A DNA stretch of 64,000 bases, from the IMG/VR virus record IMGVR_UViG_3300021432_000008, positions 1-64,000 of that record; one strand, given 5' to 3'. The first letter of the stretch is position 1. Each line of letters begins with the position of its first letter. This stretch comes from a virus. A program made the position numbers and the translations under genes. The notes under the pieces were generated by a model. The model did no database searches, was not told where the DNA came from, and saw only the letters and a program-made list of their open reading frames with translations. Positions 1 to 64,000 of this stretch are shown piece after piece.

Positions 1-629
1 CGCTTCAGTTCACCGACCTTCCACTTGCCCGTCGCTGCCGCGCTCGCGTCCAGCTTGTCCAGTTCGTCCTTGTTCTTCGGCATCGGTCGGGGCTTCTTTG
101 CGGGCTGCTGCTGTGCCGGCTTCGCGGGCGCCGGCGTCACGCCCGAGCCGGAGGGCGCGGGAGCCTTCTGCTGCGCCGCCGGTTGCTGCTGCGGCTGTCG
201 TGCCGGAGCCTGCTGGGCTGGCTTCGGCGGCACGCACGCTGCGCCGGCGTCGTCGTCCATGTCCGCGACCACCGCCACGCTGGCGAGCAACGAATACCTC
301 TTGGCGTAGGTGATCGCGCTGCCCCACGCCTTCGCGTCCGCCTGTCCGGCTGGCATCTCCAGAGGCTCCGTCTCGATCCACTCTCCGGAGGTGTGCAAGA
401 GCAGCGTCGTCACCGTGGGGCCGCGCTGCCCGGTGCCGACAGACTGCAAGACGCTGATGCCGTGCCGGTTGAGTGCCGGGCGGACGCAGGACATGACTTC
501 CGCCAGCGTCGTGTAGCGGAACTTGAATTTCCCGGTATCGACCGTGCCGTCCCTCTCAGGGGACAGGAGGTCCGGCTGGGCCGCGACCAGTGCGGCGCCG
601 ATTTGCATGAGGCTGGGTGAGTATTTCAT
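1..629 (-). CDS. erf: ERF-family ssDNA annealing protein (3' end runs off the window; absent from ORF track)
   Basis: Manual translation: MKYSPSLMQIGAALVAAQ...KFKFRYTTLAEVMSCVRPALNRHGISVLQ...LLHTSGEWIET...AWGSAITYAKRYSL...DMDDD; AAGGA RBS. Confidence 0.9.
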   Translation of the reverse strand, partial: MKYSPSLMQIGAALVAAQPDLLSPERDGTVDTGKFKFRYTTLAEVMSCVRPALNRHGISVLQSVGTGQRGPTVTTLLLHTSGEWIETEPLEMPAGQADAKAWGSAITYAKRYSLLASVAVVADMDDDAGAACVPPKPAQQAPARQPQQQPAAQQKAPAPSGSGVTPAPAKPAQQQPAKKPRPMPKNKDELDKLDASAAATGKWKVGELK

Positions 630-678
630 CGTCTGTTCCTTTGAGGGCGAAAGGGAAACATCGCTACTTACACGCATA

Positions 679-708
679 CAACCTACATGCGTACAAGTCG
701 CATTGCAA
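679..708 (-). promoter_or_regulatory. Putative sigma70 promoter for erf (TTGCAA-17-TAGGTT)
   Basis: Hexamers with 17-bp spacing in the AT-richer intergenic gap. Confidence 0.5.
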
Positions 709-740
709 GGGCGAACTGAGATTTTTCCGGAGGAGCTTGC

Positions 741-962
741 TTACCAGGATTTGGCGTCGGGGTACTTCTTGCCGAACGCTTGCTTGATGAGGTTGAGCGC
801 GAGACGGCTCGGGTAGTTCTGGCGGTTTTCCCAGGCTACCCATGCGGACGTGGTCATGCCACACTCCGCCGCTGCCTGCTCTTGCGTCAGGCCCAGCTTC
901 TTGCGGAGATTGAAAAGACGTGTCTTCCAGAGTTTCGGTTTCAACGGCTTCTTGCGCGCCAT
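741..962 (-). CDS. XRE/Cro-family HTH regulator, probably leaderless
   Basis: LRKKLGLTQEQAAAECGMTTSAWVAWENRQNYPS; TTGTAC-17-TAAGCT promoter (997-969) with ATG 7 nt downstream. Confidence 0.88.
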   Translation of the reverse strand: MARKKPLKPKLWKTRLFNLRKKLGLTQEQAAAECGMTTSAWVAWENRQNYPSRLALNLIKQAFGKKYPDAKSW

Positions 963-1001
963 GAGCATAGCTTACGCTCCGTATTACATTCGTACAACCC
1001 T

Positions 1002-1244
1002 TCATCGCCGCACCGCCTTCCGCCGCGTCTCGACGTCCGCCTCTGCCGCCACTTCCTCGTACCGGCACTCCCAAGCCCTGCCGAACGCCACCACGGCCGC
1101 CGCCACGTCGAACCGCTCCTGCCACACCGTCGCCTGCGATGGGTGGTCTGTCGTCCAGTAATCCGCGACGTGACCGCTGGTCCCCTGGCGGACCCACAGC
1201 CAGGGGTCGCCGGGATGCAGACGGACACACAAACGAAACGGCAT
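1002..1244 (-). CDS. Hypothetical phage protein
   Basis: GGAGG RBS; operon context. Confidence 0.55.
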   Translation of the reverse strand: MPFRLCVRLHPGDPWLWVRQGTSGHVADYWTTDHPSQATVWQERFDVAAAVVAFGRAWECRYEEVAAEADVETRRKAVRR

Positions 1245-1271
1245 CTGGGACCTCCATGTTCTCGCTCATCG

Positions 1272-1487
1272 TCATCTCCTCGCCATTGCCGCCGCGTGCT
1301 CGACGGCGTGGTCCAGGTCCGGGCATTCATCGAGCACCCACGACAGCAGGTTGATTTGCTGATCCATCGCCTGAAGCACGGCCTGGCATTGCAGGCAGAG
1401 CCCGTCGGGATGCGTACAGCCGGTGCCCTGCTGCACGAGCCGGCGCAGGTCGTCTCGGTAAGCGCGGATGACTTTCGCGTCTTTCAA
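1272..1487 (-). CDS. Hypothetical Cys-containing protein
   Basis: TTG start overlapping the upstream stop; CTHPDGLCLQC. Confidence 0.5.
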   Translation of the reverse strand: MKDAKVIRAYRDDLRRLVQQGTGCTHPDGLCLQCQAVLQAMDQQINLLSWVLDECPDLDHAVEHAAAMARR

Positions 1488-1675
1488 GTGGCACCGTCCT
1501 TCCGCACGGCCTGCTCGATGAAATCGCAGTAGTCGCACAAGATGCAGTTCGGGTACACGGGATGGAACGGCTGAGTCGGCCAGCGACACGTACTGCGGCA
1601 CCGCGGGCACGGTAGGCAGCCGTACATATTGGCGTTCGGGTCGCTTTCGTCGATGACGTTCGTCGGCTTGCTCAT
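1484..1675 (-). CDS. Small Zn-ribbon protein
   Basis: CPRC...CDYC; ATGA coupling to csrA. Confidence 0.6.
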   Translation of the reverse strand: MSKPTNVIDESDPNANMYGCLPCPRCRSTCRWPTQPFHPVYPNCILCDYCDFIEQAVRKDGAT

Positions 1676-1851
1676 TTCGGCTCCTTCTCGTCCAGCAGCT
1701 CGGCGCGAAAAACCTTGACGCTCTGCGGCGCCGTGATGCCGAGCCTGACGGTCTTGTTGTTGAGATCCACGACCTCAATCCAGACGATGCTGCCGTCGGG
1801 CAGGGGGCCGATACGGATGCGCTCGCCGAGTTTGCGGGACAGAACAAGCAT
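1672..1851 (-). CDS. csrA: CsrA/RsmA carbon storage regulator homolog (59 aa; not in ORF track)
   Basis: Manual translation MLVLSRKLGERIRIG...IEVVDLNNKTVRLGITAPQSVKVFRAEL matches the CsrA signature; AGGAG RBS. Confidence 0.92.
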   Translation of the reverse strand: MLVLSRKLGERIRIGPLPDGSIVWIEVVDLNNKTVRLGITAPQSVKVFRAELLDEKEPK

Positions 1852-1863
1852 TGCGGGACTCCT

Positions 1864-2358
1864 TTACTGTTGCCACTTACCCGAGGCGATCACGTCCACG
1901 ACGGCTTCGAGGGCGGCGCGGGCGGTCGGCCAGCGGGGCGTCTTCGTGGTCGCGACTGGACCACGTTCCGCCTGCCACACCAAATCAGCCAGGGCGTCCG
2001 GCAGCATGTACGACAGGTTTTCGTGAACCCAGCTGCTTGTTTCCGACCACGCCCATCCACTATCCATCCGTGCCGGCCACTTGTGATTCGCCGCCAGCCA
2101 CCCCCACCCTTTCGCCTCCGCCTCCCGCCCGTCGTCGATGCAGCTGTCGCACAACATCATGAGCACCTCGTCGCGGTCCTCGTCGAGCATCTGCATCAAT
2201 CGTTCGCGGTCGGGACGCTCCTTGCGCTGCTCCCTGACGAGCGCGTTGTAGTCGTCCACGAGGCACAGAAGGCGACCGAGCGCGCTGGCGTGCGTCAGAG
2301 GCGTTTCGGCCCTGTCAAGGATGGCCTGGACGTCAAACTCGCTGAGTGTGCCGGTCAT
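1864..2358 (-). CDS. Hypothetical phage protein
   Basis: ORF coupled to neighbours. Confidence 0.6.
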   Translation of the reverse strand: MTGTLSEFDVQAILDRAETPLTHASALGRLLCLVDDYNALVREQRKERPDRERLMQMLDEDRDEVLMMLCDSCIDDGREAEAKGWGWLAANHKWPARMDSGWAWSETSSWVHENLSYMLPDALADLVWQAERGPVATTKTPRWPTARAALEAVVDVIASGKWQQ

Positions 2359-2873
2359 CGCAACAACTCCCTTTCCGCGCGTTCGCGCTCGATACGCCGG
2401 GCGGCAGCCTCCAGGGCGGCGAAGACGGCGTCGGGTGGATCGTTACCCATCTCGTCAGTCCATCCCTGCCCACCCCAGAATTCCCACGTAGGGAGCCAGC
2501 CTATCTCCGTTGACGTTTCCACGGACAGGTAGCGACCGCTGACGATGATGTGCCACTGAGAGCGTTTCGAGTTTGGCCATGATGGACCGGAGATTTCAAC
2601 TCGGTCATCGTGCTTCGCAACTACCGCAACCGCGCCGCTCTTGTGCGTCATCTCCCTGTCGTATCTGGTATACCGCCGCACGAACTCGCTCGGGTTCGCT
2701 CTCCCATCGAGCATCAGCCCCGCCATCCGCTCCTCCACGCGAGCCTGCACGCGAAGCATCACCGCCGCGAGCAGGTTGCCCCGCTCCTCGTGCCAGTCGG
2801 CTGCGGCCTTCAGCGACACCACGTCGGTCGGGTCGGCGTCGATGGCCTTGCAGATGTGGTCGATGTCGGTCAT
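2355..2873 (-). CDS. TIGR02996-like N-terminal domain protein
   Basis: ICKAIDADPTDVVSLKAAADWHEERG resembles LxAIxxxPxDxxxRLxYADWLEExG. Confidence 0.7.
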   Translation of the reverse strand: MTDIDHICKAIDADPTDVVSLKAAADWHEERGNLLAAVMLRVQARVEERMAGLMLDGRANPSEFVRRYTRYDREMTHKSGAVAVVAKHDDRVEISGPSWPNSKRSQWHIIVSGRYLSVETSTEIGWLPTWEFWGGQGWTDEMGNDPPDAVFAALEAAARRIERERAERELLR

Positions 2874-3130
2874 GGCTCGTCCCCCACCATCCCCGCCTCT
2901 TCCGCCGCCGCCAAAAGCGCCGACAGCCGCACGGCCCGCAGGTCCTCGGTCACGATCGTCACCCGCCCGTGCCGGGATAGCTCGTCCTCGATCGCGCGCA
3001 GCTCGTCGAGGGCTTGCTCCGCGATCCACGCACGCACGGCGGCTGGGTCCTGGAGCGGCGCCAGAAGCTCGGGATGGCCGCGGGCGTGGGAACGGGCGTG
3101 TGGTACGTCATGCGGTCGGAGAAGGGACAT
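2870..3130 (-). CDS. Hypothetical protein
   Basis: GAGGAG RBS, coupling. Confidence 0.55.
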   Translation of the reverse strand: MSLLRPHDVPHARSHARGHPELLAPLQDPAAVRAWIAEQALDELRAIEDELSRHGRVTIVTEDLRAVRLSALLAAAEEAGMVGDEP

Positions 3131-3139
3131 GGTTACTCC

Positions 3140-3436
3140 TCAGAATGGTAGATCGGATTCGTCCGGATTTGGCACGAGGCACGCTGCCGGCACGACCGGC
3201 GCATCGCCGCACGCGGGCGGGCAAGACTCCAGCCACTTCAGTATCGGCATCCATTGCGCGACGAAGGCGCGGACGTGCGATAGGCTGAATCCGTTACCGC
3301 ACGCATTGCAGGTGAACAGATCATCGTCAGTCTGATTAGGATTCGGCAGCTCCGAAAGACACAGCTCGATGCTGGCTTCTGTCTCTCCGCAGAGAGGGCA
3401 GGGCAGTAGGTGCTTACGTTCGGTCGCGGTTGTCAT
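3140..3436 (-). CDS. Zn-ribbon (Lar-like) protein
   Basis: LLPCPLCG...CNACG; ends DLPF. Confidence 0.6.
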   Translation of the reverse strand: MTTATERKHLLPCPLCGETEASIELCLSELPNPNQTDDDLFTCNACGNGFSLSHVRAFVAQWMPILKWLESCPPACGDAPVVPAACLVPNPDESDLPF

Positions 3437-3593
3437 GGTCAGGATACCTCCTCGTTATCGTTTGGCGCGAGCCATTGCATCCCGACCGCCGCGAGGGCCC
3501 AGCCGACCGCCGGGGGCAGCCAGGCCAGCGACATGGTCGCGGTCAGCGTGGCGAACATCGTGCAGCCGAGACAGCAGATCCAGCAAGAGGTTT

Positions 3594-3896
3594 TCACGAG
3601 GACTTCCCTTCGGCTTTTGCAAGAGCAGCGCGGCCAGCCGCTTCCAGGTTCACTAATCCAATATGCCTCGGGTCGCGCATGGAAACGATTTCATGCGATG
3701 GAGGAAACAGGTAAAGCAGACCCTTCAACACTCTGAATAGGTCCGGCGCAGCTGCGATCAGGTTGGCGTTGGCAGCCGTCTTGTGCGTCCCGGCGTGCCG
3801 TACATCACAGATTACAAGGCCCTCCACCGTCTCCACGGTGTCCACCTTGCTAATCCACTCGTCGGGCGTCGGCTGATTCAGTTCTTTCTGATTCAC
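3594..3896 (-). CDS. Phage hypothetical protein
   Basis: ANANLIAAAPDL...AALAKAEG motif common in phage early proteins. Confidence 0.7.
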   Translation of the reverse strand: MNQKELNQPTPDEWISKVDTVETVEGLVICDVRHAGTHKTAANANLIAAAPDLFRVLKGLLYLFPPSHEIVSMRDPRHIGLVNLEAAGRAALAKAEGKSS

Positions 3897-4117
3897 GACA
3901 ATTCCTCCTTCTCCCATCCGTTCGCGGTCTTCCTGTAAATCGCCGGCTGATCGTCGGCGTACTGCTCCGCCACCTTGCGGCACAGCGCCAGCGACGGGAA
4001 CCTTCCGAGCGATACCCGCGCCGGCCGCTCGCCGTGCGTGAGCGTCACGACGACCGAATAGATGCCCCAGCCGGCGTTCGAGAAGCGGAGGGCGGCGGTG
4101 TCTTCAAGCGGGATCAT
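3893..4117 (-). CDS. Hypothetical protein
   Basis: GGAG RBS, coupled stops/starts. Confidence 0.5.
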   Translation of the reverse strand: MIPLEDTAALRFSNAGWGIYSVVVTLTHGERPARVSLGRFPSLALCRKVAEQYADDQPAIYRKTANGWEKEELS

Positions 4118-4449
4118 GGCGATTCTCCCTTGGCGCGGGCGATTGCCGCACGCAGCAGCGTCGGAATGCGATGCGTTGCCTGGACGGTCTTCGTAAGCTC
4201 CGGTCCATCGATGCCGGCCGCGATGGCGTTGAGCGACCACGGAAGGACCTCCTCGCACGCCTTCAGCAGGTCCTTCGCCACCGCCTCCATCCGCACGGCT
4301 CGCTCTTGCTGACGCAGCGTAAGGCCGGTCGCTGCCCAACCAGGCAACGGGCTGCGAGTACAGGGGCACGGATGGAGGTGATCCCCCACGGCAATCTCCA
4401 GCGTTCCAGCGCACGCCGGACAACGTGTGTACGTCATGAGGCCGGTCAC
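4114..4449 (-). CDS. Phage hypothetical protein with Zn ribbon
   Basis: CPACAG...CPC; LRAAIARAKGE. Confidence 0.6.
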   Translation of the reverse strand: MTGLMTYTRCPACAGTLEIAVGDHLHPCPCTRSPLPGWAATGLTLRQQERAVRMEAVAKDLLKACEEVLPWSLNAIAAGIDGPELTKTVQATHRIPTLLRAAIARAKGESP

Positions 4450-4640
4450 GACCGCACCTTCCTTCCGTTCCCCCGCACCGCCGCCTCGCTCGCCGTCGCG
4501 GTCGTCTCGATGGCGGGCGGCTGCTCGTCGTCCTGGCGTCCCGACGCAAGCCGTTTACTGCCGCCCTCGAACTGCTCCGCCATCGTGTTGACGGCGGTGG
4601 TCAGGCGGGAAAGAGCCTTGAAAAAGTCGAACAGAAACAT
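4446..4640 (-). CDS. Hypothetical protein
   Basis: AAGGAG RBS. Confidence 0.55.
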   Translation of the reverse strand: MFLFDFFKALSRLTTAVNTMAEQFEGGSKRLASGRQDDEQPPAIETTATASEAAVRGNGRKVRS

Positions 4641-4965
4641 GGGTCAGACTCCTTGTCGGGGCGATTCGTGGGGTAAAGGTCGCCGTCTCTCCGGCTGTCA
4701 AGTCGCCAGCGGTGCCGGGAACTTTCGTCGGCGTGACCGAGGATTGCCGAACGCTTCTATTCTCGCCTCGGTTGAAGCACTCGTGTTCGGTGCCGGCCTT
4801 CCACCGGCTGGGCTCGGGTGAGGTTCCTCAAAGGGAACCGACTTGGCCTCCGCTCTGATCACCACCTCCCAGGGCCGTCTGCGTCCAACGTCTGGGGTGG
4901 TGACCTCAACATGATGACGGCTCAGGGTCCGCAGATGCTTGGCCGCCATCGCTTGCAGGGGTGCG

Positions 4966-5868
4966 TCAGTTCGAGTTCGTCGTCTCCGGGTGAACCTTCG
5001 CTTTCCGCAGTCTTGGAATCGCGAACAACTCCTGTTCGGGAAACTCCAGGCGGATGATTCGCTGACCATCGAGGAACGACCGTAGAGCGAATTCGGTGTA
5101 TCCGTAGATGTTCTTCCGGTGGCTGTCGCGCAGACCGCCGCGGACGCCTGCACCCGTCAGGAGCCAGTTGCGAAGCAGCACGACGGAGTTTTGCGTCTTC
5201 GTGTTGTCTGGCAAGCCGTTGTAAAGGAACTCGGCAAACTTCCCGATAACGTCCTTGTCGGCGCTGTAGCTGGCCCGCGCCACGACGGCACGGATGGACG
5301 CTCCGATGACGTGCTTCATGGGCTTGGCCAGCACGTCAAAGACGTAGTCCAGACCGGATCGGTACGTGATGACGAGGTCGATACTCTCCTGAATGGACAG
5401 GTTCCTCTTCTGCGTGTAAGGCGTGAGGATCATGTGCCGAGCCACGGCATAGAGGGCACTGTTCGTGACGCCAACTCCGGCTATCCTCCCGGCATCGGCA
5501 GCGTTGCGGGCGGTCCCGCAGTCCATGACAACCAGTGCCTCCAGCGGGATGCCGTAGCAGATGACCATAGGCACCGTGCAGCCGCTACGGGTGACGGCAA
5601 TCAGCTTGTTCTGCCCATCGACAACGCGACCCTCTACGTCGATGGCGACGCCTTGATGGGTCAGATGCCAGCGGTCGGCCTTCATGTCGGCAACCATGCC
5701 GGCTATCTTCGCCTGCTTTGGTCCGCGCTGGTTGGGGTGCAGCTTGGCCAGCAGTTCGCTCGCCAGGTCGGGCGATACCATCGTCACCTCGAAACGAAGC
5801 GGGCTATCGATGTTGTGCAGCGATCCGGTTCGTTCGCTGGACGGGGCAAATCTCGAAACAGCAACCAT
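4966..5868 (-). CDS. ParB/Srx-like (DGQHR-type) domain protein
   Basis: NQR...DMKADRWHLTHQGVAIDVEGRVVDGQNKLIAV...MDCGTARNAAD. Confidence 0.75.
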   Translation of the reverse strand: MVAVSRFAPSSERTGSLHNIDSPLRFEVTMVSPDLASELLAKLHPNQRGPKQAKIAGMVADMKADRWHLTHQGVAIDVEGRVVDGQNKLIAVTRSGCTVPMVICYGIPLEALVVMDCGTARNAADAGRIAGVGVTNSALYAVARHMILTPYTQKRNLSIQESIDLVITYRSGLDYVFDVLAKPMKHVIGASIRAVVARASYSADKDVIGKFAEFLYNGLPDNTKTQNSVVLLRNWLLTGAGVRGGLRDSHRKNIYGYTEFALRSFLDGQRIIRLEFPEQELFAIPRLRKAKVHPETTNSN

Positions 5869-5900
5869 GTCGATCTCCTTCAGGGGCGATGCGTTGTGGT

Positions 5901-6428
5901 TTACTCGCCGGTCCGCGGACTGATCCCGATGCGACCCAGCAGCGTCCACACCGCCAGCAGATGCCGACATGGCCCGCGCTCCCGGCTGCGGAAGCAATAC
6001 GCTCCGCACGTACATTCGGCGTGTCGGACCTCGGGCCCGAACGACACGTCTAGGTGATATTCCTCCAGCATCTCACCGTCGCATCCCAGCTTCTGCACCG
6101 ACCACCCGGCGAACCGCCCCCGGTCGCGGACGACACGCAGGGCGTAGGTCGTGACGCGCATCTTGCCGCGGCTGTCGCGGTCCACGATCTCGAACAGGCA
6201 GCCGGCGCCGGCGCGGACGATCTCGGCGGCAAGCTGGTCGGGAACCAGCCATGCGTACTGAGCGGCGGGCGGCGCAGGCTTTGCCGGCGTCTCGGGCTTG
6301 GGTGCCTCCGGCTGCGGCTTCTGGTGACACGGGCATTCGCAGTCAGCGTGATCGCACAGGTGATGATCTCCGGCATCACAGACGAAACTTACGTGTCCGG
6401 CGGTCTGCTTGTGTGCGGTAGCGGTCAT
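5901..6428 (-). CDS. SWIM Zn-finger protein
   Basis: ECTCGAYCFRSRERGPCRHLLAV (CxC..CxH). Confidence 0.75.
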   Translation of the reverse strand: MTATAHKQTAGHVSFVCDAGDHHLCDHADCECPCHQKPQPEAPKPETPAKPAPPAAQYAWLVPDQLAAEIVRAGAGCLFEIVDRDSRGKMRVTTYALRVVRDRGRFAGWSVQKLGCDGEMLEEYHLDVSFGPEVRHAECTCGAYCFRSRERGPCRHLLAVWTLLGRIGISPRTGE

Positions 6429-6470
6429 GGTCAGGACTCCTTTCAGCGATCCAGGGCGTTCTGCAGCCGA

Positions 6471-6635
6471 CTACTCATTCGGATCGATGAACATTCGCCA
6501 TCCGCGGTCGGCGTACTTCTCGCGAAGCTCGACCAGGCGGATCTGTGCGGCGAGCCAGGTCAGCGCCTCGGAACGAAACACCACCTGATTGTCGGCGTTG
6601 GTTCCGATCACGCGGTAGAGGCTGGTAGCGGTCAT
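6471..6635 (-). CDS. Hypothetical protein
   Basis: GGAG RBS before MTATSLYRV. Confidence 0.5.
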   Translation of the reverse strand: MTATSLYRVIGTNADNQVVFRSEALTWLAAQIRLVELREKYADRGWRMFIDPNE

Positions 6636-6663
6636 GGTCTGGACTCCGGGGCGAAAGGGTTGA

Positions 6664-6864
6664 TCACGCCAACTCGACCGCGTACTGTCGCGGCTCATCC
6701 TGCCAGCCGGAGCGGTACACCGTCTGTCCGGCGGCGTGCCCGGCGGCGATAGCGGCTGCGATGGCGGCCGGGTCGCAGCCCTCGTAGGCCAACGTGGCGA
6801 ACCCGGTGGTGTTGTCCGCGTGGGTCACGCGGACGGGGCCGATGAAGTCGCGGGTCTGGGTCAT
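6664..6864 (-). CDS. First gene of the leftward early operon, hypothetical
   Basis: GGAG RBS; directly downstream of a strong promoter. Confidence 0.6.
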   Translation of the reverse strand: MTQTRDFIGPVRVTHADNTTGFATLAYEGCDPAAIAAAIAAGHAAGQTVYRSGWQDEPRQYAVELA

Positions 6865-6906
6865 GGGTGGCTCCGGGTTGGGGGCGTTGCGTTTGACTCT
6901 ATATGG

Positions 6907-6996
6907 ATTCTACCACCTAGTGACTGAGTGTCAAGGTGCAAAATCGGAATCTTGCCGTTTTTCTTCAGTTGACTTTCCGCACTCAGGCACTAGAAT
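6907..6996. promoter_or_regulatory. Divergent promoter pair with a shared 14-bp operator in inverted orientation (genetic switch 1)
   Basis: Minus: TTGACA(6934-6929)-16-TAGAAT(6912-6907). Plus: TTGACT(6969-6974)-16-TAGAAT(6991-6996). CACTCAG[T/G]CACTAG at 6917-6930(-) and 6980-6993(+). Confidence 0.85.
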
Positions 6997-7044
6997 TGAA
7001 GTTGACCGGAAACCGTTTCCCCTGATAACCTTCCCTTCTGTGGA

Positions 7045-7287
7045 GTGAGAATGACCGCAACCCTGGAAACCCCTCCGATGCCGAAGCCAAAGCGAGACGA
7101 TGAGTCGGTGAAGATCGACCGAACCGTTCTGCAACAGGCGAAGATCGTTGCCGCCTACCTTGGCATCACTGTTGCCGAGTACCTGAGCGACCGTCTGCGC
7201 CCTCTTGTTGCGGAAGATCACGGCGAGCAGATGCACAAGTTTGAAGGCGCCGCCCCGCCACCGCGACGCGGCCGGAAGGGAGAGTGA
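7045..7287 (+). CDS. Ribbon-helix-helix-like repressor
   Basis: ESVKIDRTVLQQAKIVAAYLGITVAEYLSDRLRPLV (beta-alpha-alpha pattern); divergent from the early operon. Confidence 0.75.
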   Translation: MRMTATLETPPMPKPKRDDESVKIDRTVLQQAKIVAAYLGITVAEYLSDRLRPLVAEDHGEQMHKFEGAAPPPRRGRKGE

Positions 7288-7290
7288 CCC

Positions 7291-7548
7291 ATGCCGCCGA
7301 CCGACAAAGGCACTGAAGCTGCCAGCTGCGGTTGCTGGGTCGCGCTCCTGATATTCCCCAATGGTGCATCTTTCATTCATGTGTTCGGCCTAAGCAAGAA
7401 ATCCGTCTATGATCAACTCGTTGACGTATACGAGTGGATGGACGAGCGAGAGGGTAGAGAAAGAACGCGATCCCAGATTCTTCGAGAGATCAGGAAGCAC
7501 CACCGAATCGTTCGAGGGACGGTTTACGCTTCGTCCCAGGAGGACTGA
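7291..7548 (+). CDS. Hypothetical protein
   Basis: Directly follows the RHH gene. Confidence 0.5.
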   Translation: MPPTDKGTEAASCGCWVALLIFPNGASFIHVFGLSKKSVYDQLVDVYEWMDEREGRERTRSQILREIRKHHRIVRGTVYASSQED

Positions 7549-7672
7549 CCCCCCATGCCGCCTCCCGACAAGATCGCTGAGGACATTCGCCGCGAGCTGT
7601 GCCGCCAGGTCTTGCAGGGGCACGGTTCCCTCTTGACGGAGTTTCTGGCCTATCAGGAGGCACAGATCGCCC

Positions 7673-7882
7673 TCACTCCCGCCCCGGTCCCGGCATCGTC
7701 TCCGCCTCCGCCGCCTGCCGAGCAAATTCGGCCTTCCACTCCTCCACCGTCTTCTCCGGGCAGTAGTGAGGCGGCAGCTTGCCGTCAAGGGCCATCGTCA
7801 GGTCGCCCCAATCCTTGATCGGGAACAGCTTCCCGCACTTGAGGCAGAGATTGAACCTGCCTCCGGCTACGACTTCGTTCAT
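7673..7882 (-). CDS. Small Cys/His protein
   Basis: CLKCG...HYC; GGAG RBS, coupling. Confidence 0.5.
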   Translation of the reverse strand: MNEVVAGGRFNLCLKCGKLFPIKDWGDLTMALDGKLPPHYCPEKTVEEWKAEFARQAAEAETMPGPGRE

Positions 7883-8415
7883 GTCTCCGCCTCCACCGCC
7901 TGTCTCGCATCGTTCGTAATCTCCACCCTCCCGCCGGTCTTCAGGAACCATTCGTGTGCCAGCAGCGCCCCCATTGACCCCACCGGTATGTCCAGCTCCT
8001 CCCTCAGTTCGCCCACCGTCGCCGGGCCGTTGCGGAGGATGAAGCGCACCACGTCCATGCGGCGCTGGTCCTTCGCCACCTTGGCCGGCTGGCGGCAGCC
8101 GTTGGCGCGTGCGGGCTCCGGCAGCGGCGTCTCCTCCTCCGGCGCCGGCATCGTCAGACCTGGCACCGGCAGCACGGCCGGCGTGGACAGCGGCACGGGC
8201 AGGCGTGCGGGGCTGTACGTCGACTTGCCGTTGGGTGGCGGGGCCGGTGGTCGTGCCGCCTGCACGGCCTTCAGCTTGTCGCACTCGTCGATCAGCCGTT
8301 GCCGCCAGCGGAAGAGGTTGGCGATTTCGCGGTCGAGGTCCTCGATGGTCATCGTGGCCACTGCCGCCGCGATGGCGTCGTCCGCCTGCTGTAGTGCGTC
8401 GATGATGCTGCTCAT
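7879..8415 (-). CDS. Coiled-coil plus C-terminal wHTH-like protein
   Basis: VVRFILRNGPATVGELREELDIPVGSMGALL. Confidence 0.6.
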   Translation of the reverse strand: MSSIIDALQQADDAIAAAVATMTIEDLDREIANLFRWRQRLIDECDKLKAVQAARPPAPPPNGKSTYSPARLPVPLSTPAVLPVPGLTMPAPEEETPLPEPARANGCRQPAKVAKDQRRMDVVRFILRNGPATVGELREELDIPVGSMGALLAHEWFLKTGGRVEITNDARQAVEAET

Positions 8416-9191
8416 TTCTCTGCCTTTCCGTCGCTGATGGCGAACAAGTCTCCTTGCCGCACGGCGGGCGCGGTCTTCTCGAACAGGGCGAAGTCGTCGA
8501 ACGCCTGATCGATACGGCGACAGGCGATGTCGAAGTAGCGTTTCTCCAGTTCCACGCCGACGAACGGGCGCCCGGTCTGAATGCAAGCAACGCCAGTTGT
8601 GCCGGAACCCATGAAGGGGTCCAAGACCGTTCCACCGGCAAGCGTCTTTTCAAGTAGAAGACCCACTAACTCGACAGGCTTTTCGGCTGGATGCTCGCGG
8701 TCATCTTGAAGAACGCCGCGAAGACGAATCACGTCCCCATCGCCGGTCGGAATCCGTGGAGTGTCTTCCTGCTCTCCCCATGCGATGATCTCGTGCTGGT
8801 GCCGCCAAGTGTAACCGTTGAAGGCAATCAATCGGTCCCAGATCAGAGGACGGACGTACTTGCAGTGCGGATACATGCCCGTGAAGGCAATCGGGTAGCT
8901 CTGCCCATCGCAGAACAGATACCATGTTCCAGTTGGCTTCAGCGCCCGCGATGCACCTGCGATGAACAGGCGAAAAAAGTTCTCAAGGATGGACGTGTCG
9001 CTAATCGACCGGCGTGGCCTTCCCTCTGATCGCGTTCCGCAGTAGTGAGCGGCAGGCTGGAAGTACGGCGGGTCCGTCACCACCGCATCGACGCACCCCG
9101 CCGGCAGCATGGGCAGCAGCGCAAGACTATCCGCGTTGAACAGCTTCACGTTGCCGCGTTCATAGTCAGGCTTGGGCAGTCCGTCGCTCAT
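8412..9191 (-). CDS. Orphan DNA (N6-adenine/N4-cytosine) methyltransferase, beta class
   Basis: VDAVVTDPPY, HPAEKPVEL, VLDPFMGSGTTG. Confidence 0.95.
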   Translation of the reverse strand: MSDGLPKPDYERGNVKLFNADSLALLPMLPAGCVDAVVTDPPYFQPAAHYCGTRSEGRPRRSISDTSILENFFRLFIAGASRALKPTGTWYLFCDGQSYPIAFTGMYPHCKYVRPLIWDRLIAFNGYTWRHQHEIIAWGEQEDTPRIPTGDGDVIRLRGVLQDDREHPAEKPVELVGLLLEKTLAGGTVLDPFMGSGTTGVACIQTGRPFVGVELEKRYFDIACRRIDQAFDDFALFEKTAPAVRQGDLFAISDGKAEK

Positions 9192-9598
9192 CTCGTTTCG
9201 CCCTCCGATGGTCGGCTGATCTCCTTCTCGCCGATGACGATGCGTTTCGGATCAGGCGGTACGTATCCGCTCGGCGATGGCCGCATACCGTGCGCCGTCA
9301 CAACATCATTGCCCATGCTGAGTGAGCCGTGATGCGCCGGCGGATCGACCGGCACCGCACGGCACACCTGGACGCCCAGCTCGTCCAGCACGCACGCCAG
9401 CACGCGACGGCGCCGCTCCAGGTCGAGCGGTTCGAGGATCTCCAGCACGCTCTGGATGGCACGCACGGTCGGGTTGGGCTTGCGGCGCGGCTTCGCTTCA
9501 GCCGGGGCAGAGACACCAGCCCCGGACTCAGCAGCCTCCTCCCGGTCACGCTGGAGGATGCCGTCGCTTGTACCTGTCAGTTCGCGTTGTTTCGCCAT
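9188..9598 (-). CDS. Hypothetical protein
   Basis: GGAGG RBS, coupling. Confidence 0.6.
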   Translation of the reverse strand: MAKQRELTGTSDGILQRDREEAAESGAGVSAPAEAKPRRKPNPTVRAIQSVLEILEPLDLERRRRVLACVLDELGVQVCRAVPVDPPAHHGSLSMGNDVVTAHGMRPSPSGYVPPDPKRIVIGEKEISRPSEGETR

Positions 9599-9608
9599 CT
9601 CGTCCTCC

Positions 9609-9914
9609 CTAGTACCCTGGTCCTTGCTCGATCGCCACCACCTTCGTCCGCTGCGTCCGCCGGTCCAGGGCACCGACCGCCGCGACCGCGAGGGCGGCGC
9701 ACCTGACCATCTGCTTTCGGAACCGCTCCTCGTCGTCCTTGCCGGCGCCGTCGTTCGCGGCCAGTCCGGCGTGCCGCGTCAGGAGAGCAATCCAGTCGTT
9801 GGGCGTGTGCGTCTCATCATGCGCTAGCGACCACTGCGCGGCCTGGTAGGCGCGCTCCATCTCGACTTCGCCGATGATGCCGGGCTCGCGTTGCGTGTCG
9901 ATCATCGTTGTCAC
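9609..9914 (-). CDS. Small all-alpha protein, MazG-like
   Basis: ERAYQAAQWSLAHD...FRKQMVRCAALAVAAVGALDR. Confidence 0.55.
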   Translation of the reverse strand: MTTMIDTQREPGIIGEVEMERAYQAAQWSLAHDETHTPNDWIALLTRHAGLAANDGAGKDDEERFRKQMVRCAALAVAAVGALDRRTQRTKVVAIEQGPGY

Positions 9915-10123
9915 TCTCCAGAAAGACCGACACCTGCCGGCGGCATGTTCGATTCACGCCAGCATCCGGCGCACTCGCACTTATCCGGCATCGGCGTGTC
10001 GTGCCACGCTTCGCAGGGGCATCCGTCCACACGGCACGCGCCACAACCGCCGATGTTGGCGTGGGTATCGCCGTGGCCGCACATGCACTTTCTGCCCTTC
10101 GCCCAGCCGTCGTTCTCGTCCAT
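9911..10123 (-). CDS. Cys-rich small protein
   Basis: CMCGH...CGACRVDGCPC. Confidence 0.55.
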   Translation of the reverse strand: MDENDGWAKGRKCMCGHGDTHANIGGCGACRVDGCPCEAWHDTPMPDKCECAGCWRESNMPPAGVGLSGE

Positions 10124-10322
10124 CTACTTCATCCTCGTTTCAACGTCCGCAAGCTGGCGAAACAGTTCCCACACCTTCTCCGTCATTTCCGGCCCCGTCG
10201 GCCCCGTGACGACAGCGCTGCCTTGCTTGGCGTATTTGCCGTCGATGGAGAGTGCGACGAGATGCAGTCCCTCCCTCTTGGCAAGCTCCACCGCACCTTC
10301 CACGTAAGAGAAATTTGGCATG
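10124..10322 (-). CDS. Hypothetical protein
   Basis: GAGGAGG RBS before MPNFSY. Confidence 0.5.
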
Positions 10323-10425
10323 CGTCCCTCCTCGCTTTCGCATTTCCCCGGAGCGACGGCCGTGTGCCGTGTGCTGTTATCCCCCTCGACACAACGCCTC
10401 GGCCGCCGCCCCGGAGAATGCCGGG

Positions 10426-10899
10426 CTACACTTCCGCCAGATCGCCGTACTGGTCGCTCATCCACGGCTCCGTCATCTTGTCGCGGTCCACCTGATTCTG
10501 CGGGTCGGGGAAGATGAGGCGCAGGACAGGTCGGCCGTTCTCCACGGCGTCAACCAGCTTGATCAGGTAGGCGTCCCGCAAGATGCCTTCCAGCACGTCG
10601 CCAGCCTTGAACTTCTCGCCCTCCTTGATCCGGTTGACCACCGCGACCATGACGGCGGCTGACTTCTCCTGAGTCAGCTTGCCGACGATCTGTATGTCCG
10701 GATGACCGAACGACGCCAGCAGGCCGTGCGTGTGGTGGTTGATGCCGGAGGGCGAATCCGGGTCATCGCCGACGTAGTGGCGAAGCCAGCCGTGCTTCGC
10801 CATCGCTTCCGCCTCCCAGGCGCGGTACGTCTCCATCCCCTCCCGGCAGATGGCACAATCGCAATCGCTGTCTTCCCGGTGATCCTGATTCTCGCTCAT
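10426..10899 (-). CDS. DUF4262-like protein
   Basis: CDCAIC...MAKHGW...HTHGLLASFGHPDI...VLRLIFPDPQN. Confidence 0.65.
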   Translation of the reverse strand: MSENQDHREDSDCDCAICREGMETYRAWEAEAMAKHGWLRHYVGDDPDSPSGINHHTHGLLASFGHPDIQIVGKLTQEKSAAVMVAVVNRIKEGEKFKAGDVLEGILRDAYLIKLVDAVENGRPVLRLIFPDPQNQVDRDKMTEPWMSDQYGDLAEV

Positions 10900-10905
10900 G
10901 ATGTG

Positions 10906-11169
10906 TTACCTCGTTACCGGGCGATAATGACTCCAGTCCCGCTGACTCGGAACGATGTTCAGCTTCCGCTTCGTGTCGAAGTCATGGTCAAGATGCCCGT
11001 CGCACCACCAGTCACCGAATCGTTCCGCCGCCTCCAGCGAGTCGTGCAAGCTGGACAGCACCAGACTGGGCTTCTTGCCGGGCGCCAGAGGCGCGACCAG
11101 CTCCACGGTGACGACCCAGCCGCCAGCACGCGGGCAGTAGGTGATGCGGAACTTGTTGGGCTCGCTCAT
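10906..11169 (-). CDS. Hypothetical protein
   Basis: Operon coupling (MSEPNKF). Confidence 0.5.
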   Translation of the reverse strand: MSEPNKFRITYCPRAGGWVVTVELVAPLAPGKKPSLVLSSLHDSLEAAERFGDWWCDGHLDHDFDTKRKLNIVPSQRDWSHYRPVTR

Positions 11170-11375
11170 TCCCGCACCCGCCTCTCTCGCCGCGCATCGC
11201 AGCCCGCGTCGTCGTAGCTGCCGTGGGCACGAGCGCGCCAGGCATGGGCGCACTGCTCGCAAACCTCATGCGAGGCGGACGATTCCTCCGATGGCTTGTG
11301 CGGGTAAAAGGTGGTCACCTGCACGACCATCGTCACGGCAACGGGAGCGTTCTGGCAGATTTCACAGTCTCGCAC
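11166..11375 (-). CDS. Small Zn-ribbon protein
   Basis: CEIC...CEQC. Confidence 0.55.
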   Translation of the reverse strand: MRDCEICQNAPVAVTMVVQVTTFYPHKPSEESSASHEVCEQCAHAWRARAHGSYDDAGCDARRERRVRE

Positions 11376-11559
11376 GTACCACCTCCGTTCGCTCCACGTC
11401 CGCCGCCGACAACAGCCGCTTGCGGACGCGCTCCATGCAATCCCGGCAGAACTCGTAGGGCACGACCGACGAGAACTCGCTCTTGCCGGGCGGGCGCACC
11501 GTGACCTGGAGAACGAGACTCGTCGTGTTGCACTCCCAGCCGCATCGCTGGCATTTCAT
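11362..11559 (-). CDS. Small Zn-ribbon protein
   Basis: CQRC...CRDC; GGAGG RBS. Confidence 0.6.
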   Translation of the reverse strand: MKCQRCGWECNTTSLVLQVTVRPPGKSEFSSVVPYEFCRDCMERVRKRLLSAADVERTEVVRARL

Positions 11560-12104
11560 CGCGTACCTCCTTCCATGTCATGACGCTGGTGCTTCGAGCC
11601 CGAAAATCGGGAGTTCGGATTCGTGGACCACGAAGTAGTGGCCTCTGTAGCCCTCGTGCTGATTGCTGCGTTTGGCGCACTCCACCAGATCGGCCAGTGA
11701 ACCAGCCGTACCAACGATGCTCACCGTGTCGGTGTCAAGCCACTTCCGCAGCAGATGCCATCGGTCCATCGCCTTACCCCCACAACGCCGCCAGCCGCTC
11801 CGCCACATGCCGCAGGTCCGGCAGCTGGGCCGCGGCCAGCCCCGTGCGATAGCTCTCCAGCTTTGCTTCCAGCCGTGCGATGACGAACCACACGGCCCAC
11901 AGAAATAGCCTCCGTACCATCTCTCCCTCCATGTCTTCACGCGGGCGGCGGGGCGGTTGTGTGACGCAGTGCTTACGAGAACGCTCACCGAAGTGCAGTC
12001 CAGTCCAGCTTCAGCGTCCCACACGATTTCTCTCCCAGCCGGGAAGAGGACCTGCTCCTTTCTGTTGTTGGTTGATGCGAAAATGCCCCGTCGCCCGCTG
12101 TGAT

Positions 12105-12386
12105 TCAGGTCTTATCGACGTTCGCCTTCCACCAGTCGTCCGCCGCGATGAGGGCGGAGAACGGATCGTCAAACTTGTTCTCAAACGTCCACGTATCCAT
12201 CGACGCTGTCGGCGCGAAGACGCCCCAGCCAATAAGATTGCCAGGCGGATGTACTCCCCACCCCCGCTCCATCATGATCGCAAGCGCCCTATCCGCTCGC
12301 TCCACCCTGGCGCGCAGGCAGATGAGGCAGTACGCCGGCGTGTGGCCGTGCTCGCAGTCGCCAAGGGTTCGTCCGCTGTCGCTCAC
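12105..12386 (-). CDS. Hypothetical protein
   Basis: GGAGG RBS before GTG (SDSGRTL). Confidence 0.5.
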   Translation of the reverse strand: MSDSGRTLGDCEHGHTPAYCLICLRARVERADRALAIMMERGWGVHPPGNLIGWGVFAPTASMDTWTFENKFDDPFSALIAADDWWKANVDKT

Positions 12387-12498
12387 GTCTGCCTCCCGTG
12401 TATACACCCTCCGGCCGCTTCCGTGCGAGCTCGGCAAGATCAACTACTACTGCTGATGGTCGCCGCCCCAACAAGAGGCTGCACGGCCGGAGGGATGC

Positions 12499-12891
12499 TC
12501 ACCCTGTCTTCTGCCGCTCGCGGTACTCCTTCTCGTATTCCCTGCGCCTCTCCATAGACTTCGGGCGGGCCCGGTATTCATGCCGGGCGGCGAGGCACCG
12601 ATTGCAGCTCTTGGCCTCGCCGAATTCAGACGCCTCCTTGGTCGCCTTGCAGCGCACGCACGTTCGCACTTGGAGAACACCGTCCGCGCGAATGCTCTCC
12701 ATGCGCTGCTCCTCGCGGCAGTACCGCGCCAGCAGCAGGCTCACGCGACGCATGAGCGCCACGTCGAACACTGTGTCGCCGGGCGGGACGGGCGCCGGCT
12801 CCGCAGCGCACCGCGGCCGGCTGAAGTGCGAGGGGCAGGGGGCGACGGTACTCGGGCGGCGGGCGTGAACTTCCTGGTCTGTGGCGTCCAT
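12499..12891 (-). CDS. Zn-finger protein immediately downstream of the CRISPR array
   Basis: CVRCKATKEASEF...CNRC; its GGAGGT SD overlaps the last repeat. Confidence 0.65.
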   Translation of the reverse strand: MDATDQEVHARRPSTVAPCPSHFSRPRCAAEPAPVPPGDTVFDVALMRRVSLLLARYCREEQRMESIRADGVLQVRTCVRCKATKEASEFGEAKSCNRCLAARHEYRARPKSMERRREYEKEYRERQKTG

Positions 12892-12899
12892 GATGACCT

Positions 12900-13372
12900 C
12901 CCGCAACGCCTTCAAAGTTCCCTGAGCCGTTGCTGGCCGACGTGTTGTGAGGACAAGTTCGATAGCTACGTCTGCCAGCAACTATCTCAAGGTTCCCTGA
13001 ATCGTTGCCGGATGAGCGACTGATAGCCCCCTGGTCTTCTTCGACGACCCGCAACGCTCTCAGGGTTCCCTCGATCGTTGCCGGGCCTATTCCGGAGATC
13101 CCAAGATGACCCGCAACTTTCTCAGGGCTCCCTTGATCGTTGCTGGCCGCCGGCGATCGTCTCGAAGGTGTGCCGAATGCTGTACCCGCAACTTTCTCAG
13201 GGCTCCCTTGATCGTTGCTGGACGATCCTTTTACCACCTGGAGATTATCGACCATGCAAGTCCCGCAACTTTCTCAGGGCTCCCTTGATCGTTGCTGGTT
13301 GTCTGGAACCCAGAACACCGCTGCCTGCATTGCCGCCCGCAACTTTCTCAGGGCTCCCTTGATCGTTGCTGG
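12900..13372 (-). CRISPR. CRISPR array: 7 x 37-bp repeats (transcribed CCAGCAACGATCAAGGGAGCCCTGAGAAAGTTGCGGG), 6 spacers of 38,36,25,38,40,37 bp (left to right)
   Basis: Repeats at 12900, 12975, 13048, 13110, 13185, 13262, 13336. The four right-hand copies are identical; the left three carry 5, 7 and 11 mismatches, so the leader is on the right. Confidence 0.95.
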
Positions 13373-13589
13373 AGTCGCGGCCATAAAGGCATTGTTCCAG
13401 CCCATTTAAGCGACGTTTCGCGAGAGGCGCCCATCGGCAAGCGATTGTGGCCTTGGTCGCGCTCAGCTTGGCGGTAGCTGGATGTTGGCAGCATTGGAGT
13501 TACGTCTCCGCGAGCGGTTCGCCGCAACCTATTTGGAACAAACGGTGTCCATCAAGTGGGTTACGGCAAGATCCGCTCTGTCCATCGAT
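13373..13589 (-). promoter_or_regulatory. CRISPR leader (possible tracr/scout RNA region)
   Basis: Non-coding gap beside the conserved array end; CGCGAG(A/C)GG direct repeat at 13419 and 13509. Confidence 0.65.
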
Positions 13590-13949
13590 TCAAGCGCCAC
13601 GCCGCTCGCGGAGTCGCTCTAGTTCAGCTGTCAGTTCCGCCTCGCGCTGGCGGAGAGCGTCGTCGCTGCTCTCGCCGTCGTCGGCGATATTACATACCTC
13701 CTTCTGGGCGCCAACGCGCTGGCCGATCTCAATGGAACGCAAGCCCGTGTTCACGCCGCGCAGCGACGTGTTCAGCTCTTTGCTCCCGTGGGCGCCGTGG
13801 AGCGCATCGAGCGAATGTCCGATAGCGAAGTTGGTAATGTCCTGCACCGTGCGGATACCGCCGGATGCGACTTCGAGCGCCTTGCTCTTGCGCGGCCCGC
13901 CAGCAGTCGCCGGGTCGCCTTGACGTGTAATCGTGCCAGTCTCAGCCAT
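13590..13949 (-). CDS. 119-aa hypothetical protein between the effector and the array
   Basis: AAAGGGG RBS; MAETGTITRQG...; C-terminal coiled coil. Confidence 0.7.
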   Translation of the reverse strand: MAETGTITRQGDPATAGGPRKSKALEVASGGIRTVQDITNFAIGHSLDALHGAHGSKELNTSLRGVNTGLRSIEIGQRVGAQKEVCNIADDGESSDDALRQREAELTAELERLRERRGA

Positions 13950-13962
13950 TCGTCGTCCCCTT

Positions 13963-15117
13963 TCATGCAGCAGTCTCCTCTTCTCCGTCCGAAGCGCACC
14001 GGCAAACGATGCCGGTCGCCTTGAGCTTGTCCTTGAGTAGAGCCTTGAGCTTGAACCACGGGAACCGCTCAATGTGACCTTGTTCGAGGTCGCTGTACAG
14101 TACCGTGCCGACGCGGTTGCGTTGGGCAAAGCCAACAAGGTGCGCCGCTGTCTCGTGGAGCCACGAGGCCATGCGGTTGTGATGCTTTCGGCAGCAGCGG
14201 CCCCGCGAGCGGTTAATGGCGCCCAGCGCATCAGGATTGAGACGCCGCTCTGCCTTGCTGTCCTGCGCCAACCGGTCGAGTCTATCCTCATGGGCGGCAA
14301 GCCAGGCGAACGCTCGCTTCATGTGGTCGTTGTTGAGAACCCATGCCTGCCGCCCATCCAACTCCGCTACCCAGAAGGCATTCGGGTCGGTGATCAGAGT
14401 TAATACGCGATCGCCCAACTTCTCACGGCAGGGCAACTCTGCCACCATCTTGACCAGCACGCGGGAATCCTCGCGAGCTTCCAGCCGCGGTCGGTGGCAA
14501 CTCGGGGAGCAATGCTGCTCGCGAATAACCAGCTGGAACATGGGCAGACTACCGTTGACCACCTGCCGGAATAGCCCCATCTGCCGGCCGAACTCGGCAC
14601 CGCCACGAAGCTGGATGCCGACTCCGCCGTCTGGAAAGGAAAACTCCTGCGATGGCAAAACGACTTCGATACACGGTCTTCCATTGCGGTCCAGTCGTGC
14701 CTGTCGCCAAGCCTGCGCGTGGATTGGCCACGGGTAGGGATAGCGGTAGGTACATGGCGCCTGCTTGCGATGCCAGATGACGTTCAGCCGTTCAGAAATG
14801 TACTTGCGCTCCACGTCGCGACAGATGGTGGAGGCACTTCTGCAAGCCCCCGTCCACCAGTTGCCCGGTTGCGTGAAGCCGAACGTCTCACTTGCGAGCC
14901 CGTACAATCCCTTGAGCCGCTTGCCGTTGATCTTCGGCATCTTCGCTAGCTTGACCATGCCGGGCAGCCGAACCACGTCGTTGCGAAGGAGTTGCTGGAC
15001 GCACCAGTTCGCAAGCATGGTCGCCTGCTTCCAGCACTCCCTGATCGTCTCCCACGCCTCGCGGGGTTCGACCACATTGACGGGCAACTCAAACGCTCTG
15101 ACTACCGTGTCGCTCAT
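13963..15117 (-). CDS. Compact TnpB/Cas12f-like type V effector, predicted nuclease-dead and C-terminally truncated (384 aa)
   Basis: Bridge helix/RuvC-II pattern HNRMASWLHETAAHLVGFAQRNRVGTVLYSDL; FPWFKLKALLKDKLKATGI; RuvC-I region VLTLITDP; no CxxC/RuvC-III; adjacent co-oriented array; GAGGAAGG RBS. Confidence 0.8.
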   Translation of the reverse strand: MSDTVVRAFELPVNVVEPREAWETIRECWKQATMLANWCVQQLLRNDVVRLPGMVKLAKMPKINGKRLKGLYGLASETFGFTQPGNWWTGACRSASTICRDVERKYISERLNVIWHRKQAPCTYRYPYPWPIHAQAWRQARLDRNGRPCIEVVLPSQEFSFPDGGVGIQLRGGAEFGRQMGLFRQVVNGSLPMFQLVIREQHCSPSCHRPRLEAREDSRVLVKMVAELPCREKLGDRVLTLITDPNAFWVAELDGRQAWVLNNDHMKRAFAWLAAHEDRLDRLAQDSKAERRLNPDALGAINRSRGRCCRKHHNRMASWLHETAAHLVGFAQRNRVGTVLYSDLEQGHIERFPWFKLKALLKDKLKATGIVCRCASDGEEETAA

Positions 15118-15151
15118 CGCTTTTACCTTCCTCTCGCAGCGACCAGTCAAA

Positions 15152-15179
15152 ATCGTACACCCGGTTTTCGGCGTGTCAA
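15152..15179 (-). promoter_or_regulatory. Promoter of the Cas12-like gene (TTGACA-16-TACGAT)
   Basis: Consensus -35 and near-consensus -10, about 35 bp upstream of the ATG. Confidence 0.75.
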
Positions 15180-15220
15180 TACCCTCCCAGCGGTGTCCGA
15201 ATTGGCACGGGCATAGCCGC

Positions 15221-15260
15221 GCACGCTGGCGCACGGTTACGCACGCTGGCGCACGGTTAC
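15221..15260. repeat. Tandem 2 x 20-bp repeat GCACGCTGGCGCACGGTTAC
   Basis: Directly visible; core CGCACGCTGGCGCAC recurs at 16248-16262. Confidence 0.9.
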
Positions 15261-15286
15261 GCAGGGAGAAAAAAAGTGCGGGCCGG

Positions 15287-15565
15287 CTACTTTTTCTTTT
15301 CCGTCGCCTCTTCCTTCGTCCGCTCGATGCCTCGGAACATGCTGTAGCGGACCAGATCAAGCCAGTGCCAAACGTGTGCGTCTCCCATGAAGGAGTGCGG
15401 CAGAAGGTCGGGATAGCGCTCCCGCTCCGCCCGGAACTCGCTGTCGGTGAGCCCGAGCCACTTCGCTGCTTCCTTCTTGTCTGACCAAATCTGGTCGGGA
15501 GCATCGATGTACCTCAGCACACGTCCGACCTCCTTCGCCGGAGTCGCGGGAGCGAGCCGACTCAT
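15287..15565 (-). CDS. AlpA/excisionase-like HTH protein
   Basis: KKEAAKWLGLTDSEFRAERERYP...VWHWLDL. Confidence 0.6.
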   Translation of the reverse strand: MSRLAPATPAKEVGRVLRYIDAPDQIWSDKKEAAKWLGLTDSEFRAERERYPDLLPHSFMGDAHVWHWLDLVRYSMFRGIERTKEEATEKKK

Positions 15566-15583
15566 GGGCTTGCTACACCGAAC

Positions 15584-15653
15584 ATCGTAACGACGGTTAA
15601 TGCTACAGTCAACACGGAAATTTCATTTTATGTAACGATGGACGCGGTATAAT
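15584..15653. promoter_or_regulatory. Divergent promoter region (genetic switch 2)
   Basis: Minus: TTGACT-17-TACGAT. Plus: TATAAT at 15648-15653. Repeated TGCTACA and GTAACGA boxes. Confidence 0.7.
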
Positions 15654-15696
15654 GATATAGCGTCGGCTACCGTTACATTAGCCTTGCGAGCGTACC

Positions 15697-15948
15697 ATGA
15701 GCATTGCTACACTGGTCAATATGGCCAAGAAGCAGAAGACTGATCCGCCCGAAAAGAAGCCTAGCGCTGTCATCCGTGTAGAGGGAGACATCGCGCACAT
15801 GCTAAACACTATCGCATCGTGGCGGAAAAAGGACGTCCCCGACATCGCGTCCCCAATTCTCCGCGCGAAGGTTGAGCAGCTATTTGCGGAAGTGCATCGC
15901 GAAATGGGCAAGACGATCGGCACTCTTCACGACGACGAGAACACCTAA
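15697..15948 (+). CDS. RHH-like regulator
   Basis: SAVIRVEGDIAHMLNTIASWRKKDVPDIASPILRAKV; same architecture as 7045..7287. Confidence 0.65.
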   Translation: MSIATLVNMAKKQKTDPPEKKPSAVIRVEGDIAHMLNTIASWRKKDVPDIASPILRAKVEQLFAEVHREMGKTIGTLHDDENT

Positions 15949-16208
15949 AACCTCAGCCCCGCCGCCCTCAGCGCCTCTTCCGCCTCGATCTGCTCCCGCC
16001 GCAGCGCGTGCGCCGACGGCACGGGCACGGCAGGCACGACCGGCGTCAGCAGTGCCTCCACGTCAACGCGGCGCACGAGCAGACGAGTCCCGGCACGGCG
16101 AAGCGCGGGCAACTTGCCCTCGGAGACGAGTCGATAGATTGTGGCGACGTGGACGGACAGCAGGCGCGCCGCCGTCTTCGGGCTGATCAAATCGTTCGGG
16201 AGAGACAT
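15945..16208 (-). CDS. Excisionase-family (HTH_17) DNA-binding protein
   Basis: LISPKTAARLLSVHVATIYRLVSEGKLPALR...VRRVDVEAL; GGAGG RBS. Confidence 0.88.
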   Translation of the reverse strand: MSLPNDLISPKTAARLLSVHVATIYRLVSEGKLPALRRAGTRLLVRRVDVEALLTPVVPAVPVPSAHALRREQIEAEEALRAAGLRF

Positions 16209-16457
16209 GACATGGGACCTCCATGTGGACCGCGAGCGCATCCCTCCCGCACGCTGGCGCACACGAGCCGGCCGGGAGAGACGAGAGTATCCTGAAAGAT
16301 GGGCACATGCAGATGGGCATGCAGAGAGTGAAACGCAGCAACCCTACGTCGCCTTCTGGGCTTGGTCAAGGACATACGGGTGTCGCTCTTTCGCTTTCGG
16401 CAACCTGCTCCGCATTCGCTCGCGGAGCGTAAAATTGTGTTCGTGGAGGAATGAAGC

Positions 16458-16754
16458 ATGACGACCTTCAAGATCGGGCAGTCCGTTGACTTCATCCGCG
16501 AAGTGTGGGAAGAGGAATGGGTCTATGGTCGTAAGGAGTCTTGCCACGTCGGCTACGACCTGGCCGATGGTCGTGTGGTGAATGCCGACGATGAGACGGT
16601 CGTGATCGCGCCTGACGATCGCAAGCGACTGGTCTTTGTTTCGCCATCGCTCGTCTTCGCCAAGGACGCCGATGGGCGCATGGCAGACGAGGCAAGGACG
16701 AAACTCAAGGCGATTGAGCTAGAGAATTTCCCCGACCACACCTGGAAGTTCTGA
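16458..16754 (+). CDS. Hypothetical protein (SH3-like)
   Basis: GGAGG RBS; FKIGQSV. Confidence 0.65.
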   Translation: MTTFKIGQSVDFIREVWEEEWVYGRKESCHVGYDLADGRVVNADDETVVIAPDDRKRLVFVSPSLVFAKDADGRMADEARTKLKAIELENFPDHTWKF

Positions 16755-16796
16755 GCGGTGGCGAGCGACAAATTCCGCAAGCGTGGAGGATGACGA

Positions 16797-17309
16797 ATGA
16801 ACCGCACCGACTGGAACCCACACGACCGACACACCTGCGGCGATTGCCGGGTGCTGGAAGGTCAGCTTCACAAACGAGGGTGCGATTGCGAGCGCTGCCC
16901 GATATGCCTTGGGCAGTTGATCTCCTGCGGCTGCTGTTACCGGCATTTCTACCCCGAGTACGATGACAGGCTGGTGCATGATCTGCGGACGCAGTACGCG
17001 GAAGCCTGCCGTGCCGGTTTCCCCCATGTCCATCCCACGAACGGCTTGCCCAGAGCCGTGTACGAGAATGGCTTGCCTGACGAGCAGTCCGAGGAATGGG
17101 ACCGCATCCTCGAAGCAAAGGGACGCATTCCCTACGTGGTTGCACCCAACCTCTGCGCCCGCTGCGGCGAGCTGTGGCCGGAGATGTTCCACGTTGAGGA
17201 CTGGAGCGACGTGATTCCGAAGGACCTTCAGGGCGCGATGCTTTGCCGGGGCTGCTACGAGGCAATCAAGGGGTTCGTGCTCAAGGGCAGAACGGAGGAA
17301 CGCAGATGA
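16797..17309 (+). CDS. Cys-rich Zn-binding protein
   Basis: CGDC...[22 protein letters not shown]...CARC...CRGC. Confidence 0.75.
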
Positions 17310-17692
17310 CCCGCGCCGACCGCCTCGCCTGGGCCAAGACCGCCACCGTCTGGCAATGGACCGTGGCATGCGCTACCCTGGTGATGGGGTGGAATGAACA
17401 CCGCGGCGCGTGGATAGACGAGCACGGCAATGCCACAGGGTTGACCGATGATGGCTACGGCGGGGGAGGAGAGCCGATCCGCGCCTGGAACCCCATCGAA
17501 CGCATCGAGGACTCCTGGCTTGTCCACCAGCGTATCGGGCAGGGTGAGTTGAGAGAACGGTACAGCCGGGAACTGGCCAGCGTAATCCTTGGACGCATGG
17601 GAGCCAGGGCGACGGACTACAGATACTTCGCCCTGGACATGACGCCGCGCGATGTGTGTTTGGCGGCGCTGCTGACCGTGGAGGAAGCATGA
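17306..17692 (+). CDS. Phage ABA-sandwich/BC1872-like protein
   Basis: VMGW...[13 protein letters not shown]...[10 protein letters not shown]. Confidence 0.6.
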
Positions 17693-18381
17693 CCGAGACG
17701 GAATGGAACGCGAGCGCGGACCCGGTCGCTATGCTCGATTGGCGGATGGGTCGCGATCAGGAGGGGCACGCCGGACAGTCTCCAGCAAGCCCCATCAGCG
17801 ACCGGCAACTCCGCCTTTTTGCGGTTGCGTGTTGCAGGTCTGTCTTTAGCCTCCTCACGGACAAGCGATCCCGCAAGGCTGTGGAGGTAGCGGAGAGGTT
17901 CGCGGATGGGGAGGCGACGAAGGAGGAGACGTTCAAACTCGCATCGTCCTGCATGACGCTTGCACGTTGCTTGATGCCATCATGGGAAGGGGATGCGGAA
18001 GCCAGGGCGATAATCGAAACTGCCGAAATGCACAATCAGGACGCCTTGCCTGGATACGCCAATCTCCTTCGGGAGATCATCGGTGACCCCTTCCGGCAAG
18101 TGGCCCTCTACGTATCCGGCAACGGCTCGGGTGAAGTATCAACCAACAGCAGCGGCGACGGTCCCTGGTGGCCACTCACCCCGCAGGCCCTCGCGCTTTG
18201 CGAAGTGGCGTACCGCGAGCGTGGAAGCGACGGCTCCCTGGACCCGCTGACGCTGAAATTGGTGGCGGATGCGCTGGAAGAGGCCGGTGCCGACGACTCG
18301 GTAATTCTCGGCCACCTAAGAAATGCAGGCCCGCATGTCAGAGGCTGCTGGGCAGTCGATTTGCTACTTGGAAAGGAGTAA
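17689..18381 (+). CDS. Gemmata-type repeat-family protein (often annotated SMI1/KNR4-like)
   Basis: MTETEW...DP...RQLRLFAVACCR...AVEVAERFADG...LLREIIGDPF...ADALEEAG...GPHVRGCWAVDLLLGKE. Confidence 0.85.
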   Translation: MTETEWNASADPVAMLDWRMGRDQEGHAGQSPASPISDRQLRLFAVACCRSVFSLLTDKRSRKAVEVAERFADGEATKEETFKLASSCMTLARCLMPSWEGDAEARAIIETAEMHNQDALPGYANLLREIIGDPFRQVALYVSGNGSGEVSTNSSGDGPWWPLTPQALALCEVAYRERGSDGSLDPLTLKLVADALEEAGADDSVILGHLRNAGPHVRGCWAVDLLLGKE

Positions 18382-18385
18382 CAAC

Positions 18386-18661
18386 ATGGCACGCGGCGAA
18401 GCGTTTTTCAAGCTGCCTGACGAAGAAGTGGTCAATCTCTGGCGCATTGACCCGCCTGGGCGACGTGCCATCAGCGAAGGCGACGAGGTTACCATTCGGG
18501 AACTGCGGCAATACGGACGCAATCATCTGGTGAAAGGTGGCCGTCGGCTGCGCGTGCGTGTCGTGTCTATAGACAGGGCGGACGCCCTACACGCATGCCA
18601 TGTGGAGATTCTGGCAGACCTATCGCCGCCACCGGCTCGGCAAGGAGAGTTGTTTGATTGA
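18386..18661 (+). CDS. Hypothetical protein
   Basis: AAGGAG RBS; ends QGELFD. Confidence 0.6.
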   Translation: MARGEAFFKLPDEEVVNLWRIDPPGRRAISEGDEVTIRELRQYGRNHLVKGGRRLRVRVVSIDRADALHACHVEILADLSPPPARQGELFD

Positions 18662-18726
18662 CCTCACCCCAACCTCCGCGCCGCCTCCCGTGCCCGCTCC
18701 ACGTCCTCCCCTCAAGGAGTCTGTAA

Positions 18727-18942
18727 ATGAGCCAGCCTAAACTGAGCATGACCGGCAAGGGTTCGCGCGGCGACTATCAGGTGTACGAGATAACAATGGA
18801 GATGACGCAGTTGACCGACACGATTGCTTTCGTGACCATCTGGGCAGGCGGGCGGCGAACCTACGAATTCGACAGCGATATGACCTACACGGAGGAGCTG
18901 CTCACTGAGATCATCAGCCTGGCGAAGACAGCCTCTCCGTGA
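18727..18942 (+). CDS. Hypothetical protein
   Basis: AAGGAG RBS. Confidence 0.6.
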   Translation: MSQPKLSMTGKGSRGDYQVYEITMEMTQLTDTIAFVTIWAGGRRTYEFDSDMTYTEELLTEIISLAKTASP

Positions 18943-18965
18943 CAGCCTACCCCGTTATTCTACGC

Positions 18966-20045
18966 TCATCCCAACCTACGGGCCACTTGCTTCGCCATCT
19001 CCAAGTCGGTTTGCTGGCCGTAGCCGTCCGTGACCTGAATGCTCTTCTGGCCGAGATAGCTTCGAGCAAAATCCAGTCCCAGCGCCCGCGTCACCCTCTG
19101 TTTCGCCGCATGCCGGCACTGGTACGGATGCAGCTGCACGCCGGCCTCCTCCGCGGCCGCGCGCACGGCCTTCGTCAGCCCCCAGCGCGAGTACGGGCCC
19201 CGCTGGCCGACGAACACGAAGTCGTCGCCGTTCTTGCCCTCCAGCCACGGCGCCAGAACCTTCTGCGCGCTCGTGCCCATGACGATCTCGCGGACGTGCC
19301 CAAGATGCGCGGTCTTGTGCTTAGCGGGCCGAAATACCCACTCCTCGCCAGCACGATCAACCTCGCACGCGCGCATCACGCGAACCTCGCCCGTGCGGCA
19401 CCCGGTAAACCACATGAAGAGCAACATCGCCCGCGGCATCGGCTTGAGCCGCCGGCACACGGCGATGATTGCCGGCCACTCTGCGGGCCGCACGGGCTCC
19501 GTGCTGCGGTGCTGGCGGTCCTGCTTGCCGATGGGTCGCAACGAGTGCAGGTGAGCCCATGAGCCTCTGGGAGCCAGCTTCAGACGCTCCAGCCGCCGCC
19601 AGATCGTCTTGATGCGGATGGTCTGCCGGTTGATGTGGTTGCGGCACCATCCCTTCTCGCCCATCGCCTTGCGGACGTCGTCCAGATCATCGATACCGAA
19701 GCCGTCCGTCGTCAGGTCGCGGTGGAGCGACAGCAGCACCTCGATCACGCGCTTGTAATGGCGGAACTCGTCGCGCTCGCCGTAGTGTCCCGTGGCCCAC
19801 TCAAGCCACTTGGCGATGGCCCCGGAGATGGTCGGCCACGCTCCGGCGAGGATGCGAGGCGGCTCGCCCGGTTGCGGTTTGTCGCTCTCAGCCGCAGCGA
19901 GCCGGACCAGCAGAGCGGCGTATTCCTGCGCGTTGTCACCACCGATGGGCCCGATGTAATAATCGTGCCCCCGCCAGCGGACCCGTTCTCGACCGCTGAT
20001 ATGGTGCGCCCGAGGTTGCGGCGGCCACTTCACCTTGCGTCCCAT
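18966..20045 (-). CDS. int: Tyrosine integrase/recombinase
   Basis: FTGCRTGE (R), HKT (K), HPYQCRH (HxxR), LGQKSIQVTDGY (Y). Confidence 0.93.
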   Translation of the reverse strand: MGRKVKWPPQPRAHHISGRERVRWRGHDYYIGPIGGDNAQEYAALLVRLAAAESDKPQPGEPPRILAGAWPTISGAIAKWLEWATGHYGERDEFRHYKRVIEVLLSLHRDLTTDGFGIDDLDDVRKAMGEKGWCRNHINRQTIRIKTIWRRLERLKLAPRGSWAHLHSLRPIGKQDRQHRSTEPVRPAEWPAIIAVCRRLKPMPRAMLLFMWFTGCRTGEVRVMRACEVDRAGEEWVFRPAKHKTAHLGHVREIVMGTSAQKVLAPWLEGKNGDDFVFVGQRGPYSRWGLTKAVRAAAEEAGVQLHPYQCRHAAKQRVTRALGLDFARSYLGQKSIQVTDGYGQQTDLEMAKQVARRLG

Positions 20046-20344
20046 CGGCTCCTCCCTCTTGCGCCCGGAATGTGGGTATTCCGGGGTAATGATTCAAGGG
20101 TAGGGGCAGGACGGCTATAAAAAAGCTCCTCTTTCGCAGGCTGCGCAATTGAGTTTCGCAATTCTCTCACCGGGCGATAGGTTCGCCCGGGGCGTGTCGT
20201 TTGCCGTCCTGGCCCGACGCTTGACAGAAACCTTGATGGGGTGCGAGGATAACGAGAGGGGCGGAACAGGTCAATACGTCTCAGTGGCGTTCGCAGCTAC
20301 CTACGATACCCTACAAACAAATCGGGTAGGGAGTGCCCGTCGCC

Positions 20345-20692
20345 TCACCCCACTTCCGACCGCGGTGCCCATGCCTCCTCGCACGCCAGGCCCAGCAGCA
20401 GCTTGCCCGCCTTGCGGACGCCATGCTTGCCGGCGATCTTCTCGCGCACGCGCCGGAAGAAGCCCTCGCGCGCGGGGTACTCGACAGCACGCGAGGAAGT
20501 GACCAGCAGCAAGTCAATGAGGAAGTCGTCGGGGAACTCGCGCACGTCGATCTCATCAAGGATCGCGTTGATGACCTCGAAGCGCCGGCGCTCACGCAGA
20601 GAATGGACGGTCCTGAGCATCTCCCGGCAGGCGCGTGGCAAGTCGAAGAGGACCTGTCGGCGCCAGTCGGAGATGAGGTCGGAGGAGAGCAT
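20345..20692 (-). CDS. Hypothetical protein
   Basis: ORF in operon. Confidence 0.55.
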   Translation of the reverse strand: MLSSDLISDWRRQVLFDLPRACREMLRTVHSLRERRRFEVINAILDEIDVREFPDDFLIDLLLVTSSRAVEYPAREGFFRRVREKIAGKHGVRKAGKLLLGLACEEAWAPRSEVG

Positions 20693-20698
20693 CGGAGG

Positions 20699-20884
20699 CT
20701 AATCCTTGTTCCATTGGCGAACGTGGTACTTGACCGATTCGACCAGATGACTCAGGTCCTCCAAGTGAACTTCGTCGATGTTCTTGTGGTCTTGGACACG
20801 TTCGTTGATCTGACCAAGGAGAGCCTGAACTTTGCTGATCTGAGAATCGATCTCCTTCTTCCTCGACAACTGGTCCTCTGTCAT
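20699..20884 (-). CDS. Small coiled-coil protein
   Basis: GAGGAGG RBS before MTEDQL. Confidence 0.55.
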   Translation of the reverse strand: MTEDQLSRKKEIDSQISKVQALLGQINERVQDHKNIDEVHLEDLSHLVESVKYHVRQWNKD

Positions 20885-21017
20885 TGTGCCCCTCCTCAAT
20901 CCCAACGGTCGAGCCGAACCTGTTGCCAGTCCGATGCCGAAGAAGCGGACAAGGTTCGCGCGAATTACCCGCACGCTGCTGCGATGCGCCCCGCCAGCGC
21001 CGTCGTGGAGAGGCGCG

Positions 21018-23183
21018 CTACCAGATCCGGTGCGTCCCAATGCGTTCAACCGTGGCCGGCCGATCCGAAGCGCCGACAGCCTTCGCGCCGTTCAGTTGCT
21101 CTCTGAGCCAGAACGGACTGTGGAGGATGCGGCATCCCCAGAAGGGCAGTCCGCCCGTGTCGTGGTTCTTGTGGTTCCACGTATGGCCGGAGAGCGGGAA
21201 GATCGTGAAGTTACGCAGGACCGCCGCCACGCACAACGCCGACTGGTCATCGACGGACAGGGTTCGGCAGATGTCCCAGGCCTGGCTGACCACTTTCGCG
21301 AGTCCAGGGTGATCCTTGCGGAAGAAGATCACGCCGGCGTTGAAGAGCGGCACGAAGCTCGCTCCCGGTAGGTACTCGCGCACAGCCTTCGTTATGTGCT
21401 CGTATCCATCGACGATCTCGTTGTCGTCGCCATACTCGCGTTGCCCGACGTGGTGCTTGTCGTAGGCCATCGCCAGCCCGAACTGCTCGGCTCGCACGAA
21501 CGGCCAGTCGAAACTGATCGGATCGGGAGCATCGTGGGGAGGCAACCGCGGCGAGAGCGGATGCTCTGGCCCAATCACGAAGGCGTCGGTATCGAGGTAG
21601 AGCGTCAGGTCATAGGGCGACTTCTCGAAGATGACGAGCTTCTGCGCCATCGCGTTGCTGCCCACGCCAAACGCCGTCGCGTCGTAGGGTATCACGGAGT
21701 CGAACAGTCCACGATCGACAGCGAGGTTTGCCGTCTGCTCCAGCAGCAGAGAGATGGGCAGACCGAGCCGCCGGGCGCAGCGAGCGGAGTAGTGCAGCTC
21801 CTCCACGTTGTCGCTGGCGAACGGCTCGCTCCGATCCTCCGGCTGGCGTGGGTCATAGACGAGGAAGACGACACCCCGCGGCGGCGTGATGACAGTCATG
21901 CGGTTCTCCAGGTCGGCCTTGTCGAAGGTACGCAACTCGCTCCAGCGGTCATGGACGCCGACAGCCACTGTCCATCTCTCGCCGTCAAGGACGGCACCGC
22001 CGGGGAAGAGAACACCGGCGTACTGATCCGCCGGCTTCGTGTTCCAGTCGGCCGACGCGATCGGCTCGGACAGAAAACGCCTGATCGCAAATGGAGGCTT
22101 CGCATCGAAGGTATAGACGCCCATGTGGTAGGTAATCCGCCCACCCGGCTCCGTCCGCGAGTGGAAGAAGTGCCAGAACTCATCCCCCACGAGGACAGGG
22201 GAAGCACCGCCCCGCATTTCCCCTTCGGTCCAGTGAACCCGCGTCGGTGTCTGGTAGGCCATCTCCGCTTGCTCGCCATCGATACGGAGGATACGGTGTG
22301 GAGCGATGGAGTACACCGCGTAAAGGCTGCCGTCGTGCTCGAACACCCCCCAATTCTTCTCCCAGAGGTTCCTCTTGGGATAGTTCGGGTAGAAGATTTG
22401 CTCGACGCGCAGGTCATCGCTCAGGCGGGCATACAAGACGCTTGTGTGCAGGAACGTGGTCTTGCCCACAACGCCCGTGTACATGACGTGGAGCTTGCCG
22501 CGAAACATGAAGAGTCTGGGGTCTTCCCGTCCGAAATTCGCCTGCTGCTGGTGGAACAGGTCGAGCTTCACCGGCTCGCCAAACGGTCGAAAACGGGCAT
22601 CCATCCTCTGGAGGAAAATCTCGCTGCCCGCCCAGCCGTTGCGGAAGGCGAACAGGTAGCCGTCCTGCCAGCGGATGAGCGATGGGTTGAAGCGCAGACC
22701 GGATGGGCCGGGAAGGGTGTGCTGGTCGATGCGGATGGTGTTGCCGTCCTCGACTGTCGGGGCGATTGCCGGCACTGGGCCATGTGTGATGATGGGCGGA
22801 TTGTGGATGCGGGGCGGCTCTGTCCTTCTGTTCTTCGCCCTCTCGCGGTTCCGCTTCACCCGCTCTGCGTCCTTGCCCGCCTCCGGATGGTCGTTACATC
22901 GCTGGCAATAGCTGACTGCCCTGTCCTTAGATAGCTTCTCCTGCGTGCAGGAACCGTGGAGATTGCACGCCATCAGATCAACCATGACGACGCTGCCGCG
23001 GCAGGCATCGCACGGTGTTTCCCCGATCTTCGGCCCCTGATGGGGACAGATGCCGCGGAGCAAGTGCGCCCCACGCGATGGCTGGCCGTTCTCCCGCGCC
23101 TGCGCCAGCACGCGCGGATCGTCGTCCGCGACCTCGATCTCGTTGTACAGCCCCGGTCCCAGGTATTCGAGGATAGTTGGCAT
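21018..23183 (-). CDS. Fusion: Cys-rich N-domain + GH130-like beta-propeller glycosidase + GT-A glycosyltransferase
   Basis: FNPSLIR, REDPRLF, EKNW, RGGASPV, VLFPGG; then SPYDLTLYLDTD (DxD), FNAGVIFF, DDQSAL. Confidence 0.8.
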   Translation of the reverse strand: MPTILEYLGPGLYNEIEVADDDPRVLAQARENGQPSRGAHLLRGICPHQGPKIGETPCDACRGSVVMVDLMACNLHGSCTQEKLSKDRAVSYCQRCNDHPEAGKDAERVKRNRERAKNRRTEPPRIHNPPIITHGPVPAIAPTVEDGNTIRIDQHTLPGPSGLRFNPSLIRWQDGYLFAFRNGWAGSEIFLQRMDARFRPFGEPVKLDLFHQQQANFGREDPRLFMFRGKLHVMYTGVVGKTTFLHTSVLYARLSDDLRVEQIFYPNYPKRNLWEKNWGVFEHDGSLYAVYSIAPHRILRIDGEQAEMAYQTPTRVHWTEGEMRGGASPVLVGDEFWHFFHSRTEPGGRITYHMGVYTFDAKPPFAIRRFLSEPIASADWNTKPADQYAGVLFPGGAVLDGERWTVAVGVHDRWSELRTFDKADLENRMTVITPPRGVVFLVYDPRQPEDRSEPFASDNVEELHYSARCARRLGLPISLLLEQTANLAVDRGLFDSVIPYDATAFGVGSNAMAQKLVIFEKSPYDLTLYLDTDAFVIGPEHPLSPRLPPHDAPDPISFDWPFVRAEQFGLAMAYDKHHVGQREYGDDNEIVDGYEHITKAVREYLPGASFVPLFNAGVIFFRKDHPGLAKVVSQAWDICRTLSVDDQSALCVAAVLRNFTIFPLSGHTWNHKNHDTGGLPFWGCRILHSPFWLREQLNGAKAVGASDRPATVERIGTHRIW

Positions 23184-23184
23184 C

Positions 23185-26100
23185 TTACTTGTACACCACG
23201 AGGTTGCTTGCCCATGCCTGCGGGAATTGACCGTTGAGTACCGCCGCGACATTCGTGCTCGCCGCCGGTACAATCTGCCGGCCCTCCTGACACTCGGCGC
23301 TGTTCCCCGCGCCACCGATCGAACCGCTCTGCCCGCCCGTGAAGCTGTTGCCCCACGGGCGGAGTGGCGGCGGCTCCAGAATGAACGCTGCCGCCGCGTA
23401 AGAGCAGGCGGCGTCCGTCAGGATCGTTCCCGTGTTGGGCTGATTCCGGACGCCGTTGTTACCGCCTCCCTGATCGACGACGTTGAGGGCGAGCCCTGTC
23501 ACCTGTTCGACGGTCATGAACATATTGCCCGTCGCACCGCCCGCCAGGGTCGCCTGTATCGTGACACCGACGGCTCCCAGCGGCGATGCGACAGAGAAGG
23601 TAGTCACGCTGCCGGATACCAGTCCGCCGATGCTGGGCAGCTGCTCGGTGGCGTCCACGGGCATCGTCGTACCTGAGTACGTACAGGAGACGGCAGCGTT
23701 CGACTCCCAGACGTAGACCTGCACGATGACCCGCGAGGCGGCAGAGAAGGTGAGCGCCGTCTTGCTGATCGTGTTGACGAAGGCGGCACCCGAAGACACC
23801 GGAGGCGTCTTGCCCACAGACACGATGCTGCACGCGCCGGAGCCCGAGCCCGAACCGCTCGCGGCGCAATCGCCCTGAGTCGCCGTCACCGTGACCGAGC
23901 CGTCGCCCAGGGTGTTGTTGCAGCAGCCGTCCGCGTTGCCGATGCCCATGAACTGGAACCCGGTCCAGGTGATGACCGCTGGAGGTCCGCAAGCGACCGT
24001 TGTGGAGGGGACGCCGACGCCCTTGACAACGCCGCCCAGCTGCATGTCGCAATTGACGCCGTTGATCTCCAGGTTGAGATAGTACGTCCCTTTGTCGCAC
24101 CAGATAGTGCCCTGAGCGATATAGGCGCAGGTGCCGCTTCCCGAGCCGGAACCCGAACCGCTGCCACCAGCGCCGGCCAATTCAGGAGGGCAAGCCGGGA
24201 AGGTGTTGACACATCCGCCGGCAGTCCAGCCAGCGGGGTAGGAGACTGTGGCGGTGCAGGTGGGCAACACGAAGGACGGGGTCGGGCAGACGGTGCCGTA
24301 AATCGCGCAAAACTCGAACGGTACGGCCTGAGTGCAGAGCGCCTGTATGGGAAACGTGATGGGGAAAGCCGTGCAGGGGGCGTCGCCGGTACTCAGCAGA
24401 GTGCCGCCGCCGAAGATGCCTCCTGGACAGCCCGGAAGACCCAAGCAGTCTCCGTCTCCGCCTTGCGGGTCGATCGGGCAGAAGAAGAGGGTGCCGTTGA
24501 CGTTGTCGGCCGGAGAATTATCCTTGTGGCAGACATAGACGAGGTAACCGATCCACGTCTTCGGGGTGCAGCCAGTTGTCGAGGTGCCGAGCTGGAAGCC
24601 GCTGAGACTAGCAACCGCTGCCCAGTTTTGCGAGGGCGACACGTTGCAATGGGCGCTGCTGGTGGCGACGAGGTTGTAGCTCGATCGGTCGAAGACAATG
24701 CCTGGCGTGCAGGAACCAATAGACGCCACAAGGACGGCCGGCATCGCTGCCGGACAGCATACGTCTGCCGCGATGCAGCAGTCCAGCCCGAAAGAATCTC
24801 CCGTGCAAGTGCAGGGCGTGCTGACGAGCGTCGGCGGCAGCAACCATGTCCCATCGTCCTGCTCTATAAACGTCAGGCACACGCCGTCCAGGCATGGGCA
24901 GCCCGACACGTTCGCCAGGCACACGCACAGGTCATCGGAGAAGTTGCAGCATACGGGTGACGGGCAGCACGGCGGGTTGACGAAGCACGTCTTCGTCGGG
25001 ATACCCGTCCAGGTATCGGTGCAGGTGACCTCGACAATCACGTCAAAGCCGGCGCCGCTGCCGAATTCTCCCGAGCCCGACCCGCTGTGCGGGCGGATGC
25101 ACGTCGCCGTCTGGCTGCACAGGTAGCGGGAGGACAGCACGGGGGGCGGCGGGATACACAGGAGCGTGCAGGTGTTCGGCTCCGTCACGAAAACAAAGTC
25201 GGCGCCGATCGGGACAGGCGTCAGGTAGACGTTGTCGAACGCGATCACGGTGCCGGGAGCGAGGTTGCCGATCACCTGCCCGACGACCGTCTGGATGATG
25301 CCCTGTCCCACTCCGGCGATGGCACCAACGCGGGCGGGGATGAACGTCGTGGCCTTCGCCGTCCCCGTTGCCGGCTGACAGCCCTTCCCTGGACCGAAGT
25401 AGTTGCCGATCAGGAGCGTTTGCGAGTGATCGAGGTACGGGCCGCGCTCCACTCTGGTAGTGACACGGTTGGCGTCCGCGACGTATTCCGCCAACGCGAC
25501 GATGCCATCGAAGACCCACGGGACGCAACCCGAATAGCAGGCGTCGATGCCCTCCGCCATCCACCGATACCAGTCGGACGCCGCCTGCTTCGCCAACGCC
25601 AGAAGCGTCGCCTCGTTGGTCGGTATCGTCGCCGGAGGCGTGTACGTGGCCGCCAGCGACGTGCGTAGCGTCTTGGTGCCGTTGAACCCGGCTGCCGTGC
25701 CCATCTCAGAGAGAGACAAGCTGGTGAGCGTCACCTGCTCAATCCACGTCGGGCCGCCCTGACCGGGGAACGTGACTGTGACGGATGACGGCAGGATCGT
25801 GTTCAGGTCCGTCTGTGCGTAGGGTACGAGGTCGAAGACGTCGCCCTCCAGCCGCACGGCGAGGTTCAGGTTCGCGGCGAAGGCTGCCTGCCCAGAAGTC
25901 GCGTTGAGCGCCAGCACGGTCCCGTCAGTCCTGCGAACTATTCGCTGGCCGCAGGAGAACGCCACGGCATCGAGCAAGAGTGGCAGTGTCGGGTAGTCGA
26001 GCGTCAACTCGTTCGACGGCACGAGGTAGGCGGCGGGAACCGTGTCCGCTGTGATGGTGATTCCGAGGGCGGTCGCGATCTGGGCATAGAGCTGCGCCCA

Positions 26101-26610
26101 TGTCGTCGTCGTGCCATCGACGGTGATCTTGCCGGCGCGGAACCACCAGTCGAGCCGATCGTCTGCCAGCGTAACGATGTAAAGCGCCGGTATCGGTAGC
26201 GGCTTGCCGTTGACGATGACGACGTTGCCGTTGGCGTCCACCAGATTGCCGTGGACGCGCTCCACGGGTCGCGCGGCCAGCATTCGCATCACGGGAGAGA
26301 TGCTGCGCTGACCGTCGCTGATGATGAGCGGACCCTTGCCGCCAGCGGCACGGATGGCGGCGAGCTGTGACTCTTGTACGATGTAGTGCCCCACCGCGAA
26401 CTTTGCCGCTCCAGTCGGCCAGTAGAGGCTGCCGATCTTCGTGGGCTTGGTGGGCAGAGCGCCCTGGAAGCTGGCGTAGGAGATGCTCTGCTCGGGCCAA
26501 GTGCGAGAGGCGAACTCAAGCAACCATGCTGGATCGAGAAGCGTGGAAATGCGGTCAACGACGTCGGGCGCCGGCCATTCAACGCTGACCCCACAGAAGG
26601 ACACGCTCAA
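23185..26610 (-). CDS. Large tail/baseplate-fibre protein with a Cys-rich C-terminal half
   Basis: 1141 aa; late-operon position; many CC/CxC motifs and GSGSGS linkers. Confidence 0.7.
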   Translation of the reverse strand: MSVSFCGVSVEWPAPDVVDRISTLLDPAWLLEFASRTWPEQSISYASFQGALPTKPTKIGSLYWPTGAAKFAVGHYIVQESQLAAIRAAGGKGPLIISDGQRSISPVMRMLAARPVERVHGNLVDANGNVVIVNGKPLPIPALYIVTLADDRLDWWFRAGKITVDGTTTTWAQLYAQIATALGITITADTVPAAYLVPSNELTLDYPTLPLLLDAVAFSCGQRIVRRTDGTVLALNATSGQAAFAANLNLAVRLEGDVFDLVPYAQTDLNTILPSSVTVTFPGQGGPTWIEQVTLTSLSLSEMGTAAGFNGTKTLRTSLAATYTPPATIPTNEATLLALAKQAASDWYRWMAEGIDACYSGCVPWVFDGIVALAEYVADANRVTTRVERGPYLDHSQTLLIGNYFGPGKGCQPATGTAKATTFIPARVGAIAGVGQGIIQTVVGQVIGNLAPGTVIAFDNVYLTPVPIGADFVFVTEPNTCTLLCIPPPPVLSSRYLCSQTATCIRPHSGSGSGEFGSGAGFDVIVEVTCTDTWTGIPTKTCFVNPPCCPSPVCCNFSDDLCVCLANVSGCPCLDGVCLTFIEQDDGTWLLPPTLVSTPCTCTGDSFGLDCCIAADVCCPAAMPAVLVASIGSCTPGIVFDRSSYNLVATSSAHCNVSPSQNWAAVASLSGFQLGTSTTGCTPKTWIGYLVYVCHKDNSPADNVNGTLFFCPIDPQGGDGDCLGLPGCPGGIFGGGTLLSTGDAPCTAFPITFPIQALCTQAVPFEFCAIYGTVCPTPSFVLPTCTATVSYPAGWTAGGCVNTFPACPPELAGAGGSGSGSGSGSGTCAYIAQGTIWCDKGTYYLNLEINGVNCDMQLGGVVKGVGVPSTTVACGPPAVITWTGFQFMGIGNADGCCNNTLGDGSVTVTATQGDCAASGSGSGSGACSIVSVGKTPPVSSGAAFVNTISKTALTFSAASRVIVQVYVWESNAAVSCTYSGTTMPVDATEQLPSIGGLVSGSVTTFSVASPLGAVGVTIQATLAGGATGNMFMTVEQVTGLALNVVDQGGGNNGVRNQPNTGTILTDAACSYAAAAFILEPPPLRPWGNSFTGGQSGSIGGAGNSAECQEGRQIVPAASTNVAAVLNGQFPQAWASNLVVYK

Positions 26611-26626
26611 GCGGCACCCTCCCTGC

Positions 26627-27394
26627 TCACTGCTTCGTCAGCGTTTCCGCAGGGAAGCCGCCCGTCTCCGTCTTGCCGTAGGTGTTGACCCACTGGCAGA
26701 AGACCTGTCGGGTATGCGTGCCGACGTCGATCACCGTCATCGTCGGGCCGCCGGAGTTGAGCATCACCTTGTCACCGGGCTTGAAGGGGCATTCCTTGGG
26801 ATCTGGCGGCAATAACCGGCGAATCCTCTCCGGAATGAACCCTGAAACCACATACGAGGTGACATTGTCGCCGTGCCCCGCGATGGACCACTGCCAGGGA
26901 TAACCTTCCGGCGAGTTCGCCGGAACGGAAGGCTGCGCCGACGCACCGTCTGGCGGAGTGGACTGCGTTCCGACGATCGCCTTGATCTGCTCGCGAACCT
27001 TTTCCTTCGTCAAGCCCATGTCGTCGAGTACCGCGAAGGCAATGTCGTCGTGCAGCAGCCCCAGAAGAATGTGCTCCGTGCCGATATGGCCGTGGTTCAG
27101 CCCGCGGGCTTCCCTGACGGCGTTCTCGATGACGAGCCGGGCGTTCGGCGTCTGGGGCAATTTGCCCATCGTCACCATGTCGGGACCGGGACGAATCCGG
27201 CTCTCCACCCCAACACGAATCTTGCGCAGGTCAACGTCCAGGTTCTTCAGGACGTTGGCGGCGACCCCAGAACCTTCCTTGATCAGCCCGAGCAGGATGT
27301 GCTCGGGGGCGATGTATTCGTGGTTGAAGCGCTGTGCCTCCTGGTTGGCCAGCTGCATCGTCTTGCGGGCACGATCGGAAAAGCGTTCGTACAA
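26627..27394 (-). CDS. Stand-alone ClpC N-terminal (Clp_N x2) domain fused to a YodC/DUF2158-like domain
   Basis: MYERFSDRARKTMQLANQEAQRFNHEYIAPEHILLGL...HIGTEHILLGLL; FKPGDKVMLNSGGPTMTV...CQW...FPAETL; no AAA+ motifs. Confidence 0.9.
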   Translation of the reverse strand: MYERFSDRARKTMQLANQEAQRFNHEYIAPEHILLGLIKEGSGVAANVLKNLDVDLRKIRVGVESRIRPGPDMVTMGKLPQTPNARLVIENAVREARGLNHGHIGTEHILLGLLHDDIAFAVLDDMGLTKEKVREQIKAIVGTQSTPPDGASAQPSVPANSPEGYPWQWSIAGHGDNVTSYVVSGFIPERIRRLLPPDPKECPFKPGDKVMLNSGGPTMTVIDVGTHTRQVFCQWVNTYGKTETGGFPAETLTKQ

Positions 27395-27406
27395 GGCTTC
27401 TCTCCT

Positions 27407-27919
27407 TTACTGCCGCGACTGGTCGAGGTTCCGGATGTACTTCACCGTCAGGTCGATCTCGGAGCTGATCCAGTTTATGTCATCGGGATCATGCCTCGGC
27501 GCGTGCGGCCCATTGATGATCCGCATCGGCTCCGGCGTGATCACGTTGCTGACGTTGTCTTGCGGCTGAAATATCTGGAGCGCATCCATCACCTGATCCT
27601 CCAGCGTGACAAGACCCGTCGTCAGGCGCGTCAACCGCAAAAGGTCGCTACCAGCCTGGTCCTGCTGTGATCGCACGCGGCAGACGATCGTCATGTGCCG
27701 GTCGCGGCGGTCGTCCACCCGTCCGGCGCCATGAAGTGCGTCATCGTCGCCGTTCTCGTCCATGAGGCGAATCAGCACGTCCTGCGTCGCCGTGAAGTGC
27801 GGGATCACGCCGTCGCCCACGATGCCCACGCGATCCGACTTGAAGCCGGTGATGGCCATGATCTGCGTCTGTATCGCCAGCGCGATCGTGCGGATCGACG
27901 TGCGGATGGGCTGCGCCAC
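27407..27919 (-). CDS. Putative tail completion/terminator protein
   Basis: Size, position and beta-rich pattern. Confidence 0.5.
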   Translation of the reverse strand: MAQPIRTSIRTIALAIQTQIMAITGFKSDRVGIVGDGVIPHFTATQDVLIRLMDENGDDDALHGAGRVDDRRDRHMTIVCRVRSQQDQAGSDLLRLTRLTTGLVTLEDQVMDALQIFQPQDNVSNVITPEPMRIINGPHAPRHDPDDINWISSEIDLTVKYIRNLDQSRQ

Positions 27920-27922
27920 GGG

Positions 27923-28099
27923 TCACTCCTTCGGCGGCATCTCGTCAGCGTGTGGCGTGACGGCTTCGACCGGACGGGCCTGATCGTCCACGTCAACGCC
28001 GAGGTCCTTGGCCAGCGCGGCGAGGGCGTGCAGCGTCGAGGGCGGGCTGTCCTCGATGAGACGCTTGCGGGCGAGGAGGATGAACTCGGTGGGGGACAT
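27923..28099 (-). CDS. Hypothetical protein
   Basis: GAGG RBS before MSPTEF. Confidence 0.45.
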   Translation of the reverse strand: MSPTEFILLARKRLIEDSPPSTLHALAALAKDLGVDVDDQARPVEAVTPHADEMPPKE

Positions 28100-28131
28100 G
28101 GGAACCTCAGATAAAAGAGATAGATAAAGTA

Positions 28132-29661
28132 TCAGGCAACGCACGTATCAAGGATCGTGGGCGAGCCGGATATGGGCATTTGCAGGTTGTTAGCGCGGAG
28201 AGAGAACCCGCTTGCCGCGAATGCTCGCTCCAGCCAGTAGTGGTACAGTCCCGATCCGCTGGTTGCGTAGTTGTTCGTGATCGCGACCGTCCAGGTGTCG
28301 GGGGTGAGCCCGTCCAGCATTCTTGTCGAACCAGCGTGAACCGTTGCGAAGGGACCGCCAGCGTACAGCTGCGTGGCTTGCTGCATCGTCACGTTGCTGA
28401 TGAAGATGTTCGTGCCCGTGGTCAGCGCCACCGACAGGCGGATGCGTAGACGGGCGTAGGGGACCGTCGTCGGCATGTTCTCCGGCGTGTGGATGACCAG
28501 GGTCAGCGCATGCCAGAGCGTATCGGCCACCGGGTTGAGGGTCTTGGTCACACTGTTGGCGTTGGCCTGGTCGTCGTTGATGACGACGCCGATACCAGCC
28601 GAACCATCGACCAGCGCGATTTCCAGAGTCCCCGCCGCCGGCGAGCCAGCCGAGAGCTTGTAAAAGAGACAAACATGGTACGTGGTATCGGGCGCCAGCG
28701 TTGCGTTCGTGCCCCCGAGTCCTACCCCCGGCTCGGGGCCCGTGTTGAACGCCTGCGTGATGCAGGTGAGCGTTGCACTATCGCCCACGAACTCAACCGA
28801 ATTGGCCGGACTGGTGAGATAACCCGTGGCGCCGCCGTTGAGTATCGCCGTGCCGACCACGCCGATAACTGGTGTCCATTGATCCGGGACGTTGAGGTTA
28901 GTGTAGACCTGGAAGTTGCCGTTGATCAGGAGGTTGCCGGCCTGGCCCGTGTAGTTGATGTCGCCTCGGACGGCCGCCAGGGTGGCGTTGGCTCCCGAGC
29001 CGCCGGGCCAGTTGAAGGCCGTCGCGTCCGTCACGGCGGGCAGGCCGACCGCGGAAAGGATCTCGTTGCCAAGAAGTGTGCCGCCCGTCAAACTGTCCTT
29101 CGTCACGGCGAAGGTGAGCGTCTCGGGAGGGCACAGAGCGAGAGCGACGCCGTTGCCCAGCTTCATTGACACGACGATGGTTGGATTGCCCGTCGGCGTG
29201 CCCACGTTGGTCTGCGCCCCGGCGGCAAGCGTGCCGCTCTGTACCGACGTGCCGGCGACCGTCATCTGGTTGATAAGCCCGACAATGCTCTGCTGGAGCG
29301 TGGCGGTAAGCAAGGTGGCGAGAGGCGCGTTGCTGGAGATGCCCAGCTGATCGAGGCCCCACATGGCGCGCGTTGTATTCGCGGCCTCGGTCGCGGCGTC
29401 CTTGACGATCCCTGCCAGGGCCGTCTGGTAGACGCCGAGCTGCGCCGTGATGTTGGGGTTCACCGTGATGATCTGGGGCAGTGCCGTGCCGGCCGCATAG
29501 TCGCCGGGAACGGTCGTGATCTCTCTGGTCGCCAGGCTGGCACCTGAGAGCACGCGCGAGGTCGCGGGACCGCCTGCGAAGGCGATCGCATCAGCAGCGC
29601 CGCCGAATTCATGACCAAGTCGGACGGACCAGCTGCCGGCCCCGGTCAACGGTACGCTCAT
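28132..29661 (-). CDS. Virion structural protein with a carbohydrate-binding-like domain
   Basis: G/T/A-rich; NLLINGNF motif; GAGGTG RBS. Confidence 0.7.
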   Translation of the reverse strand: MSVPLTGAGSWSVRLGHEFGGAADAIAFAGGPATSRVLSGASLATREITTVPGDYAAGTALPQIITVNPNITAQLGVYQTALAGIVKDAATEAANTTRAMWGLDQLGISSNAPLATLLTATLQQSIVGLINQMTVAGTSVQSGTLAAGAQTNVGTPTGNPTIVVSMKLGNGVALALCPPETLTFAVTKDSLTGGTLLGNEILSAVGLPAVTDATAFNWPGGSGANATLAAVRGDINYTGQAGNLLINGNFQVYTNLNVPDQWTPVIGVVGTAILNGGATGYLTSPANSVEFVGDSATLTCITQAFNTGPEPGVGLGGTNATLAPDTTYHVCLFYKLSAGSPAAGTLEIALVDGSAGIGVVINDDQANANSVTKTLNPVADTLWHALTLVIHTPENMPTTVPYARLRIRLSVALTTGTNIFISNVTMQQATQLYAGGPFATVHAGSTRMLDGLTPDTWTVAITNNYATSGSGLYHYWLERAFAASGFSLRANNLQMPISGSPTILDTCVA

Positions 29662-29769
29662 ACATCACCTCTATTTCTGTTCACTATCAAGGTTCGTATT
29701 GTCGCCTTTTCCCTTGCGTGCCCACCCGCCGTGCCTGACGATGGAGTGAGCCCGCTCTCGGAACCACCC

Positions 29770-30219
29770 ATGCCTCCTGAACGTCTCGAAGTCGTCGGCC
29801 GTGCCGAGCAACAGCCCCATCGCGGTCCCATCCTTCTTGTCCTGGGGATTACCGGGTTAGCCTTCTCGGCGTTGGGCGCGCTGTCCTGCGCCGTCCACCC
29901 CCTGGCGCTATTCCTCGTCGTCGGCCTGGCTCTTAGCGCCCTGGCCTGGCTTCTGGGAAGCGTGGACATGGCGAGGATTCGTACCGGCAGCATGGAGCCG
30001 TCAGGCAGGGCGACAACGCAGGCGGCGCGCACGTGCGGCATCGTGGGTACCGCCCTCTGTTCGCTCTTTCTGTGTGTCGCCGTCTCCACTTTCCTGTTCT
30101 CCTTCCTCGCGGCCTCTCGCTGGTTTGACCAGCAAAAAGCACCTGAACCTGTCCCCAGCACCGGGCCTCCCACCATCGAACGGCCTGGTGATGCCCCGGC
30201 CGAACGCCATCGTCAGTAG
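29770..30219 (+). CDS. DUF4190-like two-TM membrane protein (moron, antisense to tail operon)
   Basis: PHRGPILLVLGI...AWLLGSVDMARIRTGSMEPSGRATTQAARTCGIVG. Confidence 0.7.
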   Translation: MPPERLEVVGRAEQQPHRGPILLVLGITGLAFSALGALSCAVHPLALFLVVGLALSALAWLLGSVDMARIRTGSMEPSGRATTQAARTCGIVGTALCSLFLCVAVSTFLFSFLAASRWFDQQKAPEPVPSTGPPTIERPGDAPAERHRQ

Positions 30220-30815
30220 GCGATTCCTCCCCCTTGAAAGCCTTGCACCCCCGAAGACTTGTCGAGGTACTGGACAAAGTCCTGCGGGTTGAGGATGTTG
30301 CTCGCGGCCGGCGTCACGTCGAACGGGCTGGCTCCGAAGTCGAAGACGTCCACGCCGGGAACCGGCATCTTCTGGAGCTTGAACACCCAGGAGATGAACA
30401 GTCCGCGAAGCTGCTGACCGTCCACGAGGTTCTGAGGCGTGAAGTAGACCATTCGCCAGAACATCAACACGTCGTTGTTGTCCTGGGTGTTGAAGCTGGG
30501 CACAGGCGGATTGCTGCCGATGGCCTGGCCGGCACAGGAGATGATTTTCCAGCAAGACCCCGCGTGCGTTCGCCAGAACTGCTCGAGCGCCGACTGAAAC
30601 GGCGCGGCCACGGGAGAGCTTCGGAGCCCCTGGTCGCCCACGTACTCAATCGTTTGGCCCCAGGCATAAAGGGGAGTCGCCTGTAGGTTCTGCAAGGTCG
30701 GGGGAACCGGCAGACTTCCCGGCAAACCGCCCGGCGCGAAGTCAAAATTCGATACGCCCTGCTGGTATCCCGAAGCGGGGTCTTGCGGTTCCGGGTTGTA
30801 TGGGGTGTTCGGCAT
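30213..30815 (-). CDS. Putative tail protein
   Basis: Late-operon ORF. Confidence 0.6.
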   Translation of the reverse strand: MPNTPYNPEPQDPASGYQQGVSNFDFAPGGLPGSLPVPPTLQNLQATPLYAWGQTIEYVGDQGLRSSPVAAPFQSALEQFWRTHAGSCWKIISCAGQAIGSNPPVPSFNTQDNNDVLMFWRMVYFTPQNLVDGQQLRGLFISWVFKLQKMPVPGVDVFDFGASPFDVTPAASNILNPQDFVQYLDKSSGVQGFQGGGIAY

Positions 30816-30822
30816 CGGTTTT

Positions 30823-32301
30823 TCAGATTGTCGTGGGAAGGTCCTTGTTGCCGGGATCTTTCGGAATGGGCGGCACCGTGCATGCCTGCGCGTTGAGCGC
30901 CGCGGCGAACAGCGGAGCGACCCGGTTCCCACGAGTGTTCTTCGACAGTGGCAGCACGGGCGGGGACGTGGTCGCCTTGCGGTCTAGCCGGGCCGACGTG
31001 CCGCCCGTGAAGTTGATGACGAAGTAGCTTGCCATGTTCAGCAGGTTCGGCGCCAGGTCGGGATTGAGGATGGCCTTCAGCCCGACGACGTTGAGGTAGA
31101 GGAATTCCATTCTCGCCTCGATGAAGGGCGTCTCGTCGGAACCGACACCCTGCGTCACGTAGCACGAGATCATGGGCAGAGTATTCGATCCCGGTACGCC
31201 GATGGGCGAGAAGCGGTCGTAGACGATGGCCATGCCGCAGCGAACCATGCTGTTGAGCTGCTCCTTGCCAGGCAAGGTCCGCGTTCCGTCCCCTCGTGGG
31301 GCAAGAGTGTCGTCAAAGGGCCAGGCGTAAACGCGAACAACCGCGTTGGCGGTCACGCGCTGCGCCAGACCCGACGACCACATGGCGCCGGCCAGGAGAG
31401 CATTGTCGGCGCGAGTGCCGAACCCACTGCGCCCGGCAAACCAATCCAGTATGCTTGCTCCCGCCGTCGCCATCAGCGCGCCGCCGCCCGGCGTCTTCAT
31501 CGGCGATACGGCACCGGCCGTCACCATGCCCTCGACGCGCGTGATCCCGGCACCCAGCGGGCCGATCGCGTAGTTGTACTGCTTGTCGGTCACGCTCCAG
31601 TCGAGAACAGAACCGTCCTCGTTCTCCGCTACGTCCACGCCGTAGCGGCGCATCCATGTCGGACAAGGGACGACAACACCGCCGCGGAAAGAGTCAGCGG
31701 TCAGGTTGACGACTCCCGTTGACGCCAGCGTGTTGAGGTAGTCGAGTCGCAGGATCGCCTTGCCGCTGAGCGTGCGGACAACCATGCCGTCCTTGTCGGT
31801 AGCTTCCTTGGACGTCCAACGGTTGGACAGCACGAATCGGTTGCACTGACTCACCGCAAAGCGGATGTGAAAGACGAACGTCGCCGTCTTGTCGCCGTCA
31901 ATGTCCGTGAAGTCAAACGATTCGGGGATGGGGCCTCCGATGGGGTCGCAGACGAGCGCCGCCTTCGTACCCACCGTGGTCCCCGGAACGTCGAAGATCA
32001 GATCGGCACCGATGTAGACCTGCAAGCTCTGGCGGGGCGTCTTGAGCGCGTCCTTCAGGCGGTTAAGGGCAATGCCAAGGCGGTCCCCTTCAATCCCGTA
32101 GCTGCCGAACGGCCCCGGATTCGCCTTGCCCGAGCTGGTCATGAACGGGTTGACCTTGCCCTCCACGACAAGGTCAACCGTGTGGTAGAGGAGGTCCTTG
32201 TGGGTGGGGTCAAGCTCGCCGTCATTGTCGCACTTGTGACACTTGACGAGTCCCAGATCCTGATTGTTGTAGATGACGCGCACGGGATGCCCTCTATCCA
32301 A
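30823..32301 (-). CDS. Putative distal tail/baseplate protein
   Basis: Follows the tape-measure-position gene. Confidence 0.6.
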   Translation of the reverse strand: MDRGHPVRVIYNNQDLGLVKCHKCDNDGELDPTHKDLLYHTVDLVVEGKVNPFMTSSGKANPGPFGSYGIEGDRLGIALNRLKDALKTPRQSLQVYIGADLIFDVPGTTVGTKAALVCDPIGGPIPESFDFTDIDGDKTATFVFHIRFAVSQCNRFVLSNRWTSKEATDKDGMVVRTLSGKAILRLDYLNTLASTGVVNLTADSFRGGVVVPCPTWMRRYGVDVAENEDGSVLDWSVTDKQYNYAIGPLGAGITRVEGMVTAGAVSPMKTPGGGALMATAGASILDWFAGRSGFGTRADNALLAGAMWSSGLAQRVTANAVVRVYAWPFDDTLAPRGDGTRTLPGKEQLNSMVRCGMAIVYDRFSPIGVPGSNTLPMISCYVTQGVGSDETPFIEARMEFLYLNVVGLKAILNPDLAPNLLNMASYFVINFTGGTSARLDRKATTSPPVLPLSKNTRGNRVAPLFAAALNAQACTVPPIPKDPGNKDLPTTI

Positions 32302-33904
32302 AAGCGGCTACGATCTTGATGGCTTCCCGAGCGACGCCAATCATGGCCTCCTTCTCGGGTGACTCCTTCGCGGCGCCTCCGGCAACCGCCGCGACAACCT
32401 CGTGTCGAGAGCCCTGGCTGCGTCCCATGTCCGGCTTGTTGGGCCGTTCGTGCTTGCCCTCCTTTTGCATTCCCTGAATCTCTTTGGTCAAATCCTCGAT
32501 TGCTCCCAGCAGCTTCCGGCCGATCACTCCCTCCTCTCCTTCCATTCCCCCGCTCGCCACCGTCGGCGGCATGGCCGTCTGCGATACGCCCGCCGATGAC
32601 GGCGTCTGCTTTGCGGCCGACCGCTCATGGAGCGGCGAGGGTGGCGCCTGCGTTCGGAGGGGATCGCCCCTGGAGACATGACGAAAAAGCCGTTGCTCCT
32701 GCGTGTCGGGGTCTTGCTGTCTCCGCGCGGCGCGCTCCATCAGGACCGATGGTCGCGGCGGGACCGGCGATGGAGGCGCGGCCGGTGCCGGCGGTGTGGG
32801 TAGCAGCTTGGCGGCGGGAGGCGCGGCAGACGGGACCGGCGCGGCGACGGATGGCCGCACCGGCTTCTCGATGGGATGCAGTTCGACGCCGCCCTTGTTG
32901 CCGGGCACCTGCATCGCCATCGCCTGTGTTCCCCATTTATGACCCTTGGCATCCTGCATCATGCCGCTATTGACGCTGACAATAGGGATTTGCTTGCCTT
33001 CGGTGTGCGCCGTCACCTTGCCACCGGCTTGCAGGTGCGCCATCACGCGGGCGACAATCTTCTCTGCTGCCTTGACCGCCTCGCCGCCCATCTTCTCGAT
33101 TTCAGCGCGGGCATCGATAAATTCGCTCTTGGTCGCGGGCGGAGGGGGTGCTGCCGTCGCCGTTGGCGCTGCCGGCTTGCCGAACCAGTCTCCCGGCTTC
33201 GCTTCTGGTGCCGGCGCGGCCTTGGCCGCGGCAGGAGCCGCTGTTGCTGGCGGCAAGGTGGTGAGCTTTCCCTTGCCGAAAAGCTCCTCCAGCGATCCCT
33301 CGAAAGCCTTCTGGCGTCCCGGTATCTCTCGTGGTGCCGCCGTCGCAACCGGCGCCGGTACGGGCGGTACGGTAGAAGGTGGCGGCTTGCCTGCGGCGGA
33401 CGGCGCGGCAGAAGGTGGCGGTGCAGGCGGCACCGGAGGCACGAAGGGAGGCGCTACCGGCAGGGGGGCAGACTCCGCCAGCTTCGCCATTGCCTCGTGG
33501 CCCATCGGCTTCGGCGGAGCGGCCGGCGCGGGCGGCTTCGCCTTCGGCGCCTCCGGCGGCTTGACGGCAGCAATGAAGCCCTGGATGGCGTCGTAGACTT
33601 CCTTGACCTGCGCGATCTTGGCGGCGATCTCACCGAACCCTGTGGCACGCAGCAGCCGCATACCAGCCGGGTAGATTTCCGGCGTCTTCTCGGCCTTCTC
33701 GCTATCCAGTCCGCCGCCCTTGGGTGCGAACCGACCGCCAGGCCCGCGAGGCTGCTCACCGCCGCCGGTCCACGCGCCTCGTTCACCCAGCGGTTCCAGC
33801 CGTGAGAGCACCTGTCCCAGCGGCCCGGACGCCAGCGCGCGGGAGATCCGCTCCGGCAGATGCTCCAGAGAGGAAAGGATCAGGTTGCTCGCTTCGTCGG
33901 CCAT
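32294..33904 (-). CDS. Pro/Ala-rich protein in the tape-measure position
   Basis: Directly after the chaperone pair; low complexity. Confidence 0.55.
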   Translation of the reverse strand: MADEASNLILSSLEHLPERISRALASGPLGQVLSRLEPLGERGAWTGGGEQPRGPGGRFAPKGGGLDSEKAEKTPEIYPAGMRLLRATGFGEIAAKIAQVKEVYDAIQGFIAAVKPPEAPKAKPPAPAAPPKPMGHEAMAKLAESAPLPVAPPFVPPVPPAPPPSAAPSAAGKPPPSTVPPVPAPVATAAPREIPGRQKAFEGSLEELFGKGKLTTLPPATAAPAAAKAAPAPEAKPGDWFGKPAAPTATAAPPPPATKSEFIDARAEIEKMGGEAVKAAEKIVARVMAHLQAGGKVTAHTEGKQIPIVSVNSGMMQDAKGHKWGTQAMAMQVPGNKGGVELHPIEKPVRPSVAAPVPSAAPPAAKLLPTPPAPAAPPSPVPPRPSVLMERAARRQQDPDTQEQRLFRHVSRGDPLRTQAPPSPLHERSAAKQTPSSAGVSQTAMPPTVASGGMEGEEGVIGRKLLGAIEDLTKEIQGMQKEGKHERPNKPDMGRSQGSRHEVVAAVAGGAAKESPEKEAMIGVAREAIKIVAAFG

Positions 33905-33916
33905 ACGTCAGTGCCC

Positions 33917-34599
33917 TTACCTCCCCCACCCCAATTTCGCCCGGACCCGTGCATCGCTGCGTGCCCTGTTCGCCTCGTAGAGAATGTGCGGCGCTTCCTC
34001 TGCCACATCCGCCAGCGCGTCGCCCCACGCTTCATCGAGGTTGTCCGCCGAGAGGACCGCTGCTAGACCGCGGCCGACGTTATTGGACTGCCGAATGTCG
34101 CACCGGCCGATGTTGAGCCAGAGCCGGACGTAGAGCCTGTAAGTGAGGGGACGGCTGGCTGGCCAGCCGAAGACGCTGACCCAGCGGGCTCGTTGCCGTC
34201 CCCGCTCAGTTCCCCCGCTACCCACCTCAGGTATGAGTTGAACGCACTCCAGCAGTCCTGCGAGACGGCGCCAGTCCCCGTTGCCGGGTCAAAGGGCAAC
34301 ATGCCGAACGCCTCGTGAACAGCCGCCAGCAGCCTCTCCTCTGCTTCGGCCCGCCGCGATGCTTGTCCGGCCGTCTCGGGCAGCTCCTTTCCGGTCAGCG
34401 GGTCCATATCGATGACGGGATAGATAGCATGGATGGCTTCATCAGCCTGTCCGTCGGTCGCCTTCACCAGCCGGTTCCAGATGGCCAGCGGATCGCCGAA
34501 TACGTATTGCCGTACACGATCGGCGCCGCGCCCGATCGTGTAGCGGAAGATCAGCTTTTCCGAATCGGTGAACAGGTCGCCATCGTCTTTCTCAAACAT
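33917..34599 (-). CDS. Tail assembly chaperone G (34063..34599) and GT via -1 frameshift
   Basis: Slippery GGGGGAA at 34216-34210 joins the frame to ORF 33917..34225; follows the tube gene. Confidence 0.8.
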
Positions 34600-34614
34600 T
34601 GCCCCTCCCAGATG

Positions 34615-35196
34615 TCAATTAATACTTCCAAGGCTTGTCATGTTGAAGTCCATGAGCGTGAACTGCCCGACGATTCCCTGCGACGGGTTGAACGCTCTCA
34701 GGCAGTGCCAGACGAGATGCTGCTTGCGGGCCTTCGTCCCCAGGTCGGGGAAGCCGTCCTCTTGCAGCATGGCGAAGAGGAAGCGATAGCCGGGCGGTTC
34801 CGCGCCGGAAGGCCCGGTGGAGAAAGCGGCCTTGCTGGCGTAGGGGAATCGCAGGTAGAGCGGATACGCCTTCTGCTCCGTCAACATGAGCGTACCGATG
34901 GCGCCCGAGGGATCGTTGCCGGGCGCGTTACCGCCCGCGCCGAGCGTGGCAATGTCCTGGATCAAGGCAAGGACGTTCTGGTTCCAGCGCGCGAGGTCCA
35001 CGGTCACCAGAGCATCCTCTCCCTGGTAGACCACGTCGAACGGCACGTTCTGGCCGCCGAGGTCAACGAACACGTCGCTGAACTGCGGGCGCACCTGAAA
35101 GGAGGGGCCCTTCTCGCTGTGGCCGAGGAAGAACGGCCCTTGCCCCTGGGGAGCCACCCAGAGATCGACGGGCCCGGTGGTATACAGCTGCGCCAT
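34615..35196 (-). CDS. Major tail tube protein
   Basis: FFLGHSEKGPSF...DVFVDLGGQNVPFDVVYQGEDALVTVDL; position before the chaperone. Confidence 0.75.
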   Translation of the reverse strand: MAQLYTTGPVDLWVAPQGQGPFFLGHSEKGPSFQVRPQFSDVFVDLGGQNVPFDVVYQGEDALVTVDLARWNQNVLALIQDIATLGAGGNAPGNDPSGAIGTLMLTEQKAYPLYLRFPYASKAAFSTGPSGAEPPGYRFLFAMLQEDGFPDLGTKARKQHLVWHCLRAFNPSQGIVGQFTLMDFNMTSLGSIN

Positions 35197-35229
35197 ATTT
35201 CTATCTCATTTCTCTCTTATCCCACTTCC

Positions 35230-35838
35230 TCACCACCACTGGAGACCGCTGCCGCCGCCGGTAATGTCGGGAGCCTGTCGCTCCCAGGAGCGCCGGCCGA
35301 AGTAACTCCGCGCCTGGTACACCACGCCGTTGCGGTTCTGCACGTCGGCGGGCTGGTCGATGGTCTGGTTGATGTCCCCGGCCGGTTGCTTTTCCAGGAG
35401 GCCGAAGATCCACTCGCCCTTTTCCAAACGGTCAAGGGCCTCCAGCGCTGCCTTGACCTCGATGGGCAGCTCGCGCGGCGTCAGGGTCGGCCGGCGCTTC
35501 CACGCCTTCCACATGGCCAGATCGACGTTCATTTCCGTCAGGAACTCTTTGCTGTTGCCGATCAAGGACGCCAGGTCGTTGATGGGCGGCGTGGCCGTCA
35601 CATCAAGGACGTAGTTTCCACCCTTGGTGCATGCCGCTTCGATGAGCCCGGCCGCGGCCATGAGAAGCTTGACGGCGGTCGCGTAGATTGGCTGTCCCGT
35701 CTGCGTGACCTGCCAGGAGTTGACGATCTCCGTCGTCTTGTCGTCAACGAGCAGCTCGCCCACGCTACGGAAGTCGTAGTACGCGACCCAGTCTGTAGGT
35801 GTGGCGTAGGCGGAACTGCCGGAGGAGGGTGTAGACAC
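35230..35838 (-). CDS. Head-tail connector (Mu gp36/DUF1320-like)
   Basis: AYATPTDW...LMAAAGLIEAA...DLAMWKAWKRR...ALEALDRLEKG. Confidence 0.7.
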   Translation of the reverse strand: MSTPSSGSSAYATPTDWVAYYDFRSVGELLVDDKTTEIVNSWQVTQTGQPIYATAVKLLMAAAGLIEAACTKGGNYVLDVTATPPINDLASLIGNSKEFLTEMNVDLAMWKAWKRRPTLTPRELPIEVKAALEALDRLEKGEWIFGLLEKQPAGDINQTIDQPADVQNRNGVVYQARSYFGRRSWERQAPDITGGGSGLQWW

Positions 35839-35851
35839 GGTGACCCCTCCA

Positions 35852-37690
35852 TTACGCGGTGCGCGTGTCGTAGCCGGTCGCGTTGACGATGCCGATGGTG
35901 TGAGTGGCACCGGCCGCGCTCATCTCGATCGTCATGGCGGTCGCGGCCGTGCCGACCCAGAAGCCATTGAGGGTGAACGGCGTGCCCACGCCGTTGGCGC
36001 CTGTGGCCAGCGCAACCCGGAAGCTCGCCAGAACAGTGCCGGCGCCCGTGGCGCCGTCGCGAAGGTTGATGATCGCGAAGTCGGCGTTGCCCGTCGCATC
36101 ACCGACGAGCTGACCGCTGATCATCGTGCAGACGTGCCGGATGTTGGCGGCACCGGCCGCCTTGCTCGCCGTGGCCTGACCGTTGGCGGCGCTCGTGTTG
36201 GTGAGCGACCATGCCGACTGGGTCGGCGCCGTCGTGACCAGCACGCCCTGACCGTCAATCAGCAGCGGACTGAGCTTGCCGTTGGACAGGTTCGGGATGG
36301 TCGTCTGATACCATCCGTAGGTGACGTCCGCGTCCATGCCGGCGGCGGAAGCAGCGCCCTGGGTCGGCGCTGCGCCGACCGCATTGACGTCCCGCTCTAC
36401 GGTAAACTGCATCATGCCGTTGGCGTCCTGGCCGGAATAGACTACCGCCAGGTCCGCCGCCAGCCCCCAGCCGCCGAAGTTGACGGGGTCGCTGCCGCGC
36501 ACCGTCTGTATGGGCGCCCGAACCTGGAGGGCGTGGGCGCCCGAACCGTTGTAGGCATTCGCCAGCGTCTGGAACGTGATCGTCTTGCCGCCGGGGTTGG
36601 TGGCGATGGCGACGGCCAGCTCCTGCTTGCTGTTGTCCTGATCGTAGATCAGGACGGGAATCGTCTGGCCGGCCGCGAGCGTGGGGGGAGTCCCTGCCGT
36701 GGTAATGGTCACGTTGTTGCCGGCGGCCACGCTCGTAACGCTGGTATCGGAGTAGCCGAACAGTCCAAAGGCGTTGCGGGCCCGCTGGTAATTCGCGCCG
36801 TCGAAGTTGTAATCGACGGCAAGCGTCGCGCCGACGCCACCCGCGAGGTCCTGCTCGCCGGAAGCGTCGCGCGGGGCGTTGAACTGGACGGGGAAAACGG
36901 CGAACGGCTGCGTGTGGTTGTTGGCCAGGTTGTCCACCACGATCGACACGCCGGCATTGACCGTGTTGACGCGAGCCCACTCCACTGCCGCGTTGGTTCC
37001 CAGCTCGATCTGGACGACGGTGCCGACCTTGATCCCGGTCGTGCTGGGAATCAGGATCGTCTTGGTGGCCCCCGCCGTCACGCTTCCGGTGGCGAACGTG
37101 GGCGGCAGGATCTGCGCCGTCATCGACAGGTCGAGTGGGATGCCGGTGCCGGGAAGCTGGTCGCCCTGATAGCCCTTGGAGCGATCCAGGTTTCCGTTGA
37201 CGTTGAGCACCTGCGGGATGCCGCCCGTGCCAATCCCATAGAAAGTGCCCAGCGCCTGGTTGTCCGTGTTGTGGAACTGCTGGACGCCGATGGCGTTGGT
37301 TCCGTCGGTGATTTGCTGGAAGCCGGCACGTCCCGCCGTGTCCATTGTCTTGGCGGTGTTGGTCCCATCGGTCAGCTTGAAAAAGCCGGCCCGCCCCGCC
37401 GCGTCCATCGACGGCTGCGTGTTGGTCCCGTCCGTCGGCATCAGGGGACGGACGACAATCGCCGTGTCGGTGGTCAGCGCTGCCGTGGATGCCGCCTTGA
37501 CGGTGGCGGTATTGGTTCCGTCCGTGATCGCAGCGAACAGCTTGCGGGACGCCGCGTCCGCCGTGGGCATGAAGTTGGCGGCCGTGGCGTCGCAGATACG
37601 GATGTTGCCCGCCTCGACGCCGGCGCCGATGTCCGTCGAGGAGAAGGTGATCACGCCGCCAGCGGTATTTGCCGTCCAGTTATTGGCCAT
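35852..37690 (-). CDS. Virion fibre/decoration protein with four TDGTN repeats
   Basis: T/A/G-rich, 612 aa; TDGTNT x3 plus TDGTNA. Confidence 0.65.
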   Translation of the reverse strand: MANNWTANTAGGVITFSSTDIGAGVEAGNIRICDATAANFMPTADAASRKLFAAITDGTNTATVKAASTAALTTDTAIVVRPLMPTDGTNTQPSMDAAGRAGFFKLTDGTNTAKTMDTAGRAGFQQITDGTNAIGVQQFHNTDNQALGTFYGIGTGGIPQVLNVNGNLDRSKGYQGDQLPGTGIPLDLSMTAQILPPTFATGSVTAGATKTILIPSTTGIKVGTVVQIELGTNAAVEWARVNTVNAGVSIVVDNLANNHTQPFAVFPVQFNAPRDASGEQDLAGGVGATLAVDYNFDGANYQRARNAFGLFGYSDTSVTSVAAGNNVTITTAGTPPTLAAGQTIPVLIYDQDNSKQELAVAIATNPGGKTITFQTLANAYNGSGAHALQVRAPIQTVRGSDPVNFGGWGLAADLAVVYSGQDANGMMQFTVERDVNAVGAAPTQGAASAAGMDADVTYGWYQTTIPNLSNGKLSPLLIDGQGVLVTTAPTQSAWSLTNTSAANGQATASKAAGAANIRHVCTMISGQLVGDATGNADFAIINLRDGATGAGTVLASFRVALATGANGVGTPFTLNGFWVGTAATAMTIEMSAAGATHTIGIVNATGYDTRTA

Positions 37691-37693
37691 GTC

Positions 37694-38092
37694 TTACCCC
37701 AGACCGAGAGCCGGGAGCAGGCCGGCGTTGAACGGGTTATTGAAGTTCAGCTGATCCACCGACTCGACCGGGGAGCCGGAGCAGTAGAACGGGCTGATGG
37801 CGGAGAGCTTGCCGACGATGCCCGAGCCACCGTCGTAGAGCGTTGCCACGATGTTGTTGCCCGGCGAGGCAACGAACGGGTCGGGAAAGTAAATCACGTT
37901 GCTGCCTATCACCAGCGTCAGGTCCTCGTCAAAGATGACCGTTGTCCCATCGGCGATCGTCAGCCTGGCTCCCGTGATCGCTCCCCCCGAATAGCTCCAG
38001 GCGAAGCCGTAGACGCCGATGCAGCGCGGCTTGGACGGCGCGGCCAGCGTGAGCACCGCGTTGGCGTGCGTCGCCGTCGCCGTCGTCGGCAT
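37694..38092 (-). CDS. Small virion protein
   Basis: GGAG RBS before MPTTATAT. Confidence 0.6.
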   Translation of the reverse strand: MPTTATATHANAVLTLAAPSKPRCIGVYGFAWSYSGGAITGARLTIADGTTVIFDEDLTLVIGSNVIYFPDPFVASPGNNIVATLYDGGSGIVGKLSAISPFYCSGSPVESVDQLNFNNPFNAGLLPALGLG

Positions 38093-38189
38093 GGTGGCGC
38101 TCCAGCCGCCGCCCTCGCGAGTGGGGGGAGGATCGAACACGGGTAGGTTCGGCCTGGCCAAGCGGAGAGCCTCCTCGTCATCGAGCGCG

Positions 38190-38229
38190 TGCCCCGCGAA
38201 CATGTGAGCGCTCGCATGCTCGCGGGGCA
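38190..38229. repeat. 40-bp near-perfect palindrome downstream of the major capsid gene
   Basis: TGCCCCGCGAACATGTGAGC|GCTCGCATGCTCGCGGGGCA, 2 mismatches. Confidence 0.85.
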
Positions 38230-38238
38230 GCGCGAGCA

Positions 38239-39315
38239 TCAGCGGCAACCAGTAAACAAAAATCCCGACTCCGGCGCCGCCAGGATCTCCTGGAACTGGT
38301 CGGTGACGTCCACGATCTCGCGGGCGTTGCGTTCCTCGGTCCACACGTACACGGCAGCCATGTACTCGTACCAGTAGAGCTGGAGCGTCGAGAAGCTGGG
38401 AGAGCCGTAGGTGCCCTCGATGCCGCCCTTGCGGGACATGAGCTGCGCCTTGGTCGAGTCGCCGATGTAAGACCGCGTCGTCGAGACGTTCGTGCCCGCG
38501 CCGACGCCAGGCTGTGGCCGGTCCGTGACGATCACGGAGTCCTCGATGATCACCTCGAAGCCGTAGAGGTACTTGGGTAGTCCCCACTTCTCACGGAACT
38601 TCTTCTCGCCTTCGAGGTTAGGCAGGGAGTACACGCCGTTCTTGAGGTAGGCATGGATCTCGCTGGAGTTCGCCATCGCCCAGGCCAGCGTGGGCACCAG
38701 CTTCAGGACGAGATCCTGCTGCTTGACCTGTGCGTTGGTTTGCTGGGTGATTTGATCCAGCGCGAAGAACAGAGAGTTCTTGATGCAGTTGTAATTCGGT
38801 GCCCCCTCCGTCCCGCTGGCCTTGTCCCAGGTGCCGCCGCCGCCCGTGATCGTGTTGACATCACCCGTGTTGCTGCCCCAGTTGGCGGGGTTCTCTAATA
38901 GCTTCGCAACCCTGTTCGTGCGGTTCGTCATGGCGATCGAGATTTGCGCCCCGACCGTGTGCTCCAGCGGCTTCCACTGGTCCTTGGCCATCGCGATCGC
39001 TTGATGGCCCAGGTACGTGCCATAGTTGCGGCGCTCAACGACGAAGGGCACCATCGCGAACTGGAGGCCGCCGAAGTTCGTTACGGGCCGCTCGGAGCCG
39101 TCCGCGAAGGCGTACTCGCTGTCGGTCACGACCCTGACGGGGGTGTCGCGGTCGATGATGAAGTAGTACGCCTGCGTACCGGGGCTCTCGATCGTCTGGC
39201 AGTAGTCCATCAGCGGGAAATCGCTCTCCTCGCGGATGTAGCTGATGGCCTGGCCTGTGGCGCGAGGCACAAATCCATTTGTACCACTGAGAAAGACCGT
39301 TGAGGGAGTGGCCAT
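38239..39315 (-). CDS. Major capsid protein (HK97 fold)
   Basis: 358 aa after protease and decoration genes; LPKYLYGFEVII; C-terminal ILAAPESGFLF. Confidence 0.85.
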   Translation of the reverse strand: MATPSTVFLSGTNGFVPRATGQAISYIREESDFPLMDYCQTIESPGTQAYYFIIDRDTPVRVVTDSEYAFADGSERPVTNFGGLQFAMVPFVVERRNYGTYLGHQAIAMAKDQWKPLEHTVGAQISIAMTNRTNRVAKLLENPANWGSNTGDVNTITGGGGTWDKASGTEGAPNYNCIKNSLFFALDQITQQTNAQVKQQDLVLKLVPTLAWAMANSSEIHAYLKNGVYSLPNLEGEKKFREKWGLPKYLYGFEVIIEDSVIVTDRPQPGVGAGTNVSTTRSYIGDSTKAQLMSRKGGIEGTYGSPSFSTLQLYWYEYMAAVYVWTEERNAREIVDVTDQFQEILAAPESGFLFTGCR

Positions 39316-39343
39316 GTCTTATATTACCTCTTTTGGACTGACC

Positions 39344-39372
39344 TTGCAAACCAATAGTTCGCGTGGTACAAT
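39344..39372 (+). promoter_or_regulatory. Strong promoter for the HNH cassette (TTGCAA-17-TACAAT, TGn-extended -10)
   Basis: Directly visible. Confidence 0.8.
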
Positions 39373-39405
39373 GACATTAGCCCCACGAACAACGGGAGTA
39401 ATCCG

Positions 39406-39921
39406 ATGGAAAAAGCTACTTGTGCTGTCTGCGAAAGGTCCTTTCCGATCTCTGCCTTCAGAAAGAGGAAGGACGTTGCGGGAAGTATCGATCCCAGGTG
39501 CAAGGAGTGCGAGGCAAAGAGGCGCCGCGAATACTACGCCAGTGGCGCTGGGTCGTACCCGCAGGCGCGAGCAATTGCCAAGAGGACCAGGCGTGACTTC
39601 ACCCTGACAAAAGAGGAGTACGACGCTCTTCGTACATTGCCCTGTCACTACTGCGGCTGGCCGACCCTTTCGCTGGGAATTGGGCTCGACCGGCTTGAAC
39701 TTGACGGCGACTACACGCCAGACAATGTGGTGTCCTGCTGTGTTGAGTGCAACTTCATGCGGGGTAACACCTTCACCCCCGACGAGATGAAGCGACACAT
39801 CGGCCCGGCAATCGCTCTCATCAAGGAACGCCGCAAGGCAAAGGGAATCGCTACTCCGGCTGAGTGTCACGCCGAGCAATCTGCCAAGCGTGGCCGCCCC
39901 CGCAAGTACACGGAGGAATGA
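39406..39921 (+). CDS. His-Me finger (HNH-like) endonuclease with Zn finger and AT-hook
   Basis: CHYCG...GLDRLELDGDYTPDNVVSCCVECN; RGRPRKY. Confidence 0.85.
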   Translation: MEKATCAVCERSFPISAFRKRKDVAGSIDPRCKECEAKRRREYYASGAGSYPQARAIAKRTRRDFTLTKEEYDALRTLPCHYCGWPTLSLGIGLDRLELDGDYTPDNVVSCCVECNFMRGNTFTPDEMKRHIGPAIALIKERRKAKGIATPAECHAEQSAKRGRPRKYTEE

Positions 39922-39924
39922 TTC

Positions 39925-40626
39925 ATGGAAACCCGCCGCTGTCCGCGATGCCGTCGAACTTCGGAAGAAGTCGCCTTCGGCATTGACCGAAGCCACAAGG
40001 ATAGCCTGACCACGTATTGCCGTGAGTGCGCTGCTGAGAAGGCACATTTGCAACGGCTCGGTCTTGCGTCCCCACTTCGTGGCAGGCCGCGTCTCTTTAC
40101 GGAGACGACTGCTACCTGTTCGCGGTGCCGTCGCGATTTGCCAAGATCGGAGTTTGGGAGAGGAAGTCAGGCAAAGGCTATCCGCGGATGCGACACCTAC
40201 TGCCGTGCCTGTACTGCTGCCAAGCACGCGGATCAAATCCGTACTCCGCGCGGACTCTTCTCCGGTGCCCGCCATATCGCCAAGGCTCGCGGCATCGCGT
40301 GGTTGCTCACCCGTGAGGAGTACGACGCGCTCCGCTTGCTCAGCTGCCACTATTGCGCCGGTCCCCTGCCGAAGTCGGGCGTCGGCCTGGACAGGAAAGA
40401 CAACAAGGGAGCCTATGACACCGGCAACGTCGTCCCCTGTTGCACGGCCTGCAACCTGTCGCGCAACACCCTCTGCTCGCCGGAGGAAATGCTGATCGTC
40501 GGTCGGGCAATTGCCGCCGTGTGGACGGAGCGCACCGCGCAGGGCATCCCGTGCGGTCCCGTCCGCGGCTGGGGTGCCGGCGCACCACGCAAGTACCAGC
40601 AGTATCCCGAGAAGGTTGCCCACTGA
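39925..40626 (+). CDS. His-Me finger (HNH-like) endonuclease, paralog with two Zn fingers
   Basis: CHYCAG...GLDRKDNKGAYDTGNVVPCCTACN; RGRPR. Confidence 0.85.
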   Translation: METRRCPRCRRTSEEVAFGIDRSHKDSLTTYCRECAAEKAHLQRLGLASPLRGRPRLFTETTATCSRCRRDLPRSEFGRGSQAKAIRGCDTYCRACTAAKHADQIRTPRGLFSGARHIAKARGIAWLLTREEYDALRLLSCHYCAGPLPKSGVGLDRKDNKGAYDTGNVVPCCTACNLSRNTLCSPEEMLIVGRAIAAVWTERTAQGIPCGPVRGWGAGAPRKYQQYPEKVAH

Positions 40627-40636
40627 ACCCCATCTC

Positions 40637-41032
40637 CTAAAGCTGCTGCGGCATGATCTTGACTTCCACGAGGTATCCCAGCCCCGGCGAGGCGTCGATC
40701 GACTCACCGATGCAATACTGGCCGGCTGTCGCGGCAACGGCGCGGCCGCTGCTGTCCGTCGTCAGCATCACGCCGGCGTTGAAAGCGGCGCCTGTGAGAA
40801 CCTGACACGTATCAGGCGCCGTGAAGACGTTGAGCGTGCCGCCCGCGATGGCCGCGAAGCCGTCGTTGAGGACGCCGAAAGGCGCGTTGCGCGTGCCGGC
40901 CTGAGCGATGCCGTACAGCGGATTGGCCGTGGCGCTCGACGCCTGGAGAACCTGATTGGCCGTCTTGGACGTGTCGAGAATCAGGACCGTCGATGGGGTG
41001 ATATTCCCGCTTGCCACCGCTCCACGACTCAT
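40637..41032 (-). CDS. Capsid decoration/cement protein (DUF2190-like)
   Basis: GAAFNAGVMLTTDSSGRAVAATAGQYCIGES; GGAGGT RBS. Confidence 0.75.
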   Translation of the reverse strand: MSRGAVASGNITPSTVLILDTSKTANQVLQASSATANPLYGIAQAGTRNAPFGVLNDGFAAIAGGTLNVFTAPDTCQVLTGAAFNAGVMLTTDSSGRAVAATAGQYCIGESIDASPGLGYLVEVKIMPQQL

Positions 41033-41074
41033 CTTGCACCTCCGTAGTATCAAAAGGACGATCGCGCGGAGCGA

Positions 41075-41872
41075 TCAAGGCCGGCGATATTCCCCGGCAA
41101 TCAGGTCGAAGAACCCGGTCGCGGTGACGTTGTCGGACAGAACGAGGATGGGGTCGCCTGGGTGGAGCGACTCGAAGCCGCTCTGGAAGTCGTCGCCCAG
41201 CAGGTTGATGCGGTTCGTGCTCGCCGTGGGCTTCGTGTTCCAGTGCGCCAGCCCGGTGGCGGGGTCCTTGCTCGTCTTGAGCCCGAAGAGGTACATGACC
41301 GTCCCCTTGGGCAGCTTGCTCGTTGCCGTACCTGCTGGGATGTTGGTGTTCATCGTCAGCGCCAGCGTGGCCACGCTGGCCACCGTGTCGGAGAACCACG
41401 TCCCGTCCTGGAGCTGATAGGCGACGTAGTGGTTCGCGGCGATGCCGGTATCGGTCACCTGGCAGGGAGCCACGCCGCCCTGACCGCCCGAGCCGCCCAC
41501 GACGCTCGACGCGATACCGCCCGGCGTGGGGTACTTGTAGTTGGTCGAGTAGATGCCGGGGTCGTCGGTGATGTTGATGACCGTCTGACCCGTGGCGGCA
41601 TCAGCCGACGTCGTGGTCCAGTTGAGCGGGCGCATCAGGTAGATCGTGTGCGCGCCGGCGCCGACTGAGTAGATCAGGTGGTCAATGTGGGTCCACGCCG
41701 CCGCGTTCTTCGTCGCCATGCTCAGGCGGAATTTGCCGTCGGCGCTGTAGATGGCCGGTCCCCCGGCTGCTCCCGGCGACGGCGGAACCAGGGCAGTGAT
41801 GACCGTTCCGAACCCCACGGTGAATCCGCCAAGCGAGAACCGCGGATTGCGGGCCGACAGTGCTTCCGACAT
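41075..41872 (-). CDS. Virion structural protein
   Basis: GGAGG RBS; head-operon position. Confidence 0.6.
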   Translation of the reverse strand: MSEALSARNPRFSLGGFTVGFGTVITALVPPSPGAAGGPAIYSADGKFRLSMATKNAAAWTHIDHLIYSVGAGAHTIYLMRPLNWTTTSADAATGQTVINITDDPGIYSTNYKYPTPGGIASSVVGGSGGQGGVAPCQVTDTGIAANHYVAYQLQDGTWFSDTVASVATLALTMNTNIPAGTATSKLPKGTVMYLFGLKTSKDPATGLAHWNTKPTASTNRINLLGDDFQSGFESLHPGDPILVLSDNVTATGFFDLIAGEYRRP

Positions 41873-41933
41873 GGAGGAACCTCCTGGGAGTCTTCAGATC
41901 ATCCACCATCGAGCGCCACCCCTATCGCCGCGA

Positions 41934-41961
41934 GCATGCGAGCACGTGAGTGCTCGCATGC
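41934..41961. repeat. Perfect 12-bp stem with 4-nt loop
   Basis: GCATGCGAGCAC-GTGA-GTGCTCGCATGC. Confidence 0.85.
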
Positions 41962-41968
41962 GAGTTGG

Positions 41969-42409
41969 TCAGGCGGCCAGTTTGACGAGGATGGCGGTGA
42001 TGGCCTCGATGGCATGTTCGGCCAGGGCGATCCAGCCGTCGTGCGTGTCGGGCGGCGTTGCGTCCTGTCCGGTCATGCCCGACAGGAGGTCGCCGGTGCC
42101 CGCCTTGTCCGCCTCCTCGTGGGCGCGCTTGATCAGTCCCGCGACACAGGTCGCGGTGCCGGCAACATTCTCCCTGGAGATCGTGTTGCGCTCGCTCACG
42201 AGCATCTGAAGCTCTCTGCGGGTCTTTTGCAAAGCATGAAAGGCGAGCCCCTTGGCGCTGGCCTTCACGTGCTTCTCGTGCTTCTCGTGCTTATGGTGCT
42301 CGGCGGCTTCCGCCTTCGCTTCCGCGGCTTCCGCCTTGGCCTCGGCCTTCGCTTCGGCTTTCGCCTCCGCCGCCTCCGCCGCTTCCGCCTTATCCTTTGC
42401 AGTCGTCAT
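41969..42409 (-). CDS. Hypothetical protein with AEAK and HEK repeats
   Basis: AEAAEAKAEAKAEAKAE...HHKHEKHEKH. Confidence 0.65.
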   Translation of the reverse strand: MTTAKDKAEAAEAAEAKAEAKAEAKAEAAEAKAEAAEHHKHEKHEKHVKASAKGLAFHALQKTRRELQMLVSERNTISRENVAGTATCVAGLIKRAHEEADKAGTGDLLSGMTGQDATPPDTHDGWIALAEHAIEAITAILVKLAA

Positions 42410-42487
42410 GGTCGTCTCTTCCTGGTTTGTGTGCGTGCCGTCATCGAGCGCGTGCCCTTCCGCATCCTGCGGGCAGCGCGGGTAAGG

Positions 42488-43954
42488 TCATCCGCGGATC
42501 TGAGAGCCGTTGGCTCTGCCAGCTGCGAAGCCGCGCGAGTTGACGCCGTTGCCGACGTTGTCGCTGGCCGTGGCGACGCCGCTCACCTGGGCACCGTTCT
42601 TGACCGCCTCGACGGCCTTCTGCCAGTTCGTCTCACCGGTGTCCTTCATGTACTGGAGGACGCGGGCATCCTGGTTCTGCTGGGAGTCGCGGCTGTTCTG
42701 GAGGGGAGGCGAAGCGGCGAGACGGACCCGGCCTGTCGGGCGCGTCAGGTCGCCGCGGAGGACCTCGTTCTGCTCCTCGATGAGTTCGGCCGCGTACTGC
42801 TTGCAGCCGGCATCGCCAGACTCGCGGAAGACGCGAGCGAACCTCTGCACTTCCTTCTGGGCCCGCTTGTCGCTCAGGATGAGGCCGTTCCCGGTCAGTC
42901 CCAGGACGTAGTTCTCGCCCACGCGAACGGCCTCGCGCTGCCTCATCTCCTCGACTTCCTGCTGGAGCTTCTGGTACTGGAGCGATCCAGCATCGCCGCC
43001 GCGATAACGGTTAACATCCCCCGCGATGCGACCGTACTCATCGCGCTTCGACGGCTGCGGCAGCGTGCTGTTCGTGCCCGAGAGCATCGTCGATGCCGCG
43101 TTCTGGATGGGCTCCGCCGTGGCGTCGGGCGCTGCCAGGGGCGGCTCTCCAACGCCCGGCATGGCGGCGTCCTGCATCTCGTAGTGCCGGGCGAACTTCT
43201 TCGCCAGCGGATGAGACATGCAGTGCCGCATGAACTGAACGTGCTCCTCGGGCGTCGGCGGTACGTCGTCGGTCCCCGCCATCGGCGCGTCGAGTCCGGG
43301 CGTGGGCGAAGTCGTCACGCTGGTGTCCATGTCGTTCGCCATTGTGTTCTCCATCGCGTATCGGAGGACCGGTTGCCCGGCCCGTGAAAATCGCCAGACG
43401 CTTGTGCCCAGCGCGCTTGCGCCGTCGCTGCCATACACACGGCTGTAGATCCACTGACCCACGTCTCTTTGCGGCGTGCGGCGGAGGAAGCTGACGGGGT
43501 GTATCGTGTCGTCCTCTGGCCACAGCTCGATCGACGTGTGCGGGTAGGTAGTCGCTTCGGGGTAGTCGCTCTTGCGGATGTAGTGGTCCGCGTAGAGCAT
43601 GTGCTTCTTGCGCACGGGGTCGTAGTCAACCGTGAAGTTCAGTTCGTAGCCCCGTCCGATGGGCTGCTTCCGTTCGTCGGGCTCGCGCGGGTTGGTGTGG
43701 CCGAAGGTGATCGGCGACATATCTCCCGTGCGCGTCCGCTCGTTGTTGTGCGCCGCGATCTTCTCCAGCCGCGCCTTGTCGAACTTCTGCACCACCCGCT
43801 TCGCGCCGGGCGTGCCCTCCGGCACCATCTGCCCGGTGTGCGGGTCGGTCCAGTACACGTCCTCGTGCTCGTCGAAGATGGCTTTCTTCGGCACCCGGAC
43901 GTACTTAGCGGGGTCCTTCAAATCGGTCAGCAGGTCGTGGAATGTCGCACTCAC
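42488..43954 (-). CDS. Prohead protease-scaffold (Mu gpI/Z-like)
   Basis: PITFGHT, YPHTSIEL, VSFLRRTP in the N-half; charged helical C-half. Confidence 0.75.
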   Translation of the reverse strand: MSATFHDLLTDLKDPAKYVRVPKKAIFDEHEDVYWTDPHTGQMVPEGTPGAKRVVQKFDKARLEKIAAHNNERTRTGDMSPITFGHTNPREPDERKQPIGRGYELNFTVDYDPVRKKHMLYADHYIRKSDYPEATTYPHTSIELWPEDDTIHPVSFLRRTPQRDVGQWIYSRVYGSDGASALGTSVWRFSRAGQPVLRYAMENTMANDMDTSVTTSPTPGLDAPMAGTDDVPPTPEEHVQFMRHCMSHPLAKKFARHYEMQDAAMPGVGEPPLAAPDATAEPIQNAASTMLSGTNSTLPQPSKRDEYGRIAGDVNRYRGGDAGSLQYQKLQQEVEEMRQREAVRVGENYVLGLTGNGLILSDKRAQKEVQRFARVFRESGDAGCKQYAAELIEEQNEVLRGDLTRPTGRVRLAASPPLQNSRDSQQNQDARVLQYMKDTGETNWQKAVEAVKNGAQVSGVATASDNVGNGVNSRGFAAGRANGSQIRG

Positions 43955-44096
43955 GTAGTCAAGCGTAGTCGCGACATTGCGGAGCGTGCAAGGGGAGAAA
44001 ACGACGTAAAGTGAATAAAGGCAATGGTTTACGTCTTAGGCTATCTGAGGTAGTCAGAGATTGTCTCAGGTGAGAAACGGCGGTAGAATGAAGGAC

Positions 44097-44534
44097 ATGA
44101 GCAAGAGAAACACGAGCCAACTCAAAAAGATGGGCCTGCCGGACACCTTGTTCGGTTTGCCGGTTATTGTTAGCGAAGGTAGCCGCATGAGCCGCACACG
44201 TCTCCCCATCAAGATCATCATTTGCATCCGCCTGGACTCGGGGACGGTGCGGGCGTTAGACCGCATCCGCACCGGGATGGCGATACCGCCTTCACGGTCG
44301 GCCCTGGCGAGCATGGTGCTGGCAGAGGTCGTGGAGGCCGGCCGGTTGCCCTCCTCGCCACCGAGTTGGAACGGCCATCGACCATCCCGCAAGGCGCACA
44401 CAAGTCTCGTGGTCCCGTCCGCCGTACTGTCCGGCATCGACCGGCTCTGCGCGGCGGCGCGACCGCGGCTGACGCGAGGGCAGGTCGTCAGCACGGCGCT
44501 GGCGGCGTGGGTGGAGAAGCAGGGAGAGGAGTGA
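44097..44534 (+). CDS. Tandem RHH-domain regulator, probably leaderless
   Basis: ICIRLDSGTVRALDRI...SRSALA; TSLVVPSAVLSGIDRL...TRGQVV; TTGTCT-17-TAGAAT promoter at 44061-44089. Confidence 0.7.
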   Translation: MSKRNTSQLKKMGLPDTLFGLPVIVSEGSRMSRTRLPIKIIICIRLDSGTVRALDRIRTGMAIPPSRSALASMVLAEVVEAGRLPSSPPSWNGHRPSRKAHTSLVVPSAVLSGIDRLCAAARPRLTRGQVVSTALAAWVEKQGEE

Positions 44535-44854
44535 TCCGATGGCGAGCGAAGTGACATGCCAGGCGACTGTCCGCATCAGCATCCCCAACCCCCTGCCCGA
44601 CCGGGGAATACGATATTGGGCATGGCGAGTTCCTTTCCAGACAGGTGACGGCGACGCTCTCTCCCGCCAACCTTGTGCTGGAGAACGTCGTGCTGGAGTT
44701 GGCGTTCCCCGGCGACACGAAAAGGATCGTCCTGAAGAGGCTCAGGATCACGAGCATCAAGGGTGTTCTGGAGCCGGTATGCGACGGTGAGAGGGTACAG
44801 TTTTTCGAGATCGAGCGAGAGCCGAGCCCGGATGCCGTGGTGGGAGGTTAACCG

Positions 44855-45118
44855 ATGATCGACGCTTGGATCGTGGTTCGCAGTGACCGGCACACCGACG
44901 ACGAGTATTGGGCGTGTCTTGATCGAGACGACGCACTCCAGATCGCACGGAACGCGGTTGCCGAGTCACAGAGGCACTACCGGCACGCTGGCGACGTTTA
45001 CAACGAATGCCACGGTGACAACATTTTCATGCACCAGCAGGAGGATCAGTTCTCCGTGTGGGTCGAGCCGATCAAGGTTCGCGGCAAGGGAGAAGTGGGA
45101 GAGGAGCAGACGCCATGA
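44855..45118 (+). CDS. Hypothetical protein
   Basis: GGAGG RBS. Confidence 0.6.
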   Translation: MIDAWIVVRSDRHTDDEYWACLDRDDALQIARNAVAESQRHYRHAGDVYNECHGDNIFMHQQEDQFSVWVEPIKVRGKGEVGEEQTP

Positions 45119-45495
45119 AAGACAAGGTTGAACTTGACACTCCCCGCAATGAGGCGATCATCACCTACTTTGACCAGCAGGCGAAGGTGGCTTGCGATCG
45201 TCGCTGCGAGAAGGCATGGGGCATCAACAATCGTCCCAGCGTGCAGCTGTCCGACGACGAGGACGACTTCGCCTATCTTGCCGACGACGAACTGGGGCTT
45301 GCTCCCGTCAATCCGGGCTCCTACGAGGGCGGGCATGCCAAGCCGCACAGTCCGGATGAGTTCCCCAACAAATGGTGCGTGCGCGAATGCGAGCGGTGTT
45401 CCATGTCGCAGCCGGGAGAATACATGCTGCCGCTGAGGCTGAAACGGTTCGACAAGAGGGAATACAACATCCCCGCATCGGAGCCGACGACATGA
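45115..45495 (+). CDS. Cys-containing hypothetical protein
   Basis: CDRRCEKAWGINNRP...NKWCVRECERC. Confidence 0.65.
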   Translation: MKDKVELDTPRNEAIITYFDQQAKVACDRRCEKAWGINNRPSVQLSDDEDDFAYLADDELGLAPVNPGSYEGGHAKPHSPDEFPNKWCVRECERCSMSQPGEYMLPLRLKRFDKREYNIPASEPTT

Positions 45496-45707
45496 GCAGA
45501 CTCACTTCCACTGGCCCCATGACCGTCTCATGCAACGGCATCCTTCTGTGCGAATGCGAGAGCGTCGAGGTTGAGCGTCCGGCCGAAGACGGCGTGTTCC
45601 TGACGCCCGATGGCCAGTACGCCATCGTCGTTCAGGGCAACTTCCACATGACGAAGGCGAACCGGCGGGCGATGAGGCGGATTCAGAACGACCGACTGGA
45701 GACGTAG
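45492..45707 (+). CDS. Hypothetical protein
   Basis: ATGA coupling. Confidence 0.5.
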   Translation: MSRLTSTGPMTVSCNGILLCECESVEVERPAEDGVFLTPDGQYAIVVQGNFHMTKANRRAMRRIQNDRLET

Positions 45708-45708
45708 C

Positions 45709-46062
45709 GTGACCATCGAAGAATTCTTGGAACAGCCCTGGCATCCCAGCACCGTCACGATGACCGTGAACGGCTTTGAAGCGATGATTGTCGCTGACTT
45801 CCTGACAATCGTCATCACAAGCAACATCTCCGACGCTGGACCAGTGATCCAGATGCGCGACGAGATCCTCCTGGCGCACAACGCGCCCGTTCCCCGCTAC
45901 CTCATCTTCAACGTGGACAAGCACCAGCACGACGTCGAGCTGAAGGACGAGTATACCGAGGACGACAAGTGGATGGCCGACCGCGGTTTCAACGTCATCG
46001 TGGACCTGCGCGAGCGGAAGGCGTACATGGGCGGCGTGTGGAAGGAGTGCAACGTGCGCTAG
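45709..46062 (+). CDS. Hypothetical protein
   Basis: GGAG RBS. Confidence 0.6.
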   Translation: MTIEEFLEQPWHPSTVTMTVNGFEAMIVADFLTIVITSNISDAGPVIQMRDEILLAHNAPVPRYLIFNVDKHQHDVELKDEYTEDDKWMADRGFNVIVDLRERKAYMGGVWKECNVR

Positions 46063-46406
46063 GTGAGTGGCCCATCATAGGGTATCGTTGTCCTTCGCAA
46101 CGCCGCCCACGTCCACTTCCCCTTCGACGGCGCCGCCAGTGCCGCCTTGTAGTACGTGCGCGGGACGGGGTACGTGTAAAAGACGTGCCCCTTGAACTGA
46201 ATCCCCAGACACGACTCCCCCGCCTTATCGCTGGAGTAGTACGCGAGGGCAACGACGTTGCTGCTCTGCACTCCCGTCCACACGTCCCAGCGCTTGAAAT
46301 ACGCCATCGCCGCGTCAGGCGTTCGCCAGCGCGGGCCGCGCGTGGCGCCGACAAGTACCTGCTTCACCGTCCCCGCCGCACGCTTCAGTGATGCCCAGAA
46401 GCCCAT
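46059..46406 (-). CDS. KTSC domain protein
   Basis: VQSSNVVALAY...LGIQFK...YTYPVPRTYYKAALAAPSKGKW. Confidence 0.85.
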   Translation of the reverse strand: MGFWASLKRAAGTVKQVLVGATRGPRWRTPDAAMAYFKRWDVWTGVQSSNVVALAYYSSDKAGESCLGIQFKGHVFYTYPVPRTYYKAALAAPSKGKWTWAALRRTTIPYDGPLT

Positions 46407-46409
46407 AGC

Positions 46410-46628
46410 TCAGCCCTCCGCGCTCTCTTTCAGTTCAGCAGCCCGCCTCGCTTCCCGTCGCTTTTGGCGCGTTGCCATTTTCTCGGCAATAAACGCCTCA
46501 AGCTCTGCCCGTGGCCAATCGGCAATAACGGCAAGACAGTCCTTCAAGCTGAAGCCAGGACAAAAACCTTCAGACAAGGCAACAACCCATACTGCTTCCA
46601 GAGTGCCGAACGCCTCTTGTCTGGTCAT
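46410..46628 (-). CDS. Hypothetical protein
   Basis: GGAGG RBS. Confidence 0.45.
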   Translation of the reverse strand: MTRQEAFGTLEAVWVVALSEGFCPGFSLKDCLAVIADWPRAELEAFIAEKMATRQKRREARRAAELKESAEG

Positions 46629-46631
46629 CGC

Positions 46632-48209
46632 TCAGCCCTCCACCTCGGTGTACTCCCGCGCTTGCCGCTGGTAAATCAAGTGGGACCAGCGGTCCCCGTC
46701 GGCAAGGGCACGGTCAGCGAGTCGGGCGAATGTGATCGCGAGGGAGCGGCGGGAGTGCTGGACGGGCTTGTTTGCCGCCTGCGCCGTCACTTCCTCGGGG
46801 TCGCCACGATGGTAGGTCACATCGCCCCAGCCGAGCTTCTCGCCCGTTTGCTCGGCGCGTTTCTTCAACTCGCTGAAGTCCCAACCGGCGGGGATCGGCG
46901 CCATCTTGGCGAACGAAGAGCCGGCGGCCTTTGCGTCTTCCTCAGCCATCCACGCATCGTTGCTGTTGTCGTAGACGCGGACCTGCGCCGGCTTCCCTTC
47001 CTGCTTGATGGCGACGAAGTATTTACCGCCAACCTTCTCGTTGGGGTGAAAGGCACCAGAAGGTTTCTCCAGCTTCTCTGGCGCCGGAGACTCTTCCGCC
47101 GGCAACCCCTCATCCGTGACGACCTGCTTGTGCAGGTCCTCCCCCAGCTGCCGCTTGTACTTGCCCAGCATCTTCGCGGCGGCTGCCGCTTGCCGGTCGG
47201 TCAACTCGCTCTGTTCGGCCAGCTGTCCGCCGAAGTCGGAATCCATCTTGTTGAAGCCGATGTTGTTGATTTCGCGGGCGCGGTCCTCGTTGCTGCCGTG
47301 CAGCTGGCGCAGGGCCTGGTGGATGGCTTCCTTCCGCTCGGGGCTGATGCGGGGCGGGGGCGTTGTGGGACGAAAGCGCGGAGTGCCCGTTTTCCTTGCC
47401 CAGTGCTCTTTGAAGGTGTCCAGCGATTCCTGAGAGGGAAACTCCGTCGTCCAACCGACACCTGGGATGTTGACGCGCCTGGCGCCGAACGAAGACAGGT
47501 TCTCGTTCTCGGATATTGGTGTGTTCTCGTGGACAGGGTTGGGCTCTACCCACGTCTCGGGGGGTAGGTTCTCGCCTTCACCGGCCGCTTCGGGGTGGCC
47601 GGCGGCGGCGTTGACGAGGTCCTTCTGCGAGGGGCCCTGAATGGCGGCGGTCAGCTCTGCCTGGCGTCGCTTCTTCTCTGCCAGCTGCTCCGCCTTGGCG
47701 AAGGACTTGCCGACCTGCGCCCTCAGTTTTTCGATGTCGGCCTTGGCGCTGGCGATTTGTTGATCGTACTCAGGAAGGCGTTTCTTCTCGAACCCGCGGG
47801 CCGTCGCTTCCAAAGAGCCGAGCCCAGAGAACACGATCTTGTCTCCCTGGCCGTCGATGATCATTTCCATGTCCGTATAGATGTGCCCATCGGCAGTCAT
47901 CCTGTTGCGCAGATAGCCCTTCAAAGGCAAGCCGCGGTAGCTGCCAATCGCGACCGGCTTTCCGGTGTTGCCGTAGCCGTAACCCGGCCTGTCAAGCCTG
48001 TCCTTGTTGCTTTTCTCCCATTCCTCCAGCGCCGCCTCCGTCTTCACGATCAGATACGCCTCCAGATCCTGCCCCAGCTCGCTCGCCAGGGCCGGGAACA
48101 GCCTCGCCAGATGCCGGCGGAGCATGCGCTCCCACTGGTTGTTGCGGATGTACCCCGTCGCCAGTATCGCTCTTGCCGCCTGCTGCCAGTTCATCTTCGT
48201 CTCCTTCAT
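46632..48209 (-). CDS. Head-associated protein containing a segment like the C-terminal tail of DarB/SNF2 helicase-methylases
   Basis: IGSYRGLPL...GSLEATARGF...IEKLRAQVGKSFAKAEQLAEKKRRQAEL; NNIGFNKMDSDFG...LTDRQ. Confidence 0.55.
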   Translation of the reverse strand: MKETKMNWQQAARAILATGYIRNNQWERMLRRHLARLFPALASELGQDLEAYLIVKTEAALEEWEKSNKDRLDRPGYGYGNTGKPVAIGSYRGLPLKGYLRNRMTADGHIYTDMEMIIDGQGDKIVFSGLGSLEATARGFEKKRLPEYDQQIASAKADIEKLRAQVGKSFAKAEQLAEKKRRQAELTAAIQGPSQKDLVNAAAGHPEAAGEGENLPPETWVEPNPVHENTPISENENLSSFGARRVNIPGVGWTTEFPSQESLDTFKEHWARKTGTPRFRPTTPPPRISPERKEAIHQALRQLHGSNEDRAREINNIGFNKMDSDFGGQLAEQSELTDRQAAAAAKMLGKYKRQLGEDLHKQVVTDEGLPAEESPAPEKLEKPSGAFHPNEKVGGKYFVAIKQEGKPAQVRVYDNSNDAWMAEEDAKAAGSSFAKMAPIPAGWDFSELKKRAEQTGEKLGWGDVTYHRGDPEEVTAQAANKPVQHSRRSLAITFARLADRALADGDRWSHLIYQRQAREYTEVEG

Positions 48210-49182
48210 CGAGCGCTGCCCCTTCCGCATCCATGCGGCCAGCCGTGTCCAGCACTCCAATCATATGATGCAGCCGCTGGAGTTGCAAACGCAAAGCCTC
48301 CCGCTTGAGGCGATTCCGCGGCGTGTCCTCTGGCACCCTGTCCAGTGCCGCCGCCACCTGCTCCGCCAGTTCGTCGATGCGATGCTCGGTCAGATTGCCG
48401 TGAAAGCGCCTGATCATGCCGAGTGAGAGCTTCGAGCGCATCTTGCCGTAGTCGGACAACTCGGCATCGCCCTCGTGCTTCTCCAGCGCCGCTTTGACCA
48501 CGCCGGCGAGCTTCTGGCGGTCGATGGGGCCGCGGGCCCTTCGCTTCTCCACGGCCTCCGCCGAGGTGACGGCGGGCTTCTTCTCCGTCACCTTGTCCAC
48601 GTACCAGACATACCCCGTGGTAGGGTTCACCTGACGGATAGCGCCAGGGTAGTCCTTCGACACTCTGCGGTACTGTGTCGCTCCTTCCGGCTCGGGTCCT
48701 TCATCGCTGTCATCGGTATCGTCTGATTCCTCCGCGTGCCACTGCCCCCGGTCGTCCTGCACCACGGACCAGCCCCACTCGGCCAGCTCCTCGTTGGCCG
48801 AGTCAACCTCCTCGTCATCGGGTGGCGAGCCAGCGTCGGAGAGGGCCTGGTACAACTCGCTGTACATGAGGGCGAGGTCCTTCGCTGCCGCCCACTGACC
48901 GCCGCGGCGGTCGCCCAGCACGTCGGCGTAGTCGCCGTAGCCGCCGGGAACACGCGGGGCGGCGAAGCTGAGGAAATCGCCGCGCCGGTGCCGTTGTGGC
49001 TGCTGTGGAGGCTGCTGCCCCAGCGCCTGCACTTCCTCGTCGCTCATGCGGCGGATGGCGTCGGCCTGACGGCGGGCCTCGTCGGGGTCGCCCTCGTCAT
49101 CGAGGAGTAAGGCCAAGATAGCCTGAAGTTTCTCGGCGTTGATGTTCGTATCGCCGGTGGGCGCGGTTGCGGTTAGTGTCAT
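47992..49182 (-). CDS. Acidic head-associated protein (possible N-part of a broken giant gene)
   Basis: GGAG RBS; low-complexity tail overlaps the next ORF by more than 200 bp. Confidence 0.6.
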   Translation of the reverse strand: MTLTATAPTGDTNINAEKLQAILALLLDDEGDPDEARRQADAIRRMSDEEVQALGQQPPQQPQRHRRGDFLSFAAPRVPGGYGDYADVLGDRRGGQWAAAKDLALMYSELYQALSDAGSPPDDEEVDSANEELAEWGWSVVQDDRGQWHAEESDDTDDSDEGPEPEGATQYRRVSKDYPGAIRQVNPTTGYVWYVDKVTEKKPAVTSAEAVEKRRARGPIDRQKLAGVVKAALEKHEGDAELSDYGKMRSKLSLGMIRRFHGNLTEHRIDELAEQVAAALDRVPEDTPRNRLKREALRLQLQRLHHMIGVLDTAGRMDAEGAALDEGDEDELAAGGKSDTGDGVHPQQPVGAHAPPASGEAVPGPGERAGAGSGGVSDREDGGGAGGMGEKQQGQA

Positions 49183-49421
49183 GTTTTCTCTCCAACGACC
49201 GTGAAACTACAGGACCAAATCCTCTGGATGATGGCCCCGTCATCGAAGAGAACGTCATAGGCCGGACAGCCTCCAGACAGGTAAGCGTTGACGATCTCTC
49301 CCGCCTTGCTCTCGTAATTGAGATAGGTTGGGTGTTCCATCGCGAACTTGATGGTCTTGTGCATTTGCACTCTTCTGCCGACCATGTTCGTCTGGAGCCT
49401 GCCCTTGCTTATTGTGGTCAC
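49179..49421 (-). CDS. Small SH3-like protein
   Basis: VGRRV...GEIV...YDVLFDDG. Confidence 0.55.
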   Translation of the reverse strand: MTTISKGRLQTNMVGRRVQMHKTIKFAMEHPTYLNYESKAGEIVNAYLSGGCPAYDVLFDDGAIIQRIWSCSFTVVGEKT

Positions 49422-52400
49422 GTTGTCGCCTCCTCTGCCTGCCGTGCGTAAATGCGTGCGGATGCGGAATCGCCTTCGCTCATCGCCCGCTCCGCCAGCC
49501 GGGCGAACTGCCATGCGCGGCCGGAACGCTGATACCGCGCCGGCGGTCGCTGCGGATCGTACTTCGCCCCCAGGTCCGCGTAGAGCTTCACCTCGCCGTC
49601 CATCGGGTAGACGTAGGGCACCTGATCATCGGGAAGGCTACCAATGTTCTGAGTGTGCCCGCCAGCGATCAGCTTGCCATCCTTCGTGAGACGATCCATC
49701 GCGGACTGGAACTGCCGCACGGTGAGCGTCGGATGTGCCGCACGTGCCGCCTCGTAGACCTGCTTCATCATGGGCTGTCCGAAGCTGTTCTTCTTCTTGG
49801 CGGCAATCACGTTGTCGAGGATCGTGTTCAGCACCTCGGTGGAACCCGAAGGCTGGATCTTCCACGGGTTCAGGTCCGCCGTCTTCCCGGCGGCGCGCTG
49901 CTGCATCATGGTCGTGGCGCCGAGAGCCTGCTTCATCTGGGCTGGCGACATGCCCAGCAGAGGATGGCCGGCGAACGGACTGGAGGACTGCTCCTCCGGC
50001 TCGGACGAAGCGGCAGGCGCCGGGCCCTCACCGCCCTTGCCGGTGAATTGCCCGCCACCGGGGCCGGCGTCCTTGTGTTCATGCCCGCTAGAGTCTTTCA
50101 CAAAATCACCTCCATTCTTGCGATCCGGGGTGGGTGCTGGAGCTTGTGGCCTGGTTGTTTGTGCGGCAAGAGGGGCGGCGCTCGATGCTGGGCTTGCCGG
50201 AGGCTTGCCGGGGGCCTGTGGCCTCATCTGGTGCGGCTGAATGTCGATGTAGCCCAGCGGTCCGCGGTCGCCCTGGATGAACCGCCCCGACGTCGGTTCC
50301 ATGTGCGGGTCGTTGGCCGACTGGAGCGTGAGCCGGTCCTCCTTCTGCCACTTCTGGAGCAGCTGGTGCATCTGCGCGTCGGTGATCTCGGGATGTTTCT
50401 GGCGGATGAGATCCACGAGGCGGGGAATCTTGGGCATCGGCTTGTCGGGCAAGGTCTGCATCTCGCGCTCGAGCTGCTGGTAGGCTTCGCGGGTGGCGTC
50501 CCAGAGGTTAGCCTCCCGCTCCGCCTGTGCCGTGGCCTCGTTGCTCTGCGTGCCGCCGGGGCGCTGGCGGGTGCCGGCAGCGGTAACGACGGGGGAAGGG
50601 GTGGTTGGCGGCGCTGCAAGCCCCAGCTTGTCCTTGATCCTCTGGAAGCCGGGGGATGCCTCGATCTGCTTGCGCACGTTCTCCGGCGACTGTTCGTAGG
50701 AGGTTCGCAGGATCGAGAGCGCCTGCTCGTAGCGCTCCTTCGTGCCTGCGTCGCGGTAGTCCCCCTTGGCCGGATCAGCCTCGGCCAGCCCATAGCTGCC
50801 CGCCGCCTGACGCCAGGTGGTCGGGTGGATGGGGGCAGAGACATTGCCAGCCAGATGGTCGGCCAGTTCGCCAATGCGAGCGCCGAGCGACCGCTCACCC
50901 TCTGTATTGCCGTGCGGCCCCCACTGGCCAGCGAGAGCCTTGGCCTCGTCCTTGCTGATGGACCGGGGAGCGGTTGTTGCGCCGGCGTTGCGCGGTTGTG
51001 GCGCCGGCATTGCGGCCGGCTGTGCCGGAGCAGCGGTAGCCTTTTGCGGTTGTTGCGCGGTTGTTGCGCCGGGCGCAACTTGTGGCTTTGCGGCAGCTTT
51101 CCCCCCGTACTTCGCCTGAAGGTCGGGGTAGTCGGCAAGGACAGCGGGAGGGACGGACTTGCCACTTTTTAGCGCCGTTTCCACCAATGATCGATGAACC
51201 GCATTATCCTTGATCTTGAGCGGTGTCTCCTGTGCATCCTTGATCTGCTTTTCAATGGCCACAGCTGCGGCGTACTTTGCATCGTCGAGAATGACGCCAC
51301 TCTTAACCTTCGCTTCATAGAGAGCCTGATCTATGCCGCCTGATGCCAGTTCCTTGCGGAAACGGTCGGTAATACTCTTATTCAGGAGAAGCCCCTGGTT
51401 GTCCTGCCGGAGCTTATCGACGCGATGCTTAACATCGGCCAACCACTCGTCAGCCGACTGGGTATGGCGATTGTCGTTCTTCGGATCACGGACGAAGCTT
51501 AGATCGTCGCGGTTGTGCCATGCCCGGTTGCCCTTGGTATCTTCCACGCCCACACGCCCGCTTCCCATGCCTCCACTGCCGCGCATGATTCCGACTGTAC
51601 CATCTTTGGTTCGCACTACATCGCCAAATGTGGGAAGACGCGACTGTGACTCGTATTCGTTGACTGTCATCTCCCACGGCTCTTTCTTCGCCGCCGACTT
51701 CGCTTCAGGTGCCGGCGCAGCAGCAGTAGCCTTCGCCGGCACCTCCGGCACGGCTGCTGGCGGCTGCGTTGCCGCTGGCTTCTCCGCCGCCGCCAGCGCC
51801 TGCTTGTGCGCCGCCGCCGTCGGCACGAACCCCGGCGCGCCGATGGCCTGCGCCGCCGAGCGGTGCTTGCGACCCACGGGTGTACCCTCCTGTGCGGCCA
51901 GGGCGCCGGCGATGGCTTCCATGCGGGCGTCGGCGGCGGCTGGCGCCGGCGGCTTCGGTGCCTCCTTCGGCACGGCAGGGCTAGTTGGTGGCCGTGTTGC
52001 AATCGTCGTTGCCACGCCGCCACGAGGGTGAGGTGGGAAGCGTTCCCGCTTGTGCCCTGTCGTACTCTCCAGCTGCTCGATGCCCGTATTCCCACCAGAC
52101 TGAAGGGTCAAGAGGTCGCGCTTTTGCATGTCGCGTAGCAGATCGTGGAAAGCCGGCTCCGTGAGTTGTGGATGCGCTTGCTTGAGCTGGTCGTAAATGT
52201 CCGGTATCGACGGAGTGATGCCGTACTTGTCGGGCTTGTTGATCTGGAAAATATCGCGCTCAACGGCAAGCGTATCCGGCACGGCAGGGCCTGCCGAGGC
52301 AGGCGCGGGTGCCGGTCGAGGCGCCGCGGGCTTTGCGGATGTTGGTGCTGGCGACGGTTTCACTTCCCCCGCCGTTGCCGGCTCCACGTTACCGCCACGC

Positions 52401-54034
52401 CGGCGGACCTCCATGCGTTCGGGCGTGAGGACCTGACCGGGGCGGCTGAGGTTCTTCCACGAGCCATCGGGCTGCTGCTCGAACGTGTCGTTGTAGGAGA
52501 CGACACGGGCGGATTTGGGAGCAACGGGAGCGGGCTGTGGCGCTGCCCCCTCGTCAGGCAGCTTGATCTTGCCCTGTTTCGCGAGCCCGTTGACGTACTC
52601 CAACGCCCCTTCGTGGCTGATCGCCTGACCGCGGTCCTTCATGAGCTGACCAACGTGGTGAGCCAGTTCGCCAGCGGTCGCTTCGGGGTCGGCCTTCAGG
52701 TAGTCAGTGACGGACTTCTCGACGTTCTCCCTGGCGGGAGGTTGCTCCTTCTTGCCCCGTGGCTGGTATTCGTCGTTGTGGGCGCTCATCGCAGCAGCGT
52801 TCGCCTTGACGACGTTGTTCAGAGCGCCCACGACATATTTCAAGGCATCAGCTTCCTCTGCCGAGTAGTGCGGACTGCGCATCGAGCCCCTGACAGAATT
52901 CATCGCCACATTCAGCGCGCCAAAGACTTCGGCATGCGCTGCGGCAGCCTCTTCGGGATTGCCACGTTCAGCTGCCACGGTTGCGGTGCCAAGTAGACTT
53001 TTCACCTCTTCCATCGGCTTGTGGAGTTGATGTAGCCAGGCGACATGATTGCTGGCGTCCTTGATCACCAGCTCTGCCCTGCTCAGCGCTTCCACAACGG
53101 CAGCGCTGTCGGCAACCCCCTCGGCGCCTTCTGCCTCTTCGGGTGGCGATGAAGGCCCTGCTGGCTCGGTCGCCGGCGCTTCCTTCTTCACCCCCTCCGG
53201 CAACGGCACTTCCTTCCCCGGATGCTCCTCGCGCAGCGCCAGTCCTTCCGCCACCTGCTCGCGCGACCGCCCACCCAGAACTCCCCCCATCATCTGCCGC
53301 AACTGCCGCAGCTGGTTAATGTCCATGCCCACCAGCGTATCGATGATTTCGCGCGGATCGCCCTCGCCCTTCTCGCGGAACGCCTTCACCTTGGCCGCGG
53401 CGTCCTCGAGCGCCAGCCGTTCGGGATGCGCGGCTTCCTTGCCCGTGACGTGGGCGATGAGGGCACGCGCCAGGTGCCCCTTGACCTTGCTCCGCAGCCC
53501 GCGCGGCTGTAGCCCCAGGCTGTGCCCCAGCGTCAGGATCTCGCCGTGAGAGAGGGCAAGCAGGCCGTCCGTGACAGCGTTGACGTGTTCCGGCGTGATG
53601 TCGGCGGCGTTGAGGCCCTGGAGCAAGCCACTCACTTCCTGGGCACGGTTGAGGGGCTGGCGTGGTTGAGGGGCCTCTTTCGGCGTCGCCGTCTTGCGAG
53701 AGCCCGGCTCCTGCTCTTGATAGCGCGTTTCACCCGTGCTGTCGCTGGTCCACTTGGTCTTACCAGCCTTCGACGTGCCTCTTGTCCAGCCGGCATGGCG
53801 CAGGGCATCGTCGGGGTCGCGGTCGTAGCGCAGGGATTGCCCGATGCCGGCGAATTGCAGGATCTCGCGGACCAGCGCCGCATGCTCCAGTGAGGCGCGA
53901 GCGAACAGACGCAACTGGTCGCCCGGTCCTTCATCGACGATACCGGCGACGGCCGAGGCGTAGTCGAGCAGGTCGGCGTCGGGCAGGTCGCCGTCGATGG
54001 CGTCGAGCAACAGGGTGGCGTGGTCAAGGGACAT
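49418..54034 (-). CDS. Giant (1538 aa) polyvalent/internal head protein with repeated wHTH-like modules
   Basis: Modular domains separated by PA-rich linkers; GAGGAG RBS. Confidence 0.75.
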   Translation of the reverse strand: MSLDHATLLLDAIDGDLPDADLLDYASAVAGIVDEGPGDQLRLFARASLEHAALVREILQFAGIGQSLRYDRDPDDALRHAGWTRGTSKAGKTKWTSDSTGETRYQEQEPGSRKTATPKEAPQPRQPLNRAQEVSGLLQGLNAADITPEHVNAVTDGLLALSHGEILTLGHSLGLQPRGLRSKVKGHLARALIAHVTGKEAAHPERLALEDAAAKVKAFREKGEGDPREIIDTLVGMDINQLRQLRQMMGGVLGGRSREQVAEGLALREEHPGKEVPLPEGVKKEAPATEPAGPSSPPEEAEGAEGVADSAAVVEALSRAELVIKDASNHVAWLHQLHKPMEEVKSLLGTATVAAERGNPEEAAAAHAEVFGALNVAMNSVRGSMRSPHYSAEEADALKYVVGALNNVVKANAAAMSAHNDEYQPRGKKEQPPARENVEKSVTDYLKADPEATAGELAHHVGQLMKDRGQAISHEGALEYVNGLAKQGKIKLPDEGAAPQPAPVAPKSARVVSYNDTFEQQPDGSWKNLSRPGQVLTPERMEVRRRGGNVEPATAGEVKPSPAPTSAKPAAPRPAPAPASAGPAVPDTLAVERDIFQINKPDKYGITPSIPDIYDQLKQAHPQLTEPAFHDLLRDMQKRDLLTLQSGGNTGIEQLESTTGHKRERFPPHPRGGVATTIATRPPTSPAVPKEAPKPPAPAAADARMEAIAGALAAQEGTPVGRKHRSAAQAIGAPGFVPTAAAHKQALAAAEKPAATQPPAAVPEVPAKATAAAPAPEAKSAAKKEPWEMTVNEYESQSRLPTFGDVVRTKDGTVGIMRGSGGMGSGRVGVEDTKGNRAWHNRDDLSFVRDPKNDNRHTQSADEWLADVKHRVDKLRQDNQGLLLNKSITDRFRKELASGGIDQALYEAKVKSGVILDDAKYAAAVAIEKQIKDAQETPLKIKDNAVHRSLVETALKSGKSVPPAVLADYPDLQAKYGGKAAAKPQVAPGATTAQQPQKATAAPAQPAAMPAPQPRNAGATTAPRSISKDEAKALAGQWGPHGNTEGERSLGARIGELADHLAGNVSAPIHPTTWRQAAGSYGLAEADPAKGDYRDAGTKERYEQALSILRTSYEQSPENVRKQIEASPGFQRIKDKLGLAAPPTTPSPVVTAAGTRQRPGGTQSNEATAQAEREANLWDATREAYQQLEREMQTLPDKPMPKIPRLVDLIRQKHPEITDAQMHQLLQKWQKEDRLTLQSANDPHMEPTSGRFIQGDRGPLGYIDIQPHQMRPQAPGKPPASPASSAAPLAAQTTRPQAPAPTPDRKNGGDFVKDSSGHEHKDAGPGGGQFTGKGGEGPAPAASSEPEEQSSSPFAGHPLLGMSPAQMKQALGATTMMQQRAAGKTADLNPWKIQPSGSTEVLNTILDNVIAAKKKNSFGQPMMKQVYEAARAAHPTLTVRQFQSAMDRLTKDGKLIAGGHTQNIGSLPDDQVPYVYPMDGEVKLYADLGAKYDPQRPPARYQRSGRAWQFARLAERAMSEGDSASARIYARQAEEATT

Positions 54035-54037
54035 GGG

Positions 54038-54259
54038 TCACTCCTCAAGCGGGTCTGGCATTCCGGCAGTCTGCTCCTCCAGCATTGTGCAAATCGACTC
54101 TTCCCAGTACTCCATGAGGAACTTGCTCGCAGCGTCCAGCAACGGCACAACGCTGTTGCTCGTCGCCACCAGCGCCATGCCGGTTTCCGCGATTGCCGCT
54201 GCGGCACGAATCAACTCGATCTCCACGGCATGCTGCCGTGCTTTTTCGTCGTCGGTCAT
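54038..54259 (-). CDS. Hypothetical protein
   Basis: GGAG RBS. Confidence 0.55.
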   Translation of the reverse strand: MTDDEKARQHAVEIELIRAAAAIAETGMALVATSNSVVPLLDAASKFLMEYWEESICTMLEEQTAGMPDPLEE

Positions 54260-54366
54260 TGCTTACTCTCCATTTGAGATAGAATTTGTCTCTATAGCCT
54301 ATTTCTCTATACTCTCTTGAATTTTCCCCTTATAGGAAAAAATTTCCCTTGTAGGGAAAGAGAGTA

Positions 54367-54669
54367 TCAGCCTCCCTCCACCAGCAGCACGCGGCGTCCC
54401 TTCGTCACCAGCTCAACGGCCTTCTCGTTGGCCTTGCTGGCGTCGGGCTCAACATGGACCGCCACGCCAACGAGCAGCGGAGACGGCGTTTCCTTCAGCT
54501 GCTCGATGGTTGGGGAAATCCTCCGTCCCGCGTCCTCCGTCATCACGATCGCGTCGAACGGCTCGCGTCCGTGCGTCTCTTCCGCGACCTTCACGCAGAA
54601 GGCGCGGATCTGCTCCAGCGGCTTGTCGGCGTCCAGCGTCAGCCGGCGAATGAATGAACGATGCTCCAC
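54367..54669 (-). CDS. Hypothetical protein
   Basis: GAGGAGG RBS. Confidence 0.55.
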   Translation of the reverse strand: MEHRSFIRRLTLDADKPLEQIRAFCVKVAEETHGREPFDAIVMTEDAGRRISPTIEQLKETPSPLLVGVAVHVEPDASKANEKAVELVTKGRRVLLVEGG

Positions 54670-54781
54670 TGTCAGTCCTCCTCTTCTTCCGCCGGCGCCT
54701 CAGCGTCCGGCACCAGATCCAGAATGAGCCCGTCTTCCGTCTCGACAGGCTCGCCATCGAACAGTTCGTCGAGGATGTTGT

Positions 54782-55045
54782 TCATCGCAAGAACCTCCAC
54801 CAGAGAAACAGTTGTATCGCGGCCCCAGCGAGCGCACCGGCCAGTAACCCCGGCCATGCCCTCCGCCAGAGGAGCCTAAGGGTGGATTCCGTGGGCTTAA
54901 CGAAGTGTGGCACGTAGCCCTTCGGCGGTGCGTCCGGTATCGGTCGCGGTGGTATCATCACTGCCGGTCCTCTCAGCGGCGCAATCGCTCCCTCGGGTTT
55001 GTCGATGCGCTCGCCCTTGGCGTTCACGTAGACTGGCTGGCTCAT
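54782..55045 (-). CDS. Small protein with a C-terminal TM helix
   Basis: AWPGLLAGALAGAAIQLFLWW. Confidence 0.5.
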   Translation of the reverse strand: MSQPVYVNAKGERIDKPEGAIAPLRGPAVMIPPRPIPDAPPKGYVPHFVKPTESTLRLLWRRAWPGLLAGALAGAAIQLFLWWRFLR

Positions 55046-58000
55046 TGAAATATCCCCCACTTTTTGAACACGTCGCTGCACTTCGGAAAGCGCTTCACGA
55101 TCTCCGCTCGGTCGGTGTCCGTCCCGTGGACCAGCCGGAAGAACTCCGCGAAGCCCTCACGCGGCAGCGTCTTCGCGTAGTCCGACAGCCCGCCCGGCTT
55201 GATCTCGCTCTGGTACGCCTCCTGCCACTCAGGCGAAGACGAGATCTCGTACTCCGGCCCATCGACGGCATGACCGAACTCGTGGGCGTACAGTTCGCGC
55301 GCCGGCTGGCCTCTTGGCGTATCGCCGTCGAGGTGGAGGCGCTTCCGCGAGCCGTCGTAACCGCCGCCAGCGATCTTGCCGGCGAACGCTGCCAGCTGCG
55401 AGGGCGGCAGGGCGCCCTTCGTGAGATCCTGACACGAGCCATAGAAGCGATACTCTCTTGCACCTTTGTTGAATCGCTCAAGAGCCTTCGCGGGCAGGGC
55501 GTGAAGGACCTGGCTTGCAGTAGCCCGGCACGCCTGTCGCTTCGTTTCGCCAAGAGCGGCATGGCGGTTGAGGGCATCGTCCAGGCGGAAGTGGGCGGCT
55601 TCCAGCGAATGGGCGCGGGAGGGAGAGGGCTTGTCGGGTTCCGGCTCGGCGGCGGGCTTTGTGGGCTCGGTGCGCTTCATCAGGTCCATCATGGAGGAGA
55701 GGGAGCCAGCGCCTTCCGCGACGGGGTCAACCTCTCCTTTCGGCTTCCACTCGCTTTCGGTTTCTCCTCCGGTCGGCGCCTTCTCGTACCCGGCTTTCGT
55801 CAGGGCATGGGCATAGATGCGTCGGCGTCTTTCCTCTGTCACGCCGTAGTGGATGCCCAGGCCGGCTTTTGCTGCCTTGCCCAGAAACGTCTGGAACTTG
55901 TGCATCAGATCAACAGTGCCCGGTTGAAGTTTCTTATTGGTCACGTCATACGAGGCATCCTGGGTGTATTGGATATACACCGCCTTATCTTGCGGCAGGA
56001 ATTCCAGGCCAAGTTTACGACCAGCTTCCTCGACAATCACGTCATCGTCCCCGGAGTCGGGACTGACAGACTCGCCGAACACTTCCTTCACGGCAGACTG
56101 GAATGCCCGTCGTGCTTCCTTCCTCTCGGCACGGCGTTTCTCCTTTTCCTCCTCCGTCCCCGACCGCCGTTTTTCCTTGTCGGCCTTCCGGCTATCGATG
56201 GACTGCTTCAGTTCCTTCCACCGCGCCATGGCGGCGTCAGCCTTCGCAATCGCATCGTCGGGCTGAGCCTTCTGCTCCACCTTCGCCTTCTCTTCCGGCG
56301 TCGCCTTCTCCATCACGTCGCCGGGGATGAACTCGCCGCCCGTGTAGAACGTACCGCCAATCGTGACACCACCCGCCGGAGCATGGTGCGCCGCGAACCG
56401 CAGCACCATCTCGTCAGCCAGCTCGCCCTTGCCGCACTTGCGCAAGTGGTTCACCACTCTGGCCAGCCGGGCGTGACGCAGGCTGACGGGGGCGAAGGGC
56501 GGAACCGCTGGCCGCATGGATGCGGAAGGGGCAGCGCTCGATGAAGGGGTGACGGCGCCGGAGTCGGGGGCCTCGGTGGGAGGCTCCACGACCACGTCCG
56601 GCTTCACCGTGTCGTCTTGCTCCCGTGCATACCGCAGTGCCTCCGTCGCCTCCCGCATGGCCCGCAGAGCGTCGAGGAAGTCGCCCCCGCCTCCGGGCTG
56701 GCCGTTGGGCTGTTCGTCTCCTGGCGCCCCCTCTGGCGATGGTGAGCCTCCACCACCTCCCATCAATGCCGCCAGAGGGTCAGCCCCACCGCCAGCCCCC
56801 GGCGGCCCACCGCCGGGGGCACCGCCCGCGGGCTGCGGCGGTTGCACCAGCTCGTCGCCGTCCGCCGGCTTGCCGAACCCAGCCGCGTCGCGCATGTCGT
56901 CGGCGCGGGTGGGAATGCCCATGTCCACGAGTGTCTTGCCCGAAGTGACCTTCTCTTGGTCCATCTTCGAGCCGTGATCGTAGACAAACGACACGGGGAA
57001 GTCGCTTATCGTCTCGGGAAAGCTGTACTCCTGCATGATGCTGACCATGCCGGGGTTGTACGTGTCCCCCGTCATGCTCATGGCGTGCCAGGCTGCATCC
57101 TGGCGAGCAATGGCTTCTTTGGTGTCCTGCTGAAACTCCGAAGACGACTTGTTGCTGTGCCCATCGGCCGACGTGGCACTGGCGCTGCCCTCCTGCCCCA
57201 CGACGTAGCGCTCCATCTGCTTGTCGAAATACTCCACCAGCTTGATCATCTCCCCCGCGCCGGCCGTGGGCACCTCCAGACGCTCCAGCGTGGTACTTCG
57301 CTCCTGTCCGGGGATGACGGGAACGAAGAGGTTGGCGCGGTCCGACTGGTTCTTGGCCGCCGTCTGTGCGGCGTTCAGCGCTTCCACGTTGCCGGACGGG
57401 TAGGTCCAGATGTTGACGCCCAGCCCTATGCGGTCATAGAACTCAGCAACCCTGCCAAGGAAGTCTTTCTTGAGGAAGTCGCACCAGAACAGGTGCGAGC
57501 GGATGCCGACGCCGTGGATGGCGTCCCCCTGCATCGAGCCCAGGAAGAAGTCGCGGTCCTCCATGAACTGGTAGTGCAAGAGGAAACGCTTCCGCCATGT
57601 TCCGCGCAGGGAGAGTGCCCTTCCCACGGTCGTGTTGACGATGGAAGCGTTGGGGTCGAGGTGTCTCAACTCGTTCGTGTAGGCGCTGTTCACGAGGACG
57701 TAGGGGGTGCCGTCGAGCTGGTGGCCGATCTTGTCTCCCTGGACCTCCCACGCCTGCAAGACGCTGAGAGCCTTTCGCTTCTTCGCTCCCGTGCCGAACT
57801 GCTGATCCGGGTTGGGCAGCCCCATCTCGTCGAGGCGGGCGCCGTAGGCTTTCTCCGCTCCACGATCGGCGGGATCTTCAAGCATGCGCTCGCGGAGGTA
57901 GCGGAGCACGGGGTCAATGCGCATCATGGCCTGTGCAGCAGCGGGAGCGGGTGCCGGCTGCTGCTGGGTAGGCTGTTTGCCCTTGTCCTTCTTCGCGTCG

Positions 58001-58575
58001 AAGTCGTCGCGGACATCCGTCTTGCCCCACTCGATCTGCACGCCCTGCCGGCCGAACCAGATGGCCCAGTAGTGCGACGGGATGATCCGCGGCATCTGGG
58101 TGACGGCCTTCATCTGGCGCGTGAGGCTGTCCTTGACATGGACCTGCCAGGGGTCCTTCTCGTCGGGCACTTCCAGGTGCCACTTGCGGGACGATACCGC
58201 CAGCATGCGCTCCTGAAGCAAGCCGCGAAGGTAGACGTCGTTGAGCATGTCAACAGCGTCCTTGCGGCCGTGGCGCATCGCCTCATCGTACATGGTCTGC
58301 CAGAACGTGTAGTCGCCGCCCGTGGTTCTCGCGACGAAGAGGTAGCCGCCCGGCAGCGCCAGGCCGCCGGGGTGGGCGTTGCCGTCTGGGACCTTGCGAT
58401 CGGAGCGGATGGGCCGGCCCATGCCGTCCACCAGCTGGGGCGCTCCGCCTGCTGAGATGTGCTGGAGCGCCATGTCGGAGAAGGCGTTGCCCACGGACAC
58501 CTTGCCCTGCGGGTAGATGCCCGGCTCCGTGAAGGAGTGCGTCGGCTGCTGGAGTGTCGAGCGGGAGCGGGCCAT
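55042..58575 (-). CDS. Portal protein (DUF935/Mu gp29-like) fused to C-terminal domains ending in a zincin metallopeptidase
   Basis: LQERMLAVSSRKWHLE, AIWFGRQGVQIEW, HGVGIRSHLFW, FDKQMERYVVGQ; ELYAHEFGHAVD...SDYAKTLPREGFAE. Confidence 0.85.
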   Translation of the reverse strand: MARSRSTLQQPTHSFTEPGIYPQGKVSVGNAFSDMALQHISAGGAPQLVDGMGRPIRSDRKVPDGNAHPGGLALPGGYLFVARTTGGDYTFWQTMYDEAMRHGRKDAVDMLNDVYLRGLLQERMLAVSSRKWHLEVPDEKDPWQVHVKDSLTRQMKAVTQMPRIIPSHYWAIWFGRQGVQIEWGKTDVRDDFDAKKDKGKQPTQQQPAPAPAAAQAMMRIDPVLRYLRERMLEDPADRGAEKAYGARLDEMGLPNPDQQFGTGAKKRKALSVLQAWEVQGDKIGHQLDGTPYVLVNSAYTNELRHLDPNASIVNTTVGRALSLRGTWRKRFLLHYQFMEDRDFFLGSMQGDAIHGVGIRSHLFWCDFLKKDFLGRVAEFYDRIGLGVNIWTYPSGNVEALNAAQTAAKNQSDRANLFVPVIPGQERSTTLERLEVPTAGAGEMIKLVEYFDKQMERYVVGQEGSASATSADGHSNKSSSEFQQDTKEAIARQDAAWHAMSMTGDTYNPGMVSIMQEYSFPETISDFPVSFVYDHGSKMDQEKVTSGKTLVDMGIPTRADDMRDAAGFGKPADGDELVQPPQPAGGAPGGGPPGAGGGADPLAALMGGGGGSPSPEGAPGDEQPNGQPGGGGDFLDALRAMREATEALRYAREQDDTVKPDVVVEPPTEAPDSGAVTPSSSAAPSASMRPAVPPFAPVSLRHARLARVVNHLRKCGKGELADEMVLRFAAHHAPAGGVTIGGTFYTGGEFIPGDVMEKATPEEKAKVEQKAQPDDAIAKADAAMARWKELKQSIDSRKADKEKRRSGTEEEKEKRRAERKEARRAFQSAVKEVFGESVSPDSGDDDVIVEEAGRKLGLEFLPQDKAVYIQYTQDASYDVTNKKLQPGTVDLMHKFQTFLGKAAKAGLGIHYGVTEERRRRIYAHALTKAGYEKAPTGGETESEWKPKGEVDPVAEGAGSLSSMMDLMKRTEPTKPAAEPEPDKPSPSRAHSLEAAHFRLDDALNRHAALGETKRQACRATASQVLHALPAKALERFNKGAREYRFYGSCQDLTKGALPPSQLAAFAGKIAGGGYDGSRKRLHLDGDTPRGQPARELYAHEFGHAVDGPEYEISSSPEWQEAYQSEIKPGGLSDYAKTLPREGFAEFFRLVHGTDTDRAEIVKRFPKCSDVFKKWGIFQ

Positions 58576-58578
58576 TGG

Positions 58579-59379
58579 TTAATCTCCGGCGATGGCAGCC
58601 TGGGTGCGGCCGAACGAAACGCAGGCGGCAACCGCGTCTGCCTCGGCCTCTTCGCGCGTGTCGTAAGTGCGGAAAGCGCCAGCCTCGTTTGCCGTTCCTG
58701 TCGTCAGCAAACGGTAGATCACGGTCGGGAGGACGGCCTCGGCGTCGTCGCCTCCCATGAACCAGCGGACGGGGACCGCCCTGTTGTCCATGCCCGACGA
58801 TGCCGGATAGCCGGAAGGGCTCCGATCCGACAGCCTCACTTCCTCGATCGGGTTGTGCCGGAATAGCTCCCCCGCCGTCTCCATGAACGTCGCCAGCGGC
58901 AGGGTGACAGCGGCGACGAAGCCGCGGCGGAAGAAGCAGTATGGCTCTTTCGACAGCTGCTCAATAGCCTCCTTGCGCTTACCCCAATACATCGAGTGCG
59001 ACCGCCAATCTTGTATCGACGATGTATGGTGGACTCTGTCCACCAGTGCCTCAGTTCGCCTGAGCAGATCGCAGTAAGCACAATCCCCGCACGGATGGGG
59101 TTTCTGGTCCGGCCACACCTGCCGAAACGCCTTTGCCCTGCTGCACTCGTCGCCCAGCCGCGCCATCTCCAGCCCCAGCCGGATGAACTCCGCCCTCTCC
59201 GGCTGCCCGTTGTCCTCCAGCCAGTCGCACAGGATCAGGCGCGGAGCATCGTCCGCCGTGTCAGCGCAGATGCCCGCGATGAACGCCTGACAGACGGGAT
59301 CGGCGCACCAGGCGTCGCGAGCGGCGCGAATGCTCCGGTCCATTGAGCCAGCCAGGTTCTTCAGTGCGTCGATGGCCAC
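58579..59379 (-). CDS. TIGR02996 domain protein
   Basis: AFIAGICADTADDAPRLILCDWLEDNGQPERAEFIRL...FRRGFVAAV...PIEEVRLSDR. Confidence 0.9.
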   Translation of the reverse strand: MAIDALKNLAGSMDRSIRAARDAWCADPVCQAFIAGICADTADDAPRLILCDWLEDNGQPERAEFIRLGLEMARLGDECSRAKAFRQVWPDQKPHPCGDCAYCDLLRRTEALVDRVHHTSSIQDWRSHSMYWGKRKEAIEQLSKEPYCFFRRGFVAAVTLPLATFMETAGELFRHNPIEEVRLSDRSPSGYPASSGMDNRAVPVRWFMGGDDAEAVLPTVIYRLLTTGTANEAGAFRTYDTREEAEADAVAACVSFGRTQAAIAGD

Positions 59380-59383
59380 GGGA

Positions 59384-59692
59384 TTACATCTCTACCTCTA
59401 CCTCAGAGCAAGACGCCACCGGCAGCGCCACCCGCCGATGATGCGAGCACGCCGGCCAGTTCTCGGGAAGCTGGAGGTAGTACGGTATCGTCGTGAAGCC
59501 CTCCCTGGTCATGTTTATCACTACCTTCACTTCCAGCCGGCACTGACCTTGCTTCGGCACGCTCAGGTCCGCCGCCTTGCCGTTGGGCAGCGGCGCGCCC
59601 TCAACCCTGACAGCGGACAGGTCGATAGCCCCAACCGCCGGCGTCGGGTTGGGAAAGAAATGCTTGCAGGTCGCACAGGTTGTCTCGGACAT
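59384..59692 (-). CDS. Cys-containing phage protein
   Basis: CATCKHF...GQCR...ACSHH. Confidence 0.6.
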   Translation of the reverse strand: MSETTCATCKHFFPNPTPAVGAIDLSAVRVEGAPLPNGKAADLSVPKQGQCRLEVKVVINMTREGFTTIPYYLQLPENWPACSHHRRVALPVASCSEVEVEM

Positions 59693-59713
59693 GGTTCACC
59701 TTCTTCCAGATGC

Positions 59714-60259
59714 TCATCCGCCATTCCTTCTTGATCCGTCCTTGATCGTTGAAATCTGCTTGGTCGGCACATTATTGACGAGAGCGAGCCCGTGACGAGC
59801 AAGCTTGTCAATAACCTCATTGAGGCAGGTATATCCGAAGTTCTTCAAAGCAAGGAGGTCATCGGCACTTTTGGAAACCAAATCATCAACAGTGATAATG
59901 CCCATCCGGTTGAACGCTTTTCTGGCCCGAACAGAGAACGGACCAACAGAAGCAACGTGGCGTTGGTCATCTCCAATTGCCGCGCGAGCCACATCGGCAA
60001 GCCTCTCCCTGATACTAGCCTCACGCCGAATCGCTTCCGGTGGCCAGTGCCAGGTTCCAACGGCGCTGCCTTGGTCGAACGGCACATTCTGCAACGCCAC
60101 AGGCGGCCCGAAACGGCAGAACACGGTCAGGCTCATCCGTGACTCCATCCAGTGGTCGATGCCGGTGATGATCGCGGGCAACGGGTCCTTGAACCGCTCG
60201 TTCGGCTGATCGCTGTTCGGCATGTAGCGGACGATGGTTCCGATGGTTGGCAGTGGCAT
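59714..60259 (-). CDS. Fusion: phage N-domain + RNA polymerase alpha-CTD-like domain
   Basis: FSVRARKAFNRMGIITVDDLVSKSADDLLALKNFGYTCLNEVIDKLARHGLAL. Confidence 0.88.
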   Translation of the reverse strand: MPLPTIGTIVRYMPNSDQPNERFKDPLPAIITGIDHWMESRMSLTVFCRFGPPVALQNVPFDQGSAVGTWHWPPEAIRREASIRERLADVARAAIGDDQRHVASVGPFSVRARKAFNRMGIITVDDLVSKSADDLLALKNFGYTCLNEVIDKLARHGLALVNNVPTKQISTIKDGSRRNGG

Positions 60260-60269
60260 ACAGTCTCCC

Positions 60270-60680
60270 TTACCTCTTCCACAATGTTAACATCCCCGGC
60301 ACCACCTTGTTCGTGGTCCCGCCGAAAGGTCCGCCCACCGGCCGCTCCATCTCGCGGTCTTGCGGCGCCATCGCCACGAAGTTCCAGCCCTCGGCAATCA
60401 GCTCCGTCATCACGGCCCCCAGATCCGCCGTGGAGGGGACCCAGCGCTCCAGGCCAGCGGAGGCGCCGTTCTTCGGCTGGTCGCGGATAGCGTCCACCAG
60501 CACCGGGTCCTCGACGCGCCGCAGGCTCGCGGTGGGCACCGTCGTTTCCTCAAGGTAGCCCTCCAGCCGGATCACCGTGTTCTCCCCTTCGGGGCGCAGG
60601 ACCTCGGCGGGGCGGTAGCCCATGAGGACCTTGTCGCCGGGAGACAGGGCAGGATCAGACTTGCGAGGCTTGCGGGACAT
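60270..60680 (-). CDS. Hypothetical protein
   Basis: ORF in the packaging operon. Confidence 0.55.
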   Translation of the reverse strand: MSRKPRKSDPALSPGDKVLMGYRPAEVLRPEGENTVIRLEGYLEETTVPTASLRRVEDPVLVDAIRDQPKNGASAGLERWVPSTADLGAVMTELIAEGWNFVAMAPQDREMERPVGGPFGGTTNKVVPGMLTLWKR

Positions 60681-60721
60681 ACGTGGTTTCTCTTGAACGG
60701 CCATTACTTGTTCCCGTTGGG

Positions 60722-62449
60722 TTACCTGATCATGCCGCCGTACTTTGACTGTCGCCCACCCCTTGCTTGATCTGCGTAGCGGAAATGCCCGTCGTCCGAA
60801 ACGCGCGGCGATGGGGCGGCGGGCAGGCTGGAGGGAGCCTCGTAGGCGATGGGCGGGGCGTAGGCGAGGTTCAGGGCGTCCATGTCGTCGGGACTGAAGC
60901 CAAGACGTGCCTTCATGACCTGCTTCGGCTCGACCTCACAGTGACCACGGGCGTTGAGCTTCCACATGGGCGCCATCGCCTGCCCGCGCAGCGTCTCCAG
61001 GCTCGTCCGCGTCAGGTGCGACAGGTTGACGCCGAACTTCTTGCACAGGATGGCCGCCTCGAACCACAGCTCGCTCCGAGTATTGTCGTACATCGCCTGG
61101 TTGCGGGCTTGGGCGGAGGCGCGGACAGCAATGAAGTTGTAGGCGGACGCGCCGGCGGGCATCTTCGGATCGCCGCGAAGCGTGCCCGCCACGGTCGCCC
61201 CCATGCCGTCACCGTCATACTTGATGGGCAGTTCTTCGGCTCGCCACTTCGCCGCTTGCGGGTCCTTCAGGGCGTTGGCCTTCTCAGTCCACTCGTTCGC
61301 CAGCTGAATGCACCGCCCGATGGCCTGCGGAATGTCCCAGCCAGAGTGCCGCTCATGGTGCCGGGCGAACTTGCCCCAGCGCAGCACGATGGACGTGTAG
61401 TCGTCTCCCTGAAGGGCAATGTCCCAGCCGATCTGCGGGAGTACGCCCAGCGGGGCGATAAACGGTTCGGCACGGCAGGCGATCTGCCAGAGGTAGTCGC
61501 TCCAGACCCCGTAAAGACCCTGCGAGGGCCAGCAACCCAGGACCTTCGCCTGGAAGAGCGGGCCGGGGTGATACCAGCGGCCAGAGCCGGGTGGCCACTC
61601 GAAGTCTTCGGCCTGTCTCTCCTCGCCGTCAGACAACTCGTCGCACCAGTCCCCTATCCAGCCGTTGACCTGATGGAGCGACACAGCGGCCGGATAGGGT
61701 CTCACCTCTCCCTTCAGTTCCGCGTGGACGTTGGGATGGTCCAGGCACGAAAGGGTAATCGTCTGCCACTTGGGATTGCCGTCCACGTCGCGGGCGTTCT
61801 CCTCGATGTACGCCTGGCTGCTGGTGTCCAGCGGGTTCAGCGTCGAGATAAGGTAATGATTGCCGCCGGGATCGAACATGGAGTCTATGGCACGCCAGAA
61901 CTCTGTCTCGACGGCAACCGATTCGTCGATGATGAAAAGCATGTGCCGACGGTGCCGGCCGTGGAAAGCTGCCTCTTTGAAGGCCGTGTACCCCTTGGCC
62001 CAGTGCTCCTCCGATTCCCAGATGAGCGGCGCCTTCTGCCCGGAGAAGGGCAAGTCCAGGCCGACGCGCTTGGCGAGTGTACGAACTTCCGACCAGAGAA
62101 TGTCCTCGACACTCTCCTTCGTCGGCGCCGTCGTGATGGTCCAGCCCTGCGGGTAGGCGCAGTAGTGCCAGACGATGAGACAGGCATCCCAGAAGCTCTT
62201 GCCGCATGAGTGCCCGCTCTTGACCTGTACGCGGTGTGGCGGACTCATCAGAGCATCGGCGATTCCTTCCTGCTCCTCGGTCGGTTCGACGTGAAGAACC
62301 TCCCGTATGAACGGAATCGGTCTACTCTGGTATTCCGTGAAGTCACTCTGCTGCTGTGCCACCAGCAGGCGCGTCAGTGGGCCCTCGCCCCACTGCGTCC
62401 GCATGGCGTCGTAGCACAGATTCACGAACGTCTGGTCGTAGGCTGTCAA
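60722..62449 (-). CDS. terL: Terminase large subunit
   Basis: Walker A VKSGHSCGKS, Walker B FIIDES, nuclease IGWDIALQGDD, SPDDMDAL. Confidence 0.95.
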   Translation of the reverse strand: MTAYDQTFVNLCYDAMRTQWGEGPLTRLLVAQQQSDFTEYQSRPIPFIREVLHVEPTEEQEGIADALMSPPHRVQVKSGHSCGKSFWDACLIVWHYCAYPQGWTITTAPTKESVEDILWSEVRTLAKRVGLDLPFSGQKAPLIWESEEHWAKGYTAFKEAAFHGRHRRHMLFIIDESVAVETEFWRAIDSMFDPGGNHYLISTLNPLDTSSQAYIEENARDVDGNPKWQTITLSCLDHPNVHAELKGEVRPYPAAVSLHQVNGWIGDWCDELSDGEERQAEDFEWPPGSGRWYHPGPLFQAKVLGCWPSQGLYGVWSDYLWQIACRAEPFIAPLGVLPQIGWDIALQGDDYTSIVLRWGKFARHHERHSGWDIPQAIGRCIQLANEWTEKANALKDPQAAKWRAEELPIKYDGDGMGATVAGTLRGDPKMPAGASAYNFIAVRASAQARNQAMYDNTRSELWFEAAILCKKFGVNLSHLTRTSLETLRGQAMAPMWKLNARGHCEVEPKQVMKARLGFSPDDMDALNLAYAPPIAYEAPSSLPAAPSPRVSDDGHFRYADQARGGRQSKYGGMIR

Positions 62450-63026
62450 GGAACTTCTCCAGCATGTCCTTCGCATCCTTGCTGTCAATCAGCCCCGCGT
62501 GCTGCGCCAGCAGCTTCAGGGCAGCGTTTTTGTCCCACAGGCGAATCTTCTGCTTCTTGGCCATCCGACGAAGTTTGCGAGCCGGCTTTACTTTCTTCTT
62601 CGGTCGATCTTCTTCTTTCTGCTCCTCTTGTTCGGGCTCCGGCACGTACTCGAACTCGGCTTCCGTCGAAGAGATCGCTCTGGTGCCGAGCGGGTTGTCT
62701 GGATCGCTGATCCTCCCCTCTTCGTCCACGACGAAGCGGGTAACGTCGCTGGTGGCGATGATCCTTGCCTCGCGAAGAACCTCCCAGTTGCGTATCTTGG
62801 CCTGCTCGATCTGCTCCTGTTCCCCCTTCCGTATGGCCTCCAGAACGTAAGGGTTGGCAAGGATTTCGGATGCTCCGGACTTTACCGCGTCGTAGGTCTT
62901 CCCCTTGTACCCGGCTCTCTTGTAGGCAGCGACGCCGTTCAGGTCGAGAAGGTACTCGAACACGAAACGCCGTTGGCGGTCGGTGAGCCCGTCGTCTGGA
63001 TCGGGTGTAGTTTTCTTGCTTGCCAT
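62343..63026 (-). CDS. terS: Terminase small subunit
   Basis: LTDRQRRFVFEYLLDLNGVAAYKRAGY...IRLWDKNAALKLLAQHAGL. Confidence 0.95.
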   Translation of the reverse strand: MASKKTTPDPDDGLTDRQRRFVFEYLLDLNGVAAYKRAGYKGKTYDAVKSGASEILANPYVLEAIRKGEQEQIEQAKIRNWEVLREARIIATSDVTRFVVDEEGRISDPDNPLGTRAISSTEAEFEYVPEPEQEEQKEEDRPKKKVKPARKLRRMAKKQKIRLWDKNAALKLLAQHAGLIDSKDAKDMLEKFLDSLRPDVRESVLRRHADAVGRGPTDAPAGGTAAE

Positions 63027-63035
63027 TCACTGCCT

Positions 63036-63261
63036 CTACGCCTCCTTCTCCAGCTTCTTGCACACCCGCAGCGCCTCGGCCTCCGTGTACACGTCGCCGC
63101 CCTTGAGCCAGAGCGTCGGTCCCTTGCTCGGCCGGGCGTGGATCATGAAACCGAACGCTCGGAGTTGGACGTCGTTCAGTAGAGCATCGCGCGAACAGCG
63201 GTTGGTCCGACTCTGTTGAGGGCGAGTCTCGTCGATCACTTCTTGTACGGGGAAACCCATG
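63036..63261 (-). CDS. Hypothetical protein
   Basis: AAGGAGG RBS. Confidence 0.55.
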
Positions 63262-63271
63262 CGTACCTCCT

Positions 63272-63493
63272 TCACGCTCTTTCCGTTCGGGCGCCCGTCA
63301 TGAATCTCCTGAATTCGTCCGCCATTTCAGGAGAGAAGTTTGCCTTGTCGGCGTCCGTCAATTCCTCGAACTTCTTGTACCGACCGCAGCCCACGCCGGC
63401 GACAAAGGCGAAAAGCTGCCCGCATCGGCACTGAGAGATGCCAGGCTGTACGTCGAAACAGTCTTTTGTTCGATGAATACACTTCTCGTCCAT
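63272..63493 (-). CDS. Small Cys-containing protein
   Basis: AAGGAG RBS before MDEKCIH. Confidence 0.55.
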   Translation of the reverse strand: MDEKCIHRTKDCFDVQPGISQCRCGQLFAFVAGVGCGRYKKFEELTDADKANFSPEMADEFRRFMTGARTERA

Positions 63494-63503
63494 CTGCTCT
63501 CCT

Positions 63504-64000
63504 TCACTGAGGTTTGACTGGAAAGCCCACTTGCCCAAAGGGCGCCACCGTCCCGCCCCCCACCACCACGCACGACGCCGTCCACGGGCCGGGCGAGCTG
63601 AGATCCCCCAGGAACGTCCACGCCCCACCGCTGGTCCACACACCGTTGCCGACGCTGTTGTTGAGCGAGAAGTGGTCGGCGTCGATCTTCGTGATGACCC
63701 ACGTTCCGTTCGCGGCCGTGTTGCCCAGCACCCCTGTGATAGTGACCACCTGATTCGTCAGCCGGCCGTGGGCAACGCTGGTGACGACGATGGGGCTGGC
63801 GTTGCTGGCGGCGGTGATGTTGCCCGTTATCGGCGCGGTCGCCGTCGAGCCGGCCAGTGTCGTGTATGCGGCCACCGTGATGTAGGCGAACCCGGTCGGG
63901 TTGTTGGGGTCGGTGGCGCTGTTGTAGGGCGCCGGGGCCGCGATGACGCTCGGCGTGACGCTGAACGACGTACCATCGGGACGGATGAAGGTTGCCGTTG
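63504..64000 (-). CDS. Virion protein with an E1-FCCH-like beta domain (5' end outside the window)
   Basis: ITAASNASPIVVTSVAHG...VTITGVLGNTAANGTWVITKIDADHFSL; frame open to the window edge. Confidence 0.7.
   Translation of the reverse strand, partial: TATFIRPDGTSFSVTPSVIAAPAPYNSATDPNNPTGFAYITVAAYTTLAGSTATAPITGNITAASNASPIVVTSVAHGRLTNQVVTITGVLGNTAANGTWVITKIDADHFSLNNSVGNGVWTSGGAWTFLGDLSSPGPWTASCVVVGGGTVAPFGQVGFPVKPQ

What the first reader, a model, noticed from the sequence alone, without database searches (positions are those of the whole stretch)
12900..15179. Phage-encoded minimal CRISPR system built on a nuclease-dead, truncated 384-aa TnpB/Cas12f-like protein
Seen: on one strand, in order, a dedicated promoter (TTGACA-16-TACGAT), a 384-aa ORF, a 119-aa ORF, a leader and a 7-repeat array. 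No cas1/2/4/6 genes or transposase are in the window. Known: the C-terminal third follows the TnpB/Cas12f layout (RuvC-I strand, basic helix, bridge helix WLHETAAHLVGFA, RuvC-II strand, then the WxxLxxxLxxKxxxxG helix). Seen: RuvC-I GxD reads VLTLITD, RuvC-II ExL reads LYSDL, and the protein stops about 12 aa after KATGIV, so the Zn finger and RuvC-III are absent. Inference: a programmable DNA binder that cannot cut, i.e. natural CRISPRi. It differs from Cas12k (no Tn7 genes), Cas12m (larger), TldR (single omegaRNA rather than an array) and sigmaE-linked dCas12f (no sigma gene here). It may be an undescribed type V lineage in planctomycete phages.
Basis: partly seen in the sequence, partly recalled or inferred. 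Interest (0 to 1): 0.95.

Follow-up and report, generated by a model that had tools for sequence, protein, structure and literature searches.

The report
Phage mini-CRISPR with truncated Cas12f-like protein
A 77-kb phage carries a very small Cas12f-shaped protein that has lost its DNA-cutting residues, a conserved structured helper RNA and a seven-repeat CRISPR array, and the same three-part module recurs in many other phages, so it is probably an RNA-guided DNA binder rather than a cutter.

Summary
On the minus strand lie a promoter-like site, a 384-aa ORF, a 119-aa ORF and a 7-repeat array. The whole 76.9-kb virus record has no Cas1, Cas2, Cas4, TniQ, TnpA or sigma-70 gene.

The protein has a Cas12f fold (Z 23 to AsCas12f, Z 22 to sigmaE-linked dCas12f). 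It lacks the RuvC-II Glu and the zinc finger. It belongs to a large unnamed family: 717 clusters at 50% identity. All 17 distinct related loci with enough downstream DNA carry an array in the same place.

- The "leader" is a conserved 108-nt structured RNA (13373-13480). Its hairpin loop covaries with the spacer-proximal end of the repeat, as eight different complementary tetranucleotide pairs. It looks like a scout/tracr-like RNA.
- The missing C-terminal piece is encoded as a separate 64-aa ORF overlapping the stop codon. The closest relative has it fused. It looks like a relic RuvC-III segment with the Asp replaced.
- The 119-aa ORF is an optional accessory gene.

No spacer target was found, so the function is inferred: RNA-guided DNA binding without cutting. 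I rate it a new variant of a known kind. The closest relatives are dCas12f and the uncharacterised array-linked dCas12f cluster of Hoffmann et al. 2026. The host (Planctomycetes) is unverified.

The parts
15152..15179 (-). sigma-70-like promoter match, TTGACA-16-TACGAT, upstream of the effector gene
   Evidence: 10 of 12 matches. Consensus match only; no expression data.
13963..15117 (-). 384-aa Cas12f-fold effector (WED, REC and a truncated RuvC). D244 is kept, S342 sits at the RuvC-II Glu position, and there is no zinc finger.
   Evidence: ORF. AF2 model pLDDT 89.9. Foldseek E 2e-16 to Cas12f. VIA Z 23.0 to AsCas12f and 22.3 to dCas12f. Profile against PDB sequences, dCas12f E 4e-5. Residue statistics.
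13772..13966 (-). 64-aa ORF whose ATG overlaps the effector stop (ATGA). It encodes the C-terminal module (acidic-W helix ... SHPAVS) that 34 of 199 relatives carry fused to the effector.
   Evidence: In the model of fused relative P0002 it forms helix 397-420 with pLDDT about 90. With this tail, structural alignments reach AsCas12f residues 403-404, around RuvC-III D401.
13590..13949 (-). 119-aa accessory ORF of unknown fold. It partly overlaps the 64-aa ORF in another frame.
   Evidence: No Pfam or PHROG hit. Homologues in L005, L015, L006 and L001 by tblastn and in L016 by eye. Absent from the compact loci.
13373..13480 (-). 108-nt conserved structured RNA (scout/tracr-like scaffold) that abuts repeat 1. 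The P1 hairpin loop ACCGCCA lies at 13469-13475.
   Evidence: Alignment. Length of 105-108 nt in 18 loci. Covariance model R1, one hit in the window at E 7e-20. Pair counts, 77.6% paired against 57% in shuffles, 24 of 29 pairs with changes on both sides, 0 of 500 shuffles as high. Loop-to-repeat covariation.
12900..13372 (-). CRISPR array of seven 37-nt repeats and six spacers. The first repeat starts at 13372; the three distal repeats are degenerate.
   Evidence: The repeat hairpin covaries across loci.

Best explanation
This is a phage-borne, adaptation-less type V-like CRISPR module with three core parts.
1. A 384-aa Cas12f-fold effector whose canonical RuvC site is disabled.
2. A 108-nt structured scaffold RNA encoded directly upstream of the array.
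3. A short CRISPR array.

Proposed mechanism (inferred, not shown): the locus is transcribed from the promoter upstream of the effector. The scaffold RNA binds the effector. Its P1 hairpin loop pairs with the last 4-6 nt of each repeat, next to the spacer, which completes a Cas12f/omegaRNA-like guide scaffold. The complex then binds complementary DNA and, without cutting, blocks transcription or replication of a target. The target is most likely a competing mobile element or a host gene.

In this phage the relic C-terminal RuvC segment is made as a separate 64-aa peptide that probably docks on the effector. The 119-aa protein is an optional accessory.
For: Shown:
- The fold is Cas12f.
- The best sequence-profile hit in PDB is nuclease-dead Cas12f, which ends at the same point after beta5.
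- The family has 717 clusters at 50% identity, all about 380-450 aa.
- An array lies downstream on the same strand in every locus with at least about 600 nt of downstream DNA: the window plus 17 distinct loci.
- The Cas12f RuvC-II Glu aligns to a variable position. It is S in the window and E in only 3% of 199 relatives. The RuvC-I Asp is kept in only 64%. No relative has a CxxC tail.
- The scaffold RNA has a fixed length and position, and covariation supports its structure.
- P1 loop nt 2-5 is the exact reverse complement of repeat nt -5..-2 in 16 of 18 loci, through 8 different tetranucleotide pairs.
- L021 carries a second scaffold copy found by the model. L001 carries a second array preceded by a scaffold-like box.
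- There are no adaptation, Tn7, TnpA or sigma genes in this phage. Ten other virus records with the module have no Cas1.

From the literature: nuclease-dead Cas12f, TldR, Cas12m and Cas12c bind DNA to regulate or silence (PMC13472631, PMC12669027).
Against: - No protospacer was found for any spacer. Searches covered 185,579 reference genomes, IMG/VR, isolate phages and plasmids, and nine full genomes of phages with the module. The kind of target is therefore unknown.
- There are no expression, RNA-binding or DNA-binding data.
- Members that carry the C-terminal module keep D244 (33 of 34) and D343 (34 of 34) strictly. That could mean a residual catalytic or metal-binding role.
- I had no model coordinates, so active-site geometry was not inspected.
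- The loop-repeat pairing is only 4-6 bp.
Confidence: 0.6

Rival explanations
1. Recruiter rather than roadblock. The dead effector brings a partner to the target, as dCas12f brings sigmaE and Cas12k brings TniQ/TnsC. The partner could be the 64-aa peptide, the 119-aa protein or a host factor. The outcome would then be activation, recombination or recruitment of a nuclease.
For: Precedents are in PMC13472631 and PMC11656645. Small conserved ORFs sit between the effector and the scaffold RNA in a subset of loci. One of them is fused to the effector in 34 of 199 relatives, which suggests physical contact.
Against: Compact loci (L003, L009, L010, L012, L019-L025) have only about 115-130 nt between the stop codon and the array, all of it taken up by the RNA, and so carry no partner gene there. 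This phage has no sigma, TniQ or transposase gene.
Confidence: 0.2
2. Still an enzyme. A rearranged or split RuvC site (D244, D343, and an acidic residue at the start of the C-terminal helix or D264) cuts DNA, nicks it, or only processes pre-crRNA. Cas12c does the last of these with its scoutRNA.
For: D264 is kept in 183 of 199 relatives. D244 and D343 are nearly invariant in tail-bearing members. The tail maps to the RuvC-III region of AsCas12f. Rearranged TnpB catalytic sites are known (PMC10691335).
Against: The canonical Glu position is variable. The residue in HP-x-V that would match the RuvC-III Asp is A in most members and otherwise D, S, K, E, Q, G or V. Most members have no fused tail (165 of 199), and the compact loci encode none downstream. 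The zinc finger and the region of the essential Arg (R383 in AsCas12f) are missing.
Confidence: 0.13
3. Anti-CRISPR decoy. The dead effector soaks up host crRNA or tracrRNA, as proposed for the phage-encoded RuvC-dead Cas9 (II-C2).
For: There is a precedent in PMC12669027 and PMC11656645. The module is phage-borne and lacks adaptation genes.
Against: The phages carry their own arrays with diverse spacers, and their own scaffold RNA covaries with their own repeats. No relative was found in 185,579 reference prokaryote genomes, so no cognate host system is known. That search was limited by its pattern.
Confidence: 0.05
4. Decaying, non-functional remnant of a Cas12f locus.
For: Three distal repeats are degenerate, one spacer is only 25 nt, and the catalytic residues are lost.
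Against: The family is large, with conserved length and many near-invariant residues (R110, R333, D286, K288, E290, W354). The RNA shows compensatory changes. The array is always present, including in two complete phage genomes.
Confidence: 0.02

Closest known systems
sigmaE-associated nuclease-dead Cas12f (dCas12f, PDB 9n9c; Hoffmann et al. 2026, PMC13472631)
   Same: Cas12f fold of about 365-385 aa. The C-terminal truncation falls at the same point after beta5, and the RuvC site is lost. It is the best PDB sequence-profile hit (E 4e-5) with Z 22. Language-model neighbours include Bacteroidota proteins of 364-384 aa.
   Different: Here there is no sigma gene. Multi-spacer CRISPR arrays are kept, rather than a single fused gRNA. 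The scaffold RNA is separate. The module is phage-borne. Sequence similarity is only at profile level.
Array-associated putative dCas12f cluster (Extended Data Fig. 1a,b of PMC13472631), uncharacterised
   Same: Predicted nuclease-dead, C-terminally truncated Cas12f next to CRISPR arrays, with a covarying RNA upstream of the array and a proposed repressor role.
   Different: That cluster is described from bacterial genomes (a Chitinophagaceae MAG, with an efflux-promoter target) found by BLAST of NR. I could not obtain those sequences, so whether the phage family belongs to it is untested. This family is almost absent from NCBI sources.
Cas12f / type V-F
   Same: Best structural match, Z 23 to AsCas12f. 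Small size, and a helper RNA encoded between the gene and the array.
   Different: No TNB zinc finger, no RuvC-II Glu and no RuvC-III Asp. The Pfam OrfB_IS605 hit is below cut-off and there is no Cas12f1-like_TNB hit. Repeat-to-helper pairing is 4-6 nt in a loop rather than a long anti-repeat.
scoutRNA of Cas12c/Cas12d
   Same: A separate structured RNA with only a few nucleotides of complementarity to the repeat (PMC11127173; covariation). Cas12c is also reported as a DNA binder that represses transcription.
   Different: The effectors are unrelated in size (over 1000 aa) and subtype. Whether the RNA here is a separate transcript or a processed leader is unknown.
TldR (TnpB-like nuclease-dead repressors), partly phage-encoded
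   Same: A tiny dead TnpB-fold protein on temperate phages that acts as an RNA-guided repressor.
   Different: TldR uses a single omegaRNA and is linked to flagellin or ABC transporter genes. Here there are arrays with many spacers.
Cas12m (V-M) and Cas12k (V-K)
   Same: Type V effectors that bind without cutting and sit on mobile elements. Structural Z is 12-16.
   Different: Both are larger (about 600 aa). Cas12k needs Tn7 genes, and TniQ is absent here. Cas12m is described as having a non-canonical RuvC triad (PMC10442227 abstract) rather than a truncated domain.

Membership tests
Type V CRISPR-Cas (Cas12 in the broad sense) | Single effector with a TnpB-derived WED-REC-RuvC fold | tested here: met
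   Foldseek E 2e-16; Z 23.0 over 336 residues, rmsd 6.2, to AsCas12f.
Type V CRISPR-Cas (Cas12 in the broad sense) | Conserved genomic link to a CRISPR array | tested here: met
   The window plus 17 distinct related loci all have an array downstream on the same strand.
Type V CRISPR-Cas (Cas12 in the broad sense) | crRNA-guided target recognition | not testable with these tools
   Needs RIP-seq, ChIP-seq or biochemistry.
Cas12f (subtype V-F) | Intact RuvC triad (D, E, D) | tested here: not met
   The Glu position is S342 in the window and variable in the family. The RuvC-III Asp position is absent, or is Ala in the relic tail.
Cas12f (subtype V-F) | TNB zinc-finger domain (Pfam PF07282) | tested here: not met
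   No Pfam hit. None of 199 relatives has CxxC in its C-terminal tail.
Cas12f (subtype V-F) | tracrRNA with a long anti-repeat | tested here: inconclusive
   A structured RNA is present, but with only 4-6 nt of loop complementarity. Transcript ends are unknown.
dCas12f-sigmaE system | Operonic ECF sigma factor gene | tested here: not met
   No Sigma70_r2 match in the 76.9-kb record.
dCas12f-sigmaE system | C-terminal truncation that removes part of RuvC | tested here: met
   The alignment ends at model residue 374-375 against chain residue 365, which is the C-terminus of dCas12f.
dCas12f-sigmaE system | Single chimeric gRNA and loss of the CRISPR array | tested here: not met
   Arrays of 2-17 repeats are present.
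Cas12k / type V-K CAST | Tn7-like genes (TniQ, TnsB, TnsC) | tested here: not met
   No TniQ match. TnsB and TnsC were not searched separately.
TnpB / IS200-IS605 | Transposon context (TnpA, a single omegaRNA at the right end) | tested here: not met
   No Y1 TnpA. An array is present instead of a single guide. OrfB_IS605 scores E 0.16, below cut-off.
scoutRNA-type helper RNA | Short complementarity to the repeat that is needed for function | tested here: inconclusive
   Covariation supports pairing: 8 tetranucleotide pair types, 16 of 18 loci in register. Whether it is needed for function was not testable.

The most novel reading that the evidence does not exclude
This is a widespread, phage-specific type V subtype not yet named. 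It would be the smallest natural array-using CRISPR effector, at about 384 aa. The effector is a RuvC-dead Cas12f derivative that assembles its guide from a crRNA plus a trans-acting 108-nt scaffold RNA through a 4-6-nt loop-repeat kissing contact. In some lineages its relic C-terminal RuvC segment is supplied as a separate peptide. Medium-sized phages would use it to silence rivals or host genes without DNA breaks.
Probability: 0.4. Interest if true: 0.85.

Novelty: new variant of a known kind. Interest (0 to 1): 0.72.

Why it matters
Phage-encoded CRISPR systems are best known from huge phages and from active nucleases. Here phage genomes of about 47-119 kb carry a cut-free, adaptation-free module.

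If it works as inferred, it would be:
- a natural CRISPRi tool of only about 384 aa with multiplexed guides;
- an evolutionary intermediate between Cas12f and the array-less dCas12f/omegaRNA-like systems;
- a new example of a scout-like helper RNA whose contact with the repeat can be read directly from covariation.

The split-versus-fused C-terminal peptide also offers a test of how the RuvC domain decays. The practical interest is a compact programmable DNA binder that fits easily in size-limited vectors.

Tried and rejected
- Rfam gathering scan of the window: no family.
- Pfam and PHROGs on the effector, the 64-aa ORF and the 119-aa ORF: nothing above cut-off.
- Protospacer searches, all negative or at chance level:
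  - exact 26-nt seeds of spacers 1-3 in genome contigs and viral contigs;
  - the whole array by blastn against isolate phages and plasmids, where only hits with E of 0.1 or higher appeared;
  - 63 spacers against nine full phage genomes, including their own, where seed matches were at the chance level.
- Self-regulation through perfect or seed matches in the phage's own genome: not supported.
- Family search in 185,579 reference prokaryote genomes: no relative, but the search was pattern-limited.
- The PDB profile search with the tail-bearing alignment did not extend into the tail. The match of the tail to RuvC-III therefore rests on structural alignment ranges and motif likeness only.
The planctomycete host claim therefore stayed untested.
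Full report
**What is there**

All features lie on the minus strand of the window.
- A sigma-70-like match, TTGACA-16-TACGAT, lies at 15179-15152.
- An ORF of 384 aa spans 13963-15117, preceded by a good ribosome-binding site.
- A 119-aa ORF spans 13590-13949.
- The array spans 12900-13372 and holds seven 37-nt repeats. Four identical copies lie nearest the gene and three degenerate copies are distal. The spacers are 37, 40, 38, 25, 36 and 38 nt.
- The window is the first 64 kb of a 76,940-bp IMG/VR virus record, estimated 93% complete. One large ORF matches a portal protein family.
- The whole record has no Cas1, Cas2, Cas4, TniQ, Y1 transposase or sigma-70 region 2 gene.

**The protein**

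Pfam gives only a sub-threshold OrfB_IS605 hit (E 0.16), and PHROGs gives nothing.

An AlphaFold2 model built on 41 relatives is confident (pLDDT 89.9). It matches Cas12f clearly:
- Foldseek E 2e-16.
- VIA-align Z 23.0 over 336 residues to AsCas12f, Z 22.3 to the sigmaE-linked nuclease-dead Cas12f (9n9c), and Z 16 to TnpB.

A sequence profile of the family finds dCas12f (E 4e-5) and three active Cas12f proteins in the PDB. In those alignments the catalytic RuvC-II Glu of Cas12f falls on position 342, and D343 matches the residue after it. In AsCas12f, E324A abolishes nuclease activity; D325A is not among the mutants reported to do so (bioRxiv 10.1101/2023.07.03.547593).

Across 199 relatives:
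- Position 342 is D 55%, L 17%, R 8% and E 3%. It is S in the window.
- The RuvC-I Asp (D244) is kept in only 64%.
- No member has a CxxC motif after beta5.
- The median tail after residue 374 is 12 residues.

The canonical RuvC site and the zinc finger are thus gone across the family. The best-conserved residues are mostly basic (R110, R333, R315, K288, R292). That fits nucleic-acid binding.

**The family and its context**

The word-indexed search found 60 relatives. The exhaustive search found 717 clusters at 50% identity with E up to 0.001, nearly all 380-450 aa and none with a name.

Related loci came from IMG/VR virus contigs and metagenome contigs. Every locus with roughly 600 nt or more after the gene has a CRISPR array on the same strand. 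That is the window plus 17 distinct loci, with 2 to 17 repeats each. The repeat sequences differ, but the design is shared: about 37 nt, an internal hairpin that covaries, and an end like TGCGG next to the spacer.

The carriers are virus records of 16-119 kb. Two are complete with terminal repeats and one is classed as a provirus. None of the ten examined has Cas1.

A pattern-limited scan of 185,579 reference prokaryote genomes found no relative.

**The 'leader' is a structured RNA**

The 105-108 nt that precede the first repeat are conserved in length and position in 18 loci. In compact loci this element fills almost the whole space between the stop codon and the array.

Independent folding and an ungapped consensus give three parts:
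- a 5-bp hairpin, P1, with a 7-nt loop;
- a long two-part stem, P2, around a GCTTGCC loop;
- an outer stem, P3, enclosing GGGATAT and a small hairpin.

A covariance model built from nine sequences gave at most one hit per locus, apart from a second copy in L021, and none in L001. It recovered eight loci that were not in the seed. The window hit is 13373-13480.

On the resulting alignment:
- 77.6% of cells are paired, against 57% in shuffles and 35-42% when the partners are slid.
- 24 of 29 pairs show changes on both sides.
- The covariation score is 0.49 against 0.16, and 0 of 500 shuffles reach it.

That alignment is fitted to the model, so the counts lean towards the structure. P1, however, was already found by RNAalifold on the plain MAFFT alignment.

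**A contact between the RNA and the repeat**

Nucleotides 2-5 of the P1 loop are the exact reverse complement of repeat nucleotides -5 to -2 in 16 of 18 loci, in register. The other two loci fit when shifted by one base.

Eight different tetranucleotide pairs occur: CCGC/GCGG, TTGC/GCAA, CTGC/GCAG, CCTC/GAGG, CCCC/GGGG, TCGC/GCGA, CCAG/CTGG and CCGT/ACGG.

This is the signature of base pairing between the scaffold RNA and the spacer-proximal end of each repeat. From my own recollection, it resembles the pseudoknot and second repeat:anti-repeat contact in Cas12f and omegaRNA guides. It also resembles the short complementarity that defines scoutRNAs (PMC11127173).

L021 carries a second scaffold copy found by the model. 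L001 carries a second array preceded by a scaffold-like box. The RNA and the array thus appear to travel together.

Whether the RNA is its own transcript or a processed leader cannot be told from sequence.

**The missing C-terminus is split off, not simply lost**

Thirty-four of 199 relatives carry a tail of about 35-60 aa that ends in a conserved SHPAVS-like motif.

In the window this tail is a separate 64-aa ORF (13772-13966) whose ATG overlaps the effector's TGA. The closest relative (P0002, 68% identity) has the tail fused. L007 and L001 also encode it separately, and in L001 it lies between two arrays.

In a model of P0002 the tail is a disordered linker followed by a confident helix at 397-420.

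With the tail, structural alignments to active Cas12f proteins reach AsCas12f residues 403-404, around the RuvC-III Asp D401. Without it they stop at residue 374. Alignments to dCas12f stop at model residue 374.

I infer that HP-A-V-S is the relic of the RuvC-III motif with the Asp replaced. That position is A in most members and otherwise D, S, K, E, Q, G or V. This inference rests on alignment ranges and motif likeness only, because the sequence profile did not reach into the tail.

One caveat points the other way. Tail-bearing members keep D244 (33 of 34) and D343 (34 of 34), against 58% and 79% in the rest. A residual metal-binding or catalytic role cannot be excluded. Shared ancestry may explain part of the contrast.

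**Accessory genes**

The 119-aa ORF has homologues in L005, L015, L006 and L001 by tblastn, and in L016 by eye. Compact loci have none. It has no Pfam or PHROG family.

It overlaps the 64-aa ORF in another frame, so the conserved SHPAVS and EVASGGIRT motifs are written in the same nucleotides. Which frame carries the selection is unresolved.

Seventy-six of 199 relatives carry an N-terminal CxxC...CxxC ribbon instead, and never together with the tail. The window protein has none.

**Targets**

I found none.
- Exact seeds of spacers 1-3, and a codon-degenerate form of spacer 3, have no match in IMG/VR or the reference genomes.
- The whole array gives only chance hits in isolate phages and plasmids.
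- Sixty-three spacers from nine phages match neither their own nor each other's full genomes. Seed matches are at the chance level.

The biological role is therefore inferred from the anatomy and from relatives.

**What is known already**

Nuclease-dead type V effectors that bind DNA are established:
- Cas12k, Cas12m and Cas12c are covered in PMC12669027 and PMC11656645.
- TldR repressors are partly phage-encoded.
- C-terminally truncated dCas12f proteins work with sigmaE (PMC13472631).

That last paper also mentions, without characterising it, a distinct cluster of putative dCas12f proteins near CRISPR arrays, with a covarying RNA upstream of the array. Its example is a Chitinophagaceae genome. 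Altae-Tran et al. inferred that Cas12f lost its activity together with RuvC-III before the array shrank (PMC10691335).

I found no description of this phage family, its loop-repeat contact or the split tail. I could not compare sequences with the published cluster.

**Verdict**

- Strongly supported by covariation: the scaffold RNA and its pairing to the repeat.
- Likely (about 0.8): loss of DNA cleavage.
- Inference (overall confidence 0.6): the roadblock mechanism.
- Unverified: the planctomycete host.

I class this as a new variant of a known kind.

Noticed in passing
window 13772-13966 (-): A 64-aa ORF whose ATG overlaps the effector's TGA (ATGA). It encodes the C-terminal 'acidic-W helix ... 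SHPAVS' module. That module is fused to the effector in 34 of 199 relatives, including the closest one (P0002), and is separate again in L007 and L001.
   Followed up: yes
window 13860-13900 (-), approximate overlap of the 64-aa and 119-aa ORFs: The same nucleotides encode the conserved SHPAVS motif in one frame and EVASGGIRT in the other. Both motifs recur in distant loci (L001, L002, L015), so which frame is under selection is unresolved.
   Followed up: partly
L001:5809-6041 and L001:6228-6959; L021:4009-4114: In L001 the tail peptide ORF and the small accessory ORF lie between two arrays, and the second array is preceded by a scaffold-like box. L021 has a second scaffold copy after its first array. 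The RNA-array unit seems to duplicate as a module.
   Followed up: partly
relatives P0061-P0199 (alignment A2): 76 of 199 relatives have an N-terminal CxxC...CxxC zinc ribbon, and never together with the C-terminal tail. In that clade the RuvC-I Asp is kept in only 53%.
   Followed up: partly
window 13500-13530 (-) and the matching places in L005, L007, L008, L011, L015, L016, L017, L024: A second conserved box (CCGCTCGCGG-like, then GTAA ... CAATG) lies about 40-90 nt upstream of the scaffold RNA in loci with long spacers. In compact loci the same stretch is the 3' end of the effector gene and its stop codon. The RNA may therefore start inside or just after the gene, as omegaRNAs do.
   Followed up: no
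window 15220-15259 and 16248-16267: A 20-nt unit, CGCACGCTGGCGCACGGTTA, occurs twice in tandem just upstream of the effector promoter. A 75% copy lies near the HTH_17 gene at 15945-16262 and may be an operator.
   Followed up: no
window 12900-13109: Spacer 4 is only 25 nt. The three distal repeats have 5, 7 and 11 mismatches but keep their terminal pairing. The next ORF (12499-12891) starts right after the last repeat, with no terminator-like site in 12400-15700.
   Followed up: no
G005 (record of L016): positions 411-446 and about 75483-75518: The first spacer of this phage's array occurs at both ends of the 75.5-kb contig. This is most simply terminal redundancy of the assembly, not a protospacer.
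   Followed up: partly

Follow-up and report, generated by a model that had tools for sequence, protein, structure and literature searches.

A soil-phage CRISPR-like array with a truncated Cas12f-fold effector and a spacer very likely copied from a foreign integrase

Phage SUSP1 needs VIPR, a non-cutting RNA-guided system, to silence the excision recombinase of the resident F5 satellite, and the VIPR guide lies within the recombinase coding sequence, on invariant codon positions (10.64898/2026.10.15.759431). Non-cutting RNA-guided proteins have also been described among the dCas12f, proteins truncated at the C-terminus so that part of the RuvC site is lost; a cluster of them associated with CRISPR arrays has been proposed to act as transcription repressors (Hoffmann et al. 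2026, PMC13472631), while dCas12f-sigmaE requires just a 5'-G PAM (PMC13472631). Phage-borne arrays against rival elements are represented by the type I-F system of ICP1, directed against PLE (PMC5665941), and by the arrays and CasPhi of huge phages (PMC7162821); phage mini-arrays without cas genes are known too (PMC7162821). Inside genes, ddCas12a represses most strongly with a crRNA that pairs to the template strand (PMC5460296).

Here we describe a locus on a soil phage, a CRISPR-like array beside a Cas12f-fold effector gene, that resembles each of these systems in part. VIPR is its closest functional parallel: both are phage-encoded, RNA-guided and non-cutting (predicted here), with a guide that falls on conserved codons in the recombinase coding sequence of a rival, which would thereby be immobilised. 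By analogy, the locus could act in the same way against a prophage, a satellite or an ICE. The two differ in their parts: VIPR works with Vipr filaments and vrRNAs made of GGYNN units, read with a 2-read/1-skip code, whereas our locus has 37-nt repeats, contiguous spacers of about 38 nt and a Cas12f-fold protein. Membership in VIPR was rejected on these grounds, there being no GGYNN units and an effector with the Cas12f fold. With dCas12f (PDB 9n9c, 9n9m) the effector shares the fold, the truncation point and the lack of the zinc finger and RuvC-III, and in both the guide is expected 3' of the repeat or scaffold. However, dCas12f-sigmaE resides in cellular genomes (Bacteroidota) and targets host promoters (susCD, efflux pumps), whereas the locus here sits on a phage, has no sigmaE gene, and its one assignable spacer corresponds to a gene of a foreign mobile element; the sequence similarity between the effectors is also remote (profile E = 1e-6). 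The best structural matches are active type V-F enzymes (OsCas12f 9nzq, AsCas12f 8j12, Un1Cas12f 7c7l; Foldseek E = 1e-16, TM about 0.65), which are of similar size and also come with a CRISPR array. In contrast to them, the effector family has the RuvC-II glutamate replaced and lacks the zinc finger and RuvC-III throughout, and no tracrRNA was recognised at our locus. ICP1 and the huge phages share with it a virus-borne array with spacers against competing mobile elements, yet their effectors cut or degrade DNA, while this one is predicted to bind only. Finally, ddCas12a (ddCpf1) is a type V protein with a 5' PAM and the template-strand pairing that we propose here (PMC5460296), but it is an engineered 1,300-aa Cas12a and no close relative, so that its strand rule would apply to Cas12f-like proteins by analogy.

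The locus lies in a 76,940-bp IMG/VR virus record, estimated to be 93% complete, of which bases 1-64000 were analysed (the window, 64,000 nt). The record encodes a Mu-like portal, a terminase, an excisionase and one tyrosine integrase. The elements of the locus are:

12900..13372, minus strand: CRISPR-like array, seven repeats of 37 nt and six unique spacers
13147..13184, minus strand: spacer 4, 38 nt; its reverse complement reads YSIRHTFETIAG in frame 0
13185..13221, minus strand: repeat adjoining spacer 4 on its 5' side, given the crRNA orientation proposed
13373..13589, minus strand: leader, the 217-nt intergenic stretch from the 119-aa ORF to the first repeat
13590..13949, minus strand: 119-aa ORF between the effector gene and the array, no family match
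13963..15117, minus strand: 384-aa Cas12f-fold effector, ending after the RuvC-II strand, without zinc finger and without RuvC-III
15152..15179, minus strand: sigma-70-like promoter match, TTGACA, 16-nt spacer, TACGAT (consensus match only)

The 37-nt direct repeats start at 12900, 12975, 13048, 13110, 13185, 13262 and 13336 and enclose spacers of 38, 36, 25, 38, 40 and 37 nt, in array order. The last four repeats (high-coordinate, leader-proximal) are identical, and the first three (low-coordinate, distal) are degenerate, with substitutions. The stretch thus has what defines a CRISPR array, i.e.: at least three near-identical direct repeats in the range of 23-55 nt, unique spacers of similar length, and a Cas12f-fold gene on the same strand about 590 nt upstream. 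Repeat and tandem-repeat scans of the locus found this array alone. The repeat is predicted to fold into a hairpin, end to end, in both orientations; it matched no family in Rfam, CRISPR-DR families included, and its pattern had 0 matches in IMG/VR. We found no adaptation module in the 76.9-kb record, 93% complete, as judged by cas1 (PF01867), and the 119-aa ORF had no match in Pfam, NCBIfam, PHROGs or PADLOC. A search for anti-repeats and tracrRNA gave no convincing anti-repeat and no recognisable scaffold RNA, so that the use of the array by the effector stays a proposal; the leader could be the site of a scaffold or tracr-like RNA.

The promoter-like site adjoins the effector gene on its upstream side, and all the parts, from this site through the effector gene, the 119-aa ORF and the leader to the array, are on the minus strand, with no terminator-like site found between them. 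Two independent features, this layout of the operon and the degeneration of the distal repeats, lead us to infer that the array is transcribed on the minus strand. Array fragments are present, with 0 sequence differences, in contigs from soil: one DNA run and two RNA-library runs. The two metatranscriptome libraries come from different studies, and their assembled contigs carry pieces of the array and leader (12850-13450); the leader is reached by contigs of a DNA run and of an RNA-library run. Spacer 4 is uncovered in the RNA-library contigs, and no additional contig was obtained with the spacer alone. The presence of array pieces in RNA-library contigs is compatible with expression, contigs being of a kind that reveals neither strand nor transcription.

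Other features of the phage were seen on the way. A perfect 20-nt tandem duplication (CGCACGCTGGCGCACGGTTA twice), which may be an operator, occupies 15220-15259, a short way upstream of the effector operon's promoter-like site. The 1,177-aa ORF at 55042-58575 bears a Mu-type portal domain (PF06074, E = 7e-27) and a C-terminus weakly similar to an anthrax lethal factor-type zincin (PF07737, E = 2e-4, below the cut-off). The 765-aa ORF at 21018-23315, which adjoins large tail-region ORFs, shows a weak match to a beta-1,2-mannobiose phosphorylase (GH130-like; PDB 7fip, E = 0.0016).

The preliminary description of this DNA had assumed a dCas12a effector. The protein is instead a 384-aa truncated Cas12f-like protein. 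Cas12a, with some 1,200-1,300 aa and a stem-loop repeat, was rejected given this size, the best matches (Cas12f/TnpB) and the 37-nt end-to-end hairpin of the repeat; the larger ORFs of the phage (1,141, 1,538 and 1,177 aa) gave no Cas matches. The effector belongs to a family of 717 representative clusters (50% identity) whose profile matches Cas12f (9nzq, E = 3e-9), a 'nuclease-deactivated Cas12f' (9n9c, E = 1e-6) and TnpB. Its AlphaFold2 model (pLDDT 89, pTM 0.81) had only Cas12f and dCas12f as top Foldseek matches (9nzq, E = 1e-16; 9n9c, E = 1e-14, TM 0.71 by target), and a look-up in the ESM Atlas concurs with the Cas12f fold. Aligned to active Cas12f, the protein has Ser342 (Asp in most relatives) at the position of the RuvC-II glutamate, and it ends 15 residues past the conserved Gly of the GI motif, the same endpoint as in 9n9c. 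The CxxC zinc finger and RuvC-III are absent in 40 of 40 aligned relatives, 31 of which have the RuvC-I Asp. Without a RuvC-II glutamate, a zinc finger or RuvC-III, the effector most likely binds DNA and does not cut it, residual activity being conceivable as the RuvC-I Asp is kept.

Some relatives of the effector bear a C-terminal extension of 60-110 aa with a conserved R-R-S-G-(S/P)-H-P-A-V, possibly a peptide on which a partner docks. A search for related loci in IMG/VR, and among phages and plasmids, found no relatives of the effector. The whole phage record contains no Sigma70_r2 domain and no rpoE operon, and the ORFs neighbouring the locus match no family.

The key observation concerns spacer 4, which occurs once in the 76.9-kb record. 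It had been described as encoding the box II motif of a foreign tyrosine integrase, and we reproduced both its coordinates and its frame-0 translation, YSIRHTFETIAG, which fits the (H/Y)-x-x-R-H-T-F of tyrosine recombinases in frame. Third codon positions are G/C in 11 of 12 codons, a count that alone leaves the strand undecided because the antisense frame has the same wobble positions. Hardly any proteins other than recombinases carry the box II pattern. A search of 301 genomes from a single phylum with [YH]-x-[LIVMF]-R-H-T-F-x-T yielded about 160 matches, two of which lie in the unpublished genomes G152 and G178; the reversed pattern, as a control, yielded 3. Of the matches sampled, 30 of 30 proved to be tyrosine recombinases of XerC/D or phage type. 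In this sample the residue following Phe was nearly always Ala and never Glu, and Tyr was rare at the first position, which at first weighed against the integrase reading. A scan of IMG/VR for the Glu variant settled the matter: back-translated [YH]x[LIVMF]RHTFET had 12 matches, and 10 of the 12 fell in the box II region of an integrase ORF. In these ten, box II reads F-Y-(S/A/W)-(L/M)-R-H-T-F-E-T-I-(A/G)-G and is followed by KDQ(I/V)AV..(I/V)MGH...Y; five of the seven full-length ORFs scanned exceeded the PF00589 cut-off.

The spacer peptide agrees in 11 of 12 residues with box II (F-YSLRHTFETIAG) of a large tyrosine-integrase family. The profile of this family collects 4,895 proteins at E <= 1e-10, and the named members among those listed are all from Planctomycetota (Rhodopirellula, Crateriforma, Neorhodopirellula, Gemmataceae). 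Variants of box II among the 108 members in which it is recognisable include YSLRHTFETIAG, YALRHTFETIAG and YAIRHTFETVGG. The best match to the spacer is the integrase of Rhodopirellula sp. MGV (L062), identical at 11/12 amino acids and 31/38 nucleotides in frame. The best DNA matches are integrase genes of IMG/VR proviruses (31/38 in L062 and L055, 30/38 in L059), and mismatches between the spacer and its integrase homologues fall mainly on wobble positions. When the whole array was compared by BLAST with five integrase records, only spacer 4 on the integrase box II came below E = 0.06, with per-record E-values of 2e-7 and 2e-6. As a control, we compared all 152,830 six-frame 12-mers of the phage genome with 29 box II variants: the best reached 7/12, against 11/12 for the spacer. 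The likeness of the spacer to box II is far beyond chance. We consider it very likely that spacer 4 was copied from an integrase of this Planctomycetota-type family. Neither the effector family nor a similar terminase was found in five records with a target-type integrase. In seven family genes, the box II window is 2nd of 1,565 for nucleotide conservation, a rank inflated by the selection of these genes for that very motif.

We sought the protospacer itself. No exact or near-exact copy was found in IMG/VR, GTDB genomes, JGI metagenomes, GenBank phages, PLSDB plasmids or the phage itself. The preliminary description had tied its reading to an integrase gene with this nucleotide sequence; none was found in the databases searched, the best being the 31/38 and 30/38 matches above (L062 and L055; L059). 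Likewise, no protospacer with a consistent PAM was found in foreign DNA, where no match is closer than 31/38. Within the phage record (up to 3 mismatches; blastn-short with the six spacers) there were chance matches, the best with 16 nt, 1 mismatch and E = 0.1. The full-length spacer, made degenerate (N) at its wobble positions, had 0 matches in IMG/VR, as did its 5' 18-mer and back-translated IRHTFETIAG and IRHTFET(I/M). The 3' 19-mer gave 7, extending to 27/38 at most and lying in tail-protein genes in 6 of 7 cases. Among these sequences, the 19 nt are found exactly in major tail protein genes of unrelated phages (L006, L007, L009-L011; peptide TTFETIANVT), showing that short GC-rich seeds from spacer 4 mislead. 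In the GTDB species genomes and JGI metagenomes the wobble-N pattern again had 0 matches, and a 20-mer seed had 4 and 3 respectively, none of which extends and none of which lies in a recombinase in that frame. Overall, seed matches end at the seed, at 23-27 of 38 nt, in unrelated sequence. In blastn searches against GenBank phages and PLSDB plasmids, neither the spacer by itself nor the complete array gave a match below E = 0.1; the matches at or above this value include a recombinase of an Arthrobacter plasmid, 27/32 in frame. The other five spacers showed no recognisable motif and no database match.

To place the target relative to the phage's own integrase, two further features are needed:

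18966..20045, minus strand: the phage's own tyrosine integrase, the sole PF00589 gene in the record
19087..19124, minus strand: site in the own integrase homologous to the protospacer (YQCRHAAKQ...), 14/38 nt identical to the spacer

The motif of the own integrase, HPYQCRHAAKQ, had been quoted correctly, and the conclusion drawn from it, that spacer 4 is not self-targeting, holds: the only integrase of the phage is identical at 14/38 nt at the homologous site, and there is no self-match elsewhere in the record. There is also no TTY codon in front of this site. A profile comparison makes the own integrase a remote relative of the family from which the spacer came (86% probability, E = 5e-6, 19% identity), with YQCRHA aligned to YSLRHT. 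The target would thus be a related yet distinct type of integrase, as expected of a different integrative element from the same group of hosts. In the own integrase, the box II histidine is replaced by Tyr (YQCRH), and LGQ stands where LGH is usual. An N-terminal motif, H-x-S-G-...-R-G-x-x-Y-(F/I)-G, is common to the own integrase and the integrase family of Planctomycetota, suggesting that the host is a planctomycete.

If the array is read on the minus strand, the spacer equals the coding strand of the integrase and the guide would pair with the template, as the preliminary description had it. The strand preference of ddCas12a would carry over to this effector by analogy. It is a general rule that R-loop roadblocks hold best if approached from the PAM side. 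T-rich PAMs are used by several Cas12f enzymes and not by others. The 5' flank of the protospacer had been named as the place to look for a PAM; the homologous integrase sites, which stand in for the target here, mostly have a TTY codon in front. In 105 of 108 family members the residue before the motif Tyr is Phe, and 8 of the 12 IMG/VR matches have TTC or TTT immediately 5' of the homologous site. As a conserved codon of the homologues, this TTY is a candidate 5' PAM, and as such a lead only.

These observations can be assembled into a mechanism. A spacer would have been captured from the box II segment (catalytic Arg-His) of a foreign 'F-Y-x-L-R-H-T-F-E-T-I-A-G' integrase of the type found in Planctomycetota proviruses. 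Transcription of the array on the minus strand would give a sense crRNA that pairs with the template strand of the rival's integrase gene; RNA polymerase would then meet the PAM-proximal side of the R-loop, with TTY as the 5' PAM, and stall there. The block would truncate the integrase transcript about 35 codons before the catalytic tyrosine, and a competing prophage, satellite or ICE deprived of its integrase would be blocked in integration or excision. Such silencing of a rival element's integrase is plausible. As for the whole, a captured foreign-integrase spacer serving a non-cutting Cas12f-like effector that silences a rival integrase, we find the case evenly poised. The spacer differs from its nearest gene at 7 positions, 3 of which lie within the first 16 nt; with such mismatches, the guide would bind none of the integrases compared. 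In addition, with one spacer of six assignable, a preference for integrases as a class of target has no statistical backing. A deliberate aim at a conserved integrase site is plausible from this one spacer of six.

That last point is where the best-surviving alternative departs. The spacer would still come from a foreign integrase, yet its position on box II would be incidental: the array would be a general memory of rivals, sampled wherever a PAM occurs, the phage would benefit from binding a rival genome anywhere, and the landing on a catalytic motif would reflect luck and the fact that only famous motifs are recognisable. The five spacers that lack a motif or a database match agree with this, and so does the inflated conservation rank of box II. 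On the other hand, box II makes up about 0.1% of a typical 40-kb element, which renders such a landing unlikely a priori (if recognised post hoc), a binding-only effector gains little at a random site, and, as VIPR shows, guides can become fixed on recombinase codons by selection (10.64898/2026.10.15.759431). We regard the incidental position as possible, though on the unlikely side.

If instead the array were serviced in trans by a nuclease-active CRISPR-Cas system of the host with the same repeat, the target would be cut and the Cas12f-like gene would be unrelated or vestigial. Hairpin repeats of 37 nt are also typical of several class 1 systems. No cas1 is present in the record, neither a tracrRNA nor an anti-repeat was found, and cas-less mini-arrays in phages offer a precedent (PMC7162821). 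The array, though, lies directly downstream of the Cas12f-fold gene, in the same orientation and with no terminator between them; published dCas12f guides consist of a scaffold followed by the guide and do not need a tracrRNA (PMC13472631); and the repeat pattern has 0 matches in IMG/VR. On balance, service by a host system seems improbable.

More improbable still is that the effector recruits a partner, the 119-aa protein, in the manner of dCas12f-sigmaE, so that the guide starts or redirects transcription at the target. The nearest solved relatives do include dCas12f, a transcription activator with sigmaE (PMC13472631), and an uncharacterised ORF does lie between the effector gene and the array. 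But the record has no Sigma70_r2, the 119-aa ORF is without a family match, and activation makes little sense at a target near the 3' end of a foreign coding sequence.

That the spacer stems from no recombinase gene at all and resembles one by chance, as the missing exact protospacer, a spacer open in all 6 frames and the chance matches of its 3' half in tail protein genes (TTFETIANVT) would allow, is hardly credible against 11/12 residues that include the unusual Tyr, Glu and Ile-Ala-Gly specific to one integrase family, a control maximum of 7/12 in 152,830 peptides, and a motif with about 160 matches versus 3 when reversed, recombinases in 30 of 30 sampled cases.

We therefore return to silencing of a rival integrase by a non-cutting effector. 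Silencing of this kind has a published analogue in VIPR. A bolder version, which we put forward tentatively and consider doubtful, is that soil phages of Planctomycetota carry a family-wide nuclease-dead Cas12f lineage (the 717 clusters) whose guides have been selected onto the catalytic codons of rival integrases, with the invariant Phe codon of the motif as PAM, so that competing prophages or satellites would be immobilised, in convergence with VIPR.

If the silencing reading is right, a virus would in nature be using non-cutting CRISPR interference against the integration machinery of another mobile element. It would also mean that the tactic of VIPR, known from E. coli phages, in which a recombinase is silenced at codons that cannot change, arose as well in a Cas12f-derived system of an unrelated, uncultured soil lineage. 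With a defined guide and a predicted target family, strand and TTY PAM, the locus is a cheap test case for the large dCas12f-like family.
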